The translations under genes were made by a program, and so were the position numbers. The notes under the pieces were generated by a model. That model was given only the letters and a program-made list of their open reading frames with translations, ran no database searches and was not told the origin of the DNA. Shown here piece by piece: positions 1-51,920 of a stretch of DNA of 51,920 bases. This DNA comes from a virus (lineage: Duplodnaviria > Caudoviricetes), in IMG/VR virus record IMGVR_UViG_3300025154_000017, positions 1 to 51,920 of that record; one strand, given 5' to 3'. Numbering within the stretch: the first letter of the stretch is position 1; every line of letters begins with the position of its first letter.

Positions 1-126
1 AAAAACTCAGGATGTTTTGTAATGTCATCTGAAGTTCCTTTTACCTCTGTGATCTTCTCTGTGACAAGAAAATCAATAAGCTCAACCCCTTCGAGTTCAG
101 AGTCAAAGCCATACTTATCCTTTACT
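1..126. repeat. Terminal direct repeat (circular-assembly overlap), copy 1
   Basis: 1..126 is identical to 51795..51920, and an ORF reads through the junction. Confidence 0.97.
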
Positions 127-344
127 GCCTTCTCAATCTTCGTTGCACCTTCCTTTATGCCACGCTTGTATTGATCGGTTCCGTCGCTTTTCAGTTTCTT
201 AATCCTGTCGCTGTCGGCTTTTTCAGCTATGGTCAAATCGACTAACTCTCCGGCATCGTTGTAAAGGCTTGCCAGTTCCTCGGTGTCAATCTTTAAGGTT
301 TTTGACAAAAAACCCTGTAACAACTTTTTTTCTTCTGCTGTCAT
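1..344 (-). CDS. Capsid scaffolding protein, N-terminal part (ORF wraps the origin; about 284 aa in total)
   Basis: ATG at 344 (MTAEEKKLLQGF...) reads open through the junction into 51284..51794; charged and helical; immediately upstream of the major capsid gene. Confidence 0.75.
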   Translation of the reverse strand, partial: MTAEEKKLLQGFLSKTLKIDTEELASLYNDAGELVDLTIAEKADSDRIKKLKSDGTDQYKRGIKEGATKIEKAVKDKYGFDSELEGVELIDFLVTEKITEVKGTSDDITKHPEF

Positions 345-530
345 CTATTTTGATTTAGTGATCTTCTTTACTTCGGGTTCCGGCTTGATGATCTGTGGAA
401 CCTTTGTCATTAACGGCTTCACGTCACGCACTTTGTACTTGCGTATCTGCTCGCCTGCGACAAGTTTATCATATATCTCATCTGATACATAATGAGCCTT
501 GCCTGTTTTCTTCGAAATCAACTCTTTCAT
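345..530 (-). CDS. Small basic hypothetical protein
   Basis: 61-aa ORF coupled to both neighbours (ATGA overlap upstream, TAG-ATG downstream). Confidence 0.7.
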   Translation of the reverse strand: MKELISKKTGKAHYVSDEIYDKLVAGEQIRKYKVRDVKPLMTKVPQIIKPEPEVKKITKSK

Positions 531-868
531 TTCTTCTTACGCTTAATGGGTGCTTTCTTGACAACCGCTTTAGGTGCTTCAGTGACGGGATCACCCGTTA
601 CATCTGGTACGCTTGTGTTGACCTTTACGGCTGCGGGATCACCTTCAGTCACTTCAGGAACTTTCACTTCAGGTACCGACTTTAACGGAGGCTTTATGAT
701 AATCGGCTTCATTGTCGGCTTGATCAGCGGCTTGGAGAGCTCAACGGGCTTGGTAAGTAGCAGTTCCGTTTCACTGATCGCACCATAAAATCGTTTTGCA
801 ACCTTGAAAGCAGCGGCACTCAGTGTAATTGACTTGCCGTTGATAATACATTTTACCTTATCTGCCAT
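527..868 (-). CDS. Pro/Lys-rich hypothetical protein
   Basis: 113-aa ORF, first gene after a TAAATTTG promoter motif. Confidence 0.7.
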   Translation of the reverse strand: MADKVKCIINGKSITLSAAAFKVAKRFYGAISETELLLTKPVELSKPLIKPTMKPIIIKPPLKSVPEVKVPEVTEGDPAAVKVNTSVPDVTGDPVTEAPKAVVKKAPIKRKKK

Positions 869-886
869 TTCTATTCAATATTTTGT

Positions 887-894
887 CAAATTTA
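887..894 (-). promoter_or_regulatory. Bacteroidota-type -7 promoter element (capsid operon)
   Basis: TAAATTTG matches TAnnTTTG in AT-rich intergenic DNA. Confidence 0.6.
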
Positions 895-975
895 TAAACA
901 ATTGTTCAATAAACAAAATTTTTTATTAAACAAATTCTTTTGTCATATTCGGAGATGATAAATATCAGTATTAAG

Positions 976-1061
976 CGGAGAGCAGAGTATTCGAAACTCA
1001 CTCCTTTTAACGAGCCTATCGTTTAGCAAACGTAGCCACAGACACCCGCGGTTTACTCTCC
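976..1061 (-). tRNA. tRNA-Ser(GCT)
   Basis: GGAGAGT acceptor strand, loop TTGCTAA, long variable arm, TTCGAAT T-loop, G73; anticodon stem imperfect. Confidence 0.75.
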
Positions 1062-1066
1062 ATTAG

Positions 1067-1135
1067 TGGGAGCAATAGGCATCGAACCTATTATTTGGGG
1101 CTTTACAGGCCCGTCTTCTCCAAAGAATTACTCCC
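1067..1135 (-). tRNA. tRNA-Tyr(GTA), compact 69-nt form
   Basis: GGGAGTA/TGCTCCC acceptor, GGGC-CTGTAAA-GCCC anticodon arm, ATAGG-TTCGATG-CCTAT T-arm, A73. Confidence 0.75.
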
Positions 1136-1141
1136 TCATTG

Positions 1142-1233
1142 CGGATGGTGTAGGACTCGAACCTACACGCCGTGTTTAGCGACCTACGGTTTTCAAGACC
1201 GTCCCACTTAGGCCTACTGTGGTTTAACCATCC
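1142..1233 (-). tRNA. tRNA-Ser(TGA)
   Basis: ACGGT-CTTGAAA-ACCGT anticodon arm, long variable arm, GTAGG-TTCGAGT-CCTAC T-arm, G73. Confidence 0.9.
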
Positions 1234-1238
1234 ATTTG

Positions 1239-1314
1239 TGCCGCAGGTGAGATTCGAACTCACATAATTATTAGTTCCTAAGACTAACGCACGTGCCAAT
1301 TCTGCTACTGCGGC
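1239..1314 (-). tRNA. tRNA-Leu(TAG), short variable region
   Basis: GCCGCAG/CTGCGGC acceptor, TTAGT-CTTAGGA-ACTAA anticodon arm, 7-nt variable region, A73. Confidence 0.88.
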
Positions 1315-1320
1315 ATTTTG

Positions 1321-1396
1321 TACTCCGGGTCGGATTCGAACCGACACTGAACGGGGCTTAAACCCGTTGCCATTCTACCAGTTGGGCTACCGGAGC
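1321..1396 (-). tRNA. tRNA-Leu(TAA), short variable region
   Basis: GCTCCGG/CCGGAGT acceptor, ACGGG-TTTAAGC-CCCGT anticodon arm, 5-nt variable loop, A73. Confidence 0.88.
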
Positions 1397-1426
1397 AAAA
1401 TAAAAAACCCCGCTTATAAGGCGAGG
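1397..1426 (-). terminator. Intrinsic terminator (attenuator 3:4 hairpin) directly upstream of the tRNA array
   Basis: CCTCGC-CTTATAA-GCGGGG followed by TTTTTTATTTT. Confidence 0.85.
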
Positions 1427-1450
1427 CGCAAACTATAATATATACATAGC

Positions 1451-1510
1451 TCACCTACCCCGCCATAAAGACAAGAGCGATAGTGAACTATATAATAAAT
1501 CTCTTTTCAT
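1451..1510 (-). CDS. Attenuator leader peptide MKRDLLYSSLSLLSLWRGR
   Basis: ATG 7 nt after the TATATTTG promoter motif; 11 consecutive Leu/Ser/Tyr codons; overlaps alternative hairpins. Confidence 0.85.
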   Translation of the reverse strand: MKRDLLYSSLSLLSLWRGR

Positions 1511-1517
1511 ACCTATG

Positions 1518-1547
1518 CAAATATAACTATATTTAATAATTTACAAC
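1518..1547 (-). promoter_or_regulatory. Bacteroidota-type promoter for the leader/tRNA operon
   Basis: TATATTTG (-7) at 1518..1525 with GTTG (-33-like) 18 nt upstream. Confidence 0.75.
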
Positions 1548-1564
1548 ACATTTTAATTATTTTT

Positions 1565-1711
1565 TTACTCAGGCACGTAATCCAGTTCCCCGCTTTCTCC
1601 CATTGACTGCAATAGGTATTCACTCATAACGTAAACGACCTCTTCTTTCGTGTAAGTCGGTTTGTCGCCCCACGTACTCTCAAGTACCTCACTCGGTTTT
1701 TTGTCTTTCAT
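1565..1711 (-). CDS. Small hypothetical protein (48 aa, MKDKKPSEVLEST...)
   Basis: Hand-translated ORF below the track cutoff; overlaps the end of the MuF-like gene. Confidence 0.5.
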   Translation of the reverse strand: MKDKKPSEVLESTWGDKPTYTKEEVVYVMSEYLLQSMGESGELDYVPE

Positions 1712-2657
1712 TTTGTGCTTTTATCATTCGTTCTGCAATACTGTCTAATAGATACCCGATGCTATGACGGCAGTTGTAGCCGCCTCGGTCAGTGATGGGG
1801 TCGTAACCCGGATATGACAAATACGAAGGCACAACAGACGTGTCACGTTGTTTAACTTTATACCCCACAGGATATACACCCTGATCAGGCGTCCATGTCC
1901 GCCACTTTTCAGCATCCTCCTTTTTGAATATCTTACCGAGGTTTGCGACACAAAAGTCACGGCTATCCTTTACGATGCTGCCCTGATAAATGAAATAGTT
2001 CATTCCTGTTTCATCAGCCAGTGCGGTTGCATAGGCCGAATCGTACTGCATATAAATATCATGCGCATAACGATTGAACTGCTTTTCAATGCCTCCGGGT
2101 TTCACATCGTCACCGACAATCAAAGTATTCAGTCCTTTAATGTAATCCTTCATAGGGAACTGACCCGTTACTGCTTGAGCCGTGAACTGCTTCACATCCA
2201 AAAGTAAAGATTCGTTCTTTATCAAAGTCTCAAAGAACCCACCTGAAACGATATTGCCCCCTTCCAGTCCTAACCTCATGCCGATCTTCTTTGCAGCACC
2301 TTCAGCGACCTTAGCGAATAACTCAGGCGTTTCAAGTCCCATCATCACCTCGAAGTAAGTAACGTTTGCTTTCGTTATCCCTGCAACCGAGCCGCCGACC
2401 TCTTTAACAAACGGAATCCGCTGACCTTTCTGAAAGTCCGAATAAACTTTGTCAAGTGCAGCTAATAGCCGGTAGTTTTTCAGAGTGTTGCGAATACGAC
2501 CACCGGACATATCCAATTGCGGGATGATCTCTGCCGTCACCTTTGAGACAAGCATATCCTGCATCTTGCGAATAGTCTTGTTAAGGCTTGTTTCGCTCGA
2601 CAAAAGATACTGCTCTTTTTTCTTGAGCAACTCGCCCACCCTTTTAGGTAACTTCAT
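1689..2657 (-). CDS. Minor capsid / head morphogenesis protein (MuF/SPP1 gp7-like)
   Basis: C-terminal SRDFC...RGGYNCRH motif; lies downstream of portal. Confidence 0.75.
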   Translation of the reverse strand: MKLPKRVGELLKKKEQYLLSSETSLNKTIRKMQDMLVSKVTAEIIPQLDMSGGRIRNTLKNYRLLAALDKVYSDFQKGQRIPFVKEVGGSVAGITKANVTYFEVMMGLETPELFAKVAEGAAKKIGMRLGLEGGNIVSGGFFETLIKNESLLLDVKQFTAQAVTGQFPMKDYIKGLNTLIVGDDVKPGGIEKQFNRYAHDIYMQYDSAYATALADETGMNYFIYQGSIVKDSRDFCVANLGKIFKKEDAEKWRTWTPDQGVYPVGYKVKQRDTSVVPSYLSYPGYDPITDRGGYNCRHSIGYLLDSIAERMIKAQNERQKTE

Positions 2658-2887
2658 TTATTTGGCTTATAAAACTGTTTTTTTAATCTTGAATATGTCG
2701 CCATTGCGCTTTCGATGTTAAAGTCCTCTATGCAAAGGTACTTGAAATAACTGTAAATAGACTGCTCAATAGTTATTGCAGGGACAATGCTTCTTTGCGC
2801 CTCAACCCAAAAGTAAAGCGAAATATCATCGAATGCCCATCGGTAGATAGTCTCAATTGTTCCTATGTAACCTTTTTTTCGAGGCAT
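2654..2887 (-). CDS. Hypothetical protein
   Basis: 77-aa ORF in operon. Confidence 0.6.
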   Translation of the reverse strand: MPRKKGYIGTIETIYRWAFDDISLYFWVEAQRSIVPAITIEQSIYSYFKYLCIEDFNIESAMATYSRLKKQFYKPNK

Positions 2888-3500
2888 GAGTGTAACGTTG
2901 TTTTAACTTGCGATCCGTTTTAACAAGTGTTTGCGAAGTGATGTGGTCAACCTGCACGGCACATATTAACCAGTGATCAATCTTTGCAACCTTGATTTGT
3001 TCGGCATGAACGTTGTCAGAATACCAAAACTCGTAGTATTCATCCAGCCGTCCGATCTTCGTCCAAATGTCTTTGTGTTGAAATATACACCAACCTGTAA
3101 AGAATAGGCCAATAGTGTAACCCTTGTAAGCATTGTAGCCCTTTGTGAGATGACGGTGTTGCATGGCATTGCTCAGTGCCGAGGCTGAAAGGATTTCGTT
3201 CTCACGCATGATGTCACCTATCTCTGACCATCCTTTGTGAAATATCAGATCGTTGTTTGCTAGGATTTGTATATCCCCGGTGCGGTGCTTTAATCCTTCA
3301 TTTAAGCATCGGTTATAATTGAACGGCCCGGTAAAAAGTATATAATTGCTTACTCCTCGATAATGTGTTTTTCTGAATGTCTCGATTAAAATAACGTTCA
3401 CATCAGCCCCGTCAGCCAGACAACTGTCAATGGCTCGCTGGGTCATCTCTGTTAGTGACCTGTCCCGTGAGGCAACGACCATGATTAAATCGTACTTCAT
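2853..3500 (-). CDS. Glycosyltransferase, GT2/GT-A fold
   Basis: FNYNRCLNEG, ILANND (DxD-like) and LDE..FWYSD motifs. Confidence 0.8.
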   Translation of the reverse strand: MKYDLIMVVASRDRSLTEMTQRAIDSCLADGADVNVILIETFRKTHYRGVSNYILFTGPFNYNRCLNEGLKHRTGDIQILANNDLIFHKGWSEIGDIMRENEILSASALSNAMQHRHLTKGYNAYKGYTIGLFFTGWCIFQHKDIWTKIGRLDEYYEFWYSDNVHAEQIKVAKIDHWLICAVQVDHITSQTLVKTDRKLKQRYTHASKKRLHRNN

Positions 3501-4115
3501 TCAGAAGATATAAACGTTACCTGGTGTTGACTGATTTAATCCTATGTGCTTCATGGCATAGTCTTTTAAATAGCACGGAGGGCAGCCTCTCTGACGATAA
3601 AAGCCTCCGATTGAATAGTCACCCTGCTTTAAGTGAACAAAGTCGTCACAGAGCATCTTAACGTACTTCGTAGGGGCAAGCTGAAACGCTCCGCCGGTAT
3701 GCGAAACATATTCGACATTCAACCCAGCGACAACTCGCTTCTTTAAGATGTTAGGATAAAAGTTAGGATCAATCAGCAGGTCAGGTGGTGAAACAGCATG
3801 AGGCCCGGATTCTTCAATGAACTTGACCATCTTTGCAATCAAATCCTCGGTGACCGTCTCAACATCATTGTCAAGTTTCAGGATGTAGTCGTAATCCAAA
3901 AGGTTCTGCACACCGTAATAAAACGCTGCGGCTATGCCTTCGTTCTTGCCTAATTCGATCCGGTTACGGTCTTTCAACCATTCGAGCGTTCCGTCAGTCG
4001 ATCCGTTATCGACAAATAGATGAAAGTCAACTCCGGTCTTTACTTCAAAACTCTCTGTTGTTCGCTTCGTCAGATCAAGGCGATTGTAGGTTATTGTTAC
4101 TGCGGCAACTTTCAT
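3501..4115 (-). CDS. Glycosyltransferase family 2
   Basis: TYNR, VDNGSTDGT, N.GIA.A and KLDND motifs. Confidence 0.9.
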   Translation of the reverse strand: MKVAAVTITYNRLDLTKRTTESFEVKTGVDFHLFVDNGSTDGTLEWLKDRNRIELGKNEGIAAAFYYGVQNLLDYDYILKLDNDVETVTEDLIAKMVKFIEESGPHAVSPPDLLIDPNFYPNILKKRVVAGLNVEYVSHTGGAFQLAPTKYVKMLCDDFVHLKQGDYSIGGFYRQRGCPPCYLKDYAMKHIGLNQSTPGNVYIF

Positions 4116-4354
4116 TTCTTATATCCATTACATGAGTACATAAAGTAAATCCTATGGTTATGCAACCATAATAATATTCTATTCCGCAACGATCTTTTAT
4201 ATTTTCGATACGAAGTAACCCCCACGTTTCTGCCGTTAAGATATGCGCGACATGGATCTATAAGGTTTTTATCATACCATGCATCAATAGCATATTCTTC
4301 AGTCTTTGACTCTGGAATAATTTCTAATATCTCATTAATTATTTCTGCCTTCAT
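4112..4354 (-). CDS. Hypothetical protein
   Basis: 80-aa AT-rich ORF between GT genes. Confidence 0.55.
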   Translation of the reverse strand: MKAEIINEILEIIPESKTEEYAIDAWYDKNLIDPCRAYLNGRNVGVTSYRKYKRSLRNRILLWLHNHRIYFMYSCNGYKK

Positions 4355-4535
4355 GTTCTTTGGGTTTTATTATTTTGCCCTTAACAGGACCGTATGAATT
4401 GCCTTTGTTATCTATAAATTTTATCCATACCGGATTATCTCCAATAAGATCATATAGCCACGGATTATCTTTAAAATCCTGCATTGTGAAGCCATAATTA
4501 CTAATCTGTTTATTTATATCATTCATATTCACCAA
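4335..4535 (-). CDS. Hypothetical protein
   Basis: 66-aa AT-rich ORF between GT genes. Confidence 0.5.
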   Translation of the reverse strand: MVNMNDINKQISNYGFTMQDFKDNPWLYDLIGDNPVWIKFIDNKGNSYGPVKGKIIKPKEHEGRNN

Positions 4536-5131
4536 TCATAAGACCCAGGCAAATGACAAACAAAATACTCCGGTGTAGCAATCTTACCAAATTTTCTTGA
4601 CTTCATCATCAAACTCTGGTTAAAATAATGATCGTGAGCATAACCCCTGTGACCCCAACGTGCGCCTAACTCCCTTTTATGGCAGATATTTGACGTCCCG
4701 TTCTGCCCTAACTTCCTTATGTCACAGTTGCGCTCAACCCAATCGCCACCTGAGTAAATAATGTCATTATAAAACACCCAATCATAATCCTTCAGCCCGT
4801 CAGCGATCTTCTGTAAATGATTTTCTCCCCAATAGTCGTCAATGTCACAATAAATAATGAACTCACCCATTGCTTGTTCAATTCCCGTGTTCCGAGGCGC
4901 ACCGTCCCACATCGGCGCTTTCTTAATCAAAGTAGTCGTTATCCTTTCGTCGGTGAATTGCTTCATCAGGTCCATTGTTAGTTGACAGCCGTCAGCAACG
5001 ACCTGTAATTCAAAGTCTGTAAACGTTTGATCCAATACTGACTGCACTGCACGGACAATCTTTTCTTCACGACGAGAGGCCGCACCTGGATATTGCGACA
5101 ATAGTGACGGCATTATACAACTGAACTTCAT
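4529..5131 (-). CDS. Glycosyltransferase family 2
   Basis: AVQSVLDQTFTDFEL.VV.DG, RNTGI..A.GEFI.Y.DIDD motifs. Confidence 0.92.
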   Translation of the reverse strand: MKFSCIMPSLLSQYPGAASRREEKIVRAVQSVLDQTFTDFELQVVADGCQLTMDLMKQFTDERITTTLIKKAPMWDGAPRNTGIEQAMGEFIIYCDIDDYWGENHLQKIADGLKDYDWVFYNDIIYSGGDWVERNCDIRKLGQNGTSNICHKRELGARWGHRGYAHDHYFNQSLMMKSRKFGKIATPEYFVCHLPGSYDW

Positions 5132-6930
5132 TCTTCGACTGTTTCAACTCGTTCCTCTTCTGTGAACGTCAACTCCGGTTCCTTTGGCTTGGCCTCTTCC
5201 ATTTGCAAAATATATTCTTCACACTTAGCCTTGACCTTCTCAGTGATCACATCGTCAGCCATGTCATATATCCATACCTCGCTTTCCTGTTCGAGGTCAT
5301 TGAAAATAGATTCCAGATTTGCCCACAAAACAGCGTTGTAATGCGTTGTAAGGTTCTGCGAGATCAATAGCCTCACGTTCTCCTCGCTGTAGCCCCTGAA
5401 CGGGTTGTAGGCGTTCTTAATGCGTATAATCTTCAACTCTTCGGGCCGGTCAGCATAAAGCATCTCGTTAATATCATCTTCGATAGCTGCAATCGTCGAA
5501 GTAGAAGCACCGGCATCTTTTGCTCGTTTGAGTTCATCCATCATGTCGGCCTGAGTTTTGAACTTGAAGTCATCGGGGTATTGGTGTTCGACTATCAATC
5601 CCATGCCTAAGTCAGTAAAAGTAGCAATGTCCGTAACGACAAACTCCCACAAAGTAGAAAGTGCCGAAGCAAAAGGCTTCAATGTGTCGTTCATATTGTC
5701 CTCGGTGATCTTCACCTCGGTTGCCGTATTCGTGAGTTCATTGCGGGTCATCAACTCCTTGTTGAACATCATCAAATAAACCGAAGCCCGTAAACTCTGG
5801 ATGTACTGTTCTTGAAATTTTAATAGTTCAATCGGAGGTGACTTATACACTAATAGCTTTTCAAGATCAATCATCTCCGTTGTGTCATACGGAATATTAA
5901 GCGTGACAACATCCATCGTAGAAGCATGAATTGGTTCCTTGCCCGTTCCGTGACAAGTGCCGCAAGTTTTACCATCAGGCGTCACCCCACCCTTACAATC
6001 AGGGCAAGGATTAACATACCTGAACCGTTGCGGGAATGCAGTCATAGCAGTTGATAAGTCCAGTTCACTGTCGATCTTCAGCGTCTTATTCAGATACGGC
6101 ATCACATCATGAAATACTGAAATATACGTCCTGCCCTGTGTCTGTGAGTCGTACTTAAAGCCGAAGCGACGTGCTGGTATCTTGTCACCTTGCGGTACAA
6201 AGTACGCAACTGTATAATACTTGCCACCGATCTCAATACCGTCAGGGAAGCCGTCGTCTGTGACAAATAGCATCGGTTTATCACGCACCTCAGTAAAGAC
6301 AATCGTATCAGTGCCGAGATAAATAGTGTATTTCGTGCCTTCGTATTCTTTGCCTTCGAGATCAGTCAGTGTGATCGGCAGCTTAACGACCAGGTATTGA
6401 AGAATGTTGTTTTTGAACTCAAGCATTATCGCCTGCTCCGAAGTAGCGATGAACGGATAAGGCTTTGCTTTCTCTTTACGTGCGTCGAACTCGTCAAACT
6501 CAGTTATCAGAAAAGCATTCGGGTCAAGATAGTTATAGTCAACATACGCATACTCAAAGAACTTCTCTAACGAAGCGTCGCCCCAATATTCAGCGATCTT
6601 CAGTTCAAGTTCTGCCTGACGCTTTTCATAGTCGCCTTCAGTCTCCCAGTCGATCTTACGTACTTTGGGTTTCTTACGGACCGCTTTCTGAAACGACAAC
6701 TTCGTCGAGGCCAACGTCGGAGGGATAATTGAATTTGTGATCGTCTTACGCATCTCGAACTCGTCAACTGTTTCACGTGAAACAATCCTGCGAAGCAGAT
6801 CACTTATGCCGTCACCAGAGACCATCTTATAGTATTCATCTGCGAGATCGCACACGCGTTTATAATCTCTGTGGCGGATGTTATCTGTAACGATGCGTCG
6901 CAATTCTTTAAAGCCTTCTATCTTGTCCAT
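5128..6930 (-). CDS. Portal protein (with a DnaJ-like Zn-finger insertion)
   Basis: 600 aa directly after terL; helical; TATE motif; CPDCKGG...CGTCHGTG insertion. Confidence 0.8.
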   Translation of the reverse strand: MDKIEGFKELRRIVTDNIRHRDYKRVCDLADEYYKMVSGDGISDLLRRIVSRETVDEFEMRKTITNSIIPPTLASTKLSFQKAVRKKPKVRKIDWETEGDYEKRQAELELKIAEYWGDASLEKFFEYAYVDYNYLDPNAFLITEFDEFDARKEKAKPYPFIATSEQAIMLEFKNNILQYLVVKLPITLTDLEGKEYEGTKYTIYLGTDTIVFTEVRDKPMLFVTDDGFPDGIEIGGKYYTVAYFVPQGDKIPARRFGFKYDSQTQGRTYISVFHDVMPYLNKTLKIDSELDLSTAMTAFPQRFRYVNPCPDCKGGVTPDGKTCGTCHGTGKEPIHASTMDVVTLNIPYDTTEMIDLEKLLVYKSPPIELLKFQEQYIQSLRASVYLMMFNKELMTRNELTNTATEVKITEDNMNDTLKPFASALSTLWEFVVTDIATFTDLGMGLIVEHQYPDDFKFKTQADMMDELKRAKDAGASTSTIAAIEDDINEMLYADRPEELKIIRIKNAYNPFRGYSEENVRLLISQNLTTHYNAVLWANLESIFNDLEQESEVWIYDMADDVITEKVKAKCEEYILQMEEAKPKEPELTFTEEERVETVEE

Positions 6931-6933
6931 TAT

Positions 6934-9381
6934 CTATTTATAATAACTGTTAAAAACTTCACATAATTGATATTCGCAGTTATGCACAAGAATACCATTT
7001 GCAAAGTATTCATGTTCATCCTCCACGGTTATATCATAAACGGTTTTTTGTCCTCCTGGCTTTTCCCGCACATTGACGAGAGCAGAAAGTAGTTTTGCTC
7101 CATCTATTTGATCTAAACGTGTTTCCGCATAAGGAACATATCCTATCTTCATAATACTTTGTTGCAATACGAGCCAATCGTGTAATTCTCCTATTCTTGC
7201 AACTAATACAGCAGTATTTTGGTCGCCTTCTAAGTTTTGTTTGGAAAACGGCTTTGCATTCTTCGCAAACCGCAGAATACTCTTCACCATATATAGCGTG
7301 TTCAGCATTCTTAATATGCCACGCTCTTCCGTCAGGTGATTTATGCCATTCTGATGCTTTAGGTTGGGCCTTTTCTTGCAATACATCTTTAAGCATCTGC
7401 TTATAAGCATCAGACTTACATTCGTAATGGCTACCCATATGCTCTTTATAAGTAATAAGATTGAGATTTTCAATTTTATTATTGCTAAAATCACCATCAA
7501 TGTGATGTATCGTAAGTCCCTTTTGAATTTGCCCGTTATGCTTTTGCCATATGTACTGATGGAGATAAATCTTTTTCCATATCCCTGTTTCTTTTGTCCA
7601 TCCTTTGAAATAGTTCCGATCACTTGGTCTGTCTGCATTAGGGTATCTGTGAAATTTATACCCATCAATAATAATAGTTTCTCTATCCATGTCTTTTTTA
7701 TTGCAAAGATACTAATAATATTCTTTGCCGTCAGACTTGATACCATAATAAATTGACCACTTGCATAAATTTTATGATCCGGGGTGCAACTTAAGTTACG
7801 ATCACCTACGCTATACTTTTTTACTTCCTTATTATAAAATTTTCGTTTATCTATTACTTTTTTAAATCCCTTTCTTGTCAATACATTATCCCCGACTTTA
7901 ATCTTACTTATAGCCTTATTGCCCTTATCTGTAATAATTATTGTTTCGCCCACAAAACAAGTATCTGACAAATGGCCGTACTTCTGATACCTGTCACCTG
8001 TTTCTTTGTCTGTAACAATGTGTTTATCTTTTGCTCCGTTTATGTCCTGTTTGACGTACATCATATCAGCGACCATCAATTTGCAACTCTCGTCAATCAG
8101 TATTCTTATCGGTAATTTCTCTTCAAAGATACGGTTTATAAAGTCACGGCGTTTAGTAATCGACGGGTTCTGTCGCATCATCCTCGCTGATCCGTTTGTC
8201 AGAAACCTCCTTAATTTGTATTCAATGATCTCGTAATGATGCTTGAACTCTTTGTTCATTGTTGACCGTGCCCTGCCCGATGCATCACCGTAATAGTAAA
8301 TAGCAGATTTATGAGCATTATATCGCATCAGTATTTCTTCACAGACCTCTTCAGTTGAGTTACGAGGGTTTTCAAGTGCGATCTCGTCAATGCAATAGGA
8401 CCACCAAATATCATCCTTGCGCTCAAACTGCCAAATAGAACATGAATTGTAAGGAACGGAGTTTTGGTCAAACGAGATATGCAACGGCTTTGTTTTGTCG
8501 TAGGTACACTTGCCGACGTGTTTAAGGCGGTCAAAGGATGAATAGAACTCTCCCCCGGTTTGAGTGAAAGGGTTCCCGAATACAAGGGCACGGCCACGTT
8601 CCTCTGAGTTGTTGTCTAATATGCTTTGTATATAATTCTCTCCGACATTTTTAACATTGTGATAAGTAGATGATATCACCGCAAACTTATCACCTACTCG
8701 TTTCTCAAAGAACGTTTCACGGGAATATATCTTTGAGTTTATTTCTTCGACGTAGTTTTCTAAATTGAACCACTTCGAAATCCACTCTGTTTTTGCCGGT
8801 GAAGTTGTGATAAAAAGAGGATTGTATTGTTGATCTGGTTTACCCGTATGAGATAATTGGCCATTCACAAGGTACATTCCTTTTTTTCGTAGCCGCCCCA
8901 TAATAATCTCCTTCACGTCGGTCTCATCGGTATCTTTAGTCTCATCTAGGAACGCATAAGATATTTCCTTTCCTTCATGGTTTTTTGCGTTATCCATTGA
9001 GCCAATGAATATAATAGCTCCATTGATAAACGAAATAATGTTATGATAACTCTCAAAGTTATGACCATGCTTTTTAAAATGCTCTGGTGGTGTTTTGCCT
9101 ATAACGTATTGACCCCACGGGGAAGAATCTTTGCTATATTCTATTATGCCTACGGACTTCCAATATTCTCTGATCCTGAAAAGAGTTGCTGTGTTTAGCT
9201 GATCATAAAAATTTGCCCCAACAAAACCCACCGCATCGGGAAACGTTCTGATAAGCTGATATAATTTAATACCGCTTAAATGTGACTTCCCCGATCCAAG
9301 CCCTGCCAAAAATAAGTTTATAGAAGCAGTACTTTTTAATATTGCTTTCTGTGGAGCGGAAACTTCTTGTTCAATTTGCAT
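6934..9381 (-). CDS. terL: Terminase large subunit, intein-containing
   Basis: Walker A GLGSGKS, Walker B FLDE, ITTSP coupling motif, nuclease ISFD..GDASG..GHLSD; probable ATG at 9381 (track start 9405). Confidence 0.95.
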   Translation of the reverse strand: MQIEQEVSAPQKAILKSTASINLFLAGLGSGKSHLSGIKLYQLIRTFPDAVGFVGANFYDQLNTATLFRIREYWKSVGIIEYSKDSSPWGQYVIGKTPPEHFKKHGHNFESYHNIISFINGAIIFIGSMDNAKNHEGKEISYAFLDETKDTDETDVKEIIMGRLRKKGMYLVNGQLSHTGKPDQQYNPLFITTSPAKTEWISKWFNLENYVEEINSKIYSRETFFEKRVGDKFAVISSTYHNVKNVGENYIQSILDNNSEERGRALVFGNPFTQTGGEFYSSFDRLKHVGKCTYDKTKPLHISFDQNSVPYNSCSIWQFERKDDIWWSYCIDEIALENPRNSTEEVCEEILMRYNAHKSAIYYYGDASGRARSTMNKEFKHHYEIIEYKLRRFLTNGSARMMRQNPSITKRRDFINRIFEEKLPIRILIDESCKLMVADMMYVKQDINGAKDKHIVTDKETGDRYQKYGHLSDTCFVGETIIITDKGNKAISKIKVGDNVLTRKGFKKVIDKRKFYNKEVKKYSVGDRNLSCTPDHKIYASGQFIMVSSLTAKNIISIFAIKKTWIEKLLLLMGINFTDTLMQTDQVIGTISKDGQKKQGYGKRFISISTYGKSITGKFKRDLRYITLMVILAIIKLKISILLLIKSIWVAITNVSLMLISRCLKMYCKKRPNLKHQNGINHLTEERGILRMLNTLYMVKSILRFAKNAKPFSKQNLEGDQNTAVLVARIGELHDWLVLQQSIMKIGYVPYAETRLDQIDGAKLLSALVNVREKPGGQKTVYDITVEDEHEYFANGILVHNCEYQLCEVFNSYYK
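7034..7690 (-). CDS. HNH homing endonuclease with Zn fingers, nested out of frame in the intein
   Basis: YLHQYIW...IHHIDGDFSNNKIENL...EH HNH motif plus four CxxC/CxxxC pairs; -1 frame relative to terL. Confidence 0.92.
   Translation of the reverse strand: MDRETIIIDGYKFHRYPNADRPSDRNYFKGWTKETGIWKKIYLHQYIWQKHNGQIQKGLTIHHIDGDFSNNKIENLNLITYKEHMGSHYECKSDAYKQMLKDVLQEKAQPKASEWHKSPDGRAWHIKNAEHAIYGEEYSAVCEECKAVFQTKLRRRPKYCCISCKNRRITRLARIATKYYEDRICSLCGNTFRSNRWSKTTFCSRQCAGKARRTKNRL
7704..7711 (-). promoter_or_regulatory. Internal Bacteroidota -7 promoter element for the nested HNH
   Basis: TATCTTTG 13 nt upstream of the HNH ATG; TCTG 20 nt further upstream. Confidence 0.6.
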
Positions 9382-10150
9382 AGACCTCAATATATTTTCC
9401 CTCAACTAACTTCATACCTTTCTTCCAATTACGCTGAACTCCCTTCTTCCCCTTATTCCACGGCTTATGGCCGGTTTTTAATCCCTTGTTCCACGGAACA
9501 TAGCCAACCTTCGCCACACTTAATTTAGACTTATGTTCTTCCGTTAATTTTCTTCCTTTTTGTGCCTCACTCATCTTCTTTCTGATCTCTAACGATGGTG
9601 ATTTATGTTTTTTGCCTTTATGTATTCTACTTTGTTTTAATTTTGTTTCTTCGGATGGCCTAATCCCCATGTGAGACTTACTGATTTTTCTCTTAGTTTC
9701 TTCGGATAAACGCTTACCCAGATGTGATCTTCGACCCCTTTCTATTGATTCCGCACTCCGCTTGCGCCCCCTCCTTGAATTACTCATCTTTAATTTTGCT
9801 TCTTCTGAGTGTTTTCTGCCTCGTATTTTTGCAATTTGCTCCTCAGTCTTCTTTATCCCTAAATTGCTACTTGCGGTAGGGGAACAATTAAAATATGGCT
9901 TATAAGCGTCAATATAAAATTGCTCAATAGGGATTAGGTCGCCCCTGTCACACTCACAAATTATATTAAAGGTTAAATCAGATAATTCATATTTATTGAA
10001 GTGCCTTTGAAGTTTTGGAGAATGATGTTTGTTTGATTTCAAATCATTGATGTGAATATTCCACCTTTTTTCGATCATTATTGAATGACCGATATAACAC
10101 CTCTCTGGTTTACGCTTTGACCTGATTATATATACTCCGCAGTGCATCAC
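9371..10150 (-). CDS. Free-standing GIY-YIG homing endonuclease with NUMOD3 repeats
   Basis: GVYII...YIGHS..R...H, EQFYID, repeated HSEETKxKxS. Confidence 0.92.
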   Translation of the reverse strand: MMHCGVYIIRSKRKPERCYIGHSIMIEKRWNIHINDLKSNKHHSPKLQRHFNKYELSDLTFNIICECDRGDLIPIEQFYIDAYKPYFNCSPTASSNLGIKKTEEQIAKIRGRKHSEEAKLKMSNSRRGRKRSAESIERGRRSHLGKRLSEETKRKISKSHMGIRPSEETKLKQSRIHKGKKHKSPSLEIRKKMSEAQKGRKLTEEHKSKLSVAKVGYVPWNKGLKTGHKPWNKGKKGVQRNWKKGMKLVEGKYIEVYAN

Positions 10151-10488
10151 TTAATAACTATATCAGGCAGTTCAGGAAATTCCTTAATGCGAATATCAGT
10201 CTCATTCTTTTCTTTCTGTTCAAGGTATTGCTTCCCTAACCACACAAGCATTGTTTTGTCACCTTCCATTGCGACCTCATATTGCTTCTTTCGCAGTAAT
10301 TCTTTGCCTTCTGCTTTCTTTTGTTCGGAAAAAGCCGAATAATCAATATTATTATCGGCCTTACAACGGTTATACAAAGTATCTACTGATATGCCAAACA
10401 TACTCGCAATGCCAACGGCTGAACACTGTGCTTTGATGTGTTCAATAACCACTTCCCAATCTATTATCGCTTTCGGTCTACCTGCCAT
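10147..10488 (-). CDS. terS: Terminase small subunit
   Basis: MAGRP start, HTH, GDKTMLVWLGKQYLEQ motif; upstream of terL. Confidence 0.85.
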   Translation of the reverse strand: MAGRPKAIIDWEVVIEHIKAQCSAVGIASMFGISVDTLYNRCKADNNIDYSAFSEQKKAEGKELLRKKQYEVAMEGDKTMLVWLGKQYLEQKEKNETDIRIKEFPELPDIVIK

Positions 10489-10492
10489 GTTG

Positions 10493-10500
10493 CAAAGTTA
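10493..10500 (-). promoter_or_regulatory. Bacteroidota -7 promoter element (packaging operon)
   Basis: TAACTTTG 4 nt before the terS ATG. Confidence 0.6.
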
Positions 10501-10510
10501 CGCTTTTTTA

Positions 10511-10723
10511 TCATACTATTGTGTCTTCTGAGAAATCGTAAGTAACAGAGCCGACATTGTGAACTATCCGGCACTTGTCGACGATCTTTATAATATCCTG
10601 TTGAACTTCTGAAAGTCTGAAGCGGCTGCACTGTCTTTTGATGTGATCCAGCACCGGTTCATCGCTCATCTCTTCGCAGTCGAGCAGAATATTTGCAATA
10701 TGTATTAAGTCTTTTGATGTCAT
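10511..10723 (-). CDS. Hypothetical protein
   Basis: 70-aa ORF with ATGA coupling. Confidence 0.6.
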   Translation of the reverse strand: MTSKDLIHIANILLDCEEMSDEPVLDHIKRQCSRFRLSEVQQDIIKIVDKCRIVHNVGSVTYDFSEDTIV

Positions 10724-11205
10724 CTGTTTATGATTGTTGCACCTTCAACGTTTATGTTTTCAAGATCATAAGTATTGCTTCCGAGTAAAGTAGTAGGAAA
10801 CGGAAAATCACTTACACGATATTCACGAAAGTAATCAAAGAAACGTCCGAGGTTCTTATCTTGTGCATCATGTATAATAATATAATCAGCACGGTATCGT
10901 AGTTGTTCTATTGCCCACATACGCTGATCCCATGTGCTGAGGTCAACTAATACTACCTTCCAATTATGGCCGTGTATTTTAAATAATTCTTCACTTAACA
11001 ACGTAAAACGGTGATGCGGTGTTTCAAGATGTTTGAAGTTGTCGAGCCACTCCTGGTTATCATCGACGGTTAATATATTCCTATCCTGTGCCAGTGTGTG
11101 TATTTGCTGAGTAGATGAATAACCAGCCCCAAGTTCAAGTATCGGCCCAGTTGTCTGCTGAATAACTTCGTAAAGTATTGGCTGATGTGTTGCTTCGTCT
11201 TTCAT
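10720..11205 (-). CDS. Class I SAM-dependent methyltransferase (probably glycan-modifying)
   Basis: ILELGAGYSS motif I, LVD and IIIHD; coupled to GT genes. Confidence 0.75.
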   Translation of the reverse strand: MKDEATHQPILYEVIQQTTGPILELGAGYSSTQQIHTLAQDRNILTVDDNQEWLDNFKHLETPHHRFTLLSEELFKIHGHNWKVVLVDLSTWDQRMWAIEQLRYRADYIIIHDAQDKNLGRFFDYFREYRVSDFPFPTTLLGSNTYDLENINVEGATIINR

Positions 11206-11969
11206 TTTACGTTATGTGGATATTTTTGTAACCATTGTTTTAATGCTGGATGATCTATCTCGGCTTCTTCACGTGAGATAAATGATTTCTTTGCCCACGG
11301 CTCAGTACGATGAAAAATATCCTCACCACTTTCGAGGCACTTTAAAATATTCTCTTCATTGTTTACGTCTGGCGTGTTGACCTGTTGTTCAGAAAACGAT
11401 CTAATCTTTAGCATGATCTTTTCAGCACCACCCAAAAACGAATAATGCCAGCCACCGTTATCTACTCCGTGCGGATCGCCTCCACGACGATTACGAACAT
11501 CCTGCGGAGAAACAATGTATTTCTTCTTCCAACACATTGAACCGTACCACATCTGAACGGCTTGACAATTCACATAGTAATAAAATAGCTTCTGAAGCAG
11601 TCCGAATTGCTCATACTTTGCAATACCCTCTAAAAGTGCCTCTGGTCGTGCTATCTCGTCGATGTCACCGATAATGATATAATCCTCTGGTCCGGCTTCG
11701 TCAAGGCCGTAAGAGATAAGATTGCGTTGGTAGAACTCATTATCACGTGGATTGTCGTACGGTAGTTCCGGGACGTGAATATAAATTACCTTATCGGCAT
11801 AAGGCTTAAATAACTCTCGGTTCTCAAGATAAAACAAAGGTTTCTCCTCTCTGATATGCGACTGCTCTGCTTCGACTACAACAAAGCGGTCAACCGTGTC
11901 ATACAAAGTCATAAAACGCAATTCGACCAGTTCAACATCATTGAAAAGTGTGACACAATCGTAAATCAT
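11202..11969 (-). CDS. Glycosyltransferase family 17 (beta-1,4-GlcNAc transferase-like)
   Basis: MIYDC..FN.....ELR, VDRFVVVE, E.YQRN, DIDEI and GGWHYSFLG motifs. Confidence 0.9.
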   Translation of the reverse strand: MIYDCVTLFNDVELVELRFMTLYDTVDRFVVVEAEQSHIREEKPLFYLENRELFKPYADKVIYIHVPELPYDNPRDNEFYQRNLISYGLDEAGPEDYIIIGDIDEIARPEALLEGIAKYEQFGLLQKLFYYYVNCQAVQMWYGSMCWKKKYIVSPQDVRNRRGGDPHGVDNGGWHYSFLGGAEKIMLKIRSFSEQQVNTPDVNNEENILKCLESGEDIFHRTEPWAKKSFISREEAEIDHPALKQWLQKYPHNVK

Positions 11970-12712
11970 AAATCCGGAGTTATAAGATGAATGGCGCGAT
12001 ACGAGGTCTCTTGTTCTATTTCAAGCCAAAGAGCCTGATTACGTTCTACTAATTCTTGCGGATGAATACCCTGATTGTAATGCCATTGGTGAAACACCAT
12101 AGGTCGATCAGGTATGTCAATTCTCAATCCGAGATTTCGCACTTGATGAACAAAAACATTGTCCTCATAAGCTATGCCATCTTTTAGTCTTTCATCGAAC
12201 CCGTTTAACTTTCGGAGGTTTGCGGTTGTAATTGCTGTGCAAAAGTGTAAAGCATAAGGACGATAAACAGCGTGATTATACCAACCACTGTCACCGTTAA
12301 ACTCCGCCTGCTTGTCTTTGATTACTTCATTACACGGTGTCTCGCCTTCGGCCAGAGAATAAGCTGGAAATGCAATATAGTTTTCATCCGTGAGGTTTTC
12401 ACGCACATAACCTAATATGTCACCCCAATGATAACACTCGGCGTTCTGAATAACAATAATATCGGGATCACTTTTTAAAGCCTCATGGAAGCCAACGTTG
12501 TGAACCGTACAGGTGTTCTTCCATGTCTTATCTCTTAACTTGACTATCGTAACGTCAAAAGGCAACGGAGGCAAAACAATGTCATCCGGGCTGTCGTCAT
12601 CGACAACAACAACATTAAACGTTTCGGGATCGTATCGATCAAAAGTCTTTAACGTTTCTAACAATAATGCGTGACGCTGATAAAATGTGATTACGATAGT
12701 CAGTTTTGCCAT
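11966..12712 (-). CDS. Glycosyltransferase family 2 (GT7C-like C-terminus)
   Basis: VVVVDDDS, NGFDER..G.AYED and HQWH motifs. Confidence 0.9.
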   Translation of the reverse strand: MAKLTIVITFYQRHALLLETLKTFDRYDPETFNVVVVDDDSPDDIVLPPLPFDVTIVKLRDKTWKNTCTVHNVGFHEALKSDPDIIVIQNAECYHWGDILGYVRENLTDENYIAFPAYSLAEGETPCNEVIKDKQAEFNGDSGWYNHAVYRPYALHFCTAITTANLRKLNGFDERLKDGIAYEDNVFVHQVRNLGLRIDIPDRPMVFHQWHYNQGIHPQELVERNQALWLEIEQETSYRAIHLITPDL

Positions 12713-12891
12713 AACGAAGTTGAGAGTAATTTAATGTGAATATTAAACGAATAGTGTATCATGCGTTGCAGTTCCGATCCAAGATCAATACACTCCCATA
12801 AATGCAAGTCTTCATGTATGAGGTCAAAGTGGCAATCTTCTATGCTCTGAAGATAAAGGAACATCATCCATTGCCGCTTGGTGGTCTTCAC
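12700..12891 (-). CDS. Hypothetical protein
   Basis: 63-aa ORF after a TATATTTG motif. Confidence 0.5.
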   Translation of the reverse strand: MKTTKRQWMMFLYLQSIEDCHFDLIHEDLHLWECIDLGSELQRMIHYSFNIHIKLLSTSLWQN

Positions 12892-12898
12892 CCCATTA

Positions 12899-13135
12899 TT
12901 ATTTACACAAATATAGTTTTTTTTTAATATAAAACATCCTGCGACGTGGTGAAAAGTTGCTGACCTTACGAAGTGAAAACATCACCAATTCATCTTCGGT
13001 TGTCTCGAAAAGCAGCCAATAACTATCGACAATTGTAATACGTCCATAAAGTGATAAAGGGTAATTGCGCCTTTCGCCAAAACCCTCTATACGGCCAAAA
13101 AGACCCTCAATGCGACGAGCTTCCTCAACGGTCAT
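12899..13135 (-). CDS. Hypothetical protein
   Basis: Probable start MTVEEARR at 13135, which avoids overlap with the upstream gene. Confidence 0.55.
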   Translation of the reverse strand: MTVEEARRIEGLFGRIEGFGERRNYPLSLYGRITIVDSYWLLFETTEDELVMFSLRKVSNFSPRRRMFYIKKKLYLCK

Positions 13136-13139
13136 CGTA

Positions 13140-13769
13140 TTATAAAGGAATTGTGAACGTATCTCCGGGCTTAACAAATACTGTATATCTCCCGCGACCT
13201 TCTCCTTCGCCAAGAAAAACATAACAGGCAGGCGTTGCCGTTACCATCGTGTAATTGCAGTATAGGTTTGTAGGCCTCAGTTCTTCGGGGATACCTCTCA
13301 GGGTTTGCGTCACGCCCAAACTATCGATATATTCAAACTCCACGTCATCCCACGGAAAGGTATTGTCAAACCACATTTCATTAAGTGCCAGAAGACGGTC
13401 AGCAGCATTGTAAAGAGAATTCACGTTCTCATATACTTGTGCAATTAGGCTACTGTCAACTTCGACAAGCTCTGGACCGATTGTATCCAACAGTTCCAGG
13501 GAGAATAGAACGTCGGTATAATTTTCAAATTTATCCCACGCTCGTATCAGTACAGTGTTAAACTTTTCGGTTAACCACGATCCTGGTGTAGGCATCTGCT
13601 CAATAGTGTCAATGGCACAATTATCTGTAAACCTCAATAGAGGGCGATAATCCGGAACTGCCGCCCCGCAAGTTTGATCTACAAAAAGGGACTGAGGTGG
13701 GACCTGTGACATCGTGCAGGTACAGCCCGTCACCACGGCAGCGAAAAGAATAAGCATTAATTTTTTCAT
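13140..13769 (-). CDS. Putative lipoprotein with HYR/Ig-like domain
   Basis: MKKLMLILFAAVVTG-C lipobox; PDY...TDNC...Q.P.PGS pattern. Confidence 0.6.
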   Translation of the reverse strand: MKKLMLILFAAVVTGCTCTMSQVPPQSLFVDQTCGAAVPDYRPLLRFTDNCAIDTIEQMPTPGSWLTEKFNTVLIRAWDKFENYTDVLFSLELLDTIGPELVEVDSSLIAQVYENVNSLYNAADRLLALNEMWFDNTFPWDDVEFEYIDSLGVTQTLRGIPEELRPTNLYCNYTMVTATPACYVFLGEGEGRGRYTVFVKPGDTFTIPL

Positions 13770-13788
13770 CTCTTTTTTATTTACAAAG

Positions 13789-14004
13789 TTACATTTTATA
13801 TTCATCTAATCGTTTACCTGACAGACAATACTTCCGTAGTTTTGCCCAAAGTTTTGCGGGTACTTTCGTGTACCTGTCCTCGTGCCTCAGATGACAGAAG
13901 TACGCCGGGCGTGTGCCGAATATCTTTGCTGCACCACGAACAGTTACCTCCTGCTGAAACATATCGCAGAGCATTCTCTCGGCAATGTCTTTGTGTGTTA
14001 TCAT
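13789..14004 (-). CDS. Small hypothetical (possible HTH) protein
   Basis: TVRGAAKIFGTRPAYF resembles a helix-turn-helix. Confidence 0.5.
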   Translation of the reverse strand: MITHKDIAERMLCDMFQQEVTVRGAAKIFGTRPAYFCHLRHEDRYTKVPAKLWAKLRKYCLSGKRLDEYKM

Positions 14005-14090
14005 GCAAACAGGGCAAGTCCGATAAGTATTCCCCCGATTATCACGGCTGCGGCAAGCAAGCCTCCGAATACACTTGGTTTTAGTTTCAT
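14001..14090 (-). CDS. 29-aa single-pass membrane peptide
   Basis: MKLKPSVFGGLLAAAVIIGGILIGLALFA; ATGA-coupled on both sides. Confidence 0.65.
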   Translation of the reverse strand: MKLKPSVFGGLLAAAVIIGGILIGLALFA

Positions 14091-14257
14091 TGTTTTTCTC
14101 CTTTCAATTCTTCAATTGCATCTTTTAGTATTTTTATTCTTCGCTCTATTTTGAACAGCCAAAACTCAATAGAAACTTGGTCTGTATCTTCGGCCCTTAT
14201 CTCATCTCTTATAGAGTCAATGAATCGCTGTAGCTCTTGCCAAATAGTTTCCCTCAT
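14087..14257 (-). CDS. Hypothetical protein
   Basis: Probable start MRETIWQ. Confidence 0.55.
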   Translation of the reverse strand: MRETIWQELQRFIDSIRDEIRAEDTDQVSIEFWLFKIERRIKILKDAIEELKGEKQ

Positions 14258-14409
14258 TTCTCTCCTCCTTTTAATAAATATAAAACATATTGGCATCTAC
14301 CGCAAAGCCATGCCATCCATCTGTACTTATGCTCGTGGCGAACAAAGTCAGAACAAGTCCATACTACTTTAATTTTTCTCCTCATTCCTCTCATCCTTTA
14401 GTTTATAAT

Positions 14410-14580
14410 TTAACCCCTTAATAGCCTGAAGCTCCACTTGCCTATTTGAAGCCTTTTTACTATCCCGTTTCTTTCACTGAACAGCAATGGGTGTTTTATG
14501 ATATTCTTGGCAGCTATGCAATACTTGAATATTCTTATCCACCATTGCCCGTCTCCGAAATAAATGCCTATCGCTTTCAT
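14410..14580 (-). CDS. Hypothetical protein
   Basis: Probable start MKAIGIY, ATGA-coupled. Confidence 0.55.
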   Translation of the reverse strand: MKAIGIYFGDGQWWIRIFKYCIAAKNIIKHPLLFSERNGIVKRLQIGKWSFRLLRG

Positions 14581-15170
14581 TCTCCTCCTCCCGTGTGGTT
14601 GTTCGGTTTTTCCGAACAGGTCATGCGGTTGCGAAACCACTTATCATAGGTCGTCAATACATCAAAAATGTCCATGAGTAATATGTTTTGTTTTAGCCCT
14701 ATCTTATCCATTAGTTCTGCCTTTTTCTTAAATGCCTCTTCCTCTGTCGGCATCTCAAGCATTTTAGGCTTGGGCTCTTTTATGCGGTTGCGAAACCATG
14801 TGGTAAATTTTATAACGGATATTTTAAACTTTTTCTTTTCCTCGTCCGTATTGATTTTCGTCATGCAATATTCATCAAGAAGCCTACTTATAGCCTCTTC
14901 CTCTGTCGGCATCTCGGCTACCTTATTATCCGGGTTAGATGGATCGTGCAGCCAACATGGATGGCCTAATTCATTACAGGTTCTGCAATTCTTTTTTTCA
15001 TCTAACTCAAGTTCTTTCTCGGCTACCTTCGAAAGTGCTGCGGTATATCCTCTCGCAAAGTCTATTTGACTTTCAGAAATATCTCTTTCAAATGCAGGAT
15101 TATCTGCTTCCTCTTTATGTTTCAACTCGGCATATTCGATTGCTTTCTGATTGATTTCCTCAGGTGTCAT
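14577..15170 (-). CDS. Hypothetical protein with internal duplication
   Basis: EMPTEEEA...WFRNR occurs twice; one CxxC. Confidence 0.7.
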   Translation of the reverse strand: MTPEEINQKAIEYAELKHKEEADNPAFERDISESQIDFARGYTAALSKVAEKELELDEKKNCRTCNELGHPCWLHDPSNPDNKVAEMPTEEEAISRLLDEYCMTKINTDEEKKKFKISVIKFTTWFRNRIKEPKPKMLEMPTEEEAFKKKAELMDKIGLKQNILLMDIFDVLTTYDKWFRNRMTCSEKPNNHTGGGE

Positions 15171-15194
15171 TTGCTTATGTTTTGTTTCCAGTAT

Positions 15195-15470
15195 TCAAAA
15201 ATGCTTATGCTTCTCAATCCATTCTTGCGGAGTGACGTATCCCTTCATTTGGCAATACTCCATGTAATACTGCATATTAAGGTACATCTCTTTTGTTGCC
15301 TCGGCTACCTTGAGAGCGGCGTAGGATTCTTCGTCTTTGAGTAGTTTATCGATCCAGTGCATATATACCGCTTCGGATATTGCTTGGCATGAGCGTAAAT
15401 TAAAGATCACCTCTCGTGCAAAATGATATTTACTTTCTTCCGTCTCCGCCTGTTTTCTTTCGTCTGTCAT
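15195..15470 (-). CDS. Hypothetical protein
   Basis: Probable start MTDERKQ, ATGA-coupled. Confidence 0.6.
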   Translation of the reverse strand: MTDERKQAETEESKYHFAREVIFNLRSCQAISEAVYMHWIDKLLKDEESYAALKVAEATKEMYLNMQYYMEYCQMKGYVTPQEWIEKHKHF

Positions 15471-15781
15471 TCTTCTTCCCCCCCTTCCTGTAGTGCGAGT
15501 TTCTGCTTCTTGATGTACTGATGAATATCCCATGCATTAACCGGAGACACTTGCAGCGATCTCGCCCAATGTTTGGCAATCTCCTCGGTCACTGGGTTGA
15601 TGGCATAAATAGCACCACTACCCAAAAAGCGAGTAAAGGGCGGCTGCTCGTCTGTCTCTGGAACGTCAACCCGTAGCATATTACTACCGGCTATGTTCTG
15701 TTCGGTACATTTACCTGCAATTTGATTGTGCCCAAAGAGCTCAATAATTGCCCATGCTTCAAATTTGTTTTCGTCTGTCAT
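15467..15781 (-). CDS. Conserved phage hypothetical protein
   Basis: WAIIELFGH..IAG...LRVDVP...AIY pattern common in phages. Confidence 0.7.
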   Translation of the reverse strand: MTDENKFEAWAIIELFGHNQIAGKCTEQNIAGSNMLRVDVPETDEQPPFTRFLGSGAIYAINPVTEEIAKHWARSLQVSPVNAWDIHQYIKKQKLALQEGGEEE

Positions 15782-16185
15782 CTCTCTACTGTTTGGGGGT
15801 TATTTATTAATTCGGGGTTCTCGTAAATGTTACCCACAACTTTAATGATTGCCTTTTCGTTTAAATAATTGAATGGGCGAAATCCGTTATTTATCCACTC
15901 CACAATTATTGTTTCGGTAATAACATGGTTTTGTGGGTGACACTCATAATGGGTATATGCAACTATATCCTCCTCGTATATCTCCTTGCCGTTATCGTCA
16001 AGACGGCCGGTGAACTGCATGATCACAAACCTATCGTGATCTATGTCAGTAAATCCTATGATGGGCCTGTCCGCCTCGGTGAGTTCAAACACATGAGATA
16101 TAAGCCTTAGCTCATACTCAATACCATCAAATATCATTTCACCCTTGAGTTTGTCCCATGCTCTGAACTTAATCTCCCTTTTCAT
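15778..16185 (-). CDS. YopX family protein
   Basis: MKREIKFRAWD...MQFTG..D.NGKEIYEED...VVGNIYENPEL. Confidence 0.9.
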   Translation of the reverse strand: MKREIKFRAWDKLKGEMIFDGIEYELRLISHVFELTEADRPIIGFTDIDHDRFVIMQFTGRLDDNGKEIYEEDIVAYTHYECHPQNHVITETIIVEWINNGFRPFNYLNEKAIIKVVGNIYENPELINNPQTVER

Positions 16186-16189
16186 CTTA

Positions 16190-16354
16190 TTATGATTGTA
16201 CGTTATATCTAAAACATTTACACACATCCCTTGGCGTTCCGGCATCATAAGGATTGACATCCATTGGGTTGCGCCTTGTAATAATAAACTTATGACATAT
16301 GGGACAACGCTTATAGAGAGGTGCCGGTTTGTAAAATGACGGGGCTCTTTTCAT
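16190..16354 (-). CDS. Small Cys-containing hypothetical protein (54 aa)
   Basis: Hand-translated MKRAPSFYK..RCPICH...CKC; ATGA-coupled. Confidence 0.55.
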   Translation of the reverse strand: MKRAPSFYKPAPLYKRCPICHKFIITRRNPMDVNPYDAGTPRDVCKCFRYNVQS

Positions 16355-16968
16355 CTCTCTTCTGCTTTAGTGATAGCCTTGCCGTAATAATCGCATCCCC
16401 TTGCCCGTTCCATTGCGGTTAACCCGTCGCCCGTTTTTCTGTGAGCAGGTAATTTCTTCCACATATTTTCACAAGCAATCATGTCTGATAAATCTGAGGG
16501 AAATGACTGATCTTCCAACTTCGTAACGCCGTAGGCTATTGATACAATGCAGTTACTTGATACACCCGTGTCCCTCTCTCCGTAAAATGATATTGAAGAT
16601 GCCTTCTGTTGTCGTTTAGCAAGAAATTCAATGTCCTCCAACAATTCATCCCTCTGCTTCATGCTTTTAAGCAATGACTCCATTGTTGTCTTTAATTCTG
16701 ATTTCAGGTTGTCCCGCTGCTTCAGTAGCTCGGAAGGCAATAGGCCACACTCTTGAGCAACGTTACCGGCATCCTGAATGAGCCGTGCGTTATGTTGACA
16801 CTCCAATAACGAAACATCACTCATTAACATTTCGTATCCTGCATAATTTGGGTCATTAATACTTATGGCACAAACAACAGCTTCACCGTCTCCCGCAAAT
16901 ACGAAATGAGGTTTTTTGTCAAGGCAACACGCATACCATTCTCCCTTTGTTGTTCCAGGGTCTTTCAT
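16351..16968 (-). CDS. Hypothetical protein
   Basis: T.GEW...NARLI..A...LL pattern of phage early proteins. Confidence 0.7.
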   Translation of the reverse strand: MKDPGTTKGEWYACCLDKKPHFVFAGDGEAVVCAISINDPNYAGYEMLMSDVSLLECQHNARLIQDAGNVAQECGLLPSELLKQRDNLKSELKTTMESLLKSMKQRDELLEDIEFLAKRQQKASSISFYGERDTGVSSNCIVSIAYGVTKLEDQSFPSDLSDMIACENMWKKLPAHRKTGDGLTAMERARGCDYYGKAITKAEER

Positions 16969-16977
16969 GTTCTTTGG

Positions 16978-17244
16978 TTATTGGTTATTATTCAGAAATT
17001 CATCGACAACATACTCAACCGAAAAATCCTCTTTAGTAGTTGCGAAGGGTTTATTTGAGCCATGAATTATTGCATAGGGAAATTTTTTGCCTGTTATGAC
17101 ATTACCAAACTTCATCAGTTCTCCCCGTATCACGTTGTGGAGGTCGGAGAGGAATTTTTCGTTAAGTCCATCGTGAAAGTCGTGACCGATCCACTTTTCT
17201 CCTAACTCCTCCTTCGTCATCTCCGGCTTTTGTTCTGTCTTCAT
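16978..17244 (-). CDS. Hypothetical protein
   Basis: 88-aa ORF in operon. Confidence 0.6.
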   Translation of the reverse strand: MKTEQKPEMTKEELGEKWIGHDFHDGLNEKFLSDLHNVIRGELMKFGNVITGKKFPYAIIHGSNKPFATTKEDFSVEYVVDEFLNNNQ

Positions 17245-17522
17245 TTTTTTAGCTTGTTAAATCTCACATTAAATATCTGCTCACAAGCCTTTACCAAATG
17301 TAGGGCCTTTTCGTCTTTCTGTAATGACCTCTCGCTTAAAATCCTGTCAGCGATGTAGAGCCTGTTCTCCTCAGTCTTCTTGCAGGTGCCGATGAAGTGG
17401 TAGAAATCACATAAATCACTATGCTCCTCACGGAAGCGGTGGCGGTCATTAATCTCAAGCTGCTGCATCACCATGATTACAAGAGCTACGATAAGCAATA
17501 AGATTACAAGTACTGTCTTCAT
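17241..17522 (-). CDS. Membrane-anchored hypothetical protein
   Basis: N-terminal hydrophobic helix. Confidence 0.6.
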   Translation of the reverse strand: MKTVLVILLLIVALVIMVMQQLEINDRHRFREEHSDLCDFYHFIGTCKKTEENRLYIADRILSERSLQKDEKALHLVKACEQIFNVRFNKLKK

Positions 17523-17537
17523 AGGTTTAGTTTTTCG

Positions 17538-17852
17538 TTATAGCCCGTACATTTTTTGCCATTCCTTTGTGGTGGTAATATTAACTTCTTCACCTGATTT
17601 AAGAGCCTTCCATGCGTCAACTGTCATAATCAGGTCAGCTGTGTGATCCTTACCTATCCCGATGTTAATGCTGATTGTCTCGGTAAAAAACTCGGTTTTA
17701 AACCCCGGCTTATTCACCGTAACACAAGCCTTCGGAGAAATTCGTATCTCCTTACCGAGCCTTGCAAATGACTTAATAGTCTGCCAGTAGTTTCGTGTGG
17801 CCTTTTCGCCCTCTTCCAAAACCATTACCACCTTCTCTTCTGTTTTTTCCAT
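17538..17852 (-). CDS. Hypothetical protein
   Basis: 104-aa ORF after a TATATTTG motif. Confidence 0.65.
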   Translation of the reverse strand: MEKTEEKVVMVLEEGEKATRNYWQTIKSFARLGKEIRISPKACVTVNKPGFKTEFFTETISINIGIGKDHTADLIMTVDAWKALKSGEEVNITTTKEWQKMYGL

Positions 17853-17911
17853 TGTATTAATTTTTATATTTATAGCATCAAATATACATATTTAATTCTA
17901 TAATCCAAATT

Positions 17912-18304
17912 TTAAATACATTTTTTTAATTCCTCAATCATTTTTTCATAGTCTGACCGGGTAAGTTTGACCTGAATGTGCCTCTGTGCTTCTAAGGCTT
18001 CAACCCTTTCAAGTCCGATTTCTTCAATCAGCCTGATGCGAAATTCAATCGTGTTGCCGTGTAAGTGTACGTTGCACCGGTAATCTTGAACTCTACTATT
18101 ATCAGGATGAAACATTAATCCAGGATACCCGCCACGTGAAAGATAATGCCCTCCTTGACAATTTGCCGTGTTTAACTTCATTACAGCCCCGCAAGTAAAA
18201 CACCTGACATTCCCCTCGTCGTCAGCATAACGTTGCTTTAAACGGGCAGAAAACAGGCTCCACGCCTCTTCTTTGAGTTTACTGAGTGACTTCTTTTTTT
18301 TCAT
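17912..18304 (-). CDS. ninG: NinG/Rap-like recombination endonuclease
   Basis: CFTCG...GHYLSRG....FHPDN...Q...CN..LHGN...FR..LIE.IG.ERVE.LE. Confidence 0.85.
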   Translation of the reverse strand: MKKKKSLSKLKEEAWSLFSARLKQRYADDEGNVRCFTCGAVMKLNTANCQGGHYLSRGGYPGLMFHPDNSRVQDYRCNVHLHGNTIEFRIRLIEEIGLERVEALEAQRHIQVKLTRSDYEKMIEELKKCI

Positions 18305-18516
18305 CACTGGTAAATCTTTATGTCCCTGATTAAGTCGTAAACACGCTCTGTCAAACACCATTTACTGGCATCTCTTAACTCAATAATGTTGCCGCTCTTT
18401 GTCGGGTCGCTCTTGAATATCCACTCCTTGCCGTCCTGTACTATCAGTCCGTACATCTTCACAAGCCGTAGCTTCTCTGCTGGGGTAGTCATCTCAGAAC
18501 ATACTTTTTTGTTCAA
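18304..18516 (-). CDS. Hypothetical protein
   Basis: 70-aa ORF in operon. Confidence 0.55.
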   Translation of the reverse strand: MNKKVCSEMTTPAEKLRLVKMYGLIVQDGKEWIFKSDPTKSGNIIELRDASKWCLTERVYDLIRDIKIYQ

Positions 18517-19480
18517 CCTTTACAAACCTCTTTTCGGCCTGTCTTAAATTCAATACGGCCTGTTTAAAATAACTGTCTTTTAATTCAATTCCTATTGCCT
18601 TGCGGTCCATTGAAACAGGACTATAAACTTCAGAGCCAACACCCATAAATGGAGTGAGAACCGTTTCGCCGGGATTAGAATATAAATACACCAGCCGATC
18701 AATAACGTCTAATTGCAACGGGTGTACGTGTTTTTCGTCGTCATCCTCTTTACTATCCTTAAACGGTAGTACGTTATCAATCCGCACGTCATCCCAAACA
18801 GATGAAGCATATCGCTGCCATGTCAAATGAGATAGCTTGTTTTCTCTGGGGTCGCCTGAAAATCCTATCCACTTGCGGCGGAAGTCAGTATAATTGCCGT
18901 AGGTTTCTTTGTGTGCCTCAAGAAACGGAACATCACCGAAGTATTCATAATCATTCAGCCCGTTAGGATGAACAACCGGAACGTGGTTCTCTCCACGCTT
19001 TTTGAATATGAGAATATAATCAGGCATAGCCGTGAAACATTTTGTCGCATCCTCTACAATGAATTTGTGCATTAAAGATTGTACCATTGTCCTCATGCGA
19101 ACCTTTAACGGCTCCTTCCATATCGTTATCCGGTTGTGATATTCAAATCCATGCTGCTCATGGATGCGAATAACTTCGCCGGGAAAATCCCAAAGCCTTC
19201 CGGTATTGTCGTGTATGTCCTCACAATGAACTGCATTTATACGGCCTGGTTTCGTTATCCGTGCAAGTTCCGAAATAAGAAACTCATATTGTTCAACGAA
19301 CTGATCCCGGCTTTCGCAGTTAGAAAAGTCCCGGTGATCTGAGCTGTAATTATACAATCCCGCAAATGGGGGTGAGTATAAAATTAAATCGACTGAGTTT
19401 TCAGGTAGTGTCGGAATGACCTCCATACAGTCACCGCAATAGATTGCGTAATTGTCTGTTATTACTTGATCTTTAACCAT
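18494..19480 (-). CDS. DNA amino-methyltransferase (N4C/N6A, beta class)
   Basis: GDC, SPPF motif IV, HVHPLQLD, PFMGVGS motif I, GIELK. Confidence 0.92.
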   Translation of the reverse strand: MVKDQVITDNYAIYCGDCMEVIPTLPENSVDLILYSPPFAGLYNYSSDHRDFSNCESRDQFVEQYEFLISELARITKPGRINAVHCEDIHDNTGRLWDFPGEVIRIHEQHGFEYHNRITIWKEPLKVRMRTMVQSLMHKFIVEDATKCFTAMPDYILIFKKRGENHVPVVHPNGLNDYEYFGDVPFLEAHKETYGNYTDFRRKWIGFSGDPRENKLSHLTWQRYASSVWDDVRIDNVLPFKDSKEDDDEKHVHPLQLDVIDRLVYLYSNPGETVLTPFMGVGSEVYSPVSMDRKAIGIELKDSYFKQAVLNLRQAEKRFVKVEQKSMF

Positions 19481-19481
19481 G

Positions 19482-20864
19482 TTAGATAAATTTTGGTAGG
19501 TTTATAGATTTATTAAATTCTCTCGTGTAAACTTTAAAGTCTTTATTTGTCTGTTGTGTCAGCTTTTCAAACATCTTTATAGCCTTGTCTTTTTTATGCA
19601 ATAGGCTCTGCATTATTCTCTCCTGACCGTCTGAAAGGACAAGGTCAACCGTTACGGGCCTTGTCTGACCGAACCTCCAAAAGCGACGGATAGCCTGATA
19701 GTATTGCTCATAACTGTACGTCGGGAAATACGTTGTGTGATTACAGTGTTGCCAGTTCAGGCCAAAAGCTGTGATACTTGTTTTTGTGACCAGCTTCTTT
19801 ATCTGTCCGGTTGAAAAGCCTAAAAGGATATCCTCTTTTTTATCAATATCCATGTTACCCCGGACCTCGATAGCCGTTGGATCCAATCTCATTAACTCGT
19901 CGGCTTCATCATTGAGGTTGCACCAATAGACTGAAATGTCATGTGCAGCGGCTTTCTCAACCGCCATCTCACACCGTTGCCGAATAGTTGCCTTTGCCTC
20001 CTGTTTGATTTCATGGAAGCCAACAGCTGGCATAGCAAACAATTTTGTCTGTCCGTCAATCGTCAGAGGGTTTTCATTTCTGAGTATTGTTTCAATCTCA
20101 TGCAACTCAGGTAAAATAAATCTATCGTCGGCAAATCCTATATCTGAAGGTTTCTTTGCCGAAATAGACCATGACGCAACCCACTGCCAAAAGTCATTCT
20201 CTGCATGAGGTTTCAGGTAAAACGATTCGCCCTGCCTTGCTTTTGATATCTGACTTATCTTTGCGACGTTGTTCTGATTGTTTTTAAAGAACTTTCCGAG
20301 CATATCCATGTAACCCATGTAACCCAAAGCCTCAGAGCTTGTGCCTAATTCAATATAGTCGTTAGGCGAAGGGGTTGCGGTAAATAGAAACCTGTAATTT
20401 ACTTTTTTCAGAAACGTGTTTATCTGGTTCTTAATCGCACCGTCGAAGTTTTTTAATATCGAACTCTCATCAAGAATGACACAATCAAAGTCTGATGAAT
20501 TAAGATAATGCAAACGTTCATAATTTATCAGTACAATCTTCTTTTTAAACTTGCCGTCCCTGGTATGCTCCACATCTTCAATACCGAACTTATTAGCCTC
20601 TAAAAGATGTTGGTTTGCAACGGCTAAAGGAGTAATAATCAGAATAGGTTTATTAGTTGCCTGAACGTAATTTGAAGCGACAACCAATTCAATAATAGTC
20701 TTTCCCAATCCCGTATCAAGAAACACCGCACACCGGCCTTTTCTTATAGCATAATCAGCGACGTGCCTTTGAAAGTCAAACATTATATCAGGCATAAACT
20801 TCGGAGTTATCCCGTAGTCTATTGAGTTATGTTTCTTTTTATTTAAAAACTCTTCATAGTTCAT
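19482..20864 (-). CDS. SF2 (SNF2-like) helicase
   Basis: DTGLGKT, LDES, TATPSPN, FGLNWQ and QAIRR.WRFGQ motifs. Confidence 0.92.
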   Translation of the reverse strand: MNYEEFLNKKKHNSIDYGITPKFMPDIMFDFQRHVADYAIRKGRCAVFLDTGLGKTIIELVVASNYVQATNKPILIITPLAVANQHLLEANKFGIEDVEHTRDGKFKKKIVLINYERLHYLNSSDFDCVILDESSILKNFDGAIKNQINTFLKKVNYRFLFTATPSPNDYIELGTSSEALGYMGYMDMLGKFFKNNQNNVAKISQISKARQGESFYLKPHAENDFWQWVASWSISAKKPSDIGFADDRFILPELHEIETILRNENPLTIDGQTKLFAMPAVGFHEIKQEAKATIRQRCEMAVEKAAAHDISVYWCNLNDEADELMRLDPTAIEVRGNMDIDKKEDILLGFSTGQIKKLVTKTSITAFGLNWQHCNHTTYFPTYSYEQYYQAIRRFWRFGQTRPVTVDLVLSDGQERIMQSLLHKKDKAIKMFEKLTQQTNKDFKVYTREFNKSINLPKFI

Positions 20865-20909
20865 AGTCTCAAAATTAAGGTTTTACAACGTATTTAGTCA
20901 GCTTGTATC

Positions 20910-21476
20910 TCATATTCTTCTGTGTTTCTCATAGTCCGGTACAACATCCTTTGGGCGTATATTCATCTCCTTAACTCCCGACTTCAGCAAATCATAAATG
21001 ACCTTACTACTGAAGCTGTCATATTCCTCTGAAGTTATTATCCCCTCACCAAGCCACGTTACTTTAATCCTTACCGCAGCAGCTACCTGCCATTCAGCCT
21101 TATTGGCATTAAAATTTTCATTACGAGTTTTTTCATCCTGAGACTTAATCATCCGAGCCATCTGCTCCTGGTGTATATTTCCCTGCTCCCTTATCCATAT
21201 AGCAATATTCCGAGGCATTAACTTTGTTGTGCCACCACGCTCACCAAGCGAACCATATTCAATAGCTGCCCTAACATGGTGCATAGGCATATAGCCATAC
21301 CTTTCACAAAGATACCTTGCGGTCCAGTCAATAAGCCAAGAAACATCTTTGTCTTCGGCAGTGCGGCCCATGACTTTATTTGCTTCATCCAAAAATCCTG
21401 CAATCAGAATTTTCATGTCAGTAGGTGAAACTTCACTTACTTTACGCCCAATGTTATTATTTAATAATTCACTCAT
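20910..21476 (-). CDS. Hypothetical protein (replication module)
   Basis: 188 aa, coupled to the initiator gene. Confidence 0.65.
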   Translation of the reverse strand: MSELLNNNIGRKVSEVSPTDMKILIAGFLDEANKVMGRTAEDKDVSWLIDWTARYLCERYGYMPMHHVRAAIEYGSLGERGGTTKLMPRNIAIWIREQGNIHQEQMARMIKSQDEKTRNENFNANKAEWQVAAAVRIKVTWLGEGIITSEEYDSFSSKVIYDLLKSGVKEMNIRPKDVVPDYEKHRRI

Positions 21477-22228
21477 ACCCCTGCCAGTCTTTTAATTCGT
21501 TCATCATGTGTTTCTTCTTTACGCTCACGGTTCTCATATTTACACTCAAATATCTTTATAAAATTAGTCGGCCTCATTATCCATTCTAAATCTGCCTTCC
21601 ATGCTTTATCATTCTTCCCATTAAGAAAATCACTTTGCCCGGCAAGCCTTAAAACTGTTGTCATCTTTTCAATACCATATTCCATAAATCTTGCATGAAC
21701 AAATCCCCTTCGCTCTCCGGTTAGTTTTTCAACTCTCGACATTTTTGGACATAAATCGTGATATAAATTTACTATTAAATCATAATCAATATCATTACCA
21801 ATATCATTACCAGTACCACTACCATTACCATAGGGGCTTTGAAGCACCTTTGAAGCCCCTTCTATAAATTGATTTATATTTTCTATTTCAAACTTAACAG
21901 CGTATAATTCAAATCTCTTTATTATACCCTTATGTGCCATATTTTCAGGGTTTAATGGATAGTTTTTCTGATGCTTTAAAAAGTTTTTTATAAATATGCA
22001 ATCATTATTGGTCGAAAATAACAAGCCCCTTTGAAGCCCCTTTAAAGCCCCTTCAGTTATATTCTTGTCATATCCAATATCTGAGGCCCATCTTTTAATA
22101 TTCAATTCAATAAAACCGGCAATATCACAATTATCACAGAGGTAATTGAATAATAATTTTTCGGCTGGTTTTAAATTAGCAAACCAAGCATCTCCCCACT
22201 TGTCTGTATTTGTATATCTATATGCCAT
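21473..22228 (-). CDS. Phage replication initiator / replisome organiser
   Basis: N-terminal wHTH-like domain (W.D.WF..L...EKLLF.YL), low-complexity linker, C-terminal SDFLNG.N...WKADLEW....NF.KI.E..Y; internal repeats. Confidence 0.75.
   Translation of the reverse strand: MAYRYTNTDKWGDAWFANLKPAEKLLFNYLCDNCDIAGFIELNIKRWASDIGYDKNITEGALKGLQRGLLFSTNNDCIFIKNFLKHQKNYPLNPENMAHKGIIKRFELYAVKFEIENINQFIEGASKVLQSPYGNGSGTGNDIGNDIDYDLIVNLYHDLCPKMSRVEKLTGERRGFVHARFMEYGIEKMTTVLRLAGQSDFLNGKNDKAWKADLEWIMRPTNFIKIFECKYENRERKEETHDERIKRLAGV
21832..22054. repeat. Iteron-like 11-bp repeats (putative origin)
   Basis: (G/C/A)AAGCCCCTT(T/C) x3 at 22022..22054, x2 at 21841..21862 (one with a mismatch), inverted copy at 21832..21841. 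Confidence 0.7.
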
Positions 22229-22583
22229 AACTCTCGAAATAAAATTTAATTGGCACATCATTTTCTTGGATAAGTTTAAAACGCAAAATAATCCGATAAG
22301 ATGAACTATCCCTATTAAGTCTTTTCTTTTTTTGTGCTAATTCACTTCTCCACTGCTCTATAGTAAATACCCCCTTAGATGAATTACATGAGAAACATGA
22401 TGGATTAAAATTTTCAATAGCATTTGATCCCTTTTTGTTTTTATCTCGTTCCCCCCTTCTTAATGCCTTAATATGATCTATCACAAAAGAAGTATTATTT
22501 AGTCTACAGCCACAGTAGGCACACCTACCCCCATATTTATTATAAACAATTTCTCTGACTATCTTATCAGAAATATTACTCAT
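22218..22583 (-). CDS. HNH endonuclease
   Basis: KYGGRCAYCG...IDHIK...N.IENFNPSC.SCN.SK. Confidence 0.9.
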   Translation of the reverse strand: MSNISDKIVREIVYNKYGGRCAYCGCRLNNTSFVIDHIKALRRGERDKNKKGSNAIENFNPSCFSCNSSKGVFTIEQWRSELAQKKKRLNRDSSSYRIILRFKLIQENDVPIKFYFESYGI

Positions 22584-22597
22584 AGCTATAATATTAA

Positions 22598-22733
22598 GCC
22601 AGCACCAGTAAAACAAAAATCCGATTAGGGAGGAGCGACCGCAACCTTTTTCGGACTTTGTCTACCAGTGCTGGCAGTATGTGATACTAATGTTTTTGTT
22701 CTCATATCGCTCCTATTATTGAATACAAACTTA
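22598..22733 (-). promoter_or_regulatory. Promoter plus structured leader with a 26-codon uORF
   Basis: TAAGTTTG at 22726..22733; long inverted repeat 22657..22675/22598..22617; uORF 22625..22705. Confidence 0.6.
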
Positions 22734-22823
22734 CAACTTATTTTTTACCCCGCAACTTTTTTGCAGGTTTATTTACCACCGGTGCAATTATCCCGGCCAG
22801 CAGGTTGAACAGTTCTTCAGGGT

Positions 22824-23264
22824 TCATAGCTTCATTGTTAGTTGTGTCTCAGGCTCCGGGATGTGTACATTAAAGTATTCAGCACAATGATCACGCACCT
22901 GGTTAATATATACTGTCATGTCCGTAGTTGTCATCTCACGTTTGAATGCCGGTACTTTTATTATCTCTGCCGTGTCACGGTTCACGATCTCACGATTAGC
23001 AAACATTGATTTACACCAAGCGTCGCATTCGGTAACGCTTGTCAACTGATCCCACCCAGCATCGATAGCAGCCTGTAAGAACATCGGATAAACACAAGCG
23101 AATAGATACCCCAACTGCGAAGTGCTTTTGTTCTTGCGGTACTTCTCGACCGTTAGCGTGTAGTTCCCTTTCGGCAAAGAGCGGAGGTCATCTTCCATCA
23201 TCTTACGATTGACGATGTGGAAAACGCCTCCATCTTTATGTGCTTTGTAAACTAACTTTTTCAC
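22824..23264 (-). CDS. NinB/Orf-like recombination protein
   Basis: KS.SQ..Y.F...Y and MTT.DM..YI..V patterns. Confidence 0.6.
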   Translation of the reverse strand: MKKLVYKAHKDGGVFHIVNRKMMEDDLRSLPKGNYTLTVEKYRKNKSTSQLGYLFACVYPMFLQAAIDAGWDQLTSVTECDAWCKSMFANREIVNRDTAEIIKVPAFKREMTTTDMTVYINQVRDHCAEYFNVHIPEPETQLTMKL

Positions 23265-23518
23265 TTCACCTTACCTTCACCTTCGTACAACTCATACCGG
23301 CTGCGCTTGTTCTCCAAATCCTCTTTTGACTTGAAGTAGTAAGTTATCCGCAGTCTCGGAATACTCAGGCTTACTTTGCCTTTGAGGTCTCCGCACTTAC
23401 AGGACTTCCGGGCAGTAGCCTTGTCTGTTATGGCCTTCTCCCTATCGGTGAACTGGGCCGGGTCGTCGGGGTTCTTCATCTTAAAAAGGCAACTTGGTTC
23501 CTGCCGGTAATGGTTCAA
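23261..23518 (-). CDS. Hypothetical protein
   Basis: ORF in operon; probable start MKNPDD. Confidence 0.5.
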   Translation of the reverse strand: MNHYRQEPSCLFKMKNPDDPAQFTDREKAITDKATARKSCKCGDLKGKVSLSIPRLRITYYFKSKEDLENKRSRYELYEGEGKVK

Positions 23519-23834
23519 TACTGCTCACTGGTTCACTTGTTGAGCCTTCAAATACAGACACGTTACCGAGTATGGGCATTGCTCTTTTTTGCTCTTCGGT
23601 CTGAGCTTTGTAAATTTCCTTCGGCAGAGACTGTTTGATTAAGTGGGTTTGATTGTCTTTTGGCTCTTTCAATTCAAAGGCCGTCATGTCAAGATAAATA
23701 CCCGAATTGCCCCTAAATAAATGGTTTGCTTCAATAGGAATGATAACACACTCCACAGGTCCGGTTTTGCCATCTTCAAATCTCACTACAGAGATCAGAT
23801 TGCTTAAATTCAATTTAATGTTCAGCATTTTCAT
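23481..23834 (-). CDS. Putative single-stranded DNA-binding protein
   Basis: Ends in LPF; G.YLD...E.K....TH.IKQS....PILGN; follows the SSAP gene. Confidence 0.6.
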   Translation of the reverse strand: MKMLNIKLNLSNLISVVRFEDGKTGPVECVIIPIEANHLFRGNSGIYLDMTAFELKEPKDNQTHLIKQSLPKEIYKAQTEEQKRAMPILGNVSVFEGSTSEPVSSIEPLPAGTKLPF

Positions 23835-23836
23835 AA

Positions 23837-24442
23837 TTAATCGTTATTAGTTTCGTTATCCAAATCTTCGAGCTTGTCTTTTTTCGGGAACCTAGCCAGT
23901 TCGTCATATACGATCTGATCGGCTCTATTCAGGTCTTTGCCGAATATCTTTCCGATCTTTTCAGCAGCATCCTTTACGGCATAGCTTTCAGCAGCCGGAG
24001 CAGCCTTCATCACTGCATCGCTTTTTGTTTTATTCCAGTCCATTGTTCCCGCTCCCTGATCCGTCTGAATAGGGGCAGCACCAACACCGTCCTGCCACAG
24101 CATTCTATCTGAAAGAACATCCTGATAATACAACCGCACAGTTATAGTTACAGCATTAGCAATAACCTGCACGCTTTTTATCTCTACATTCCAGACAATA
24201 AATATAGCTGTAAGCAAAGCCTCTACTCGCTCAATGGGCAGATATTCCGTAGGTACTTTTACCTTTTGGCCGTTAACTACTACCTCTTTCTTTGCAAACG
24301 GGTGCTTCTTAAGCCATTCCTTTGGAGGTTCATAATTCAATAAAAGGTTAAGGTCATTCTGATCCTGCTTAATTGAAAGATCACCTTTTATCAGGTCTTC
24401 ATACTTTGGCAGATGTCTTACTGCCGGTGTGTTCTCACTCAT
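23837..24442 (-). CDS. Rad52/Sak-like single-strand annealing protein
   Basis: YLPIERVE.LL..IF...W, A.S.A.K.AA...G; paired with the exonuclease gene. Confidence 0.75.
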   Translation of the reverse strand: MSENTPAVRHLPKYEDLIKGDLSIKQDQNDLNLLLNYEPPKEWLKKHPFAKKEVVVNGQKVKVPTEYLPIERVEALLTAIFIVWNVEIKSVQVIANAVTITVRLYYQDVLSDRMLWQDGVGAAPIQTDQGAGTMDWNKTKSDAVMKAAPAAESYAVKDAAEKIGKIFGKDLNRADQIVYDELARFPKKDKLEDLDNETNND

Positions 24443-24447
24443 GATTT

Positions 24448-25380
24448 TTAGATTTTATGGTTATAAAACTCGATTCCCTTTACTGCCCACGGCGGTAGGT
24501 TCAGTTCAATATTGCCTGACTTCCACTGACAGAATACCTGATACCCCGGCCACCGGCCCTCTTTCAGGCACATATTATACAGCTTCAGTAGTTGTTCATA
24601 CTCATACCTGCCTTGTCCTATAAACTGAGCCGAAGCCTCAAAGATGTTAAAAGCATAAGGCTTCCGTTTTTCTTGAGCAATAAAGTAAAACGACCAACCC
24701 CGGCCATCATTGGTGATCATCTCCATGAGGTCAGAATAAAGTGCAGCCTGAATATGATAGCCACCGTCAGCAGCAACACGGGTGAACCCGTCAACCGAAG
24801 CATCAAGGGTTGTCTTTAGGTCAATGATAAAGTGCTTGTCCGGTCTGATATAGTCGGGTCTGCCCTTTAAGTTAATGTCACCTTCAGTTGTATGAAGGAT
24901 ACCGGTTATTGACTTTTCAGCCTCACCTTTCGAGAGTAATGCACGGCAATAGTAATGCTGCATTAACTTCTCTTTCATGTCTTTGATCTTCTGAAAGTCG
25001 CCTTTGTCAATAGTTTTTCTCTCTCCGATAATACGCATTTCACTTTCAGCCCATTGGGTGTATTCCTTAGTTGCCCGCACTTTCTTTATCTCTTTCCCTT
25101 CAGAAGCAGCCTTTGCAACTATGGCTTCACAGATACCCTCATCATTAAATACATAATAATCCGACTCAAATCTTTCAGGCTCCAGGATATAGGTATGATA
25201 AGCCGATCCGAAAGCCATTGCCTCGGTTTCAACGTCAGCCGGTTCATCTTTGTATTGCTTGTAATGTGCCGGTGAAGTTTTAAGGTTCTTCAGTCCTGAA
25301 TAAGAGATAAAGTCCTTAAGGTTGTAGTAATCATCCTGCATTGTAATGGGCGTAAACCCTGTAATAAATTCGCTCTCCAT
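24448..25380 (-). CDS. PD-(D/E)XK exonuclease (RecE/ExoVIII C-terminal-like)
   Basis: ISYSGLK...SPAHY, FGSAYH, KGRPD...IDLKT, YHIQAALY. Confidence 0.88.
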   Translation of the reverse strand: MESEFITGFTPITMQDDYYNLKDFISYSGLKNLKTSPAHYKQYKDEPADVETEAMAFGSAYHTYILEPERFESDYYVFNDEGICEAIVAKAASEGKEIKKVRATKEYTQWAESEMRIIGERKTIDKGDFQKIKDMKEKLMQHYYCRALLSKGEAEKSITGILHTTEGDINLKGRPDYIRPDKHFIIDLKTTLDASVDGFTRVAADGGYHIQAALYSDLMEMITNDGRGWSFYFIAQEKRKPYAFNIFEASAQFIGQGRYEYEQLLKLYNMCLKEGRWPGYQVFCQWKSGNIELNLPPWAVKGIEFYNHKI

Positions 25381-25397
25381 AGTTTAAAGATAATAAA

Positions 25398-25655
25398 TTA
25401 TTTCTTTATTTCAATTCCGTCAACTAAAATTAACTCACCGCACGAGTAGGTTCCCGTGCCTTCGTAGGTCACACCGTTCCACTCGGTAGTCATTTCGTAG
25501 TATCCTTCGCGCTCTTCAGCGTCGAAGTCTATAAGGTCGCCTTTCTCCCATTCGAGTTTATCCCACTTCGGCAGGAAGTCGTCATGTGTCTGTTCACTCA
25601 TTTCGTTTAAGTATTGTCTGTCTCTGTTGAGCCAGTGGTTTTCGTAGGATATCAT
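25398..25655 (-). CDS. Acidic hypothetical protein
   Basis: 85-aa ORF. Confidence 0.6.
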   Translation of the reverse strand: MISYENHWLNRDRQYLNEMSEQTHDDFLPKWDKLEWEKGDLIDFDAEEREGYYEMTTEWNGVTYEGTGTYSCGELILVDGIEIKK

Positions 25656-25942
25656 TTTTCGGGGGTGTAGATGATTAAATCAACAGCATCAATCCACTGC
25701 CAATAATCGAATCCCGGACAGGAACACCTATAAGCCTCACCTTCACTATTGTCCATTATAGTTACTATTGAACCAGCCGGGAAAGCAAAATAAGGCATAG
25801 CCCGAATAACCTTACCCAACCTTTCCGGCACTTCCAGTTCCGGCCACGTTATCCCCGGCGCGTTCATCAACTCTTCAAACTTCTTTGCTGTTGCCTGCAT
25901 CTCTGAGAGGCAGCCCTGTAACTCTTCTTTAAGTGTTTTCAT
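25652..25942 (-). CDS. Hypothetical protein
   Basis: 96-aa ORF. Confidence 0.6.
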   Translation of the reverse strand: MKTLKEELQGCLSEMQATAKKFEELMNAPGITWPELEVPERLGKVIRAMPYFAFPAGSIVTIMDNSEGEAYRCSCPGFDYWQWIDAVDLIIYTPEK

Positions 25943-26979
25943 AACTCTTTGGTTTTCTCTACAATATACAAATTTATTTTGTATAACAGTCCACGTACTG
26001 AGGTAATTATCTCTTTTGCTTCGAGAGTTTTTAACTCTGGTAATGGCAGTGATTTGATCTCTTCAGCCAATTTCAGCAGCTTGTCTTTGTCCGGTGCGGC
26101 AGCCTGTTTCTTTGCTTCGGCTATACGGGCTTTCTCTTCTGCGATAGCACGTTCTTCAGCCTCTTTTTGCGCCCTTGCTTCGGCCTCTCTTTTCTGTCTT
26201 AATTCTGCTTCGGCTTTTTCTTTTGCTTGCCTTTCAGTCTCAATCCGTTCACGGTCTTTTTTTGCCTGCTCAAGCATAGCGGCTTCAGCCTCCTTGCGCT
26301 TCTTTTCAGCAGCAGCAATAACAGCGGCCTGTTTCTTTCTCTCAGCCTCTTGATTGCGTTCCATTTCCTCACGTTCAGCCTTCAGCCTTTCGTTCTCAAG
26401 CCTGATCTCTTCCTGACGTTTCTTCTCAGCTTCAATAGCAGCAAGTCTGTCCTCTTCGGCTTTACGTTCAGCAGCCTTACGATTTTCGTACTGAAGTTTT
26501 ATGCCTGCAAGGTAGTTGTCCCAAACGTCGTCAGTCATTTCACCGAGCATGATCAGCGATCCATCAACTTCGTATTTCTGAAGTTCGGTAACTCTCTCGG
26601 CTCTTAGTTTGGCTTTACGCTCTTTCTCAATGTTCTCCCAATACTTTTCAATACCTTCAAGGGTTTCTTCCACCTGCTCAACGGGTGTAGTCTCTTTATT
26701 TTTCCATGCGTCAACGTAACGCCCGGCAGCGAGGTAAAACGCTTTCTGTGTCCGGTGAATATCGGCAATACCAGTTCTGACTTTAACAAACTTCAGCCTC
26801 AGCGCCTTCGCCCTTACACATAACTCAGGGGTTATTTCTTCAGTGATCAGGGTTTCATAAACCTGCATCAGCCCGTCACGTTCAATGATCTTCGGCATAA
26901 ATGCCTCTTCAATGGTTTTCACTTGTGCCTCTTGTAACCCAAATTCAGCAGGGTTAATCTTTGCGATTTCAGTTTTCAT
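25939..26979 (-). CDS. Long coiled-coil protein (DUF1351-like)
   Basis: E/K/A/R-rich C-terminal half; located beside recombination genes. Confidence 0.7.
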   Translation of the reverse strand: MKTEIAKINPAEFGLQEAQVKTIEEAFMPKIIERDGLMQVYETLITEEITPELCVRAKALRLKFVKVRTGIADIHRTQKAFYLAAGRYVDAWKNKETTPVEQVEETLEGIEKYWENIEKERKAKLRAERVTELQKYEVDGSLIMLGEMTDDVWDNYLAGIKLQYENRKAAERKAEEDRLAAIEAEKKRQEEIRLENERLKAEREEMERNQEAERKKQAAVIAAAEKKRKEAEAAMLEQAKKDRERIETERQAKEKAEAELRQKREAEARAQKEAEERAIAEEKARIAEAKKQAAAPDKDKLLKLAEEIKSLPLPELKTLEAKEIITSVRGLLYKINLYIVEKTKEL

Positions 26980-27002
26980 AATGATTTTATTAAGGTTATT
27001 AA

Positions 27003-27233
27003 TTAATGTTTTCTTCCCCAGTTGCGGTTATCTCTCATGTAGCCCTTAAACTTTGAGCGACGTGGAATAAATATTGCCTGAAGATTTCTTGCCCTAACCC
27101 CTCCAAACATATACTTTCCTACTGTTGTAGGTTGTGCAGGCGGGTTATATTCAATAGGTTCTTTCCTTTTGAACATTGCGGCAGTCATTCCGATAATTGC
27201 GGCCATTAGGCCGAGTTTACTTTGTTTCTTCAT
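27003..27233 (-). CDS. Small basic hypothetical protein
   Basis: 76-aa ORF. Confidence 0.6.
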   Translation of the reverse strand: MKKQSKLGLMAAIIGMTAAMFKRKEPIEYNPPAQPTTVGKYMFGGVRARNLQAIFIPRRSKFKGYMRDNRNWGRKH

Positions 27234-27580
27234 TTTGATACGTAATAAGCTGATTTTAAAACTTTGTCTATTGTAAAACTCTTTTTAATTATACCCTTGC
27301 GACGAAAGTCGTCAAGTTCAATGGAGTTAAATACTGCCAGTGAATAATCACCAACCGGGAGAACGTAATGATGTTTGCCACCGCAATAGGTATTGATTTT
27401 TGAAATACGTGTACGCTTGTCGGCGTACTTCCGGGCAAACCACCAGTGGCCGTAACCCTGAAAGACTTTTGCCTTTGATTTAGTTGTGGCGTAAACAAAG
27501 AACAGGTTTTTAAACCACACCCACCACATTGCAAGTTCTCCGGCAATAGCCTTGTAAATACGAATGATTTTGTTTTTCAT
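27230..27580 (-). CDS. Hypothetical protein
   Basis: 116-aa ORF after a TATTTTG motif. Confidence 0.65.
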   Translation of the reverse strand: MKNKIIRIYKAIAGELAMWWVWFKNLFFVYATTKSKAKVFQGYGHWWFARKYADKRTRISKINTYCGGKHHYVLPVGDYSLAVFNSIELDDFRRKGIIKKSFTIDKVLKSAYYVSK

Positions 27581-27649
27581 TTGATTGTTCCGATTAGTGT
27601 TACGATTACAAAATACAATGCCCCGATGACTATCAAGGCGGCTGTAGGA

Positions 27650-27916
27650 TTAATCTTTTTCATAGTTAGCAATTAGTTTATTAAGAAATTTCATACGTGG
27701 TGCAAGCTCACCCATCGGCCACCAGAAAGCGTAACCTTCGGAATTTAAGGGACGGTGTTTCTCTATATAATCATTTAAATACTCTGCCTCTTGCCTTGTA
27801 ATGCACGAATGTGTCATAGTTGCAATAGTCCAACATAGACACCTCTCTTTTATAATAAAGTTTGGTAGTTCATCCCGCAAGAGGATTAATAGTTCTTTAA
27901 TTGGTCGCGGTTTCAT
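27650..27916 (-). CDS. Hypothetical protein
   Basis: 88-aa ORF. Confidence 0.65.
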   Translation of the reverse strand: MKPRPIKELLILLRDELPNFIIKERCLCWTIATMTHSCITRQEAEYLNDYIEKHRPLNSEGYAFWWPMGELAPRMKFLNKLIANYEKD

Positions 27917-28014
27917 GTGTCTCTTCGTTTTAGTAGGTTAAAGGTAATAAATGTTATTCGTGATTTTTATGATATTTCTCAGGTTTATAACGATTGTTGT
28001 TATTTAGAACGGTT

Positions 28015-28446
28015 CTAAGTTGACGTTACTTTCTTCGCTCCTATTGGCGGTAACTCCACTTTGTCTTCGTCAATAAGAGCCTGCAATTTCAGGTACTTAT
28101 GATTGAACTCCCGTTGTGTATCTCGCAGGTTGTCCACTAATTTAATAGAATGCAGAACCGTCGCATGATCAATACCTACATCTTTACCTATGGTAACAAG
28201 TGTCGCCTGTAGGTTATTAAATAATAAACTGGTGTACATCTGCCGGGCTTCGACGTATTCTCTTTTGCGAGAGTGAGAGAACATATCCGCCTCTGAAATT
28301 CTAAAGGCTAATGCAACTGCCGTTGACAGTTTTCTAAGTCCGGAAACCGCAGCATATTTTTCGGCAAACAACAGCAGTTCTGTCTGAGTGAACTTAGTTC
28401 TTGTATCAGAAAAACATTCAGCGTAAAATTCTATAACAGTTTTCAT
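28015..28446 (-). CDS. DnaA C-terminal (domain IV) HTH protein
   Basis: SRKREYVEARQM......L..IG...G.DHATVLHS..V signature; no AAA+ domain. Confidence 0.85.
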   Translation of the reverse strand: MKTVIEFYAECFSDTRTKFTQTELLLFAEKYAAVSGLRKLSTAVALAFRISEADMFSHSRKREYVEARQMYTSLLFNNLQATLVTIGKDVGIDHATVLHSIKLVDNLRDTQREFNHKYLKLQALIDEDKVELPPIGAKKVTST

Positions 28447-28447
28447 C

Positions 28448-28747
28448 TCACGCAGCCATTAGTAGTTGAACGGTGTGCTTGTCGGCTCTGTGGTCTAAGC
28501 TCAACAGCACGCATCTCACATAGGTTAAACGCCGTCTTTTGGCTAACCATTGATACCGCCTTAACTTAATCAGCCTTGTCAGGTCAATTAAAACAGCACA
28601 CGGGACAAGGCCGATGTTCACAAACATACCCACAATAGCAGCCGGTAAAACAATAGCTGTTGTCAACTCCTTTAAATAGGGCTTTTCGCTGATAAATATC
28701 TCAGGCTGGAAGGGGTGCTTTTGAAGTATGTATGCCGTGTAGTTCAT
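28448..28747 (-). CDS. Hypothetical membrane protein
   Basis: Central hydrophobic stretch. Confidence 0.55.
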   Translation of the reverse strand: MNYTAYILQKHPFQPEIFISEKPYLKELTTAIVLPAAIVGMFVNIGLVPCAVLIDLTRLIKLRRYQWLAKRRRLTYVRCVLLSLDHRADKHTVQLLMAA

Positions 28748-28950
28748 TACTGCTTTAACTTTAAGTTCGCAATGGGCGCATCTCTATTAATGAATATTGT
28801 GGCTGTTTTAAATATATGTCCATCACTGTGCTCGTTTGCAGTCCATACCGCAACCGTGTCTTTGGTATATATTTTAATATGCTCTCCGGTTACTAACTCA
28901 ACGAGAATTAACCTTGCGGGCATTTCCTCTGGAATTGGTGGTCTGGCCAT
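28747..28950 (-). CDS. Hypothetical protein
   Basis: 67-aa ORF. Confidence 0.6.
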   Translation of the reverse strand: MARPPIPEEMPARLILVELVTGEHIKIYTKDTVAVWTANEHSDGHIFKTATIFINRDAPIANLKLKQ

Positions 28951-29062
28951 TGTCTTTAGTTGTTAGTTTATAGTTAAACATTATTCTCCTTAATCCCTGC
29001 AGCTCATTTTTTCTGAACCTGAAATTGAATTATTGAATAAGCAATAAAACTGAGCAAAAAAG

Positions 29063-29389
29063 TCAGTTCGCCCCAGCTTCGTAGTTACCGAAGTCCGGCA
29101 AGTCAATTAGAAAAGCTAAATGATTTCCCCGATTTGCGTCACTGATAACCTCGCCCAAAAGGTCTGCAGGTCGTATGATGTGGGTTTTCACAGAGCATAC
29201 ACTGGCGTTATCAATGTACTTAATTACTCCTCCTCTTTTGGTCGCACTCGATGTAATCAGTGCCGGAGAGATATGAAAGAACTCCTCTGTCTCCGGCGTT
29301 GAAGCCACCACAAAGTTGTTCAGACCGGCAGGTGCACCGGAGAACAGAAGAGCGTTATCCTTTTTATTCTTCACTTTGTATGGCTTCAA
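29063..29389 (-). CDS. Hypothetical protein
   Basis: 108-aa ORF with TTG start after a TACCTTTG motif. Confidence 0.45.
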   Translation of the reverse strand: MKPYKVKNKKDNALLFSGAPAGLNNFVVASTPETEEFFHISPALITSSATKRGGVIKYIDNASVCSVKTHIIRPADLLGEVISDANRGNHLAFLIDLPDFGNYEAGAN

Positions 29390-29419
29390 TACCTATTACA
29401 AAGGTAAACAATAATTCAA

Positions 29420-29851
29420 TTACAAGCGTTGTTTTACAATTATTATTGCAAATAGATCCTCTTTAATAACAAGCGCTATACGATAACCTCCCTTATTCCA
29501 TTTGACATTAACCTCCGAACTACCTACCCTTGCCGATGTACAAAGATTGCTGTAATCCATTAGCCCATCAACGTATGAAGCCAGGAATATATCTTTTGAC
29601 ACAACGTTATCATAGGTAAGGTCATTGTCTGCCATTATATCAATCATACGTTCTGTACAATGTTTTAACCCTACTGGGGTTTGAGCAAACGGGATAATAT
29701 ACCTCCCGTCGCCGATCTTCATTAATTTTTCGTTGACAATATCCGAATCATCATAAACCGTTATTGCTTCTGCAAAGTTTATCCCGATAACCTGACTAAA
29801 CCCTGATAGGGTAATAATCAGTAATGCGATTAAAAAAATTGACTTCTTCAT
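29420..29851 (-). CDS. Secreted/periplasmic hypothetical protein
   Basis: Bacteroidota-style signal peptide MKKSIFLIALLIITLSGFS-Q. Confidence 0.7.
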   Translation of the reverse strand: MKKSIFLIALLIITLSGFSQVIGINFAEAITVYDDSDIVNEKLMKIGDGRYIIPFAQTPVGLKHCTERMIDIMADNDLTYDNVVSKDIFLASYVDGLMDYSNLCTSARVGSSEVNVKWNKGGYRIALVIKEDLFAIIIVKQRL

Positions 29852-30035
29852 GATTTTGGTTTTTAATTAAGGTTATTATTTGTTCAGTATTATAAATTCT
29901 TTCCCCGTGTGAGCGTTTGTCACCACCCACCTGCCCCCTAAGAAGTTAAACATCAGGTCGTGTGAGATAAAACACTTCTTACCCTCTGCCTCGGCTTTAA
30001 CGCATAAGGCTTTTTGCAGTTCGTTTAAGGCTATC

Positions 30036-30494
30036 TCAGGCATGGCTCAGTAGTTCAGGATTCTCATAGATGTTGCCGATGACTTCACAATAGTTTTTGT
30101 CTTCCGACATTGGATATGTTATAGCTTCATCAAGTGAACACGTATATCCCGGCCCATCTTTACATACACTACAACAATTAGGGTTGTAAACAACAAACAT
30201 TCCACAAGAGAACTTAATGGCCTCCGGCTTATCACTCATTTTTGGGTGAACCCTAATAATGTCCCCCTCGTAAATCTCCTTGCCGTTCTTATCCTTCAGG
30301 CCGGTGAACATAACTACCTCATATCTATCGGGCCACAGCGATTCGTGTTCCACGCCCTTCATGGTATGAGCAAACAATTCACCCGTAGTGCCTATAAATA
30401 AATCATGCAGCCGTCCAACATAAGCCTCAAAAATAGGTTCATGCCATTTGTTCTCTTTCTTGTCCCATATACGGAACTTCGGTCTGTCTCTCAT
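30036..30494 (-). CDS. YopX family protein
   Basis: KFRIWD...FTGLKDKNGKEIYEGDI...EVIGNIYENPELL. Confidence 0.9.
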   Translation of the reverse strand: MRDRPKFRIWDKKENKWHEPIFEAYVGRLHDLFIGTTGELFAHTMKGVEHESLWPDRYEVVMFTGLKDKNGKEIYEGDIIRVHPKMSDKPEAIKFSCGMFVVYNPNCCSVCKDGPGYTCSLDEAITYPMSEDKNYCEVIGNIYENPELLSHA

Positions 30495-30506
30495 AGCTTC
30501 TTGTAT

Positions 30507-30728
30507 TTACCCGTTATCCTCATCAGCGATCAGCGTATTACCCATAAGGTCAGTCTGGTCAGCGTTGATCTTTATCATCTCAATCTTAATGTGCTGAGAC
30601 TTGAAAAGTTCAGTCATGTTCAAAAGCGCCTTTGAAACATTGTTTACTGCCTCGAGTGCTTGTCCGTCCCATTGAATACCCGTGAAGATGTTGTTTGAGA
30701 TTACATTGCTTTGTGGTTGTTTTTTCAT
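30507..30728 (-). CDS. Hypothetical protein
   Basis: 73-aa ORF. Confidence 0.6.
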   Translation of the reverse strand: MKKQPQSNVISNNIFTGIQWDGQALEAVNNVSKALLNMTELFKSQHIKIEMIKINADQTDLMGNTLIADEDNG

Positions 30729-30916
30729 TTCTTTTCTCTATAATTTACAAATACCAAATTTATTATCCATATAAGACCTGCCGCTGATAGTAATATAAAC
30801 GAAGGCAATACGTTTGTAGCATGATTGAGTGTCATATACAATGCACCTGATAGCCATATACAAACTATTGCAGCAATGCCTATTAAGACCTTTGTTAACT
30901 TAGTCGTGGGTTTCAT
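30725..30916 (-). CDS. Small two-helix membrane protein
   Basis: Two hydrophobic segments. Confidence 0.6.
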   Translation of the reverse strand: MKPTTKLTKVLIGIAAIVCIWLSGALYMTLNHATNVLPSFILLSAAGLIWIINLVFVNYREKK

Positions 30917-31266
30917 CCTTTTTTGTATTTACCCGTTTCATATTCTTTGTAGTTAGCCCGTCCGTCAGCACGCAGTTCACGAAGCCTCCGCAGGATTGTC
31001 CCGTCCATGAGGTACTCACGGTTAGTAATACGCCTCACAGCACGAACCAAATCCATGACATTAAATATCTCCCTCTGCTGGTTGAACGCAAGCCTTGTGG
31101 CAGCGTAGACAGTAGCCTTGCCCGTTACTCTGAACTCGTTATAGTAGTAAATTCTCCCCTTTGGATCGCCGTCAATATAGACAGCAACGCCTCCGGTGAT
31201 GACCTCGGCAAGCCCCTCACGGCCCTCAAAAGTGTCGCCCGGTTTGGTGATAATAACTGTTTGCAT
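30913..31266 (-). CDS. Hypothetical protein (possible wHTH)
   Basis: DGTILRRLRELR helix. Confidence 0.6.
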   Translation of the reverse strand: MQTVIITKPGDTFEGREGLAEVITGGVAVYIDGDPKGRIYYYNEFRVTGKATVYAATRLAFNQQREIFNVMDLVRAVRRITNREYLMDGTILRRLRELRADGRANYKEYETGKYKKG

Positions 31267-31270
31267 AGGT

Positions 31271-31462
31271 TCAGATTTTTATTGTTACGGTTACTTTAGG
31301 TCTTATTTGGACCACTCGATCTTCATTAATCCAAATCTTCTGATTATCGACATTAATATCAATTTCACAAGTTCCATTATTAAATAAGAACAAATCGACA
31401 AGTGCCGTGACTTGTGCCTCAAGTTTTTTTGCTGCTTTTTGTAGTTCTTCGGTTTTTGTCAT
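31271..31462 (-). CDS. Hypothetical protein
   Basis: First ORF after a TATCTTTG promoter motif. Confidence 0.6.
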   Translation of the reverse strand: MTKTEELQKAAKKLEAQVTALVDLFLFNNGTCEIDINVDNQKIWINEDRVVQIRPKVTVTIKI

Positions 31463-31580
31463 GTCTCTCGGTTTTAATTACACATCAAAGATAAACCACA
31501 AAACAACGCAATTCAATGATAAAAGTCAGCTTATTTGCGATTTTAGTCTATCGAAAAGGCTCGTTCGTCAAAATTAGGTA

Positions 31581-31603
31581 CAAAAAAGCCCCGTTAAGGG
31601 CTT
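31581..31603 (-). terminator. Intrinsic terminator
   Basis: AAGCCCT-TAAC-GGGGCTT followed by a T tract. Confidence 0.8.
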
Positions 31604-31606
31604 CTC

Positions 31607-31747
31607 TCATTGTTTTGTCATCTTGCGATAAGATTCAAAACTAATCCTGCCTTTAGAATAAAGGCTCATTGCTTGATTCACCACACGTTTGTTGCGCCCT
31701 ATTTTGCGTGCGCCTCCGTGCTTCTTGTGCTCTTGCTTCTTTGCCAT
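31607..31747 (-). CDS. 46-aa highly basic protein (MAKKQEHKKHGGARKIGRNKR...)
   Basis: Hand-translated; own promoter motif (31814..31821) and terminator. Confidence 0.7.
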   Translation of the reverse strand: MAKKQEHKKHGGARKIGRNKRVVNQAMSLYSKGRISFESYRKMTKQ

Positions 31748-31846
31748 TTGCGATTGTATTTAGTTACGTTCGCATATCGGCCTCCTTTTTTAATGGTTAT
31801 ACATATGAAAGAACAAATATAAAAACCTTTATTCAAATACACAAAT

Positions 31847-31879
31847 AAAAAAGAGGGCCACCCACCGGATAACCCTCTT
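31847..31879 (-). terminator. Intrinsic terminator after the lysis module
   Basis: AAGAGGGTTATCC-GGT-GGGTGGCCCTCTT followed by TTTT. Confidence 0.85.
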
Positions 31880-31922
31880 CAAAACCCCAAAACTAACTAA
31901 CATGAAAAACCCATGAAGAGAC
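31847..31922 (-). ncRNA. Putative small RNA (U-rich, two UUCAUG motifs)
   Basis: TATCTTTG at 31927..31934, then about 75 nt of apparently non-coding sequence ending in a terminator. Confidence 0.4.
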
Positions 31923-31934
31923 AGAACAAAGATA

Positions 31935-32375
31935 TTAATTTATTTCAATCCACACTTCTTCCCCGTTATTTTCTGCTGCGGTAATCTTTGAGTTTAACAG
32001 ATCACTCCATGCACGTGAATTGACTAACCGGCCCTGAATAGTGTTCTCCCCGACTAAAATGCAGCCCCTGGTATCACTCACCGAGTTACCGGGATGCAAC
32101 ATTACACCTGTGAAGCCGTAAACATTCTGTAAGTATGGCATAGGCCGGTTGAAAGTAGGACTGTGAGCCATCTTAATCCTGTACTTACCCGCAGGTATGG
32201 CCGTGTCACCGTAGATTTTACCCTCGTCAGGATCATTAAAGTCACCGTCGTCGTTTAAGTCAATCAAGTCCCTCACCGGATCCTCTAAACTGTTGCATTG
32301 AAATTCCACCCCGATATACAGCTTGCCTATCGTGTAGGTGGCTTTTTTTATCTTCCGGTAGAGGTAGAGGTTCAT
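31935..32375 (-). CDS. Putative endolysin (DUF5675 / L,D-peptidase-like)
   Basis: TIGKL...LE...KIYGDTAIPAG.Y...HPGN...DTRGCILVG. Confidence 0.8.
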   Translation of the reverse strand: MNLYLYRKIKKATYTIGKLYIGVEFQCNSLEDPVRDLIDLNDDGDFNDPDEGKIYGDTAIPAGKYRIKMAHSPTFNRPMPYLQNVYGFTGVMLHPGNSVSDTRGCILVGENTIQGRLVNSRAWSDLLNSKITAAENNGEEVWIEIN

Positions 32376-32842
32376 CAGAAGGTGTAGTTAGCTCCCCAAA
32401 GTAAGAAGTAATTTTCTTTGGCTGGTGTGCCCTTAACAAAATCCAATCCCACACCAAGTGACGGAGAAAGCCCCATGACGTTAAAAGCAGAACCGGTCAA
32501 TAGAATACCCGTACATGGCCTCTCCGTTGTCGCTACGCTAATTTGTGCTGCAAACGAATACACATTGTAAGGTTCACCATCGACGAGCTTAAACAGGCTG
32601 TATGACGCCCCAAATCCCACACGTGAGGCAAACGACATTTGAAAGCTGTCGAACTTGCCATCAACGTAAAGAGGCTTAAACACCGTCCCTGCTATTGTGA
32701 ACTCAGGCCGGATAAGCAGAACACCACTCAGTGCCCTGTCGCCTGTCTTGAACATATCAGCTGTTACAGGGGTGAAGAATGACTGAGCATGAAGACCCAC
32801 CGTCATCAAACAGACAACGGTGAGCAACATGAGCCGCTTCAT
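32375..32842 (-). CDS. Exported beta-rich protein (outer-membrane barrel-like)
   Basis: Signal peptide, amphipathic beta strands, C-terminal Y.F. Confidence 0.55.
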   Translation of the reverse strand: MKRLMLLTVVCLMTVGLHAQSFFTPVTADMFKTGDRALSGVLLIRPEFTIAGTVFKPLYVDGKFDSFQMSFASRVGFGASYSLFKLVDGEPYNVYSFAAQISVATTERPCTGILLTGSAFNVMGLSPSLGVGLDFVKGTPAKENYFLLWGANYTF

Positions 32843-33081
32843 ACGCTGTCAGTGGCCTTGAACATCAAAATCAAGGCTGAAACATAGCCAACTAACTGGC
32901 CCCCTACTGTAATAATCCCCGCAAGGATTTCGTTCAATGGCTGTGCCTCGTCTGAAGTGATTTTGCCCGTAGCAAGCAAAACGGTGACAACAAGGTTAGC
33001 TGCCATAAGTAGAATACCTGAAATGGTTGTCACGAGGTTTCTCGTTGGTGCTGATTTGTCATAAAATGCTTTTGCGCTCAT
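32839..33081 (-). CDS. Putative holin
   Basis: 80 aa, two TM helices, in the lysis cassette. Confidence 0.6.
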   Translation of the reverse strand: MSAKAFYDKSAPTRNLVTTISGILLMAANLVVTVLLATGKITSDEAQPLNEILAGIITVGGQLVGYVSALILMFKATDSV

Positions 33082-33091
33082 AATAAATTTA

Positions 33092-34009
33092 TTAGTTAAT
33101 ACTTAATTCAGACAAATATAATAATTCCTTATTACATATTACACAGTCCTCAAAATTACCAGTATGCCATCTTTTATGGTTTACCCTCTTAGCTATCATT
33201 GAATGCTTTGCTCTTTCTTCCGGACTGTCCATTAACTTAATCATAATATCACTCATTTTCTTTAATGTTTCCGCAGAACGTGGGGGTCTATTTTTTGCTC
33301 TTTCGCTCATTAGTTTTCTTTCCTCAATTGATATTTCGCCACGAGATTCGCGTATTTTTCTTTTCGTTTCATCCGTATGATGCTTACCGTAAAAAGAATT
33401 TTTTTCCCCCTTATGAGATTCGCTAAGCTTCCTTTTGGTCTCGTCAGTTATAACTCTATTTATTCGTGCTTTTGACATATTTTCTCTATGCTCTTCAGAA
33501 AATATTCTTCCCTTGCTTGCTTCGCTTAATTTCTGTTTATGTTCTTCCGAAAAATGCCTCCCCTTAGAATTAGCCGATTGTTTTCCCCTTGATTCAATAG
33601 AACGTATTTTGCCAGTATTAGCTCTCCTTATTCGGTCTTTTGTTTCCTGAGTTATTTTACGTCTCCTATTAGATTCGCTTATCTTGAGCTTAGCTTCCTT
33701 ACTTAATTTAAATCCAAGCGGGCTATCTGCTATTGGTCTATTATTAAAGTAAGGTTTATATGCATCAATAAAAAACTGTTCATTAGATATTAATTCATCT
33801 TTATCACAAGTCAAAATTATACTAAATGACAGATCGCTTTTATTGTATTTATTATAATGATTTTGTAACTTTAATGAATAGTGATTATTGTTTTTTAAGC
33901 AACGTAGATGCTCATTCCATCGACGCATTATATGAACCGAACTGCCAATATAAATACGGTCAGGTTTTGCTGACGAACGTATCATATATACTCCAATAAT
34001 ATGTTCCAT
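33092..34009 (-). CDS. Free-standing GIY-YIG homing endonuclease with NUMOD3 repeats
   Basis: GVYMI...YIGSS..RR..EH, EQFFID, N.FYGKHHTDETKRKI. Confidence 0.92.
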   Translation of the reverse strand: MEHIIGVYMIRSSAKPDRIYIGSSVHIMRRWNEHLRCLKNNNHYSLKLQNHYNKYNKSDLSFSIILTCDKDELISNEQFFIDAYKPYFNNRPIADSPLGFKLSKEAKLKISESNRRRKITQETKDRIRRANTGKIRSIESRGKQSANSKGRHFSEEHKQKLSEASKGRIFSEEHRENMSKARINRVITDETKRKLSESHKGEKNSFYGKHHTDETKRKIRESRGEISIEERKLMSERAKNRPPRSAETLKKMSDIMIKLMDSPEERAKHSMIAKRVNHKRWHTGNFEDCVICNKELLYLSELSIN

Positions 34010-34027
34010 GCAATAAAATTACGAATA

Positions 34028-34816
34028 TTATTTGATATTAACAAGTATATTATAATATTCGGAATCTCGTAGATTTCCGTCAAAAAAGCAGATTGCTTCG
34101 TCGATCGCTTCTTCACCTATGCCATGAAGCTGAGTACCATGCGTCGAATTATGTATTATCAGTGTGTTGTTACTACACACAAGGCCGTCGAGCAGGTAGT
34201 CCGGGCCTTCAATCGTAGGTATCTGATCGAACTCAGCCGAAGGTAAGTATTGCCGTATCTCGGTAAACCAGTGACGGTATGTTATCCCCTGCCGCAAAAG
34301 TCGCATGGCATACCACGTAAACGCTCCCCGGTAATCGTCATTGATGTAGGCATCTGCCGCAGTTTGCGTTTCTCCGCAAGCACTTATAGCTATCCATTTA
34401 ATGTCTGAACGAAGGAAAAAAGGCCGTGAAACAGTCCTTACAGGCTGTCCCGGGGTAGCATAAAACCTGTTCTTAACCCTGTGGTATTCCTCCACTCCCC
34501 GCTTATCAAACAGCCGTGTCACGGTAGCCGAAAAACAACTGTCAGCCAGTACCACAACTGTTGCACCAGGTTTAAGTAGTGATACAGCCGCCGCCACGTT
34601 CGTTCTAAAGGCTTTTAACGTTGCCTCTGAATCCAAGTACCGCCTAACGTCAAAGTCCGGCCAGTGCCCTAATAACGTGTCCTTAACCTGTCGGCTATCA
34701 TTTAAGCACCCACGCAAGTCATTCGTGCTGCCGGGGTAGTCGTTTATCGCAAACGAGAGTAACCGCCTTTCAGCGAACTCCATTGTCGGGGGTACAGGTT
34801 TCTTCCAGCACATCAC
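34028..34816 (-). CDS. Caspase-family (C14, metacaspase-like) peptidase with permuted motif order
   Basis: INDY..L.GCLND, DSCFS, SAC...QTAAD, GAFT, Q.P; the His motif STHG..DEAIC..D lies at the C-terminus. Confidence 0.85.
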   Translation of the reverse strand: MMCWKKPVPPTMEFAERRLLSFAINDYPGSTNDLRGCLNDSRQVKDTLLGHWPDFDVRRYLDSEATLKAFRTNVAAAVSLLKPGATVVVLADSCFSATVTRLFDKRGVEEYHRVKNRFYATPGQPVRTVSRPFFLRSDIKWIAISACGETQTAADAYINDDYRGAFTWYAMRLLRQGITYRHWFTEIRQYLPSAEFDQIPTIEGPDYLLDGLVCSNNTLIIHNSTHGTQLHGIGEEAIDEAICFFDGNLRDSEYYNILVNIK

Positions 34817-35226
34817 TTTATAGTTTCTTTAATTTCCTGCACATCCTGACGCATCTCTTTGTTTTTAAGGTTATCAGCCACCGTCGAGAACGTGCCGTAT
34901 GAGCTTATTATCAGAGTTATCACGAAGAACGCAATGATAATCACCGTCCATGTCGGGTGACGTTTGAAGAACTTGTACTCAATTAAATCGTCTTTTAAGG
35001 CTTCGATATCCTTTGCCTTTGAGCATTCAATAGGGTGCAGCGTCAGTTTTTCTTTTAAGATCCCAACGTCATCCTCAAGTTCATTAACCCTATGATTAGT
35101 TGTCGTCGTCTGAACCTCTATCCTGTCAAGTCTGTCGTGGACTGTCTCAAACTGTGCATTCATGTGCTTGTTTAAGCCTCCAAATTTTTCTTCTAAGTAC
35201 AGGCGGTAATCTTTTGAATCAGTCAT
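34813..35226 (-). CDS. Coiled-coil plus TM protein (holin/XhlA-like)
   Basis: RLDRIE coiled coil followed by one TM helix. Confidence 0.55.
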   Translation of the reverse strand: MTDSKDYRLYLEEKFGGLNKHMNAQFETVHDRLDRIEVQTTTTNHRVNELEDDVGILKEKLTLHPIECSKAKDIEALKDDLIEYKFFKRHPTWTVIIIAFFVITLIISSYGTFSTVADNLKNKEMRQDVQEIKETIK

Positions 35227-35275
35227 TTAAATTAAGTTGTACCCCCTCCCGCTTCCGACGACGGTTGAGAGTTGG

Positions 35276-35659
35276 TTATATAATTATCCTTACACCTATT
35301 GTTAAGTTATTCCGCACGCTGCCGATATAGATGTATGGTTTCTTTTTAAATACTTTTAACGCTGCATAACTCAGTCCCGTGCCTATCGCTCCGCCGATCA
35401 TCGTCGCCCCTACGTCTTTCCAGTCCCAGCCACCGTATTCAATCTCATCCCACAGCTCTTTACCTATCCCCGCAACGGCTACCGAACCCATTCCAAGCAA
35501 AGCAGCTTTTTCAGGCTTCCAATTCAGCGAGTTACCGGCAAATGTCCCCCAAGTGCCTACCACCACGCCTGCACCGGCATGAAGTTTCTTATCGACGGGT
35601 ATCTGAGCCGCAAGGCTTGCAGAGAACAGAAGGGCTATTATCGTGAGTTTCGTTTTCAT
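35276..35659 (-). CDS. Membrane protein, YfiM/DUF2279-like
   Basis: DKKLH...GIGKELWD....W...D..AT..G motif. Confidence 0.65.
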   Translation of the reverse strand: MKTKLTIIALLFSASLAAQIPVDKKLHAGAGVVVGTWGTFAGNSLNWKPEKAALLGMGSVAVAGIGKELWDEIEYGGWDWKDVGATMIGGAIGTGLSYAALKVFKKKPYIYIGSVRNNLTIGVRIII

Positions 35660-35674
35660 CTGACAGCGACTACA

Positions 35675-36301
35675 CTAAATAAATGAACTTATATAATTAC
35701 CTATTAATACCCCTCCGGCATCATTTGGATGAACTCCGTCAGATAGATATGTTGTATAATTATCTGCATTAATGCCAACATCATGGAATAAATCCAATGC
35801 CTCTAATCCATATAAAGCAGCACACTCCATAACTGCTGTGATGTAAGGTTCTTTCTGAGCAACGCTTACATCGGTTGAATACAGCGGAGTTAAGCATATT
35901 ATTCTCGCATCGGGGTTCTGCTCTGTCAATTTCTTTAATGTGCCTTTATATGCAGAATAGAATGACGGGGGACTTTCTTCTACCGCATCTCCCGTATAAA
36001 CCGCATCCTCAATCGTTCCGCACCCCGTAGGATAAGCGTCGTTCTGTCCTCCCATTAAAAAGATAATATCAGGACCGTAATAATGAGCATCATCAACTCT
36101 TTCGTATATAGAATTTCCCAACTGTTGTCCCACGTAGTCATTGTTTATCAACGGAACAATCCTGCTTGACCCCATTGCCATAGGTTTATGACCACCCATA
36201 CCATCTTGAGTTTCCGCGACACTATACCCCGTAAGTATATTAATCACTATCTGTGATTGCCATTTACTCTGATAAGTTACACTATCTCCTATTGTTATCA
36301 T
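35675..36301 (-). CDS. SGNH/GDSL hydrolase (esterase)
   Basis: IGDSVT, GGQND and DGVHPN blocks. Confidence 0.9.
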   Translation of the reverse strand: MITIGDSVTYQSKWQSQIVINILTGYSVAETQDGMGGHKPMAMGSSRIVPLINNDYVGQQLGNSIYERVDDAHYYGPDIIFLMGGQNDAYPTGCGTIEDAVYTGDAVEESPPSFYSAYKGTLKKLTEQNPDARIICLTPLYSTDVSVAQKEPYITAVMECAALYGLEALDLFHDVGINADNYTTYLSDGVHPNDAGGVLIGNYISSFI

Positions 36302-36315
36302 TTTGGGGATTTTAT

Positions 36316-37275
36316 CTAACTCACTTTTTTTTTTAAGTATTGGTATATCGCAGCCTCGACCCCAGCATCCTCTATTGCATCTCTGAATATTGCTTCACGT
36401 ATTACAAAATCCGCACAGTGAACGGGATTACCCGGGTCTCCTCCAAGTGCTATGGCGTTCATATTAGAACTTCCAAAATGTCCCGTAACAGCAGCGGTTT
36501 CATCAACTATTAACTTACTATTTGCTGTATTGAACAATATCCTTACTACCCCCCAATTACCAATAGCAAGATTACTATTAACCACAACCGTTGCCCCCGC
36601 TCCTCCGCAATGGGCACATAAATCCGGTGTTGTTCCGTGTTGATATAAAGTTCCCGTGCCAAACGGCGCTCCGTTTATTATAGTTTGGTCTGTACCATCA
36701 TACGAAACTTGGCTGACCAAAAGATAAATCATTTCGGGTTGTGAATATCCAAGTGCGGCAGTTGCCATATACATAGCCACGTTATTAAATCTTACACCAT
36801 CAGCGTGCCATATCGGTTGTTTTGTACCCGTTGCCTGAGTTAAGTTATGTCCCGAACCAAGTTTATCATTCCATTGACTTATCTTCTCCGTTCCACCTGT
36901 ATCTTTCGTTAAGGTGGTTAAATCAGAATAATCATACCATGCAACAGTATTACCATCATCAGCCACATTATTTGTCACCGTACCCGTGTCGCCTGACTTG
37001 ACAAAGGTTATCGTCAAGTCTTCATCAAAGACTAATACCGCAGTTGATAACACCAATGTCAGCACCGTACCAGTCCAACTTGCCGACGAAATAGTAAACC
37101 CTGTAATCGTAAAGTCAGTTGCAACTAAATCAGCCGCAGTCGGAAACGTCAGCACCACATGAGTAGGAGCAGCATTCTCAACCGTTACTGAAACCAGAGA
37201 AGTCCAAAACGCCTCCCAGTCTGTGCCGCCGCCGCTGAACGGTATCGCTGTTCTTGAAACACTTATGCCCGGCAT
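36316..37275 (-). CDS. Virion/tail-associated protein with LamG/lectin-like domain
   Basis: AWYD.SD..TLT....ISQWNDK.G.GHNLTQAT...QP motif; Thr/Gly-rich. Confidence 0.7.
   Translation of the reverse strand: MPGISVSRTAIPFSGGGTDWEAFWTSLVSVTVENAAPTHVVLTFPTAADLVATDFTITGFTISSASWTGTVLTLVLSTAVLVFDEDLTITFVKSGDTGTVTNNVADDGNTVAWYDYSDLTTLTKDTGGTEKISQWNDKLGSGHNLTQATGTKQPIWHADGVRFNNVAMYMATAALGYSQPEMIYLLVSQVSYDGTDQTIINGAPFGTGTLYQHGTTPDLCAHCGGAGATVVVNSNLAIGNWGVVRILFNTANSKLIVDETAAVTGHFGSSNMNAIALGGDPGNPVHCADFVIREAIFRDAIEDAGVEAAIYQYLKKKVS
36325..36334 (-). repeat. A10 homopolymer (candidate slippage/frameshift site)
   Basis: Ten A's just before the stop of 36316..37275; the -1 frame is open into the SGNH ORF. 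Confidence 0.6.
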
Positions 37276-37356
37276 AATTAACCTCCTTTATTAAATAAAA
37301 TAGGCAAGTGCGGAGAAAAAACTTGTTTGTCCGCGCGACTTGCCCATAAGCTTAAA

Positions 37357-37692
37357 TTACCAGCCTACCGAAAACGTTGCGGTAGACCCCGTTTTATACA
37401 CTTTTCTGATGTTCATCGGAAGCCAGTCACCGAGATACTTAGTAGTATGAACAAGCGTGGCGGTAAAGTCCGTATGATCGGCCAGCTCAACCTCAAGCGT
37501 ACCAACGGCCTCGATCAACACCCTGAACGTACCGTCAGGTGAATTAGTGTCAGCCACGTAGTCTCCGACCATAGTAGCCGGATTGACCACCCCTACGTCC
37601 TCATCGGTCCCGTTAATAAAGAACCCGATGCCGTTGCCGAGAATGTCCTTTAGACCCCCCGGATACAGAGTTATTGCGCAAGGATCAGCCAT
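37357..37692 (-). CDS. Putative virion structural protein
   Basis: G.WLP..IRKVY.TG.TAT motif seen in spike-base-like proteins. Confidence 0.55.
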   Translation of the reverse strand: MADPCAITLYPGGLKDILGNGIGFFINGTDEDVGVVNPATMVGDYVADTNSPDGTFRVLIEAVGTLEVELADHTDFTATLVHTTKYLGDWLPMNIRKVYKTGSTATFSVGW

Positions 37693-37694
37693 GA

Positions 37695-37994
37695 CTACTG
37701 ACGATCAGCACATTCGGTACAAACAGTAGCGTCGCAGTTGACGAGCTTAATAGCCAGCTTATCGCAACCATCTAAGCCGAAGCCAAGCACAACAAGCGAT
37801 TCAGGCGACGTGCCTAACTGCGTAGAATAGTCGCACCCAATAGTATTACAGTCGGTGCAGTTATCAGGGACAACCATCGTGACACGGAAGCCAAGTACAC
37901 CACCATCAGCGTCAATCACCAAGCATGATGCTAACATCTGGAGCAGATTAGCCGGGAACGGATATCCGCAAGTTTCAATAGGATTATCAGCCAT
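37695..37994 (-). CDS. Cys-rich putative structural protein
   Basis: 9 Cys in 99 aa; follows the tail tube gene. Confidence 0.6.
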   Translation of the reverse strand: MADNPIETCGYPFPANLLQMLASCLVIDADGGVLGFRVTMVVPDNCTDCNTIGCDYSTQLGTSPESLVVLGFGLDGCDKLAIKLVNCDATVCTECADRQ

Positions 37995-38012
37995 TTCTTT
38001 TCTTTTTTATAA

Positions 38013-38570
38013 TTATGCCATTGGTGATACTGCCCTCAACGGTGAGAACTGTGACTTCCATTTAGCGGTTCCGATGAATTTCACTAACTCGGTTGTTTCA
38101 CGCGGTATGACCTGATTTGCGCGGATCGTAACCTGAATACCCTCGTTGCCTCCGTAAAGCATTCCATCGAATGTTTCATACCACAGCTTAAAGGTCATGT
38201 TACACTCCAAAGTCAGGAGCCAGTTGTAGTTCGTGTCGTTAGTCTCATCAACCTCGAAAGGTATTGAGAACTGTTTCAGCCCAACGGCAATGCGATCCCA
38301 CGAAGTAGGTATCTCACTTTGTTCGGGCTCGGGAAGTTCGGCAATCACCGGCAACTCACGGATTTCATCACCCGTTGCAGTTGCAGTATCGTCGAGCCTC
38401 GTGGTCCACTCCGCTAAGTCCTCGACGTTGGTGAAGTCATCAGCATCAGCAGCAGCAATGTAAAAAGTCTTAATTTGCCCATAGTGATATTCAGGGGCGC
38501 ATAAGTCTTTCTCTATTGCAGGCAGTCCAGTACAGTCTGTCGGACAAGTTGGTAATACGAGAATTGACAT
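38013..38570 (-). CDS. Putative tail tube (major tail) protein
   Basis: 185 aa, acidic and beta-rich; GQI..F...W...G.LYGG..G pattern; own promoter motif TAATTTTG. Confidence 0.6.
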   Translation of the reverse strand: MSILVLPTCPTDCTGLPAIEKDLCAPEYHYGQIKTFYIAAADADDFTNVEDLAEWTTRLDDTATATGDEIRELPVIAELPEPEQSEIPTSWDRIAVGLKQFSIPFEVDETNDTNYNWLLTLECNMTFKLWYETFDGMLYGGNEGIQVTIRANQVIPRETTELVKFIGTAKWKSQFSPLRAVSPMA

Positions 38571-38667
38571 AACAGTTTGATTATTAGTTAATTACAGTTT
38601 AAAAGAACTCATTATCATTAATACCCAAAATTACCTCTTATTATACTCTATGTGTTAAACGTAATAT

Positions 38668-40689
38668 TTAAAACTCATAAGCCCCTGTCTCAGGTGGGTT
38701 GCTAACTGCCACCCCGTCGTAGTCAGTTGTTATAAATGCAAGTCCCGCGGCTATCCCTGCGTTGATACACGGTGAGCCTGCTGCTAAGTGATAATCTAAT
38801 GCACCTACGAAGTCAGGGTTGTCGTTTATCACGTTGTTCTGATTGACATAGTTTGTCCCCGTGTCTCCTGCTTGGACTAATACGAGGTTACTATTTGAAT
38901 TAAGGTACATTAAGTTATTTTCAATCTCAAGAGCGTCCATTGCACCAGACCTGTCAATGAGTAACCATGCGCCGTTGGTATGACTGAGAATAATATTGTT
39001 CTTTATCTGAAGATTATTAATAGCACCGTCATTGTCTATCTTTAATGCAGAATGCGTCACGCCATCACTCTCAATTACGTTATTGAGTACATAAATATCT
39101 TCAAGCACACTACCTGCATCTGTATTATAAAAGTCCATGCAAGTTGTGTACTTAGCCGCATTATTCCACCCAATTTTACTAAGGATATTATAATAGAAAT
39201 ATACCCGTCGTGTTTCGCTTGGCCCGTAAGTGTTATCAGTGAAATGAAGCGGAGTGACTATCTTATAGAAATGATTGTTAAAAATATAGATATCTTCGTT
39301 TAATTCACCCTCGATGTCAATACATAATTTGCCATGCAATGTCTGAACCGGAGTGCCTGTAAAATAATTATTATAAATACGGTATGAATATGTATCATCT
39401 CCGGCAGTATTCTCATACATTCCTGTAATGTCTATGATACAATCACCGCCGTAAAACTCATTGTCATATATCTCATTCCCGCCGTAACAGTTAAACATCT
39501 CAAGATGAAAATTCCACGCATCTCCGTCATAGTCTGGTTTGTATGACTTATTATTATAGTATTTAATCCTCCGTGAGAAGCCCTGTCCGGTAGCTGACAT
39601 TATATCTCCGTTGTAACCTTGCGGCCTCTTATCGGCATAAAGAAGGTTATTATAAACCTCTAATCCGTCCTGCCCTGTGAACTGGATTAGCTGCCCCCCG
39701 GCCCATGTTCCGGCCTTATCCGTGCAGTCATCAATAGTACAATTATAAATCTTATTGCCTACTGCGCGAGTTGTCGGGGGTGTGATTACATTAGGCGAGT
39801 TGCTGAAAGTTATGCCGTTCCACAGGAATTGCCGTATATGACAATGATGGATATGGACATTGCCCCTGTTCTTCACCATTATCGCATTCGTGGAGGTCAA
39901 GTCTCCCTCTAACCTCAAGTAGCTTATCGACTGATTGCCGTTAGTATTCTCTGTCGCTGAACTGAGCGTTATTGCTCCTGTGTTTAACCCGCCGCTGAAT
40001 GAAGGTGAAACATATGTCATATGAATGATCGACGTGTCACCAGCCCCCAGAATTGAAACCCCTACAGCTAAAACCGTCTGTTGAGTTTCGTAATATATCC
40101 CGGCTTTAACGTGAATTATATCTCCGACAACCGTCGCCTGAGTAGCGGCATAAGCTAAAGTCTTCCACGGTGAGGTATAGGTTCCATTGCCGCTGTTGTC
40201 ATCTCCATTAGTTGCTATCCAATATATTTCAGGTATCTCTTCTTCAGGCTCTTCTTCGCCAGTACTAACTGTGAGATTATCACAGCACGCCCCGACAACG
40301 ATCTTTTCATCCATGTCAAAGGTTAAAACAACGGTAGCTTGATGACGCATTTTTTCAAACTGCCACTCCGGTTCTACGTCGACGTTGTAAATCTGTTCGA
40401 TCTCACCGGTCTTAAACGTGAGTTCAATATGATCATGCAGTTTCATTCGTTCAATAGCATCGACAAGGTATTCAGGAACTAACCCTGTGCGAATTTTATA
40501 ACGCTTCATGCCTCTTCGGAAAGTAGGTATAAAGTCACCGTCGCCGTTCTCTTGTCCGTCTTCTATCTCTTCGTGGAACGGTTCTAAAATGTCACCGTCA
40601 AGAAAGAACCAGAAATGCTGACCCCCCTGATAATAAATATTTCCGAGGTCGCAGGTGTTCCAGTATTCGAATTTTAAGTATTTATTCAT
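38668..40689 (-). CDS. Tail spike/fibre with right-handed beta-helix (pectin lyase-like)
   Basis: G.D..GNGT..SPWKTL..A, GD.I.V..G.Y, repeated IYNN, DYHL..GSP.I.AG...GAYE. Confidence 0.8.
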   Translation of the reverse strand: MNKYLKFEYWNTCDLGNIYYQGGQHFWFFLDGDILEPFHEEIEDGQENGDGDFIPTFRRGMKRYKIRTGLVPEYLVDAIERMKLHDHIELTFKTGEIEQIYNVDVEPEWQFEKMRHQATVVLTFDMDEKIVVGACCDNLTVSTGEEEPEEEIPEIYWIATNGDDNSGNGTYTSPWKTLAYAATQATVVGDIIHVKAGIYYETQQTVLAVGVSILGAGDTSIIHMTYVSPSFSGGLNTGAITLSSATENTNGNQSISYLRLEGDLTSTNAIMVKNRGNVHIHHCHIRQFLWNGITFSNSPNVITPPTTRAVGNKIYNCTIDDCTDKAGTWAGGQLIQFTGQDGLEVYNNLLYADKRPQGYNGDIMSATGQGFSRRIKYYNNKSYKPDYDGDAWNFHLEMFNCYGGNEIYDNEFYGGDCIIDITGMYENTAGDDTYSYRIYNNYFTGTPVQTLHGKLCIDIEGELNEDIYIFNNHFYKIVTPLHFTDNTYGPSETRRVYFYYNILSKIGWNNAAKYTTCMDFYNTDAGSVLEDIYVLNNVIESDGVTHSALKIDNDGAINNLQIKNNIILSHTNGAWLLIDRSGAMDALEIENNLMYLNSNSNLVLVQAGDTGTNYVNQNNVINDNPDFVGALDYHLAAGSPCINAGIAAGLAFITTDYDGVAVSNPPETGAYEF

Positions 40690-40693
40690 ATCA

Positions 40694-42289
40694 TTAAACT
40701 ATAAAATGAACATTTAATTCAGACATGATTTGTGATCCTCCATAAATTCCCGTCGTTAATGTATCATACAATGTTAAATTATACGGAGGATATTTATTAA
40801 TTTTCCACACATAAGATAAATTAGCATTGATCATGTCAACTATATAAATCTCATTATTGTATTCGATTAACCCAAAGGGCCAATATACGGTAGGGGAAAT
40901 CAACAAATCAAATTCTAATGCTCCAGTATTATAATCATATTGTGATATATAATTTAATAAATTATCTGGAGGCTGTCCGCTTGTTGTAAGAATCAATTTA
41001 TTCGTAGATGTTAATAAATAGTCTCCATTAATAGTCCGTTGTTGCATTAAATCAAATTTATAAGTATTTGTAGAGATATCGGCAGTTATATCAGCCTCAT
41101 ATACTTTTAATGTGTATATACCCCCTGGTTGAGTCCGTTCTATTAATATTAAAGTATTATCATCCTTGGCACATAATCCCGCACTCCTTAGTGCATTTAT
41201 GTTCGTAATGGTGCGATTAAATGTTGCGGTAAATGGATCTAATATAATATTCCATTCATTAATTCTATATTCAGAAATTGGTGCACCGACATAGGTATAT
41301 AACCATAACTTATTTTCTGTATGAGCAACATCTGCACTTATAGTAGTGATACCATCAACTGAAAGTAATTCAGTTGTTTTTAATCCTAAATTATATAAAT
41401 AAATTTTAGTAATACCAGAAGTATTTAATAAAATAGTTGGCAGTGGAGAACATTCTTCGGTCAATATATCCCCCTCTTCATCTCGCATCACACACCCGTT
41501 AGCGTCACGCATAGCACGGTAGCCGTCGGGAATGTCGTTCATCTCACAAACAGCATCAAACCACGCAGAAAAATACGAATACGCCCCGTCATCAATACGA
41601 ATATAATAACGACCACATTCAAGAAACGGGTAAAAACACTCTCCGTCGTGGATGTAGTAAGTCCGCCCGTCGATTGTCAGAACATCAACGGTTATCGTCA
41701 GTACTGTTTCCGTGCCGTCCAGGGCAACCAATGTGTAAGTAGGTGTACCGGCTGTTGCATTCTCTGTTGTGTACATAAACGGCAGGAAACTATCACAAGG
41801 CGCAATAATATGTCCGCAGTCAACTAATTGTTCAGAGAACTTCAACGGGGTCATCAACAGGTCACGAAGTTTATAAGCATTCTCATTAAACTCAAATTCT
41901 TCAACCGTGAAAGGTTCAAACCACCAAGTTTCACCGGCTATAACTCGAAACTCATAAGCGCCACACGAAATTTCAGCGATAGTCGAACCATCGTAAGAGT
42001 GAATATAAAACCCTTCGGTAATGACAGAAGTAACAGGTAAAGCAATCTCAGTCCACACCCCTGAGCCGTAAACACTGATCTCACTTCTTATATAGTCGCC
42101 CTCAGAGATTATCTGAAACGGTAATAGGGAATATTTATCCGTTACAAGTGAAGGACAACATCCGCCCGGAAAGCATATCTTCGCCTGAGTGATGTACGAC
42201 ATCCACGGCTGCGGCTCTTGCTTATGGCAGTTAAATATCGACATCAGCCAGCGTATTATCCGTAAAATAAAATCCCATATTTTTTGCAC
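40694..42289 (-). CDS. Tail protein (AT-rich, propeller-like C-terminal domain)
   Basis: Position in tail module; repeated LPF/CG.Y/WF N-terminal units; start codon uncertain. Confidence 0.65.
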   Translation of the reverse strand: MQKIWDFILRIIRWLMSIFNCHKQEPQPWMSYITQAKICFPGGCCPSLVTDKYSLLPFQIISEGDYIRSEISVYGSGVWTEIALPVTSVITEGFYIHSYDGSTIAEISCGAYEFRVIAGETWWFEPFTVEEFEFNENAYKLRDLLMTPLKFSEQLVDCGHIIAPCDSFLPFMYTTENATAGTPTYTLVALDGTETVLTITVDVLTIDGRTYYIHDGECFYPFLECGRYYIRIDDGAYSYFSAWFDAVCEMNDIPDGYRAMRDANGCVMRDEEGDILTEECSPLPTILLNTSGITKIYLYNLGLKTTELLSVDGITTISADVAHTENKLWLYTYVGAPISEYRINEWNIILDPFTATFNRTITNINALRSAGLCAKDDNTLILIERTQPGGIYTLKVYEADITADISTNTYKFDLMQQRTINGDYLLTSTNKLILTTSGQPPDNLLNYISQYDYNTGALEFDLLISPTVYWPFGLIEYNNEIYIVDMINANLSYVWKINKYPPYNLTLYDTLTTGIYGGSQIMSELNVHFIV

Positions 42290-44350
42290 CTACATACATA
42301 AAACACCATGATATATCGTATTAGAATCTGCTGAACATCCAGCTATATTACAGGCTTGCACCTTATAAGCAAAAACATATCCTGCTGCATCACACTGATT
42401 AGCATCCTCATACAATGTATCTGGAGTGCTGCCGATAAGTTCCCAATTAGCATTTAATCCGAAATCCGGATTACGGAATAATGCATAATATGTAGCTCCG
42501 CCAACCGGTTGCCAGCCGACAAGTATTGGGGCACAATCACTCGGTTGACTTGCACCGATCATTGTGGTAGCTTCAGGTGGGTCTCCCGCTGGCGGTAGTT
42601 CATCAGGGCAATCACCTATGTCAGAAAAGACTATGCTTTCATTGTCATTATATACAACTGTCCAACCAGATAATGAAGGATCTTCTAAATTGAATTTGAT
42701 TGAAACGAATATTTCAGCAAGAGCAGCTAAATCCTCTTGATAAACTGTACCCGCAGGTATCATAATCTCCTGACATATTTCACCAGCCACCCCGTCATTC
42801 CAGAATATCCAATAATAAGTATCATAAATATTCGGTTCTGAAAGCACACTCACAATTAATGTATAAGAAGGAGCATCAATAATTATATGAAGATTTTTAC
42901 TTTTTGGCGGCATCATAACAGCTTCATCTGTATCCGGCCCATAGAGAAGCGAGAACTCAACTTTACCGTCGGGGTGTATTGTAGCTGTTTCAACATAGCC
43001 TTTCTCACCTCCGAAGTATTCTTCGCCCAACTCAGTCGTTATGTAGTCTTCAGGTGAATAGTCATCTTCATAACACACGACCGCACTAACAGGTTGTTTC
43101 TTCAGTTTACGTGCCGATATAAAGTCAACTGCCGTACTCTGAATAAGCCCTGACATTAATACTCTGTCATGTAAGAAGAACGCACGCAAGAGATACGACC
43201 ATGAGTTTACGTAGTTATACGAAGCATAGAACGACTCATAAGCTGTGCCGTAGTAAACATAATAATCCACGCCGTCATAAGAATTAGCCAGAATAACCCA
43301 ACCGTCATCAGAGATATTGCCCTCCATGCCCGACGTTCCCATGCACTCGATAATATACGAAAGATCAGTTGTGACGTTTATTGCTTCGCTCTGTGTCGAT
43401 CCCTCTTGGTTATTCACGCACTCGACTTGATAGCTTATTGTGTGTTCAGTGTAATTAGCGTCACCGGCTTCCATAAACGCAAACTTCTCATAACGCGGCA
43501 TATCACCACGCAGATAAGTATATTTATTGCTCTTGACAGCTATTGCCTGCGTACGAAGGTCCATGCCAGCGATAGCATCCCAGTAACTCACGTGTTCAAC
43601 TCGCACGACAGAACCGTCATAAGTCCACTTAACGTTATACATCACGCGCATTATCTCCATCATCTCAGCAAAGGACATCATGCCTATTGTTGCTGGGTTC
43701 GTCGCTCCGGGGCGTTTGATATCAGACTTTTGAGCGATAGTCAGGTAACGATATTTATTTGCGTCTCCGGTAACATAATTGATCATATTGTTCAAGAACC
43801 AACTTGTTACTGTTGTCCCAATGCCGAAAGTCTGTTCTGCTAAGTATTCAATAACATTTATTACAGGTATATTATCGTCATAAGTGTCAGCCGTCGTCGG
43901 GACTATTGTTGTGATCTTATCTGCTGAGAGTTCAGCAATGATATTGTATTGCGTCTCGCCTTCGAGATCGAAGTTCTTATAATTGTCATACGGCATCGGC
44001 GTAACGTCAAACGTCGAGTTATCCAAATCCCACGCCCCGTCTGCGGTTGTGAAGTATCCAGTCCAATAATTGTGATAAGTGTTCGCTGCACTGTCTTTCT
44101 TTTCGATCTCAATAATGATCTCCTGACAACTTAACACACCAGAAACAATCAGTTCTTCAGTATAATATAAAAGATCAAAGTCCGAAGTCCCTATTTTTGT
44201 GTTACAATAAAAACGAAGTGTACCGCTAAATTTCCGCCGGTAATACTGTTTCCCGTCCTCTTTCTGGTCAATTAATGACGTTTTCAGAAAGTTCAGCGGG
44301 AAGCACTCAACTCTTGACGATCCTACAGTTATATAAAAGCGATAGTTCAT
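42290..44350 (-). CDS. Tail/baseplate hub protein with C-terminal FN3-like domain
   Basis: Follows tape measure; W.PV.GATYY.LFR...Y.V.ACN..GCS..S. Confidence 0.7.
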   Translation of the reverse strand: MNYRFYITVGSSRVECFPLNFLKTSLIDQKEDGKQYYRRKFSGTLRFYCNTKIGTSDFDLLYYTEELIVSGVLSCQEIIIEIEKKDSAANTYHNYWTGYFTTADGAWDLDNSTFDVTPMPYDNYKNFDLEGETQYNIIAELSADKITTIVPTTADTYDDNIPVINVIEYLAEQTFGIGTTVTSWFLNNMINYVTGDANKYRYLTIAQKSDIKRPGATNPATIGMMSFAEMMEIMRVMYNVKWTYDGSVVRVEHVSYWDAIAGMDLRTQAIAVKSNKYTYLRGDMPRYEKFAFMEAGDANYTEHTISYQVECVNNQEGSTQSEAINVTTDLSYIIECMGTSGMEGNISDDGWVILANSYDGVDYYVYYGTAYESFYASYNYVNSWSYLLRAFFLHDRVLMSGLIQSTAVDFISARKLKKQPVSAVVCYEDDYSPEDYITTELGEEYFGGEKGYVETATIHPDGKVEFSLLYGPDTDEAVMMPPKSKNLHIIIDAPSYTLIVSVLSEPNIYDTYYWIFWNDGVAGEICQEIMIPAGTVYQEDLAALAEIFVSIKFNLEDPSLSGWTVVYNDNESIVFSDIGDCPDELPPAGDPPEATTMIGASQPSDCAPILVGWQPVGGATYYALFRNPDFGLNANWELIGSTPDTLYEDANQCDAAGYVFAYKVQACNIAGCSADSNTIYHGVLCM

Positions 44351-46956
44351 TTTCTTATGATCCTCGTCTTATGCGGTCCTAACTTTTCAACTATTCGATC
44401 TCCGAGATCAGTACGTTCACGCTTTGTCCCGAACTTGCTGTTTAATCGCACAAGTTCACCGTGAACCCGATCAAGTCGTTCGTTCGTCTGATTAACGTCA
44501 ACAATGATATTCGGGTCACCTGTTACAGCATCAATCGGTACACGATCTTTATTGAACGAAGTCACTATTTCTGAGAATGCTTTACCGTACTTCGCCGAAG
44601 CCCTGCGGTTCAACACGCCCCAACGTTCACCACGTTCGACCTCGACATGATCTAAGAACCGTTCACCACCTTGTGAATGACGCTTACCTGTAATCACTCC
44701 GGTATCAGTACCCGTACCACCTTCGGCAAGTTTTGTGGCTTGTGAGGCCTTGACCTTCGCAGCGGCAAACGCGCCGAACATTGTACCAATTGTTGCAATG
44801 GCAACAGCCACACCTACCGGCCCCAATTTTGCAAGTGACTTAAATATGTCTGCCGAAGCACTTATCAAAGAGGACAACTGAGAGACCGTGTCAAGTGCCC
44901 TCTGTGCTTTAATTGCTTTCTCTTCTTCTTTCAAAGCCTTTTCGCGTGCAATCTTTAAATCTTCGAGTTCTTTCTTTTTGGCATCGACGTTATTGGCATA
45001 GCCGTCACGCATCATATCCATCTCAGCCTCTAATGCCCGCTGTGTTTCGGATATCTGAGTGTCTAACAGTTCGCGTGTGCGTTGCGCGTCCTCAACTCTT
45101 GCAGAAAATATGTCATCAAGTACCCCCCTAAATGTGTCAACGCTATTTTTTATTGCCTCCTGTGCTTCGGGGTTATCACCTAATCCAACGACATCCCAAA
45201 AAGTCTTTTTATCACCTTTAGCGAGTTGATCTATTTCCTTATTCCATATCGCTAAACGTTGCCTTAAAATGTCCGCTTGAATTTTTGCATAAACACTGTC
45301 CGAAGCCTCAAGAATTTTTATATCCTCTTTAGCAAACTTGATTTTTAACTTTAGCTTTTCTTCTTCATTGTCCTCTATCAGATCAAGTGCCTCTTCCTGT
45401 AACTGACGTTCAAGTTCACGTACCTTGTCACCATGACCGACCATTTCATCAAAAGCCTTTTGATCGTAGTCGGCTGACTGTTTCATGAACTCAATATTCG
45501 CACTTTCCTCAAGCCCGGCCAACCATTTCAAATGATCTTCAGTAAGATCACCTTTACTTTCAAGATGTGTCCGAAGTAGTGCCAATTGTTGTAACTGATA
45601 GTCACGCTCAGCGGCAAAACGCTCCGGCCCCTCAAGTCGGTCTATCTGATCTTTGTCGTACTGATCCTGTAGCTGAAGTGAAGCCTGTAAAAACTCTTCG
45701 AGTTTCTTCTGACGATCATCCAAGTTCTTGCCTTCTTCTTTTGCGAGCATTGTACTTGAAAGTTCGGCCATTGTATTGGCGCGGATAGTTGAATTAGCAA
45801 CCTCATTTTGTTTCTTACCAATTGCATCATAAGCATTTGTAATGCGAATACGAGTGTCGTCAGTTATATTGCCCCATTGTTCATAAGTCTCAGACATACT
45901 ACGTATTTCGGGAGGGATAGCTGCAATGGAGGCCTTCAATTCATCAACCTTTTTAGTATCAATTTTTCGTGAGGTTTCAATCCACACCTCCCCAATTAGT
46001 TCACGAACAGGAACACCTTTTTCAGCCTCGGTAAGCTGTTTAACAAGTGACTGGTAATTTTTAAGCGCATTCTTATTTTCATCAAAAGACTTTGCGCTTC
46101 TGATATTATTAATTATCTGTTCATTTATTCTTTTCTTTTCATCTTCGGCTAAATCTTGTGAATAACCCAACTTTTGTCGTGCAAAGTCAAGTTCTGCATC
46201 AAGTCTTATTTTTAACAATTCAACAGCGTCGCGCTCTCCCTCTCCTGCAAGTTTTATGTATTCCTCTGCCGCCTCTTTACGCTTACGATATCCCTCTGCA
46301 CCAACTAATCCGGTATTACGGTATATCTTAGCAAGCTCAATCATACGGCCCTCTCGCTCAGTTTCAATCAGACGCAATTCACGTTCACGATCACCAACAA
46401 CATCCCAAGCGTCAGCGTAATCCATCCCGGCCTGACGTGCTTCACGAAGCCGACGACCTAATTCTGCCCAATTGCCAGTAGCGACTGTTCTGCTAAGTTC
46501 ATCAAGTGCCGACTTTATTCCACTAATTTCACGGCGCAATAAATCCCCGGTTTGTTGCGTGGAGTTCATTATCGCTTTAAATATCTTTACGGCAGCATGA
46601 ACGGTAAGATAGGTGGCAGCGAGCCTCTTCAGTCCGGTAATCATGTCATTATTACCTTTCTTCTGCTTCTCCTGAACCTTCGTTGTTTCTATTCCGGCCT
46701 TATTATATTCTTCAAGCGTCTGTTTGGCTTCGGCTATTTTCTTGTTATACTTTTCAACCCCTTCAATAGTGAACGCCTTTTTGCGCTTTTCCTCATAGTC
46801 TTTCAGTGCAGCAGTAGTATCCTCGATCAGACCCTTAGTCCTTTGTTCACCTTTATGAACGGACTTCTGCATAGTCTGAGTTGCCTGAGTGACTTCCTTT
46901 GTACTCTGGATGTATTGCGAGTTGTCCGCTACTATTTCGAGTTCTATGCGCTTCAT
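44347..46956 (-). CDS. Tape measure protein
   Basis: 869 aa, helical/coiled coil, hydrophobic Ala-rich segment, C-terminal AEGG...G.RHSQGGE...E.GE. Confidence 0.85.
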   Translation of the reverse strand: MKRIELEIVADNSQYIQSTKEVTQATQTMQKSVHKGEQRTKGLIEDTTAALKDYEEKRKKAFTIEGVEKYNKKIAEAKQTLEEYNKAGIETTKVQEKQKKGNNDMITGLKRLAATYLTVHAAVKIFKAIMNSTQQTGDLLRREISGIKSALDELSRTVATGNWAELGRRLREARQAGMDYADAWDVVGDRERELRLIETEREGRMIELAKIYRNTGLVGAEGYRKRKEAAEEYIKLAGEGERDAVELLKIRLDAELDFARQKLGYSQDLAEDEKKRINEQIINNIRSAKSFDENKNALKNYQSLVKQLTEAEKGVPVRELIGEVWIETSRKIDTKKVDELKASIAAIPPEIRSMSETYEQWGNITDDTRIRITNAYDAIGKKQNEVANSTIRANTMAELSSTMLAKEEGKNLDDRQKKLEEFLQASLQLQDQYDKDQIDRLEGPERFAAERDYQLQQLALLRTHLESKGDLTEDHLKWLAGLEESANIEFMKQSADYDQKAFDEMVGHGDKVRELERQLQEEALDLIEDNEEEKLKLKIKFAKEDIKILEASDSVYAKIQADILRQRLAIWNKEIDQLAKGDKKTFWDVVGLGDNPEAQEAIKNSVDTFRGVLDDIFSARVEDAQRTRELLDTQISETQRALEAEMDMMRDGYANNVDAKKKELEDLKIAREKALKEEEKAIKAQRALDTVSQLSSLISASADIFKSLAKLGPVGVAVAIATIGTMFGAFAAAKVKASQATKLAEGGTGTDTGVITGKRHSQGGERFLDHVEVERGERWGVLNRRASAKYGKAFSEIVTSFNKDRVPIDAVTGDPNIIVDVNQTNERLDRVHGELVRLNSKFGTKRERTDLGDRIVEKLGPHKTRIIRK

Positions 46957-47213
46957 TTTCTCTTTCTTTTTGCTTCGTCTGCCCGTTTCTTCATAGCATT
47001 CACCTTCGCCTCATAATTACTCAAGAACGAAAAAAACTCAAACACATCGAACCTTCCGAGTCGGTCAATCTCCGAAGGCATTCCGTCGCTGACAGCGTAA
47101 AGCAGATTGTTCCAGTATTTTTCATTTTCTACGAGTGCTTTATAAATGTTCTTTAATCCTCCTTCTCCTTTGTTAAAGTATTGCGGGTAGTGAGTTTGTA
47201 GGCTGGCATCCAA
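46953..47213 (-). CDS. Tail assembly chaperone T-like ORF (possible -1 frameshift extension)
   Basis: Overlaps the upstream ORF in the -1 frame and precedes tape measure. Confidence 0.55.
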   Translation of the reverse strand: MDASLQTHYPQYFNKGEGGLKNIYKALVENEKYWNNLLYAVSDGMPSEIDRLGRFDVFEFFSFLSNYEAKVNAMKKRADEAKRKRK

Positions 47214-47626
47214 CCGTCCACTAAGCTGGCTGCCAAGTGGAAGAAAGGGCTTACCTCCAATTCCTTCGACCAGCAGTCGATCTTTTCTTTCATCCGCTTT
47301 TCATCAAACACCGTTGTATCTTCGTCTTTCTCATTAATGAATAAAGCACACAACCTTAAAGCCGGAGCGTCCTTTTCTTCGATCATTGCCGTACCTGTGA
47401 GGATATTATAAAGCGTAACTGACACGTCTGCATAGTTCTTTGCCGTCTGCATCAAGTCATAACACTTCTGTACATCTTTAAACAGGTCAACAAAAGTCCT
47501 CGAAAACCCGAACTCTATTGAAAGCCTTTGCAGTTCTCGGTAACGGTTAAATGAAAGCGTATCCTCAACAAAAAAGGTACGCCCTCCGCATTCAAATTTC
47601 TTGTCCTTTAGGTCAATTACTCTCAT
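47153..47626 (-). CDS. Tail assembly chaperone G-like protein
   Basis: Position; in-phase C_CCT_TTC at 47243..47249. Confidence 0.55.
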   Translation of the reverse strand: MRVIDLKDKKFECGGRTFFVEDTLSFNRYRELQRLSIEFGFSRTFVDLFKDVQKCYDLMQTAKNYADVSVTLYNILTGTAMIEEKDAPALRLCALFINEKDEDTTVFDEKRMKEKIDCWSKELEVSPFFHLAASLVDGWMPAYKLTTRNTLTKEKED

Positions 47627-47903
47627 AGGTCATTATTTTATCAATAATCAAAACCGCTAATATCACAGCCGAAATAAACCAGATGTGATCAAACAAATTG
47701 TATGATGCAAAATGTTTAATTAAATAGTACCACAGCGCAAATTGTCCGCTGAAACACGCCAAACAGCCACCTGCGGGTTTGTAAATCCAATCCTGTTTTA
47801 TCCGCTCAATCAGTCGCCCGTACCAGGCAAAGATCATCTTATCCTCGGTCAGAAGAATAAACACATATGCTATAATCGCAACTTTCAGTATCTCGACTAA
47901 CAT
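47613..47903 (-). CDS. Membrane protein with CxxC (DUF1360-like)
   Basis: Three hydrophobic helices; GGCLACFSGQ..LW. Confidence 0.6.
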   Translation of the reverse strand: MLVEILKVAIIAYVFILLTEDKMIFAWYGRLIERIKQDWIYKPAGGCLACFSGQFALWYYLIKHFASYNLFDHIWFISAVILAVLIIDKIMTYESN

Positions 47904-48484
47904 TCCGTACACCCTTCCGTTGGTTCAACACATTCAGGTATGAGATAAAATTCAGTCCGAATATCCAATCCAAAAAAATCATACGGGACCATAAGATATT
48001 GTGTATGAAGTTCATCAAAGGTATATTTTGAAAACACGCCTGATGACCTCTGCGCCTGAGAAGTTACCGTAATAGACAACCTTAACATATCCCCGACGTT
48101 CTGCGGAAAAGCCGGTAAAGCCTTAATAATAGAGATAACATAATCACCCGACGAGCCGCAACCTCCCTCGGTGAGTTTCTTATAGTTTAACCATGCTACT
48201 AATCGTAGGCGGCTCTCATAAAGGAGTTTACCGCCCTCTTGACGAATGAAATTAAATGACCCGTCCTCAAAGAAGACGACACTGCTGTATTGCGAATTAG
48301 GCATCAATTCATCATAACACCCCTGAGTACACGCATCATCAAAGGTCAGATCACATGAAATAGGGAAGCGTTTTTCTACACCGCCCTGAGTGACCTTTGC
48401 TATCTGAGTTAATCCTGCGATCTTGTCAATCCACGGAAGCTCTTTGATGTACCCTACAATAATATTTGCGATCTTGTTATTCAT
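47897..48484 (-). CDS. Putative tail completion/terminator protein
   Basis: Position in neck region; 195 aa. Confidence 0.55.
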   Translation of the reverse strand: MNNKIANIIVGYIKELPWIDKIAGLTQIAKVTQGGVEKRFPISCDLTFDDACTQGCYDELMPNSQYSSVVFFEDGSFNFIRQEGGKLLYESRLRLVAWLNYKKLTEGGCGSSGDYVISIIKALPAFPQNVGDMLRLSITVTSQAQRSSGVFSKYTFDELHTQYLMVPYDFFGLDIRTEFYLIPECVEPTEGCTEC

Positions 48485-49055
48485 TCCACTTTGCTGCTAA
48501 CCATTCTTCTAAAATGTCTGACACAACGTTTACCTCACTATCGTTAAGCATTAGTATCTCACCCTTGCGATCCGTGTTACCGGCTAACTTCGCATTCTCT
48601 GTTTCAGACAAAGTGCTTATCCGTGCCAGCCCCGTGCGGTGTTCATCTTCTGAGCTTGTAACTTGAACATTTGCCCACATCTCGCCGGTCCAGTTAAAGT
48701 CAACAATATCCGTCCGTCTTCCGTGCAGTTCCCGGAACTCCTTATATCCGCCGTCGATCTCAAACAGTTTTGCATTCTTGACCGTCACCCACTTCAACTC
48801 TTTGCGCTTTTCTTTTGACCCCGCAAGCTGATTGCACACTGCAACACTCATGTACTTACTCTTACAGTTCGTAAGCATCGGTTTAGTCGAATACGGCGCG
48901 AAAGGTTTCCCTTCGGCATCCATACCCGTTTCGACAATACGTTGTTTCATAAGCGTATTAGCTGACTGAGCCACCTGAAGCATAACCATACCAAACTCAT
49001 TCACGCTCTCGGCAATGATCTGATCCATGTGCTTTATAGCTTCTTCGGCTTTCAT
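48477..49055 (-). CDS. Virion morphogenesis (neck) protein
   Basis: RI...G.D.EG.PF.PYS and VD...TG.M patterns (Mu gpG-like). Confidence 0.6.
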   Translation of the reverse strand: MKAEEAIKHMDQIIAESVNEFGMVMLQVAQSANTLMKQRIVETGMDAEGKPFAPYSTKPMLTNCKSKYMSVAVCNQLAGSKEKRKELKWVTVKNAKLFEIDGGYKEFRELHGRRTDIVDFNWTGEMWANVQVTSSEDEHRTGLARISTLSETENAKLAGNTDRKGEILMLNDSEVNVVSDILEEWLAAKWNE

Positions 49056-50128
49056 ATCCTCTGTGATCTCATTCTCATTCCCTGCGGAGGTCTGCAACGA
49101 ACGCAATCATTGTCCTCCATTGACTTCGACAGCCAGTCGATCATCACGTTATACCTCTCTGCGTAATAAGTCCGGTTCTCATTCAACTGTTCCATGCCAA
49201 GTAAAGTATAACGACTGACTTCGGGCGATCCCATGATATAGGTCGTAAGAAACTCCCCTGCCTTGTACCAAATCGCATATGCCATTGACGCATCGACCTC
49301 GTTATTTATAAAGTCGCTTTCGTCACGGCAGAAGTTGTCGAACACATCGCATACGAAGTTACCATGAAGGATCATTCCCGAAGCCTTACCGTTAACCGTC
49401 CAGTCCTCACGGTCATCTAAAACATCTCCATAAACCCCTGCAGCCATGACCCACTCAGTCCATAGTTTACGGTTCTGTCTTATGCAAGGATCGTTAACAT
49501 CAAAACACCACTTAAAGCCTCCGCAGTTACACGTTAGTTTATTTGAGTACGCCCGTCCTACGGGAGCAATCAGAAAGTAATAGTTACGGTCTAAGGTAAG
49601 TTCAATAGGGGTGATAAGCGTCTTATTTGGCCTATCAGCAACCGAAGCCAACGGGACAGTATAAAGCAGATCGTACTCGTCGTAAATCTCAAGATTGACC
49701 GCTTCGGTTGAATTGAGAATAAGTGACACGCCTCGTAAGATATACTTACCACCCTTTATATCTGAGTAAATGCGCATTCCGTAATAGTTGCTATCTCTTA
49801 CGAGATCGGTTATCTTCTTGCCCCCTGTTGCGTATCTGCCTCCAATGTCACCGGAGAACGGATGACGGACCGGCTCTTTGTACTTCATGAGAGCCTGAAC
49901 TAAGTCAAGTTTAAACGCATTGATAGCATTTTCACGGGCGTTGGTCATCTTCGTCCAAATGTCTTCACAGCCTCCGAGAGAGTCGAGAATACGAAGGCTC
50001 ATCCCCTGCAATTCTGACACATAAAGGCCACTGTCAGAGACAGCATACGACTCATCCCAATCATCGACACAGGCGCACTCAGTCCGAGCAAACCCGACAA
50101 TATTTTCCATGCATAAAAACAAGCTCAT
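49052..50128 (-). CDS. Putative head-tail connector / structural protein
   Basis: 358 aa, Cys-rich, downstream of major capsid. Confidence 0.6.
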   Translation of the reverse strand: MSLFLCMENIVGFARTECACVDDWDESYAVSDSGLYVSELQGMSLRILDSLGGCEDIWTKMTNARENAINAFKLDLVQALMKYKEPVRHPFSGDIGGRYATGGKKITDLVRDSNYYGMRIYSDIKGGKYILRGVSLILNSTEAVNLEIYDEYDLLYTVPLASVADRPNKTLITPIELTLDRNYYFLIAPVGRAYSNKLTCNCGGFKWCFDVNDPCIRQNRKLWTEWVMAAGVYGDVLDDREDWTVNGKASGMILHGNFVCDVFDNFCRDESDFINNEVDASMAYAIWYKAGEFLTTYIMGSPEVSRYTLLGMEQLNENRTYYAERYNVMIDWLSKSMEDNDCVRCRPPQGMRMRSQRI

Positions 50129-50205
50129 TTTGTCCTCCTTGTTCTTGGTTTGACAACTATTACCGGTTTCGGACGGCGGCCACCACAGTTACACTTCTGT
50201 TCCAT
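50125..50205 (-). CDS. 26-aa basic Cys peptide MEQKCNCGGRRPKPVIVVKPRTRRTK
   Basis: Hand-translated; ATGA-coupled to the next gene. Confidence 0.6.
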   Translation of the reverse strand: MEQKCNCGGRRPKPVIVVKPRTRRTK

Positions 50206-50209
50206 AACT

Positions 50210-50248
50210 AAAAAGAAAGGATACCCAAAAATATGAATATCCTTTCTT
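50210..50248 (-). terminator. Terminator-like hairpin after major capsid gene
   Basis: AAGAAAGGATA...TATCCTTTCTT followed by TTT. Confidence 0.6.
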
Positions 50249-50267
50249 CATTCATTAAATGTTACGT

Positions 50268-51287
50268 TTAAATTCCCGTACCACATTCAAATACAAGAAT
50301 CCCGGTATTCCCCTCATCGCACGGAGCAGGATTAACAGCAAACACACCGTGAAGCTGTATCTTTGTAGCGAGATAGAATTCATTACCTACGCAAGTTTCC
50401 TGTGCAAAAATATCGTAAACGATATTAGGAAGATAACGAGACTTTTCTGACCACATCGTAATACCAGCAAACGCAGTAGCATTCTTCGGACTAAAAGGAT
50501 TCCACGCCTTATTTAACATCGCAACAGCGGTGCGGTTCCATAAGAATGCAGAACCAGGGGCGTATGTTTCAACATTGAACGGGTCCTGATAAATCCTCTT
50601 TATGCTGCCGACCTTCGACATAGCTGCCTTGCCAGCATCAGTCATTGTCTCATGCTGACGATTGAACAGGTACTGGAATAAAAGATTACCTGACAGCATC
50701 GTCGGGTCTTTAATTTTATTCCAGAGATTTACAAGGTTGAAGTACCCCCAAATACTGTCATCCCAGAAATTTGCAGGGATTGAAGTCGGATTAAATGCAG
50801 GTGAACTTGCGCCTACACCTCCGGTAAACACGTTTGTACCTCCATTAGCAAGTAATCCGGTTATGACATACTGAGCGACCCATTCATCCAATGCCTTCAT
50901 ATGCATTGACATATTAAAGTCATATGCCTTGGCAAATTCAATGGTACGTTCACGGTATTCTCTTACCGGCATCTTGAAAGACGACTCCTGAAGACATTCG
51001 ATTTCGTACTCTTGGCACATCGGATCGGCATCTTCGCCGTCAATCGTACAGTCATCAGAGCAGTCCTGAGTAGTAATATCACAAGCAGTCAGCCATTCAA
51101 CCGATAAGGTACGCTTTTTACGTCCTGTTATTTCGGTCATTTTTGGCGTGTAGCCTTCAAGTACAGCTTTTGCTGCTTCGGCATTAGGTTCAAGATCAAC
51201 ATCCGTTTGTGGGGTACTCCAGTGTTCGGCAAGCTGACCCTGATAAGTGGCTAAAAAGCCACAATCAATAGTTCCAATTTGGCTCAT
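50268..51287 (-). CDS. Major capsid protein
   Basis: 339 aa, follows scaffold gene, followed by a terminator hairpin. Confidence 0.75.
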   Translation of the reverse strand: MSQIGTIDCGFLATYQGQLAEHWSTPQTDVDLEPNAEAAKAVLEGYTPKMTEITGRKKRTLSVEWLTACDITTQDCSDDCTIDGEDADPMCQEYEIECLQESSFKMPVREYRERTIEFAKAYDFNMSMHMKALDEWVAQYVITGLLANGGTNVFTGGVGASSPAFNPTSIPANFWDDSIWGYFNLVNLWNKIKDPTMLSGNLLFQYLFNRQHETMTDAGKAAMSKVGSIKRIYQDPFNVETYAPGSAFLWNRTAVAMLNKAWNPFSPKNATAFAGITMWSEKSRYLPNIVYDIFAQETCVGNEFYLATKIQLHGVFAVNPAPCDEGNTGILVFECGTGI

Positions 51288-51920
51288 TTTTTTGATTTTT
51301 CGTAAGACACCTTAATAGCTATTTCCTCTTCAGGAGTCTTAGCTGCCTTCATCATCTCAAAGAATTCATCGTCGTTCTTTGGTGCTTTGACAGCAGGCTT
51401 AGAGGGTTCGTTCTTGTTACCACTTGAGGACCGATCATCGGCTGCCTTAAAGTCAAAGTACCCACCGGCAGTATCACGTGCGAAATCTTCAAACGTGATC
51501 ATGTGTCCATGACTGTCTTTGACCGGCTCACCGTCCTTTATCATAATAAAGTCGCCGTCCTTTTCTTGGTAATCAAACACTCGGAACTCTTCAATGTACT
51601 TTTCACGCCAACGCTGTGCTTTCTTTGCATCTTCCGGTAGTATGGGACGCAAGCGGTCAAGTTCGTCAAGGGCACGCTTTTCGATCTTCGACATAACTGA
51701 ACGCTTTTGAAATTCACGTTCTTTGTCGTCAACCTTCTGCTGCCATTCTTTATCTTTGGCCTTCTGTTGTTTTTCCCACTCGTGCTGATGCTTTAAAAAC
51801 TCAGGATGTTTTGTAATGTCATCTGAAGTTCCTTTTACCTCTGTGATCTTCTCTGTGACAAGAAAATCAATAAGCTCAACCCCTTCGAGTTCAGAGTCAA
51901 AGCCATACTTATCCTTTACT
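51284..51920 (-). CDS. Capsid scaffolding protein, C-terminal part (continues from 1..344)
   Basis: Frame open across the circular junction. Confidence 0.75.
   Translation of the reverse strand, partial: VKDKYGFDSELEGVELIDFLVTEKITEVKGTSDDITKHPEFLKHQHEWEKQQKAKDKEWQQKVDDKEREFQKRSVMSKIEKRALDELDRLRPILPEDAKKAQRWREKYIEEFRVFDYQEKDGDFIMIKDGEPVKDSHGHMITFEDFARDTAGGYFDFKAADDRSSSGNKNEPSKPAVKAPKNDDEFFEMMKAAKTPEEEIAIKVSYEKSKK
51795..51920. repeat. Terminal direct repeat, copy 2
   Basis: Identical to 1..126. Confidence 0.97.

What the first reader, a model, noticed from the sequence alone, without database searches (positions are those of the whole stretch)
976..1547. Leader-peptide attenuator that would sense tRNA shortage and switch on a matched phage tRNA array
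Seen (minus strand): promoter motif TATATTTG, then a 19-codon ORF ATG AAA AGA GAT TTA TTA TAT AGT TCA CTA TCG CTC TTG TCT TTA TGG CGG GGT AGG TGA, then an intrinsic terminator (1397..1426) directly before five tRNA genes. Codons 5-15 are all Leu/Ser/Tyr. The first six (TTA TTA TAT AGT TCA CTA) cover exactly the five downstream anticodons (UAA, GUA, GCU, UGA, UAG). Segment GGCGGGGT (1457..1464) can pair with GCCTCGCC (1420..1427, the terminator 5' arm), enclosing an inner GAGCTATG/TATAGTTT stem, which is an antiterminator. Alternatively it pairs with the upstream control codons (CTTGTC/GGCGGG, TCAC/GTGA). Established: this is the 1:2 / 2:3 / 3:4 geometry of trp/leu/his attenuators. Inference: ribosome stalling after loss of host Leu/Ser/Tyr tRNAs (e.g. 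by anti-phage tRNA nucleases or starvation) induces replacement tRNAs, giving an on-demand counter-defence. I know of no described attenuator controlling phage tRNA genes.
Basis: partly seen in the sequence, partly recalled or inferred. Interest (0 to 1): 0.95.

Follow-up and report, generated by a model that had tools for sequence, protein, structure and literature searches.

The report
Leader-peptide attenuator gating phage tRNA genes
A 19-codon test gene written mostly in leucine, serine and tyrosine codons, wired to a switchable transcription stop, sits directly in front of this phage's five tRNA genes for those amino acids, so the phage probably makes these tRNAs only when ribosomes are slow at those codons.

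Summary
On the minus strand there is a TAnnTTTG box (1525-1518), a 19-codon ORF (1510-1451), an intrinsic terminator (1427-1407 plus T-run) that abuts tRNA-Leu, and five tRNAs: Leu-UAA, Leu-UAG, Ser-UGA, Tyr-GUA, Ser-GCU.

The promoter, leader, terminator and tRNAs form one swappable cassette. Close relatives of this phage lack it. I found seven other distinct versions in unrelated viral and metagenome contigs.

- All 8 keep frame 0 open. Of codons 4-14, 77 of 88 are Leu/Ser/Tyr/Trp/Phe/Cys, against 35 and 36 of 88 in the other two frames.
- In 6 of 8, folding with a ribosome mask gives the classic three states: terminator with no ribosome, antiterminator when stalled at codons ~3-13, terminator again at the stop. 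At most 2 of 100 shuffles reproduce this.
- In larger relatives, two other tRNA blocks have their own leaders, spelled in those blocks' amino acids.

Best reading (0.72): a near-leaderless leader-peptide attenuator that gauges decoding of its own array's codons. This rests on computation only; the counter-defence role is untested. Six literature searches found no published account. This scan has reported the same idea before on other phage DNA.

The parts
1518..1525 (-). Bacteroidota-type -7 promoter box TATATTTG, 7 nt before the ATG. This implies a near-leaderless transcript.
   Evidence: A TAnnTTTG box lies 4-8 nt before the ATG in all six core homologues. The motif definition is taken from passages of PMC7366714. 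The transcription start is not mapped.
1451..1510 (-). Leader ORF of 19 sense codons plus TGA (MKRDLLYSSLSLLSLWRGR). Codons 5-15 are all Leu/Ser/Tyr.
   Evidence: Frame 0 is open in 8 of 8 homologues, while frames +1 and +2 carry stops in 8 of 8 and 7 of 8. Composition is frame-specific.
1470..1494 (-). Segment 1: control codons TAT AGT TCA CTA TCG CTC TTG. It pairs with segment 2 when no ribosome is present.
   Evidence: Minimum-energy folds and the RNAalifold consensus.
1443..1465 (-). Segment 2: G-rich GGCGGGGT (1464-1457), the stop codon and the 3' strand of the 1:2 hairpin. It pairs either with segment 1 or with the terminator's 5' arm.
   Evidence: The own-arm duplex is -15.9 kcal/mol.
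1429..1454 (-). Small inner hairpin enclosed by the antiterminator helix.
   Evidence: Constrained fold with the ribosome at codon 9. The same architecture appears in all six core homologues.
1407..1427 (-). Terminator hairpin (segments 3 and 4): GCCTCGC, loop CTTATAA, GCGGGGT.
1397..1406 (-). T-run TTTTTTATTTT, which abuts the first tRNA.
1320..1396 (-). tRNA-Leu (UAA)
1238..1314 (-). tRNA-Leu (UAG)
1141..1233 (-). tRNA-Ser (UGA)
   Evidence: In one search it scores best against the tRNA-Sec model, below that model's cut-off.
1066..1135 (-). tRNA-Tyr (GUA), 70 nt, without a long variable arm.
975..1061 (-). tRNA-Ser (GCU)
   Evidence: Found only by ARAGORN at a relaxed threshold. The L009 homologue is called at default settings.
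1560..1560 (.). Upstream edge of the swappable cassette.
   Evidence: Contigs of a co-occurring strain run on unlike the window from 1560, with the cargo seen in L001.

Best explanation
This is a ribosome-mediated (leader-peptide) transcription attenuator that controls the phage's own tRNA genes.

Proposed mechanism:
1. Transcription starts a few bases before the ATG, so the leader mRNA is leaderless or nearly so.
2. A ribosome translates the 19-codon ORF while RNA polymerase is still on the leader.
3. If decoding of the Leu/Ser/Tyr codons 5-13 is fast, the ribosome reaches the stop codon and covers the G-rich segment 2. The terminator then forms and transcription ends at the T-run, just before tRNA-Leu.
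4. If the ribosome stalls at those codons because the matching charged tRNAs are scarce, segment 1 is covered and segment 2 is free. Segment 2 pairs with the terminator's 5' arm. Polymerase reads through into Leu-UAA, Leu-UAG, Ser-UGA, Tyr-GUA and Ser-GCU, which RNase P and other enzymes release.
5. The new tRNAs relieve the stall, so the circuit is a negative-feedback supply gauge.
6. With no translation at all, segments 1 and 2 pair and the terminator forms.

Shown by computation: the anatomy, its conservation, the frame-specific codon bias and the three-state folding. Inferred: the transcription start, translation, coupling, actual termination, and the physiological trigger (host codon mismatch, tRNA cleavage by host defence, or host shut-off).
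For: (1) There is no room for a promoter between the T-run and tRNA +1. The array can therefore only be transcribed through this terminator.

(2) Cassette behaviour.
- 7 of 7 loci encoding the neighbouring 322-aa protein (61-94% identity) have no tRNA in this slot.
- A co-occurring strain diverges exactly at 1560.
- The same promoter, ORF, terminator and Leu/Leu/Ser/Tyr/Ser unit occurs in other viral and metagenome contigs.

(3) Across the 8 distinct versions, frame 0 has no stop in any. Frames +1 and +2 have stops in 8 and 7 of 8. Codons 4-14 are Leu/Ser/Tyr/Trp/Phe/Cys in 77 of 88 cases in frame 0, against 35 and 36 of 88 in the other frames of the same nucleotides. Per-leader shuffle p values run from 0.0001 to 0.027.

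(4) Ribosome-mask folding of the six core leaders:
- terminator probability 0.73-0.99 with no ribosome;
- at or near 0 (up to 0.16 in L012) over a run of stall codons that varies by leader, within codons 3-13 (8-12 in L012);
- 0.96 or more from about codon 14 to the stop.
The pattern was reproduced by 0, 1, 0, 2, 0 and 0 of 100 dinucleotide shuffles. It is robust to footprint extents of +8 to +16 nt. L172 shows the same logic if the 3' arm is not yet transcribed; its segment-2 to arm duplex is -14.8 kcal/mol, matched by 2 of 300 shuffles.

(5) Segment 2 pairs better with its own terminator arm (mean -16.8 kcal/mol) than with homologues' arms (mean -13.4). 24 of 720 permutations do as well. The pairing strands differ between versions, for example GGCGGGGT/GCCTCGCC in the window and CCGGGTAGG/CCTGCCCGG in L011.

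(6) The tRNAs are 86-97% identical between the window and L009 (Ser-GCU 58%). The leader ORF is 69% identical, yet it keeps its frame, composition and switch.

(7) Independent leader classes exist in five larger relatives.
- Leaders before the Pro/Ile-UAU/His/Glu/Gln blocks carry 41 of 82 codons from that set, against 12 of 118 and 4 of 107 in the other two classes.
- Leaders before the Ile/Met/Asn/Arg/Asp/Ala/Gly/Lys/Thr/Val blocks carry 94 of 118 from that set, against 32 of 82 and 35 of 107.
- Leu/Ser/Tyr-class leaders carry 68 of 107 from their set, against 9 of 82 and 12 of 118.
- 9 of 10 of these extra leaders show a stall window with the terminator lost.

(8) Rfam's nearest cis-regulatory model is Trp_leader, but only at 20.3 bits, far below its 41-bit cut-off.
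Against: - There is no RNA, Term-seq, Ribo-seq or reporter data of any kind.
- The fold model is an equilibrium model with a hard ribosome mask and ignores kinetics. L166 switches only weakly (0.15-0.25 rising to 0.94, and 0.41 when free), and L172 does not switch at equilibrium.
- Among the extra leaders, 2 of 10 (A_L019 and B_L021) do not form the terminator in the ribosome-free state.
- Near-leaderless mRNAs are rare in the one Bacteroides transcriptome I read: about 3.7% of 5' UTRs are under 10 nt (PMC7366714 passages).
- TAnnTTTG is not enriched in this genome, and the host is unknown.
- L009's leader has Cys, Trp and Phe codons, but its 86%-complete record has no such tRNAs.
- CTC, conserved in 6 of 6 core leaders, is not a Watson-Crick match to UAA or UAG. 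It is probably held by pairing with segment 2.
- The homologues are related, so counts across them are not independent events.
- A plain terminator directly abutting the same tRNA-Leu, with no leader ORF, exists in L015/L023. Abutment alone therefore does not prove regulation.
Confidence: 0.72

Rival explanations
1. Plain intrinsic terminator. It ends an upstream transcript or simply dampens expression, with constitutive leaky read-through feeding the tRNAs. The mini-ORF and promoter motif are incidental.
For: L015/L023 have a long terminator hairpin and T-run directly abutting the same tRNA-Leu, with no stop-delimited leader ORF. TAnnTTTG is not enriched in the window. A 19-codon open frame in AT-rich DNA is not rare by itself. 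The overall fold z-score is only -1.9.
Against: - The order promoter box, ATG, ORF, terminator is kept in 6 contexts with different upstream neighbours.
- The terminator belongs to the cassette, not to the phage backbone.
- Codon bias is frame-specific, 77/88 against 35/88 and 36/88.
- The three-state switch is seen in at most 2 of 100 shuffles.
- Other tRNA blocks have leaders matched to their own amino acids.
Confidence: 0.1
2. RNA-only element. The hairpins act as a processing or stability signal, or as a switch that senses something other than a translating ribosome, such as uncharged tRNA, a protein or temperature. The ORF is not translated.
For: The 1:2 hairpin and the terminator are the conserved consensus structure, with 6 of 26 pairs showing compensatory changes. 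Much of the conserved ORF sequence (TATAGT, CTCTTG) is also base-paired. The very short 5' UTR is unusual for Bacteroides.
Against: - RNA structure constrains all three frames equally, yet only frame 0 is open in 8 of 8 and enriched for the array's amino acids.
- Substitutions between homologues stay within the amino-acid set. For example AGT/AGC and TTA/TTG differ between L009 and L019, and between L009 and the window the changes are Phe to Leu and Leu-Ser exchanges.
- No T-box or other riboswitch family matched at E <= 10.
Confidence: 0.08
3. A real small-protein gene: a 17-25 aa hydrophobic peptide with its own function and its own terminator. The tRNAs merely lie downstream.
For: The peptide has a loosely conserved pattern (M-R/K-N...Y-S-S-F/L-L-L-L) and a hydrophobic core. 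Phages encode many small proteins.
Against: - The hydrophobic run of about 11 residues is too short to span a membrane.
- The window's peptide shares only the composition of its relatives, not their sequence. The ORF is 69% identical to L009 while the tRNAs are 86-97% identical.
- The stop codon and the last codons are built into the antiterminator strand in every version.
- Two other leader classes have quite different, non-hydrophobic peptides but the same wiring.
Confidence: 0.06

Closest known systems
Leader-peptide transcription attenuators of amino-acid operons: trpL, hisL, leuL, pheL, and the multivalent thrL and ilvGMEDA leaders. The mechanism as described for pheL comes from passages of PMC3082878; the rest is textbook knowledge, recalled.
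   Same: A short ORF rich in control codons. A 1:2 / 2:3 / 3:4 set of alternative hairpins. An intrinsic terminator before the regulated genes. A stop codon placed so that a finishing ribosome blocks segment 2. Several amino acids sensed at once, as in ilv and thr.
   Different: The regulated genes are tRNA genes, not biosynthetic enzymes, so the product feeds back directly on the sensed quantity. The element is phage-borne and moves as a cassette. The mRNA is probably leaderless with no Shine-Dalgarno sequence. It is not a sequence member of any Rfam leader family (Trp_leader 20.3 bits against a 41-bit cut-off).
Polycysteine leaderless short ORFs acting as cysteine-responsive attenuators in mycobacteria (bioRxiv 10.1101/834739). 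I saw only the search listing and the start of the abstract.
   Same: A leaderless mRNA whose first short ORF, rich in one kind of codon, tunes expression of the downstream genes.
   Different: A different phylum, and it controls protein-coding operons. I have not read how far it relies on a terminator switch.
Inducible tRNA array (trn operon) of Anabaena sp. PCC 7120. Passages of PMC8421152 and the abstract of PMC10272220.
   Same: A supernumerary, horizontally spread tRNA array that is silent by default and switched on when translation is impaired.
   Different: Control there is at the promoter, through direct repeats bound by the repressor TrcR. The words attenuat-, leader and terminator occur 0 times in PMC8421152. 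It is cellular, not phage-borne.
T-box riboswitches (recalled, not read here).
   Same: A terminator/antiterminator decision that reports tRNA charging status.
   Different: T-boxes bind uncharged tRNA directly, need no translation, are about 200-300 nt long and control synthetase and amino-acid genes, mainly in Firmicutes. No T-box match was found here at E <= 10.

Membership tests
Leader-peptide (ribosome-mediated) transcription attenuator | A short ORF with start and stop codons inside the transcribed leader, upstream of the regulated genes. | tested here: met
   19 codons at 1510-1451. The frame is open in 8 of 8 homologues, while the other frames carry stops.
Leader-peptide (ribosome-mediated) transcription attenuator | Control codons for the sensed amino acids are over-represented in the ORF. 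| tested here: met
   10 of 11 codons 4-14 are Leu/Ser/Tyr (shuffle p = 0.0001), against 17.9% in the phage's long ORFs.
Leader-peptide (ribosome-mediated) transcription attenuator | An intrinsic terminator between the leader ORF and the regulated genes. | tested here: met
   A 7-pair stem plus T-run at 1427-1397, abutting tRNA-Leu. Present in all homologues.
Leader-peptide (ribosome-mediated) transcription attenuator | Mutually exclusive 1:2, 2:3 and 3:4 pairings, set by ribosome position. | tested here: met
   Tested in silico only. The three-state switch appears in 6 of 6 core leaders and in at most 2 of 100 shuffles. L172 shows it co-transcriptionally and L166 only weakly.
Leader-peptide (ribosome-mediated) transcription attenuator | The alternative pairings are maintained by covariation. 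| tested here: inconclusive
   Own-arm duplexes average -16.8 against -13.4 kcal/mol for cross pairs, with 24 of 720 permutations as good. 6 of 26 consensus pairs are compensatory. Six related sequences are too few for a formal test.
Leader-peptide (ribosome-mediated) transcription attenuator | The leader is translated, and read-through rises when cognate charged tRNA is limiting. | not testable with these tools
   No RNA data could be laid. This needs reporter, Term-seq or Ribo-seq work.
Leader-peptide (ribosome-mediated) transcription attenuator | The regulated genes make or charge the sensed amino acid (the classical scope). | tested here: not met
   The genes downstream are five tRNA genes. 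This is the point of difference, hence 'new variant'.
Rfam leader families (Trp_leader RF00513 and others) | A score at or above the family's gathering cut-off. | tested here: not met
   Trp_leader scores 20.3 bits against a 41-bit cut-off, E = 0.23. No other leader family is listed at E <= 10.
T-box riboswitch | A match to the T-box covariance model (specifier stem plus T-box sequence). | tested here: not met
   No match at E <= 10 in 850-1750 on either strand.
Bacteroidota primary-sigma promoter | A TAnnTTTG box at about -7 relative to the transcription start. | tested here: inconclusive
   The motif is present at 1525-1518 and in all six core homologues 4-8 nt before the ATG. It is not enriched genome-wide, and the start site is unmapped.

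The most novel reading that the evidence does not exclude
Phages of this group split the genetic code into separately gauged tRNA blocks. Each block sits behind its own leaderless 'test peptide' and switchable terminator. The window carries one such block as a self-contained, horizontally mobile sense-and-supply cassette. Its main use would be counter-defence: it fires when host anticodon nucleases or host shut-off deplete Leu/Ser/Tyr tRNAs, replacing exactly the tRNAs that are lost.
Probability: 0.25. Interest if true: 0.9.

Novelty: new variant of a known kind. Interest (0 to 1): 0.78.

Why it matters
Attenuation by a leader peptide is a textbook mechanism, but it is known for amino-acid and related operons, not for tRNA genes.

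If this element works as read, it would show three things:
- tRNA supply itself can be measured by a ribosome and corrected by transcription;
- phages regulate their tRNA genes rather than expressing them constitutively;
- the sensor and the tRNAs travel together as a plug-in module.

It bears on an open question: why phages carry particular tRNA sets. Candidate answers are codon compensation, replacement after host tRNA degradation, and escape from tRNA-targeting defences. The element makes that question testable, because each leader names the codons the phage 'worries' about. It would also be a compact, Shine-Dalgarno-independent regulatory part for Bacteroidota.

Tried and rejected
- GenBank phages, blastn of 900-2700: 44 records matched, all through tRNA-Leu similarity only. 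There was no relative of the leader.
- Pfam on six neighbouring ORFs: only a GT2 glycosyltransferase hit, which does not bear on the leader.
- Exact 24-nt leader pattern in viral contigs: 0 hits.
My filter kept only leaders already known, plus one false positive (L040), so nothing new came of it.
- Tyr-tRNA anchor: only the three known loci.
- Genome collection: 2 loci (L202, L203), neither with a leader.
- Of 12 metagenome loci, 6 carry the leader and 6 do not (L014, L015, L017, L018, L020, L023).
- Of 65 viral loci from the 15-nt tRNA anchor, 3 were known and 2 were new (L166, L172). The remaining 60 showed no leader by eye in 170 nt upstream.
- Expression: no RNA holder is listed. The laid DNA contigs say nothing about transcripts.
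- Counting antiterminator pairs on alignment A1 was not attempted. The 2:3 helix sits in different registers in different sequences, so I used per-sequence duplexes instead.
- Do Cys/Trp/Phe codons in the leader follow Trp/Phe/Cys tRNAs in the array? In 4 of 4 arrays with these tRNAs the leader has such codons (L011, L012, L016, L019). Among arrays without them, the window and L166 lack such codons in the sensitive part of the leader, L009 has them, and L172 has Cys codons next to a tRNA with an odd anticodon loop that I could not assign. These are too few and too related to support a claim.
- Genome-wide TAnnTTTG enrichment: not significant.
I reran the test with minimum-energy folds and 100 shuffles.
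- Literature: searches found no paper describing a leader-peptide attenuator before tRNA genes. My recollection that the E. coli tRNA-Phe genes pheU/pheV have an attenuator-like leader could not be checked: one search gave 0 papers, and PMC3082878 does not mention them. It remains a possible precedent in old literature outside the searchable library. Supplementary files were not requested.
Full report
**What is in the window.** The window is a complete 51,920-bp virus record with direct terminal repeats. On the minus strand, reading 5' to 3', the elements are:
- the end of a 48-codon ORF at 1565;
- an A/T-rich spacer;
- TATATTTG at 1525-1518;
- seven bases;
- a 19-codon ORF, ATG at 1510 to TGA at 1453-1451 (MKRDLLYSSLSLLSLWRGR);
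- a hairpin at 1427-1407 (7 pairs, 5 G-C);
- TTTTTTATTTT, ending at 1397;
- tRNA-Leu(UAA), starting at 1396.

The array continues with Leu-UAG, Ser-UGA and Tyr-GUA. A fifth gene, Ser-GCU at about 1061-975, is found only by ARAGORN at a relaxed threshold, but its L009 homologue is called at default settings. Nothing separates the T-run from tRNA +1, so the array can only be transcribed through this terminator.

**The unit is a mobile cassette.**
- Seven viral loci encode relatives (61-94% identity) of the neighbouring 322-aa protein. None of the seven has a tRNA in this slot; they carry other cargo there.
- In the groundwater metagenome runs that hold the window, contigs of a second strain run on unlike the window exactly from 1560, with the L001-type cargo. 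The swapped unit therefore includes the promoter box and the leader, not only the tRNAs.
- Short anchors from tRNA-Leu found the same unit elsewhere: L009 (= L021), L011, L012 (= L013), L016 (~L024) and L019 (~L022). Two more distant versions are L166 and L172.
- Many anchor hits had no leader: 6 of 12 metagenome loci, 60 of 65 viral loci from the 15-nt anchor, and both genome loci. L015/L023 have a plain terminator abutting the same tRNA with no leader ORF.

**The ORF behaves like a translated frame.** In all eight distinct versions an ATG-started frame of 17-25 codons runs from just after the promoter box into the antiterminator strand.
- Frame 0 has no stop in 8 of 8. Frames +1 and +2 have stops in 8 of 8 and 7 of 8.
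- Over codons 4-14, frame 0 encodes Leu/Ser/Tyr/Trp/Phe/Cys at 77 of 88 positions. The other two frames of the same nucleotides give 35 and 36 of 88.
- Nucleotide shuffles reach the observed count with p = 0.0001 to 0.027 per leader.

RNA structure constrains all frames alike, so this frame-specific bias is the best argument that the frame is read. The window's tRNAs are 86-97% identical to L009's (Ser-GCU 58%), but the leader ORF is only 69% identical. The changes stay inside the array's amino-acid set: Phe to Leu, Leu-Ser exchanges and synonymous changes. Leu+Ser+Tyr are 17.9% of codons in the phage's 38 long ORFs, against 11 of 18 in the leader.

**The RNA behaves like an attenuator.**
- Unconstrained, all six core leaders fold as a long hairpin (control codons against the G-rich stop region) followed by the terminator.
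- I masked a ribosome footprint (A-site -15 to +12) codon by codon and computed the probability of the terminator stem. With no ribosome it is 0.73-0.99. At or near 0 (up to 0.16 in L012) over a run of stall codons that varies by leader, within codons 3-13 (8-12 in L012). From about codon 14 to the stop it is 0.96 or more.
- In the stalled state the G-rich segment pairs with the terminator's 5' arm around a small inner hairpin, in every core version.
- Keeping the terminator and dinucleotide-shuffling the rest reproduced the pattern in 0, 1, 0, 2, 0 and 0 of 100 shuffles.
- For the window the result holds for footprint extents from +8 to +16 nt, and always includes TTA TTA TAT AGT TCA CTA TCG.
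- The pairing strands differ between versions. Each segment 2 fits its own terminator arm better than the arms of the others: mean -16.8 against -13.4 kcal/mol, with 24 of 720 permutations as good.
- L172 does not switch at equilibrium. It shows the same logic if the terminator's 3' arm is not yet made (duplex -14.8 kcal/mol, 2 of 300 shuffles).
- L166 is weak.

**Independent support from other tRNA blocks.** A note from this scan on another phage prompted me to look at the other tRNA blocks in the larger relatives (L011, L012, L016, L019, L021). Each of two further block types has its own box, mini-ORF and terminator abutting the first tRNA.
- Leaders before Pro/Ile-UAU/His/Glu/Gln have the core ...Q/I-H-I(ATA)-E-Q-P... 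.
- Leaders before Ile/Met/Asn/Arg/Asp/Ala/Gly/Lys/Thr/Val are spelled in those residues.

| Leader class | Pro/Ile-UAU/His/Glu/Gln set | Ile/Met/Asn/.../Val set | Leu/Ser/Tyr/Trp/Phe/Cys set |
|---|---|---|---|
| Before Pro block | 41 | 32 | 9 |
| Before Ile/Met block | 12 | 94 | 12 |
| Before Leu/Ser/Tyr block | 4 | 35 | 68 |

Counts are all codons after Met. Off-set codons lie mostly in the A-rich first codons and the G-rich last codons. Nine of these ten extra leaders show a stall window in which the terminator is lost. Two (A_L019, B_L021) do not form the terminator when free. The three classes are unrelated in sequence, so the matching rule is not just inheritance of one leader.

**Exceptions and weaknesses.**
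- L009 has Cys, Trp and Phe codons in its leader, but no such tRNA in an 86%-complete record.
- CTC is conserved although neither Leu anticodon matches it by Watson-Crick pairing. It pairs with segment 2.
- TAnnTTTG is not enriched in the genome.
- The box lies 4-8 nt before the ATG, implying a leaderless or nearly leaderless mRNA. That is rare in Bacteroides thetaiotaomicron, where about 3.7% of 5' UTRs are under 10 nt (PMC7366714 passages).
- There is no RNA evidence at all, the fold model is an equilibrium model, and the homologues are related.

**Mechanism proposed (0.72).** Fast decoding lets the ribosome reach the stop and mask segment 2, so transcription ends at 1400-1397. Slow decoding of Leu/Ser/Tyr codons leaves segment 2 free to pair with the terminator arm, so polymerase runs into the five tRNA genes. 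The new tRNAs speed decoding and shut the gate again. What makes the tRNAs scarce is not addressed by any result here. Candidates are codon mismatch with the host, host shut-off, or tRNA-cleaving defences.

**Comparison with what is known.** It works like the trp/his/leu/phe leaders and the multivalent ilv/thr leaders, but it is not a sequence member of any Rfam leader family, and it controls tRNA genes.
- The Anabaena inducible tRNA operon is controlled by a repressor at the promoter, not by attenuation.
- Leaderless Cys-rich attenuator ORFs exist in mycobacteria (seen in a search listing only).
- Seven searches found no published attenuator before tRNA genes.
- A recalled possible precedent at E. 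coli pheU/pheV could not be checked.
- This scan has reported the same idea on other phage DNA several times. Those notes are unchecked by me, apart from the block-wise pattern, which I tested on my own loci.

**Verdict.** It is a new variant of a known kind, and the counter-defence role remains open.

Noticed in passing
L016 1432-1549 and 1981-2107; L019 1768-1899 (+) and 3217-3109 (-); also L021, L011, L012: Two further leader classes, each a promoter box plus mini-ORF plus terminator. They stand in front of the Pro/Ile-UAU/His/Glu/Gln block and the Ile/Met/Asn/Arg/Asp/Ala/Gly/Lys/Thr/Val block of larger phages, and each is spelled in its block's amino acids.
   Followed up: yes
L001 and L002, about 5110-5640: The slot that holds the tRNA cassette in the window holds something else in 94%-identical relatives. 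It is a stretch of about 450 nt of imperfect short repeats (units ending ...GTGAACCAT / ...AGACAACCA...), followed by an ORF at 5647 onward. What it is remains unknown.
   Followed up: no
L012 about 1958-2436; L019 (-) between Leu-UAG and Ser-UGA; L021 (-) before Val-UAC: ORFs whose translations, read by eye, show Cys-x-x-Cys-His motifs interrupt the tRNA arrays (DNA printed). They look like HNH-type homing endonucleases inserted between tRNA genes; I ran no domain search on them.
   Followed up: no
window 1066-1135, 1238-1396: tRNA-Tyr is 70 nt and the two tRNA-Leu genes are 77 nt, so they have no long variable arm although these identities are class II in bacteria. Ser-UGA scores best against the tRNA-Sec model. 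Another first-stage note (e1-6327075) covers this.
   Followed up: no
L011 8409-8857 (-): Rfam match to permuted tmRNA (49.2 bits, cut-off 47) in the same phage contig as the tRNA blocks.
   Followed up: no
L015 and L023, about 80 nt before the tRNA-Leu: A long perfect hairpin plus T-run directly abuts the same tRNA-Leu with no leader ORF. This is an example of a plain terminator against a tRNA gene.
   Followed up: partly
L172 7710-7783 (-): A tRNA-like gene (41.5 bits) between Ser-GCU and Ser-UGA has an anticodon loop that ARAGORN cannot read, giving a 2-base 'anticodon'. The leader of this array has two Cys codons.
   Followed up: partly
window 1560-2700: Two strains co-occur in the same runs. 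One is identical to the window. The other differs at about 12% of positions across the 322-aa gene and carries different cargo beyond 1560.
   Followed up: partly

Follow-up and report, generated by a model that had tools for sequence, protein, structure and literature searches.

Can a natural caspase-type peptidase carry its catalytic His behind its catalytic Cys in the chain? This question is raised by one gene of a groundwater phage, whose genome record is complete (51,920 bp with terminal repeats) and was analyzed over its whole length (hereafter the window). In the part of the literature available to us, a His-before-Cys sequence order is used for assignment to clan CD (PMC4357240). A sequence-only reading of the DNA had described the gene product as a segment-permuted metacaspase inside a lysis cassette, in which the His module is appended at the C-terminus, and the ORF is located where that reading had placed it, on the (-) strand. 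Taking together the order of the segments, the conserved residues, the predicted fold, the spread of the family, and the neighboring genes, we put the probability at about 0.75 that the gene represents a C14 subfamily with a relocated His block, which is probably active and linked to the cassette.

Structure of the protease gene

The listed ORF encodes 262 aa, with a GTG start at 34816 and the stop codon at 34028..34030. The DNA at the start reads ...AAG TGA TG TGC..., where an ATG at 34813 overlaps the stop TGA of the upstream gene. This TGATG overlap makes ATG 34813 the likely start, and the real product is most likely a protein of 261 aa beginning with MCWKK. The translation contains INDYPGSTNDLRGCLND, LKPGATVVVLADSCFS, SACGETQTAADA, and QIPTIEG, followed by TLIIHNSTHGTQ...DEAICFFDGNLRDSEY, in that order, and all motifs quoted in the sequence-only reading are present in it.

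The positions of the parts and of the neighboring features are listed in Table 1. Within the Cys block, LKPGATVVVLADSCFS (beta4) is followed by a loop predicted with low confidence (residues 96-112), the invariant Arg117, SACGETQTAADA, alpha4, alpha5, and QIPTIEG as the last strand. The first part of the linker is the counterpart of the canonical C-terminal tail, and its remainder leads back to the relocated strand. The His block comprises beta3 (218-224, TLIIHNS), HG, the L3 strands 227-231, 238-244, and 247-250, and alpha3 (251-258).

Table 1. Positions of the protease gene, its parts, and the surrounding features in the window
Feature	Position	Strand	Remark
Upstream 137-aa coiled-coil protein, C-terminal membrane segment (cluster 12)	34813..35226	(-)	translationally coupled to protease gene
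Permuted C14 (metacaspase-like) protease gene	34028..34816	(-)	PF00656 43.5 bits vs cut-off 21.4
N block, residues 2-82: MCWKK, beta1 (17-23), alpha1 with GC.ND (Cys37, Asp40), beta2, alpha2	34571..34813	(-)	collinear with canonical relatives
Cys block and p10-like part, residues 83-203	34208..34570	(-)	alignments and model
Codon of catalytic Cys94 (TGT) in DSC	34535..34537	(-)	invariant, 123/123
Linker, residues 204-217 (GPDYLLDGLVCSNN)	34166..34207	(-)	pLDDT 92-97
Relocated His block, residues 218-262	34031..34165	(-)	crossed alignments and model
Codon of catalytic His226 (CAT) in STHG	34139..34141	(-)	invariant, 123/123
Free-standing GIY-YIG/NUMOD3 homing endonuclease	33092..34009	(-)	inserted between protease and holin-like gene
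80-aa two-segment membrane protein, holin-like (cluster 3)	32839..33081	(-)	Phage_holin_10 E 0.021, below cut-off
155-aa secreted protein, signal peptide, invariant C-terminal Phe (cluster 1)	32375..32842	(-)	outer-membrane-barrel-like candidate
DUF5675 protein (Tlde1-like), candidate cell-wall peptidase or lysin (cluster 8)	31935..32375	(-)	
Terminator-like hairpin, 14-pair stem and T run	31850..31880	(-)	directly after DUF5675 gene

Non-collinear order of the His block

The protease is a Peptidase_C14 protein in which the beta3-L3-alpha3 His block stands after the normal C-terminus. In canonical relatives, this block is located between alpha2 and the Cys strand beta4, whereas the order here is N-part, Cys and p10-like part, linker, and His block (N-CP-H). 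Since the block has been moved to the C-terminus, Cys94 precedes His226 in the sequence.

The crossed order was seen in several comparisons. Alignment to PDB 3bij_A by phmmer mapped query residues 221-258 to chain residues 79-119, 83-104 to 124-145, and 112-195 to 176-255. A profile of 33 family members gave crossed mappings in the printed alignments to 3bij, 4f6o and 4f6p (both Yca1), 7qp0, and 6w8s (AtMC4), and the same crossed placement of the His block of TbMCA2 (4af8) was found in its table. With L032, a canonical phage sister, BLASTP produced a first HSP in which query 3-212 corresponded to subject 4-260 with a single 51-residue gap, and a second (E 4e-09) in which query residues of about 213-260 corresponded to subject residues of about 79-132, which are absent from the first; the two proteins differ by one clean 51-residue cut-and-paste. 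PF00656 matched in two stretches, and its collinear match omitted profile positions 63-119. When 114 sequences were aligned with MAFFT, the His block occupied columns 186-257 in the canonical rows and 503-575 in the permuted rows, and the rest was collinear. The non-collinear order is far beyond chance. We also considered ADSCFS as a degenerate His strand; this was ruled out, because these residues match DSCFSG in the canonical sisters and the His block forms a separate 51-residue indel.

The position of the His module after QIPTIEG, as claimed in the sequence-only reading, is thus borne out by the crossed mappings to solved metacaspases and to L032, and the view of a rewired C14 protease is supported by these mappings and by the kept dyad residues described below. 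That reading was also correct in stating that the arrangement is not a simple circular permutation, because the N-terminal beta1-alpha1-beta2-alpha2 part keeps its first place. Nor is the p10 part N-terminal to p20, as it is in type III metacaspases: the part from SAC..QT.ADA to QIP..EG follows the N-part and the Cys strand.

Genomic neighborhood and possible role

The protease gene marks the 5' edge of a conserved lysis-type cassette, with which the late operon ends. Its placement among holin-like, membrane, and lysin-like genes had been recognized from the window itself, and this neighborhood proved to be kept across many phages. Eighteen dereplicated permuted loci include downstream DNA, and at 15 of them a small membrane protein, which belongs to any of five families, is encoded by the next gene on the same strand (at two of the 15, this gene comes after a homing endonuclease). 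The holin and lysin identities in this adjacency are putative. The cluster-1 secreted protein and DUF5675 usually come next. In the window, the conserved downstream neighbor of the protease is the 80-aa cluster 3 membrane protein; the homing endonuclease does not belong to the conserved cassette. Judging from its sequence, the hairpin likely terminates the late operon. The pair of protease and small membrane genes adjoins portal/head genes, and not a lysin gene, in one phage group.

DUF5675 is described as C82-like in the part of a preprint available to us. Neither the profile of the 155-aa secreted protein nor a phmmer search with DUF5675 retrieved any PDB sequence below E 0.3. The membrane proteins of clusters 3 and 4 were compared as candidates for one family, which was rejected (hhalign probability, 0.9%). 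Unrelated families occupy the holin-like slot, which argues against a specific protease-holin partnership. When the protease and the 80-aa membrane protein were modeled as a complex (two alignments), the score was 0.00 against a mark of 0.32, a result that carries no weight either way.

From the gene order, the protease would be expressed with the late operon. Among the roles proposed, the gene context favors lysis: tentatively, the protease may cleave a target late in infection and thereby help host-cell disruption or set its timing, a role that we regard as possible rather than probable. The sequence-only reading had named interference with host defence as another role: an active protease might cut host immune or housekeeping proteins, and its adjacency to lysis genes would then reflect a late accessory placement. 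According to the consulted part of PMC8195603, bacterial conflict systems commonly have caspase-like proteases as their executors, the canonical sister matches the generic PADLOC 'caspase' model (E 5.4e-07), and the gene is at a module boundary rich in accessory genes and homing endonucleases. However, its linkage to the small membrane protein and the cluster-1 secreted protein is kept across phages that otherwise share little, and the protease lacks sensor or adaptor domains; when longer, fused forms were sought, three distant canonical proteins and no permuted one came up. Moreover, PADLOC gave no match for the permuted protein itself and nothing pointing to gasdermin-type defence. We therefore consider counter-defence or host takeover to be rather unlikely.

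Conserved residues and predicted fold

Both catalytic residues are kept, as had been noticed in the window: Cys94 and His226, together with Asp92, Ser224, Gly227, Asp155, Gly164, and Asp251, are shared by all 123 permuted members of the alignment, which includes the window; Asp40 is kept in 122 of them and Cys37 in 118. TbMCA2 has an acidic S1 pocket for basic P1 residues, which consists of Cys92, Asp95, Ser156, and Asp211 (PMC4357240, in the part available). Their equivalents here, assigned from motif and spacing and not from a printed alignment to 4af8, are Cys37/Asp40 (GC.ND), Ser224 (S.HG), and Asp92 (DSC), which give the acidic S1 pocket of C14B and predict cleavage after Arg or Lys. The protease is a genuine, probably active C14 member of the metacaspase/orthocaspase type, a subfamily with Arg/Lys-specific and often Ca-dependent peptidase activity, and we infer both its activity and its P1 preference from these residues. 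Comparison of the window gene with those of L001 and L083 by NG86 showed saturated dS and dN of 0.17-0.27, and sequence conservation points to strong constraint on the permuted order since its origin.

The AlphaFold2 model confidently predicts a complete caspase fold (pLDDT 81.9, pTM 0.83). His strand 218-224 is in blocks with mean pLDDT of 97 and 87; in the model, His226 follows this strand and Cys94 follows strand 86-91 (beta4). AlphaFold2, Foldseek, and VIA agreed on the caspase-haemoglobinase fold, which is defined by a central sheet 2-1-3-4-... and flanking helices. The top Foldseek matches were all metacaspases or caspases, and VIA-align gave Z 17.9 to AtMC4 6w8t_A (185 residues aligned over model residues 16..215) and Z 15.3 to 3bij_B. 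The model of the canonical sister (pTM 0.80) contains the same set of secondary-structure elements, and the block (E86-92, three short strands, and H122-128) is in the canonical place. The sister aligned over 229 (6w8t_A), 222 (3bij_B), and 223 residues (6w8r), whereas the permuted model aligned over 185, 176, and 178, with different chains compared in the case of 6w8r. The sequential alignment is 44-46 residues shorter in the permuted model, a deficit as large as the moved block. The element count of the permuted model equals the TbMCA2 topology of 8 sheet strands, 3 L3 strands, and 5 helices given in the consulted part of PMC4357240. The C-terminal strand 218-224 would run back into the central slot flanked by beta1 and beta4 and, with a presumed dyad geometry, would rebuild the usual His/Cys dyad and the acidic S1 pocket (Cys37, Asp40, Asp92, and Ser224).

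The His block, which is carried on a 14-residue linker after the edge strand, might instead dock in the beta3 slot of a second protomer, and activity would then require dimerization or oligomerization. Such a domain swap would have a parallel in caspases, which are obligate dimers, but metacaspases are active monomers (both from the available part of PMC4357240), and the AlphaFold monomer docks the block within the chain with high pLDDT of the linker (Table 1). A swap thus seems improbable.

Somewhat more improbable still is a pseudo-protease that folds without a working dyad and is retained in the lysis cassette for a binding or scaffolding function. The dyad geometry is an indirect prediction, the loop after the Cys is modeled with low confidence, and Phe replaces the usual His after the catalytic Cys (DSCFS). 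DSCFS, however, is also present in the canonical sisters, and the complete conservation of His226, Cys94, Asp92, and Ser224, and that of Asp40 in 122/123, holds among members with 35-92% identity. With all catalytic and specificity residues kept, a dead enzyme is not expected.

Occurrence and origin of the permuted form

The N-CP-H order was found in 122 of 264 collected relatives, in 99 of the 117 proteins of one homologue collection, in 26 of the best 150 50%-identity representatives, and at 33 of the 78 IMG/VR loci where a caspase ORF was called. Permuted relatives came from many data sets and extended down to approximately 35% identity. When genome contigs were scanned with a family-alignment profile, two of 24 loci had the permuted form, both on contigs of binned metagenome genomes. 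A tblastn search of the protease against 50,697 GenBank phage records gave no match, and neither did searches of the permuted protein against PHROGs, PADLOC, and NCBIfam, whereas the canonical sister was recognized by NCBIfam and PADLOC. Logan contigs of 2429 and 2420 nt, from runs that may be the source sample itself, match the window over at least 33000-35231 with 0 differences, and no joint falls within the gene. Runs X5 and X7, which are from other studies, cover pieces around the homing endonuclease and 35053-35210 but not the protease gene. No RNA data set was listed among the runs that hold the sequence.

The spread of the gene also bears on virion maturation, a role that had been suggested from the window and in which head or tail proteins would be its targets. 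The L018-L030 group has the gene two genes upstream of those for portal, MuF, and a DUF2213 protein, and in the window it follows tail-fibre-like genes. Nevertheless, most phages that carry the same structural modules lack the protease, and its most constant neighbors are membrane and secreted proteins, not capsid genes, which makes this role very unlikely. An assembly chimera or frameshift artefact faking the segment order, for which nothing speaks beyond the oddity of the order itself, can be dismissed in view of the complete genome with terminal repeats, the joint-free contigs, and the same order in 122 proteins from many data sets; misassembly and a lack of homologues with this order, which the sequence-only reading had raised against itself, are thereby excluded. 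Against its third objection, a dyad that does not form, stands the complete caspase fold of the model.

In a tree of 114 sequences from which the His columns had been removed, 65 of 66 permuted rows fell into two clades nested among canonical phage rows, and a single permuted clade was not rejected by the AU test (p 0.378). The tree places the origin of the permutation inside a clade of canonical phage metacaspases, and this origin was probably single. One permuted row on a long branch, P0104, grouped with canonical rows with weak support, and thus a second origin may remain. The rearrangement probably proceeded through tandem duplication followed by deletions, a route whose raw material would be the tandem caspase genes and N-H-CP-N-H-CP proteins that were observed. 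Among the 264 proteins, no intermediate with two His blocks (N-H-CP-H or N-CP-N-H) or with a split gene was found, and the N-CP and CP-H matches were short fragments.

Implications

A well-populated natural lineage, with about 28 clusters at 50% identity among the best 150 representatives, breaks the His-then-Cys rule with all catalytic and specificity residues retained, and the caspase fold tolerates the movement of a central sheet strand, beyond circular permutation. Because collinear profile models miss the permuted form, such proteases are under-counted in viromes. The tie between caspase-type proteases and lysis genes suggests an undescribed proteolytic step in the disruption of the hosts, which are probably Bacteroidota. 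A His block on a flexible C-terminal tether also suggests designs for split or switchable caspase-type proteases.

All these elements can be joined in one reading, which we offer as a long shot. This would be the first natural clan CD lineage to have obtained a Cys-before-His dyad by non-circular transposition; the C-terminal block would be a switch, silent until docked within the chain or between protomers; and the protease would trigger the neighboring holin-type protein, e.g., by shortening its positively charged N-terminal tail, as the late programme comes to its end. If true, these phages would possess an irreversible proteolytic trigger.

Comparison with known systems

The permuted protease shares its fold and a length of approximately 260 aa with stand-alone bacterial and phage C14B proteins without a prodomain, such as GSU0716 (PDB 3bij), L032, and P0098. 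The motifs GC.ND, S.HG, DSC, SAC..QT.ADA, and QIP..EG are common to both forms, and the difference lies in the His block, which is C-terminal here and between alpha2 and beta4 there. Canonical phage sisters also have the MC.KK N-terminus and DSCFS, and their genes likewise stand before a holin-like gene; this shared slot makes the two forms a matched pair for direct comparison. Membership of C14 and clan CD by descent is clear, but the dyad order by which clan CD is assigned is reversed, with Cys94 before His226 and likewise in 122/264 relatives.

Our literature search found no described relocation of the His block and no phage lysis caspase. Altered connectivity is tolerated in engineered caspases: reverse caspases-3 and -6 and a circularly permuted caspase-2 are still active (PMC3734836 and PMC7760212, in the parts available). 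These are man-made circular permutations at the junction of the large and small subunits, in which the His strand has not been relocated. Nature has also rearranged the C14 domain order in the type III metacaspases of algae with secondary plastids, in which p10 precedes p20 (Choi and Berges 2013, PMC3734836). As presented in the available part of that paper, type III enzymes are eukaryotic and represent a circular permutation, in which His and Cys are both in p20 and His comes before Cys. In the permuted phage family, which is viral, the N-terminus is unchanged, one internal block has been moved, and the order of the dyad is inverted.

Genome organization and the protease gene

The 51,920-bp tailed-phage genome is complete, with direct terminal repeats, and almost all of its genes lie on the minus strand. 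Tape measure, large terminase, portal, and replication and recombination genes were recognized by PHROG matches; we assigned the head and baseplate/fibre genes from their positions. The stop codon upstream of the metacaspase-like protease overlaps an ATG at 34813 (TGATG), and therefore the product most likely has 261 residues, starting MCWKK; residue numbers here follow the 262-residue ORF, as in the alignment and the model. This N-terminus is conserved in permuted members and canonical phage sisters, and could serve as a membrane-association motif, a pseudo-substrate or, at KK, an autoprocessing site.

Features of the phage genome (a slash marks signal-peptide cleavage)
Feature	Position	Strand	Remarks
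Large terminase	6934..9405	-	823 aa; Terminase_6N at residues 33-290
Second, related GIY-YIG/NUMOD3 homing endonuclease	9371..10150	-	just upstream of terminase
221-aa protein	13140..13805	-	no family match; cluster 2, lipoprotein-like
HNH endonuclease	22218..22616	-	
155-aa secreted protein	32375..32842	-	signal peptide ending ..HA/Q
GIY-YIG/NUMOD3 homing endonuclease	33092..34009	-	between protease and holin-like gene
Protease ORF	34028..34816	-	262 aa from GTG
Arg117 codon	34466..34468	-	just past low-confidence loop downstream of catalytic Cys
MC[FW]KK motif	34802..34813	-	ORF residues 2-5
137-aa coiled-coil protein			directly 5' of protease; C-terminal membrane segment
80-aa two-segment membrane protein			3' of GIY-YIG endonuclease; weak Phage_holin_10 match, E 0.021
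Terminator-like hairpin			3' of DUF5675/Tlde1-like gene; strong

The genome is rich in selfish elements. Sub-threshold Hint/Intein_splicing matches at residues ~482-809 of the large terminase suggest an intein within that protein. The GIY-YIG endonuclease gene 3' of the protease is an insertion, because the membrane-protein gene directly follows the protease in most relatives; this site is also occupied by an endonuclease in two other IMG/VR loci (L009 and L075) and is empty in most relatives.

The His block follows the Cys part

The Peptidase_C14 match (43.5 bits; cut-off 21.4) is split into two stretches, and its collinear alignment omits profile positions 63-119. In a phmmer search of the PDB, query residues 221-258 aligned to 79-119 of GSU0716 (3bij), 83-104 to 124-145, and 112-195 to 176-255. 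A profile of 33 family members gave the same crossed mapping in printed alignments for 3bij, yeast Yca1 (4f6o, 4f6p), 7qp0 and AtMC4 (6w8s), and the hit table of that search placed the His block of TbMCA2 (4af8) likewise. Among canonical relatives whose phages share this gene neighbourhood, L032 is the closest; with it, the first BLASTP HSP paired query 3-212 with subject 4-260 across one 51-residue gap, while the second (E 4e-09) placed query ~213-260 on subject ~79-132, which is absent from the first. In a MAFFT alignment of 114 sequences, the His block lay at columns 186-257 of the canonical rows but at 503-575 of the permuted ones, and the remainder was collinear.

Both junctions are clean: alpha2, ending in ..AAVSL, passes into LKPGATVVV, the counterpart of the canonical pre-beta4 segment (IPQGATVV in L032), and the tail that closes the canonical protein (LFNKIVLI-stop in L032) is retained as LLDGLVCS, which runs on into NNTLIIHNSTHG. 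In the nomenclature of the clan CD review PMC4357240 (available text), the moved unit comprises strand beta3, the L3 loop including its small sheet of three strands, and helix alpha3. The permutation is thus real, as the sequence-only reading had proposed from motif order, and that reading was also right that this is no simple circular permutation, because the beta1-alpha1-beta2-alpha2 part remains at the N-terminus.

We ran segment HMMs for the N part (N), the Cys-plus-p10-like part (CP) and the His block (H) on all 264 collected proteins. The order was N-CP-H in 122 and N-H-CP in 120; six long proteins were N-H-CP-N-H-CP tandems, and a few were fragments. By source, N-CP-H was found in 99 of 117 proteins of the homologue set and in 26 of the 150 highest-ranking representatives (clustered at 50% identity) of an exhaustive search, which counted 16,334 C14 relatives with E values of 0.001 or lower, 335 of them at 1e-30 or lower. 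Caspase ORFs were called at 78 IMG/VR loci: 33 permuted, 43 canonical and two C-terminal fragments. Logan contigs from two runs (2429 and 2420 nt, depth ~21-22) span at least 33000-35231 without a single difference, and no joint falls within the gene; both runs may be the source sample, so that their agreement shows only the concordance of a second assembler. The homologues sharing the order are stronger evidence than these contigs, and together they led us to reject an assembly artefact.

Conserved residues

Across the 122 permuted proteins plus the window protein, Cys94, His226, Asp92, Ser224, Gly227, Asp155, Gly164 and Asp251 are invariant (123/123), so both catalytic residues are kept, as had been read from the sequence. 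Asp40 is retained in 122 members, the near-invariant Arg117 in 119 (plus two Lys) and the N-terminal Cys in 109. The available text of PMC4357240 gives Cys92, Asp95, Ser156 and Asp211 as the proposed S1 pocket of TbMCA2 and Arg or Lys as the metacaspase P1 preference; Cys37/Asp40, Ser224 and Asp92 are the counterparts by motif and spacing rather than by a residue-level alignment to 4af8. Arg117 occupies the position of the caspase inter-subunit linker and is a candidate autoprocessing site.

Predicted fold

AlphaFold2 with the 33-member alignment gave a model with mean pLDDT 81.9 and pTM 0.83, in which only loop 96-112, after the Cys, falls below pLDDT 50. From the N-terminus it contains beta1 (17-23), alpha1, beta2, alpha2, beta4 (86-91) and the loop, followed by strands 142-145, 154-158 and 161-164, alpha4, alpha5 and a last strand, 201-203. 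A short helix and strand 218-224 (10-residue blocks, mean pLDDT 97 and 87) then lead to short strands 227-231, 238-244 and 247-250 and helix 251-258. The top Foldseek matches were all metacaspases or caspases, at TM ~0.5, and VIA-align matched 185 residues (model 16..215) to AtMC4 (6w8t_A) at Z 17.9; the last 45 residues lay outside all sequential structural alignments.

As a control, L032 was folded with 27 canonical relatives (pTM 0.80). Its model has the same element set, with strand 86-92, three short strands and helix 122-128 between alpha2 and beta4, and aligned to 6w8t_A, 3bij_B and 6w8r over 229, 222 and 223 residues (Z 23.8-26.6), compared with 185, 176 and 178 for the permuted model (different chain for 6w8r). 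This shortfall, 44-46 residues, matches the moved block in size. Outside that block, the permuted model superposes on the crystal structures at 2.6-3.6 Å; both beta1 and beta4 are aligned, so the slot between them is preserved in the model. Strand 218-224 is the only confident hydrophobic strand left without an assignment, and we infer that it would fill the beta3 slot, putting His226 beside Cys94.

Gene neighbourhood

On the coding strand, tail-fibre-like genes and a GDSL esterase, a small lipoprotein-like protein and the 137-aa coiled-coil protein precede the protease; the GIY-YIG endonuclease, the 80-aa membrane protein, the 155-aa secreted protein, a DUF5675/Tlde1-like protein and the hairpin follow it. 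The secreted protein had no Pfam or PDB match, and its C-terminal Phe is invariant in 15/15 relatives; it resembles a small outer-membrane barrel and may be what disrupts the outer membrane in these cassettes. A DUF5675 lysin candidate has been grouped with C82 peptidases by structure (available text of preprint 10.64898/2026.04.11.717860).

Dereplication at 90% identity reduced the set to 54 loci, including 18 permuted ones for which downstream DNA was available. At 15 of these 18, the next same-strand gene encodes a small membrane protein (behind an endonuclease in two), with segments called by a crude hydropathy scan. Five clusters fill this place: cluster 3, the 80-aa holin-like family (five loci), cluster 4 (five), cluster 33 (three), and clusters 32 and 176 (one each); an hhalign probability of 0.9% shows clusters 3 and 4 to be unrelated. 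Further downstream, the holin-like gene is followed by the 155-aa secreted family (cluster 1) at 25 loci, and DUF5675 follows at 15. Canonical sisters sit in the same genomic slot. Holin genes are typically replaced by unrelated families at a fixed position, and on this analogy the protease marks the 5' edge of a lysis-type cassette; its placement among holin-like, membrane and lysin-like genes, noted from the sequence, recurs in many phages.

In several related phages (loci L018-L030, L036, L038 and L045), the gene for an ECF-type sigma factor (Sigma70_r2/r4) is found no more than a few genes from the protease. Proteins of clusters 10 and 12 (coiled-coil, C-terminal membrane segment) are encoded nearby and could be anti-sigma-like. 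In L049 (6516-7385), a cluster-4 four-segment membrane protein is continuous with a cluster-1-like secreted domain in one 289-aa ORF, which is a natural fusion or else results from a missed stop or a frameshift. In the window the 221-aa protein is encoded 20 kb from the protease; 21 other loci have a homologue no more than 1-2 kb from theirs.

Distribution and origin

No match to the permuted protein was found among 50,697 GenBank phage records or in NCBIfam and PADLOC, whose caspase models match the canonical sister. Among 24 loci from 185,579 species genomes, only two carried the permuted form, both on contigs of binned metagenome genomes. ESM Atlas neighbours were caspase-domain clusters, 62-100% viral, and the members examined were named only 'hypothetical protein'. 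The sequencing runs containing the window are labelled groundwater metagenomes. Signal peptides of neighbouring genes end ..A/Q, and Gln directly after the cleavage site is a Bacteroidota habit, which suggests a Bacteroidota host.

For the tree, sequences below 225 aa (6/198) were dropped, the rest dereplicated at 75% identity to 114 rows, and both His-block column ranges removed. Of the 66 permuted rows, the quick IQ-TREE tree assigned 65 to two clades (with 58 and 7 members) within a polytomy with canonical phage rows, itself nested within more distant canonical sequences; the long-branched permuted row P0104 grouped with canonical rows with weak support. A tree uniting all 66 was not rejected by the AU test (lnL difference 7.7, p 0.378). 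The basal permuted clade keeps HYSGHG, as in canonical sisters, the large clade has HNS[ST]HG, and the MC.KK N-terminus and DSCFS are common to canonical sisters and permuted proteins. Given these shared motifs, the His block originated in this gene lineage itself and was not acquired from a foreign caspase.

Permutations usually start from a duplication, and duplications occur in the superfamily as tandem-domain proteins and tandem genes; L065 and L066, large viral contigs of 37 kb and 530 kb, carry two canonical caspase genes in tandem. The route would probably have been duplication followed by loss of H from the first copy and of N and CP from the second. The segment HMMs found no intermediate among the 264 proteins.

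Possible role

The position at the 5' edge of a lysis-type cassette leads us to favour, tentatively (probability about 0.3), a late proteolytic step that would assist or time host-cell disruption. Speculatively, the protease would cut the two-segment membrane protein after Arg14 (..PTR14/NLVTT) and so remove its positively charged N-terminal tail, which would resemble the antiholin logic of pinholins; a dedicated protease-membrane protein pair is disfavoured because unrelated membrane proteins fill the slot. Counter-defence or host takeover is a somewhat less probable reading than such a late step. The proposal of a rewired protease is supported by the permuted order, the invariant residues and the caspase-fold model, and we regard a non-catalytic role as improbable. 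Virion maturation is very unlikely.

Comparison with known rearrangements

A literature search with subscription journals largely outside its scope turned up no paper that describes a His strand moved elsewhere in the chain, a clan CD enzyme in which Cys precedes His, or a phage lysis cassette containing a caspase-type protease. The permuted protease is a new form of a known enzyme family, well populated and strongly constrained, and its matched canonical sisters allow direct experimental comparison. The nearest described rearrangement, in the available text of PMC3734836, is that of type III metacaspases, in which p10 precedes p20; engineered reverse caspases, cited there, are rearranged in the same way. 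Type III metacaspases are circular permutations in which the His still precedes the Cys, whereas in the phage protein Cys94 precedes His226.
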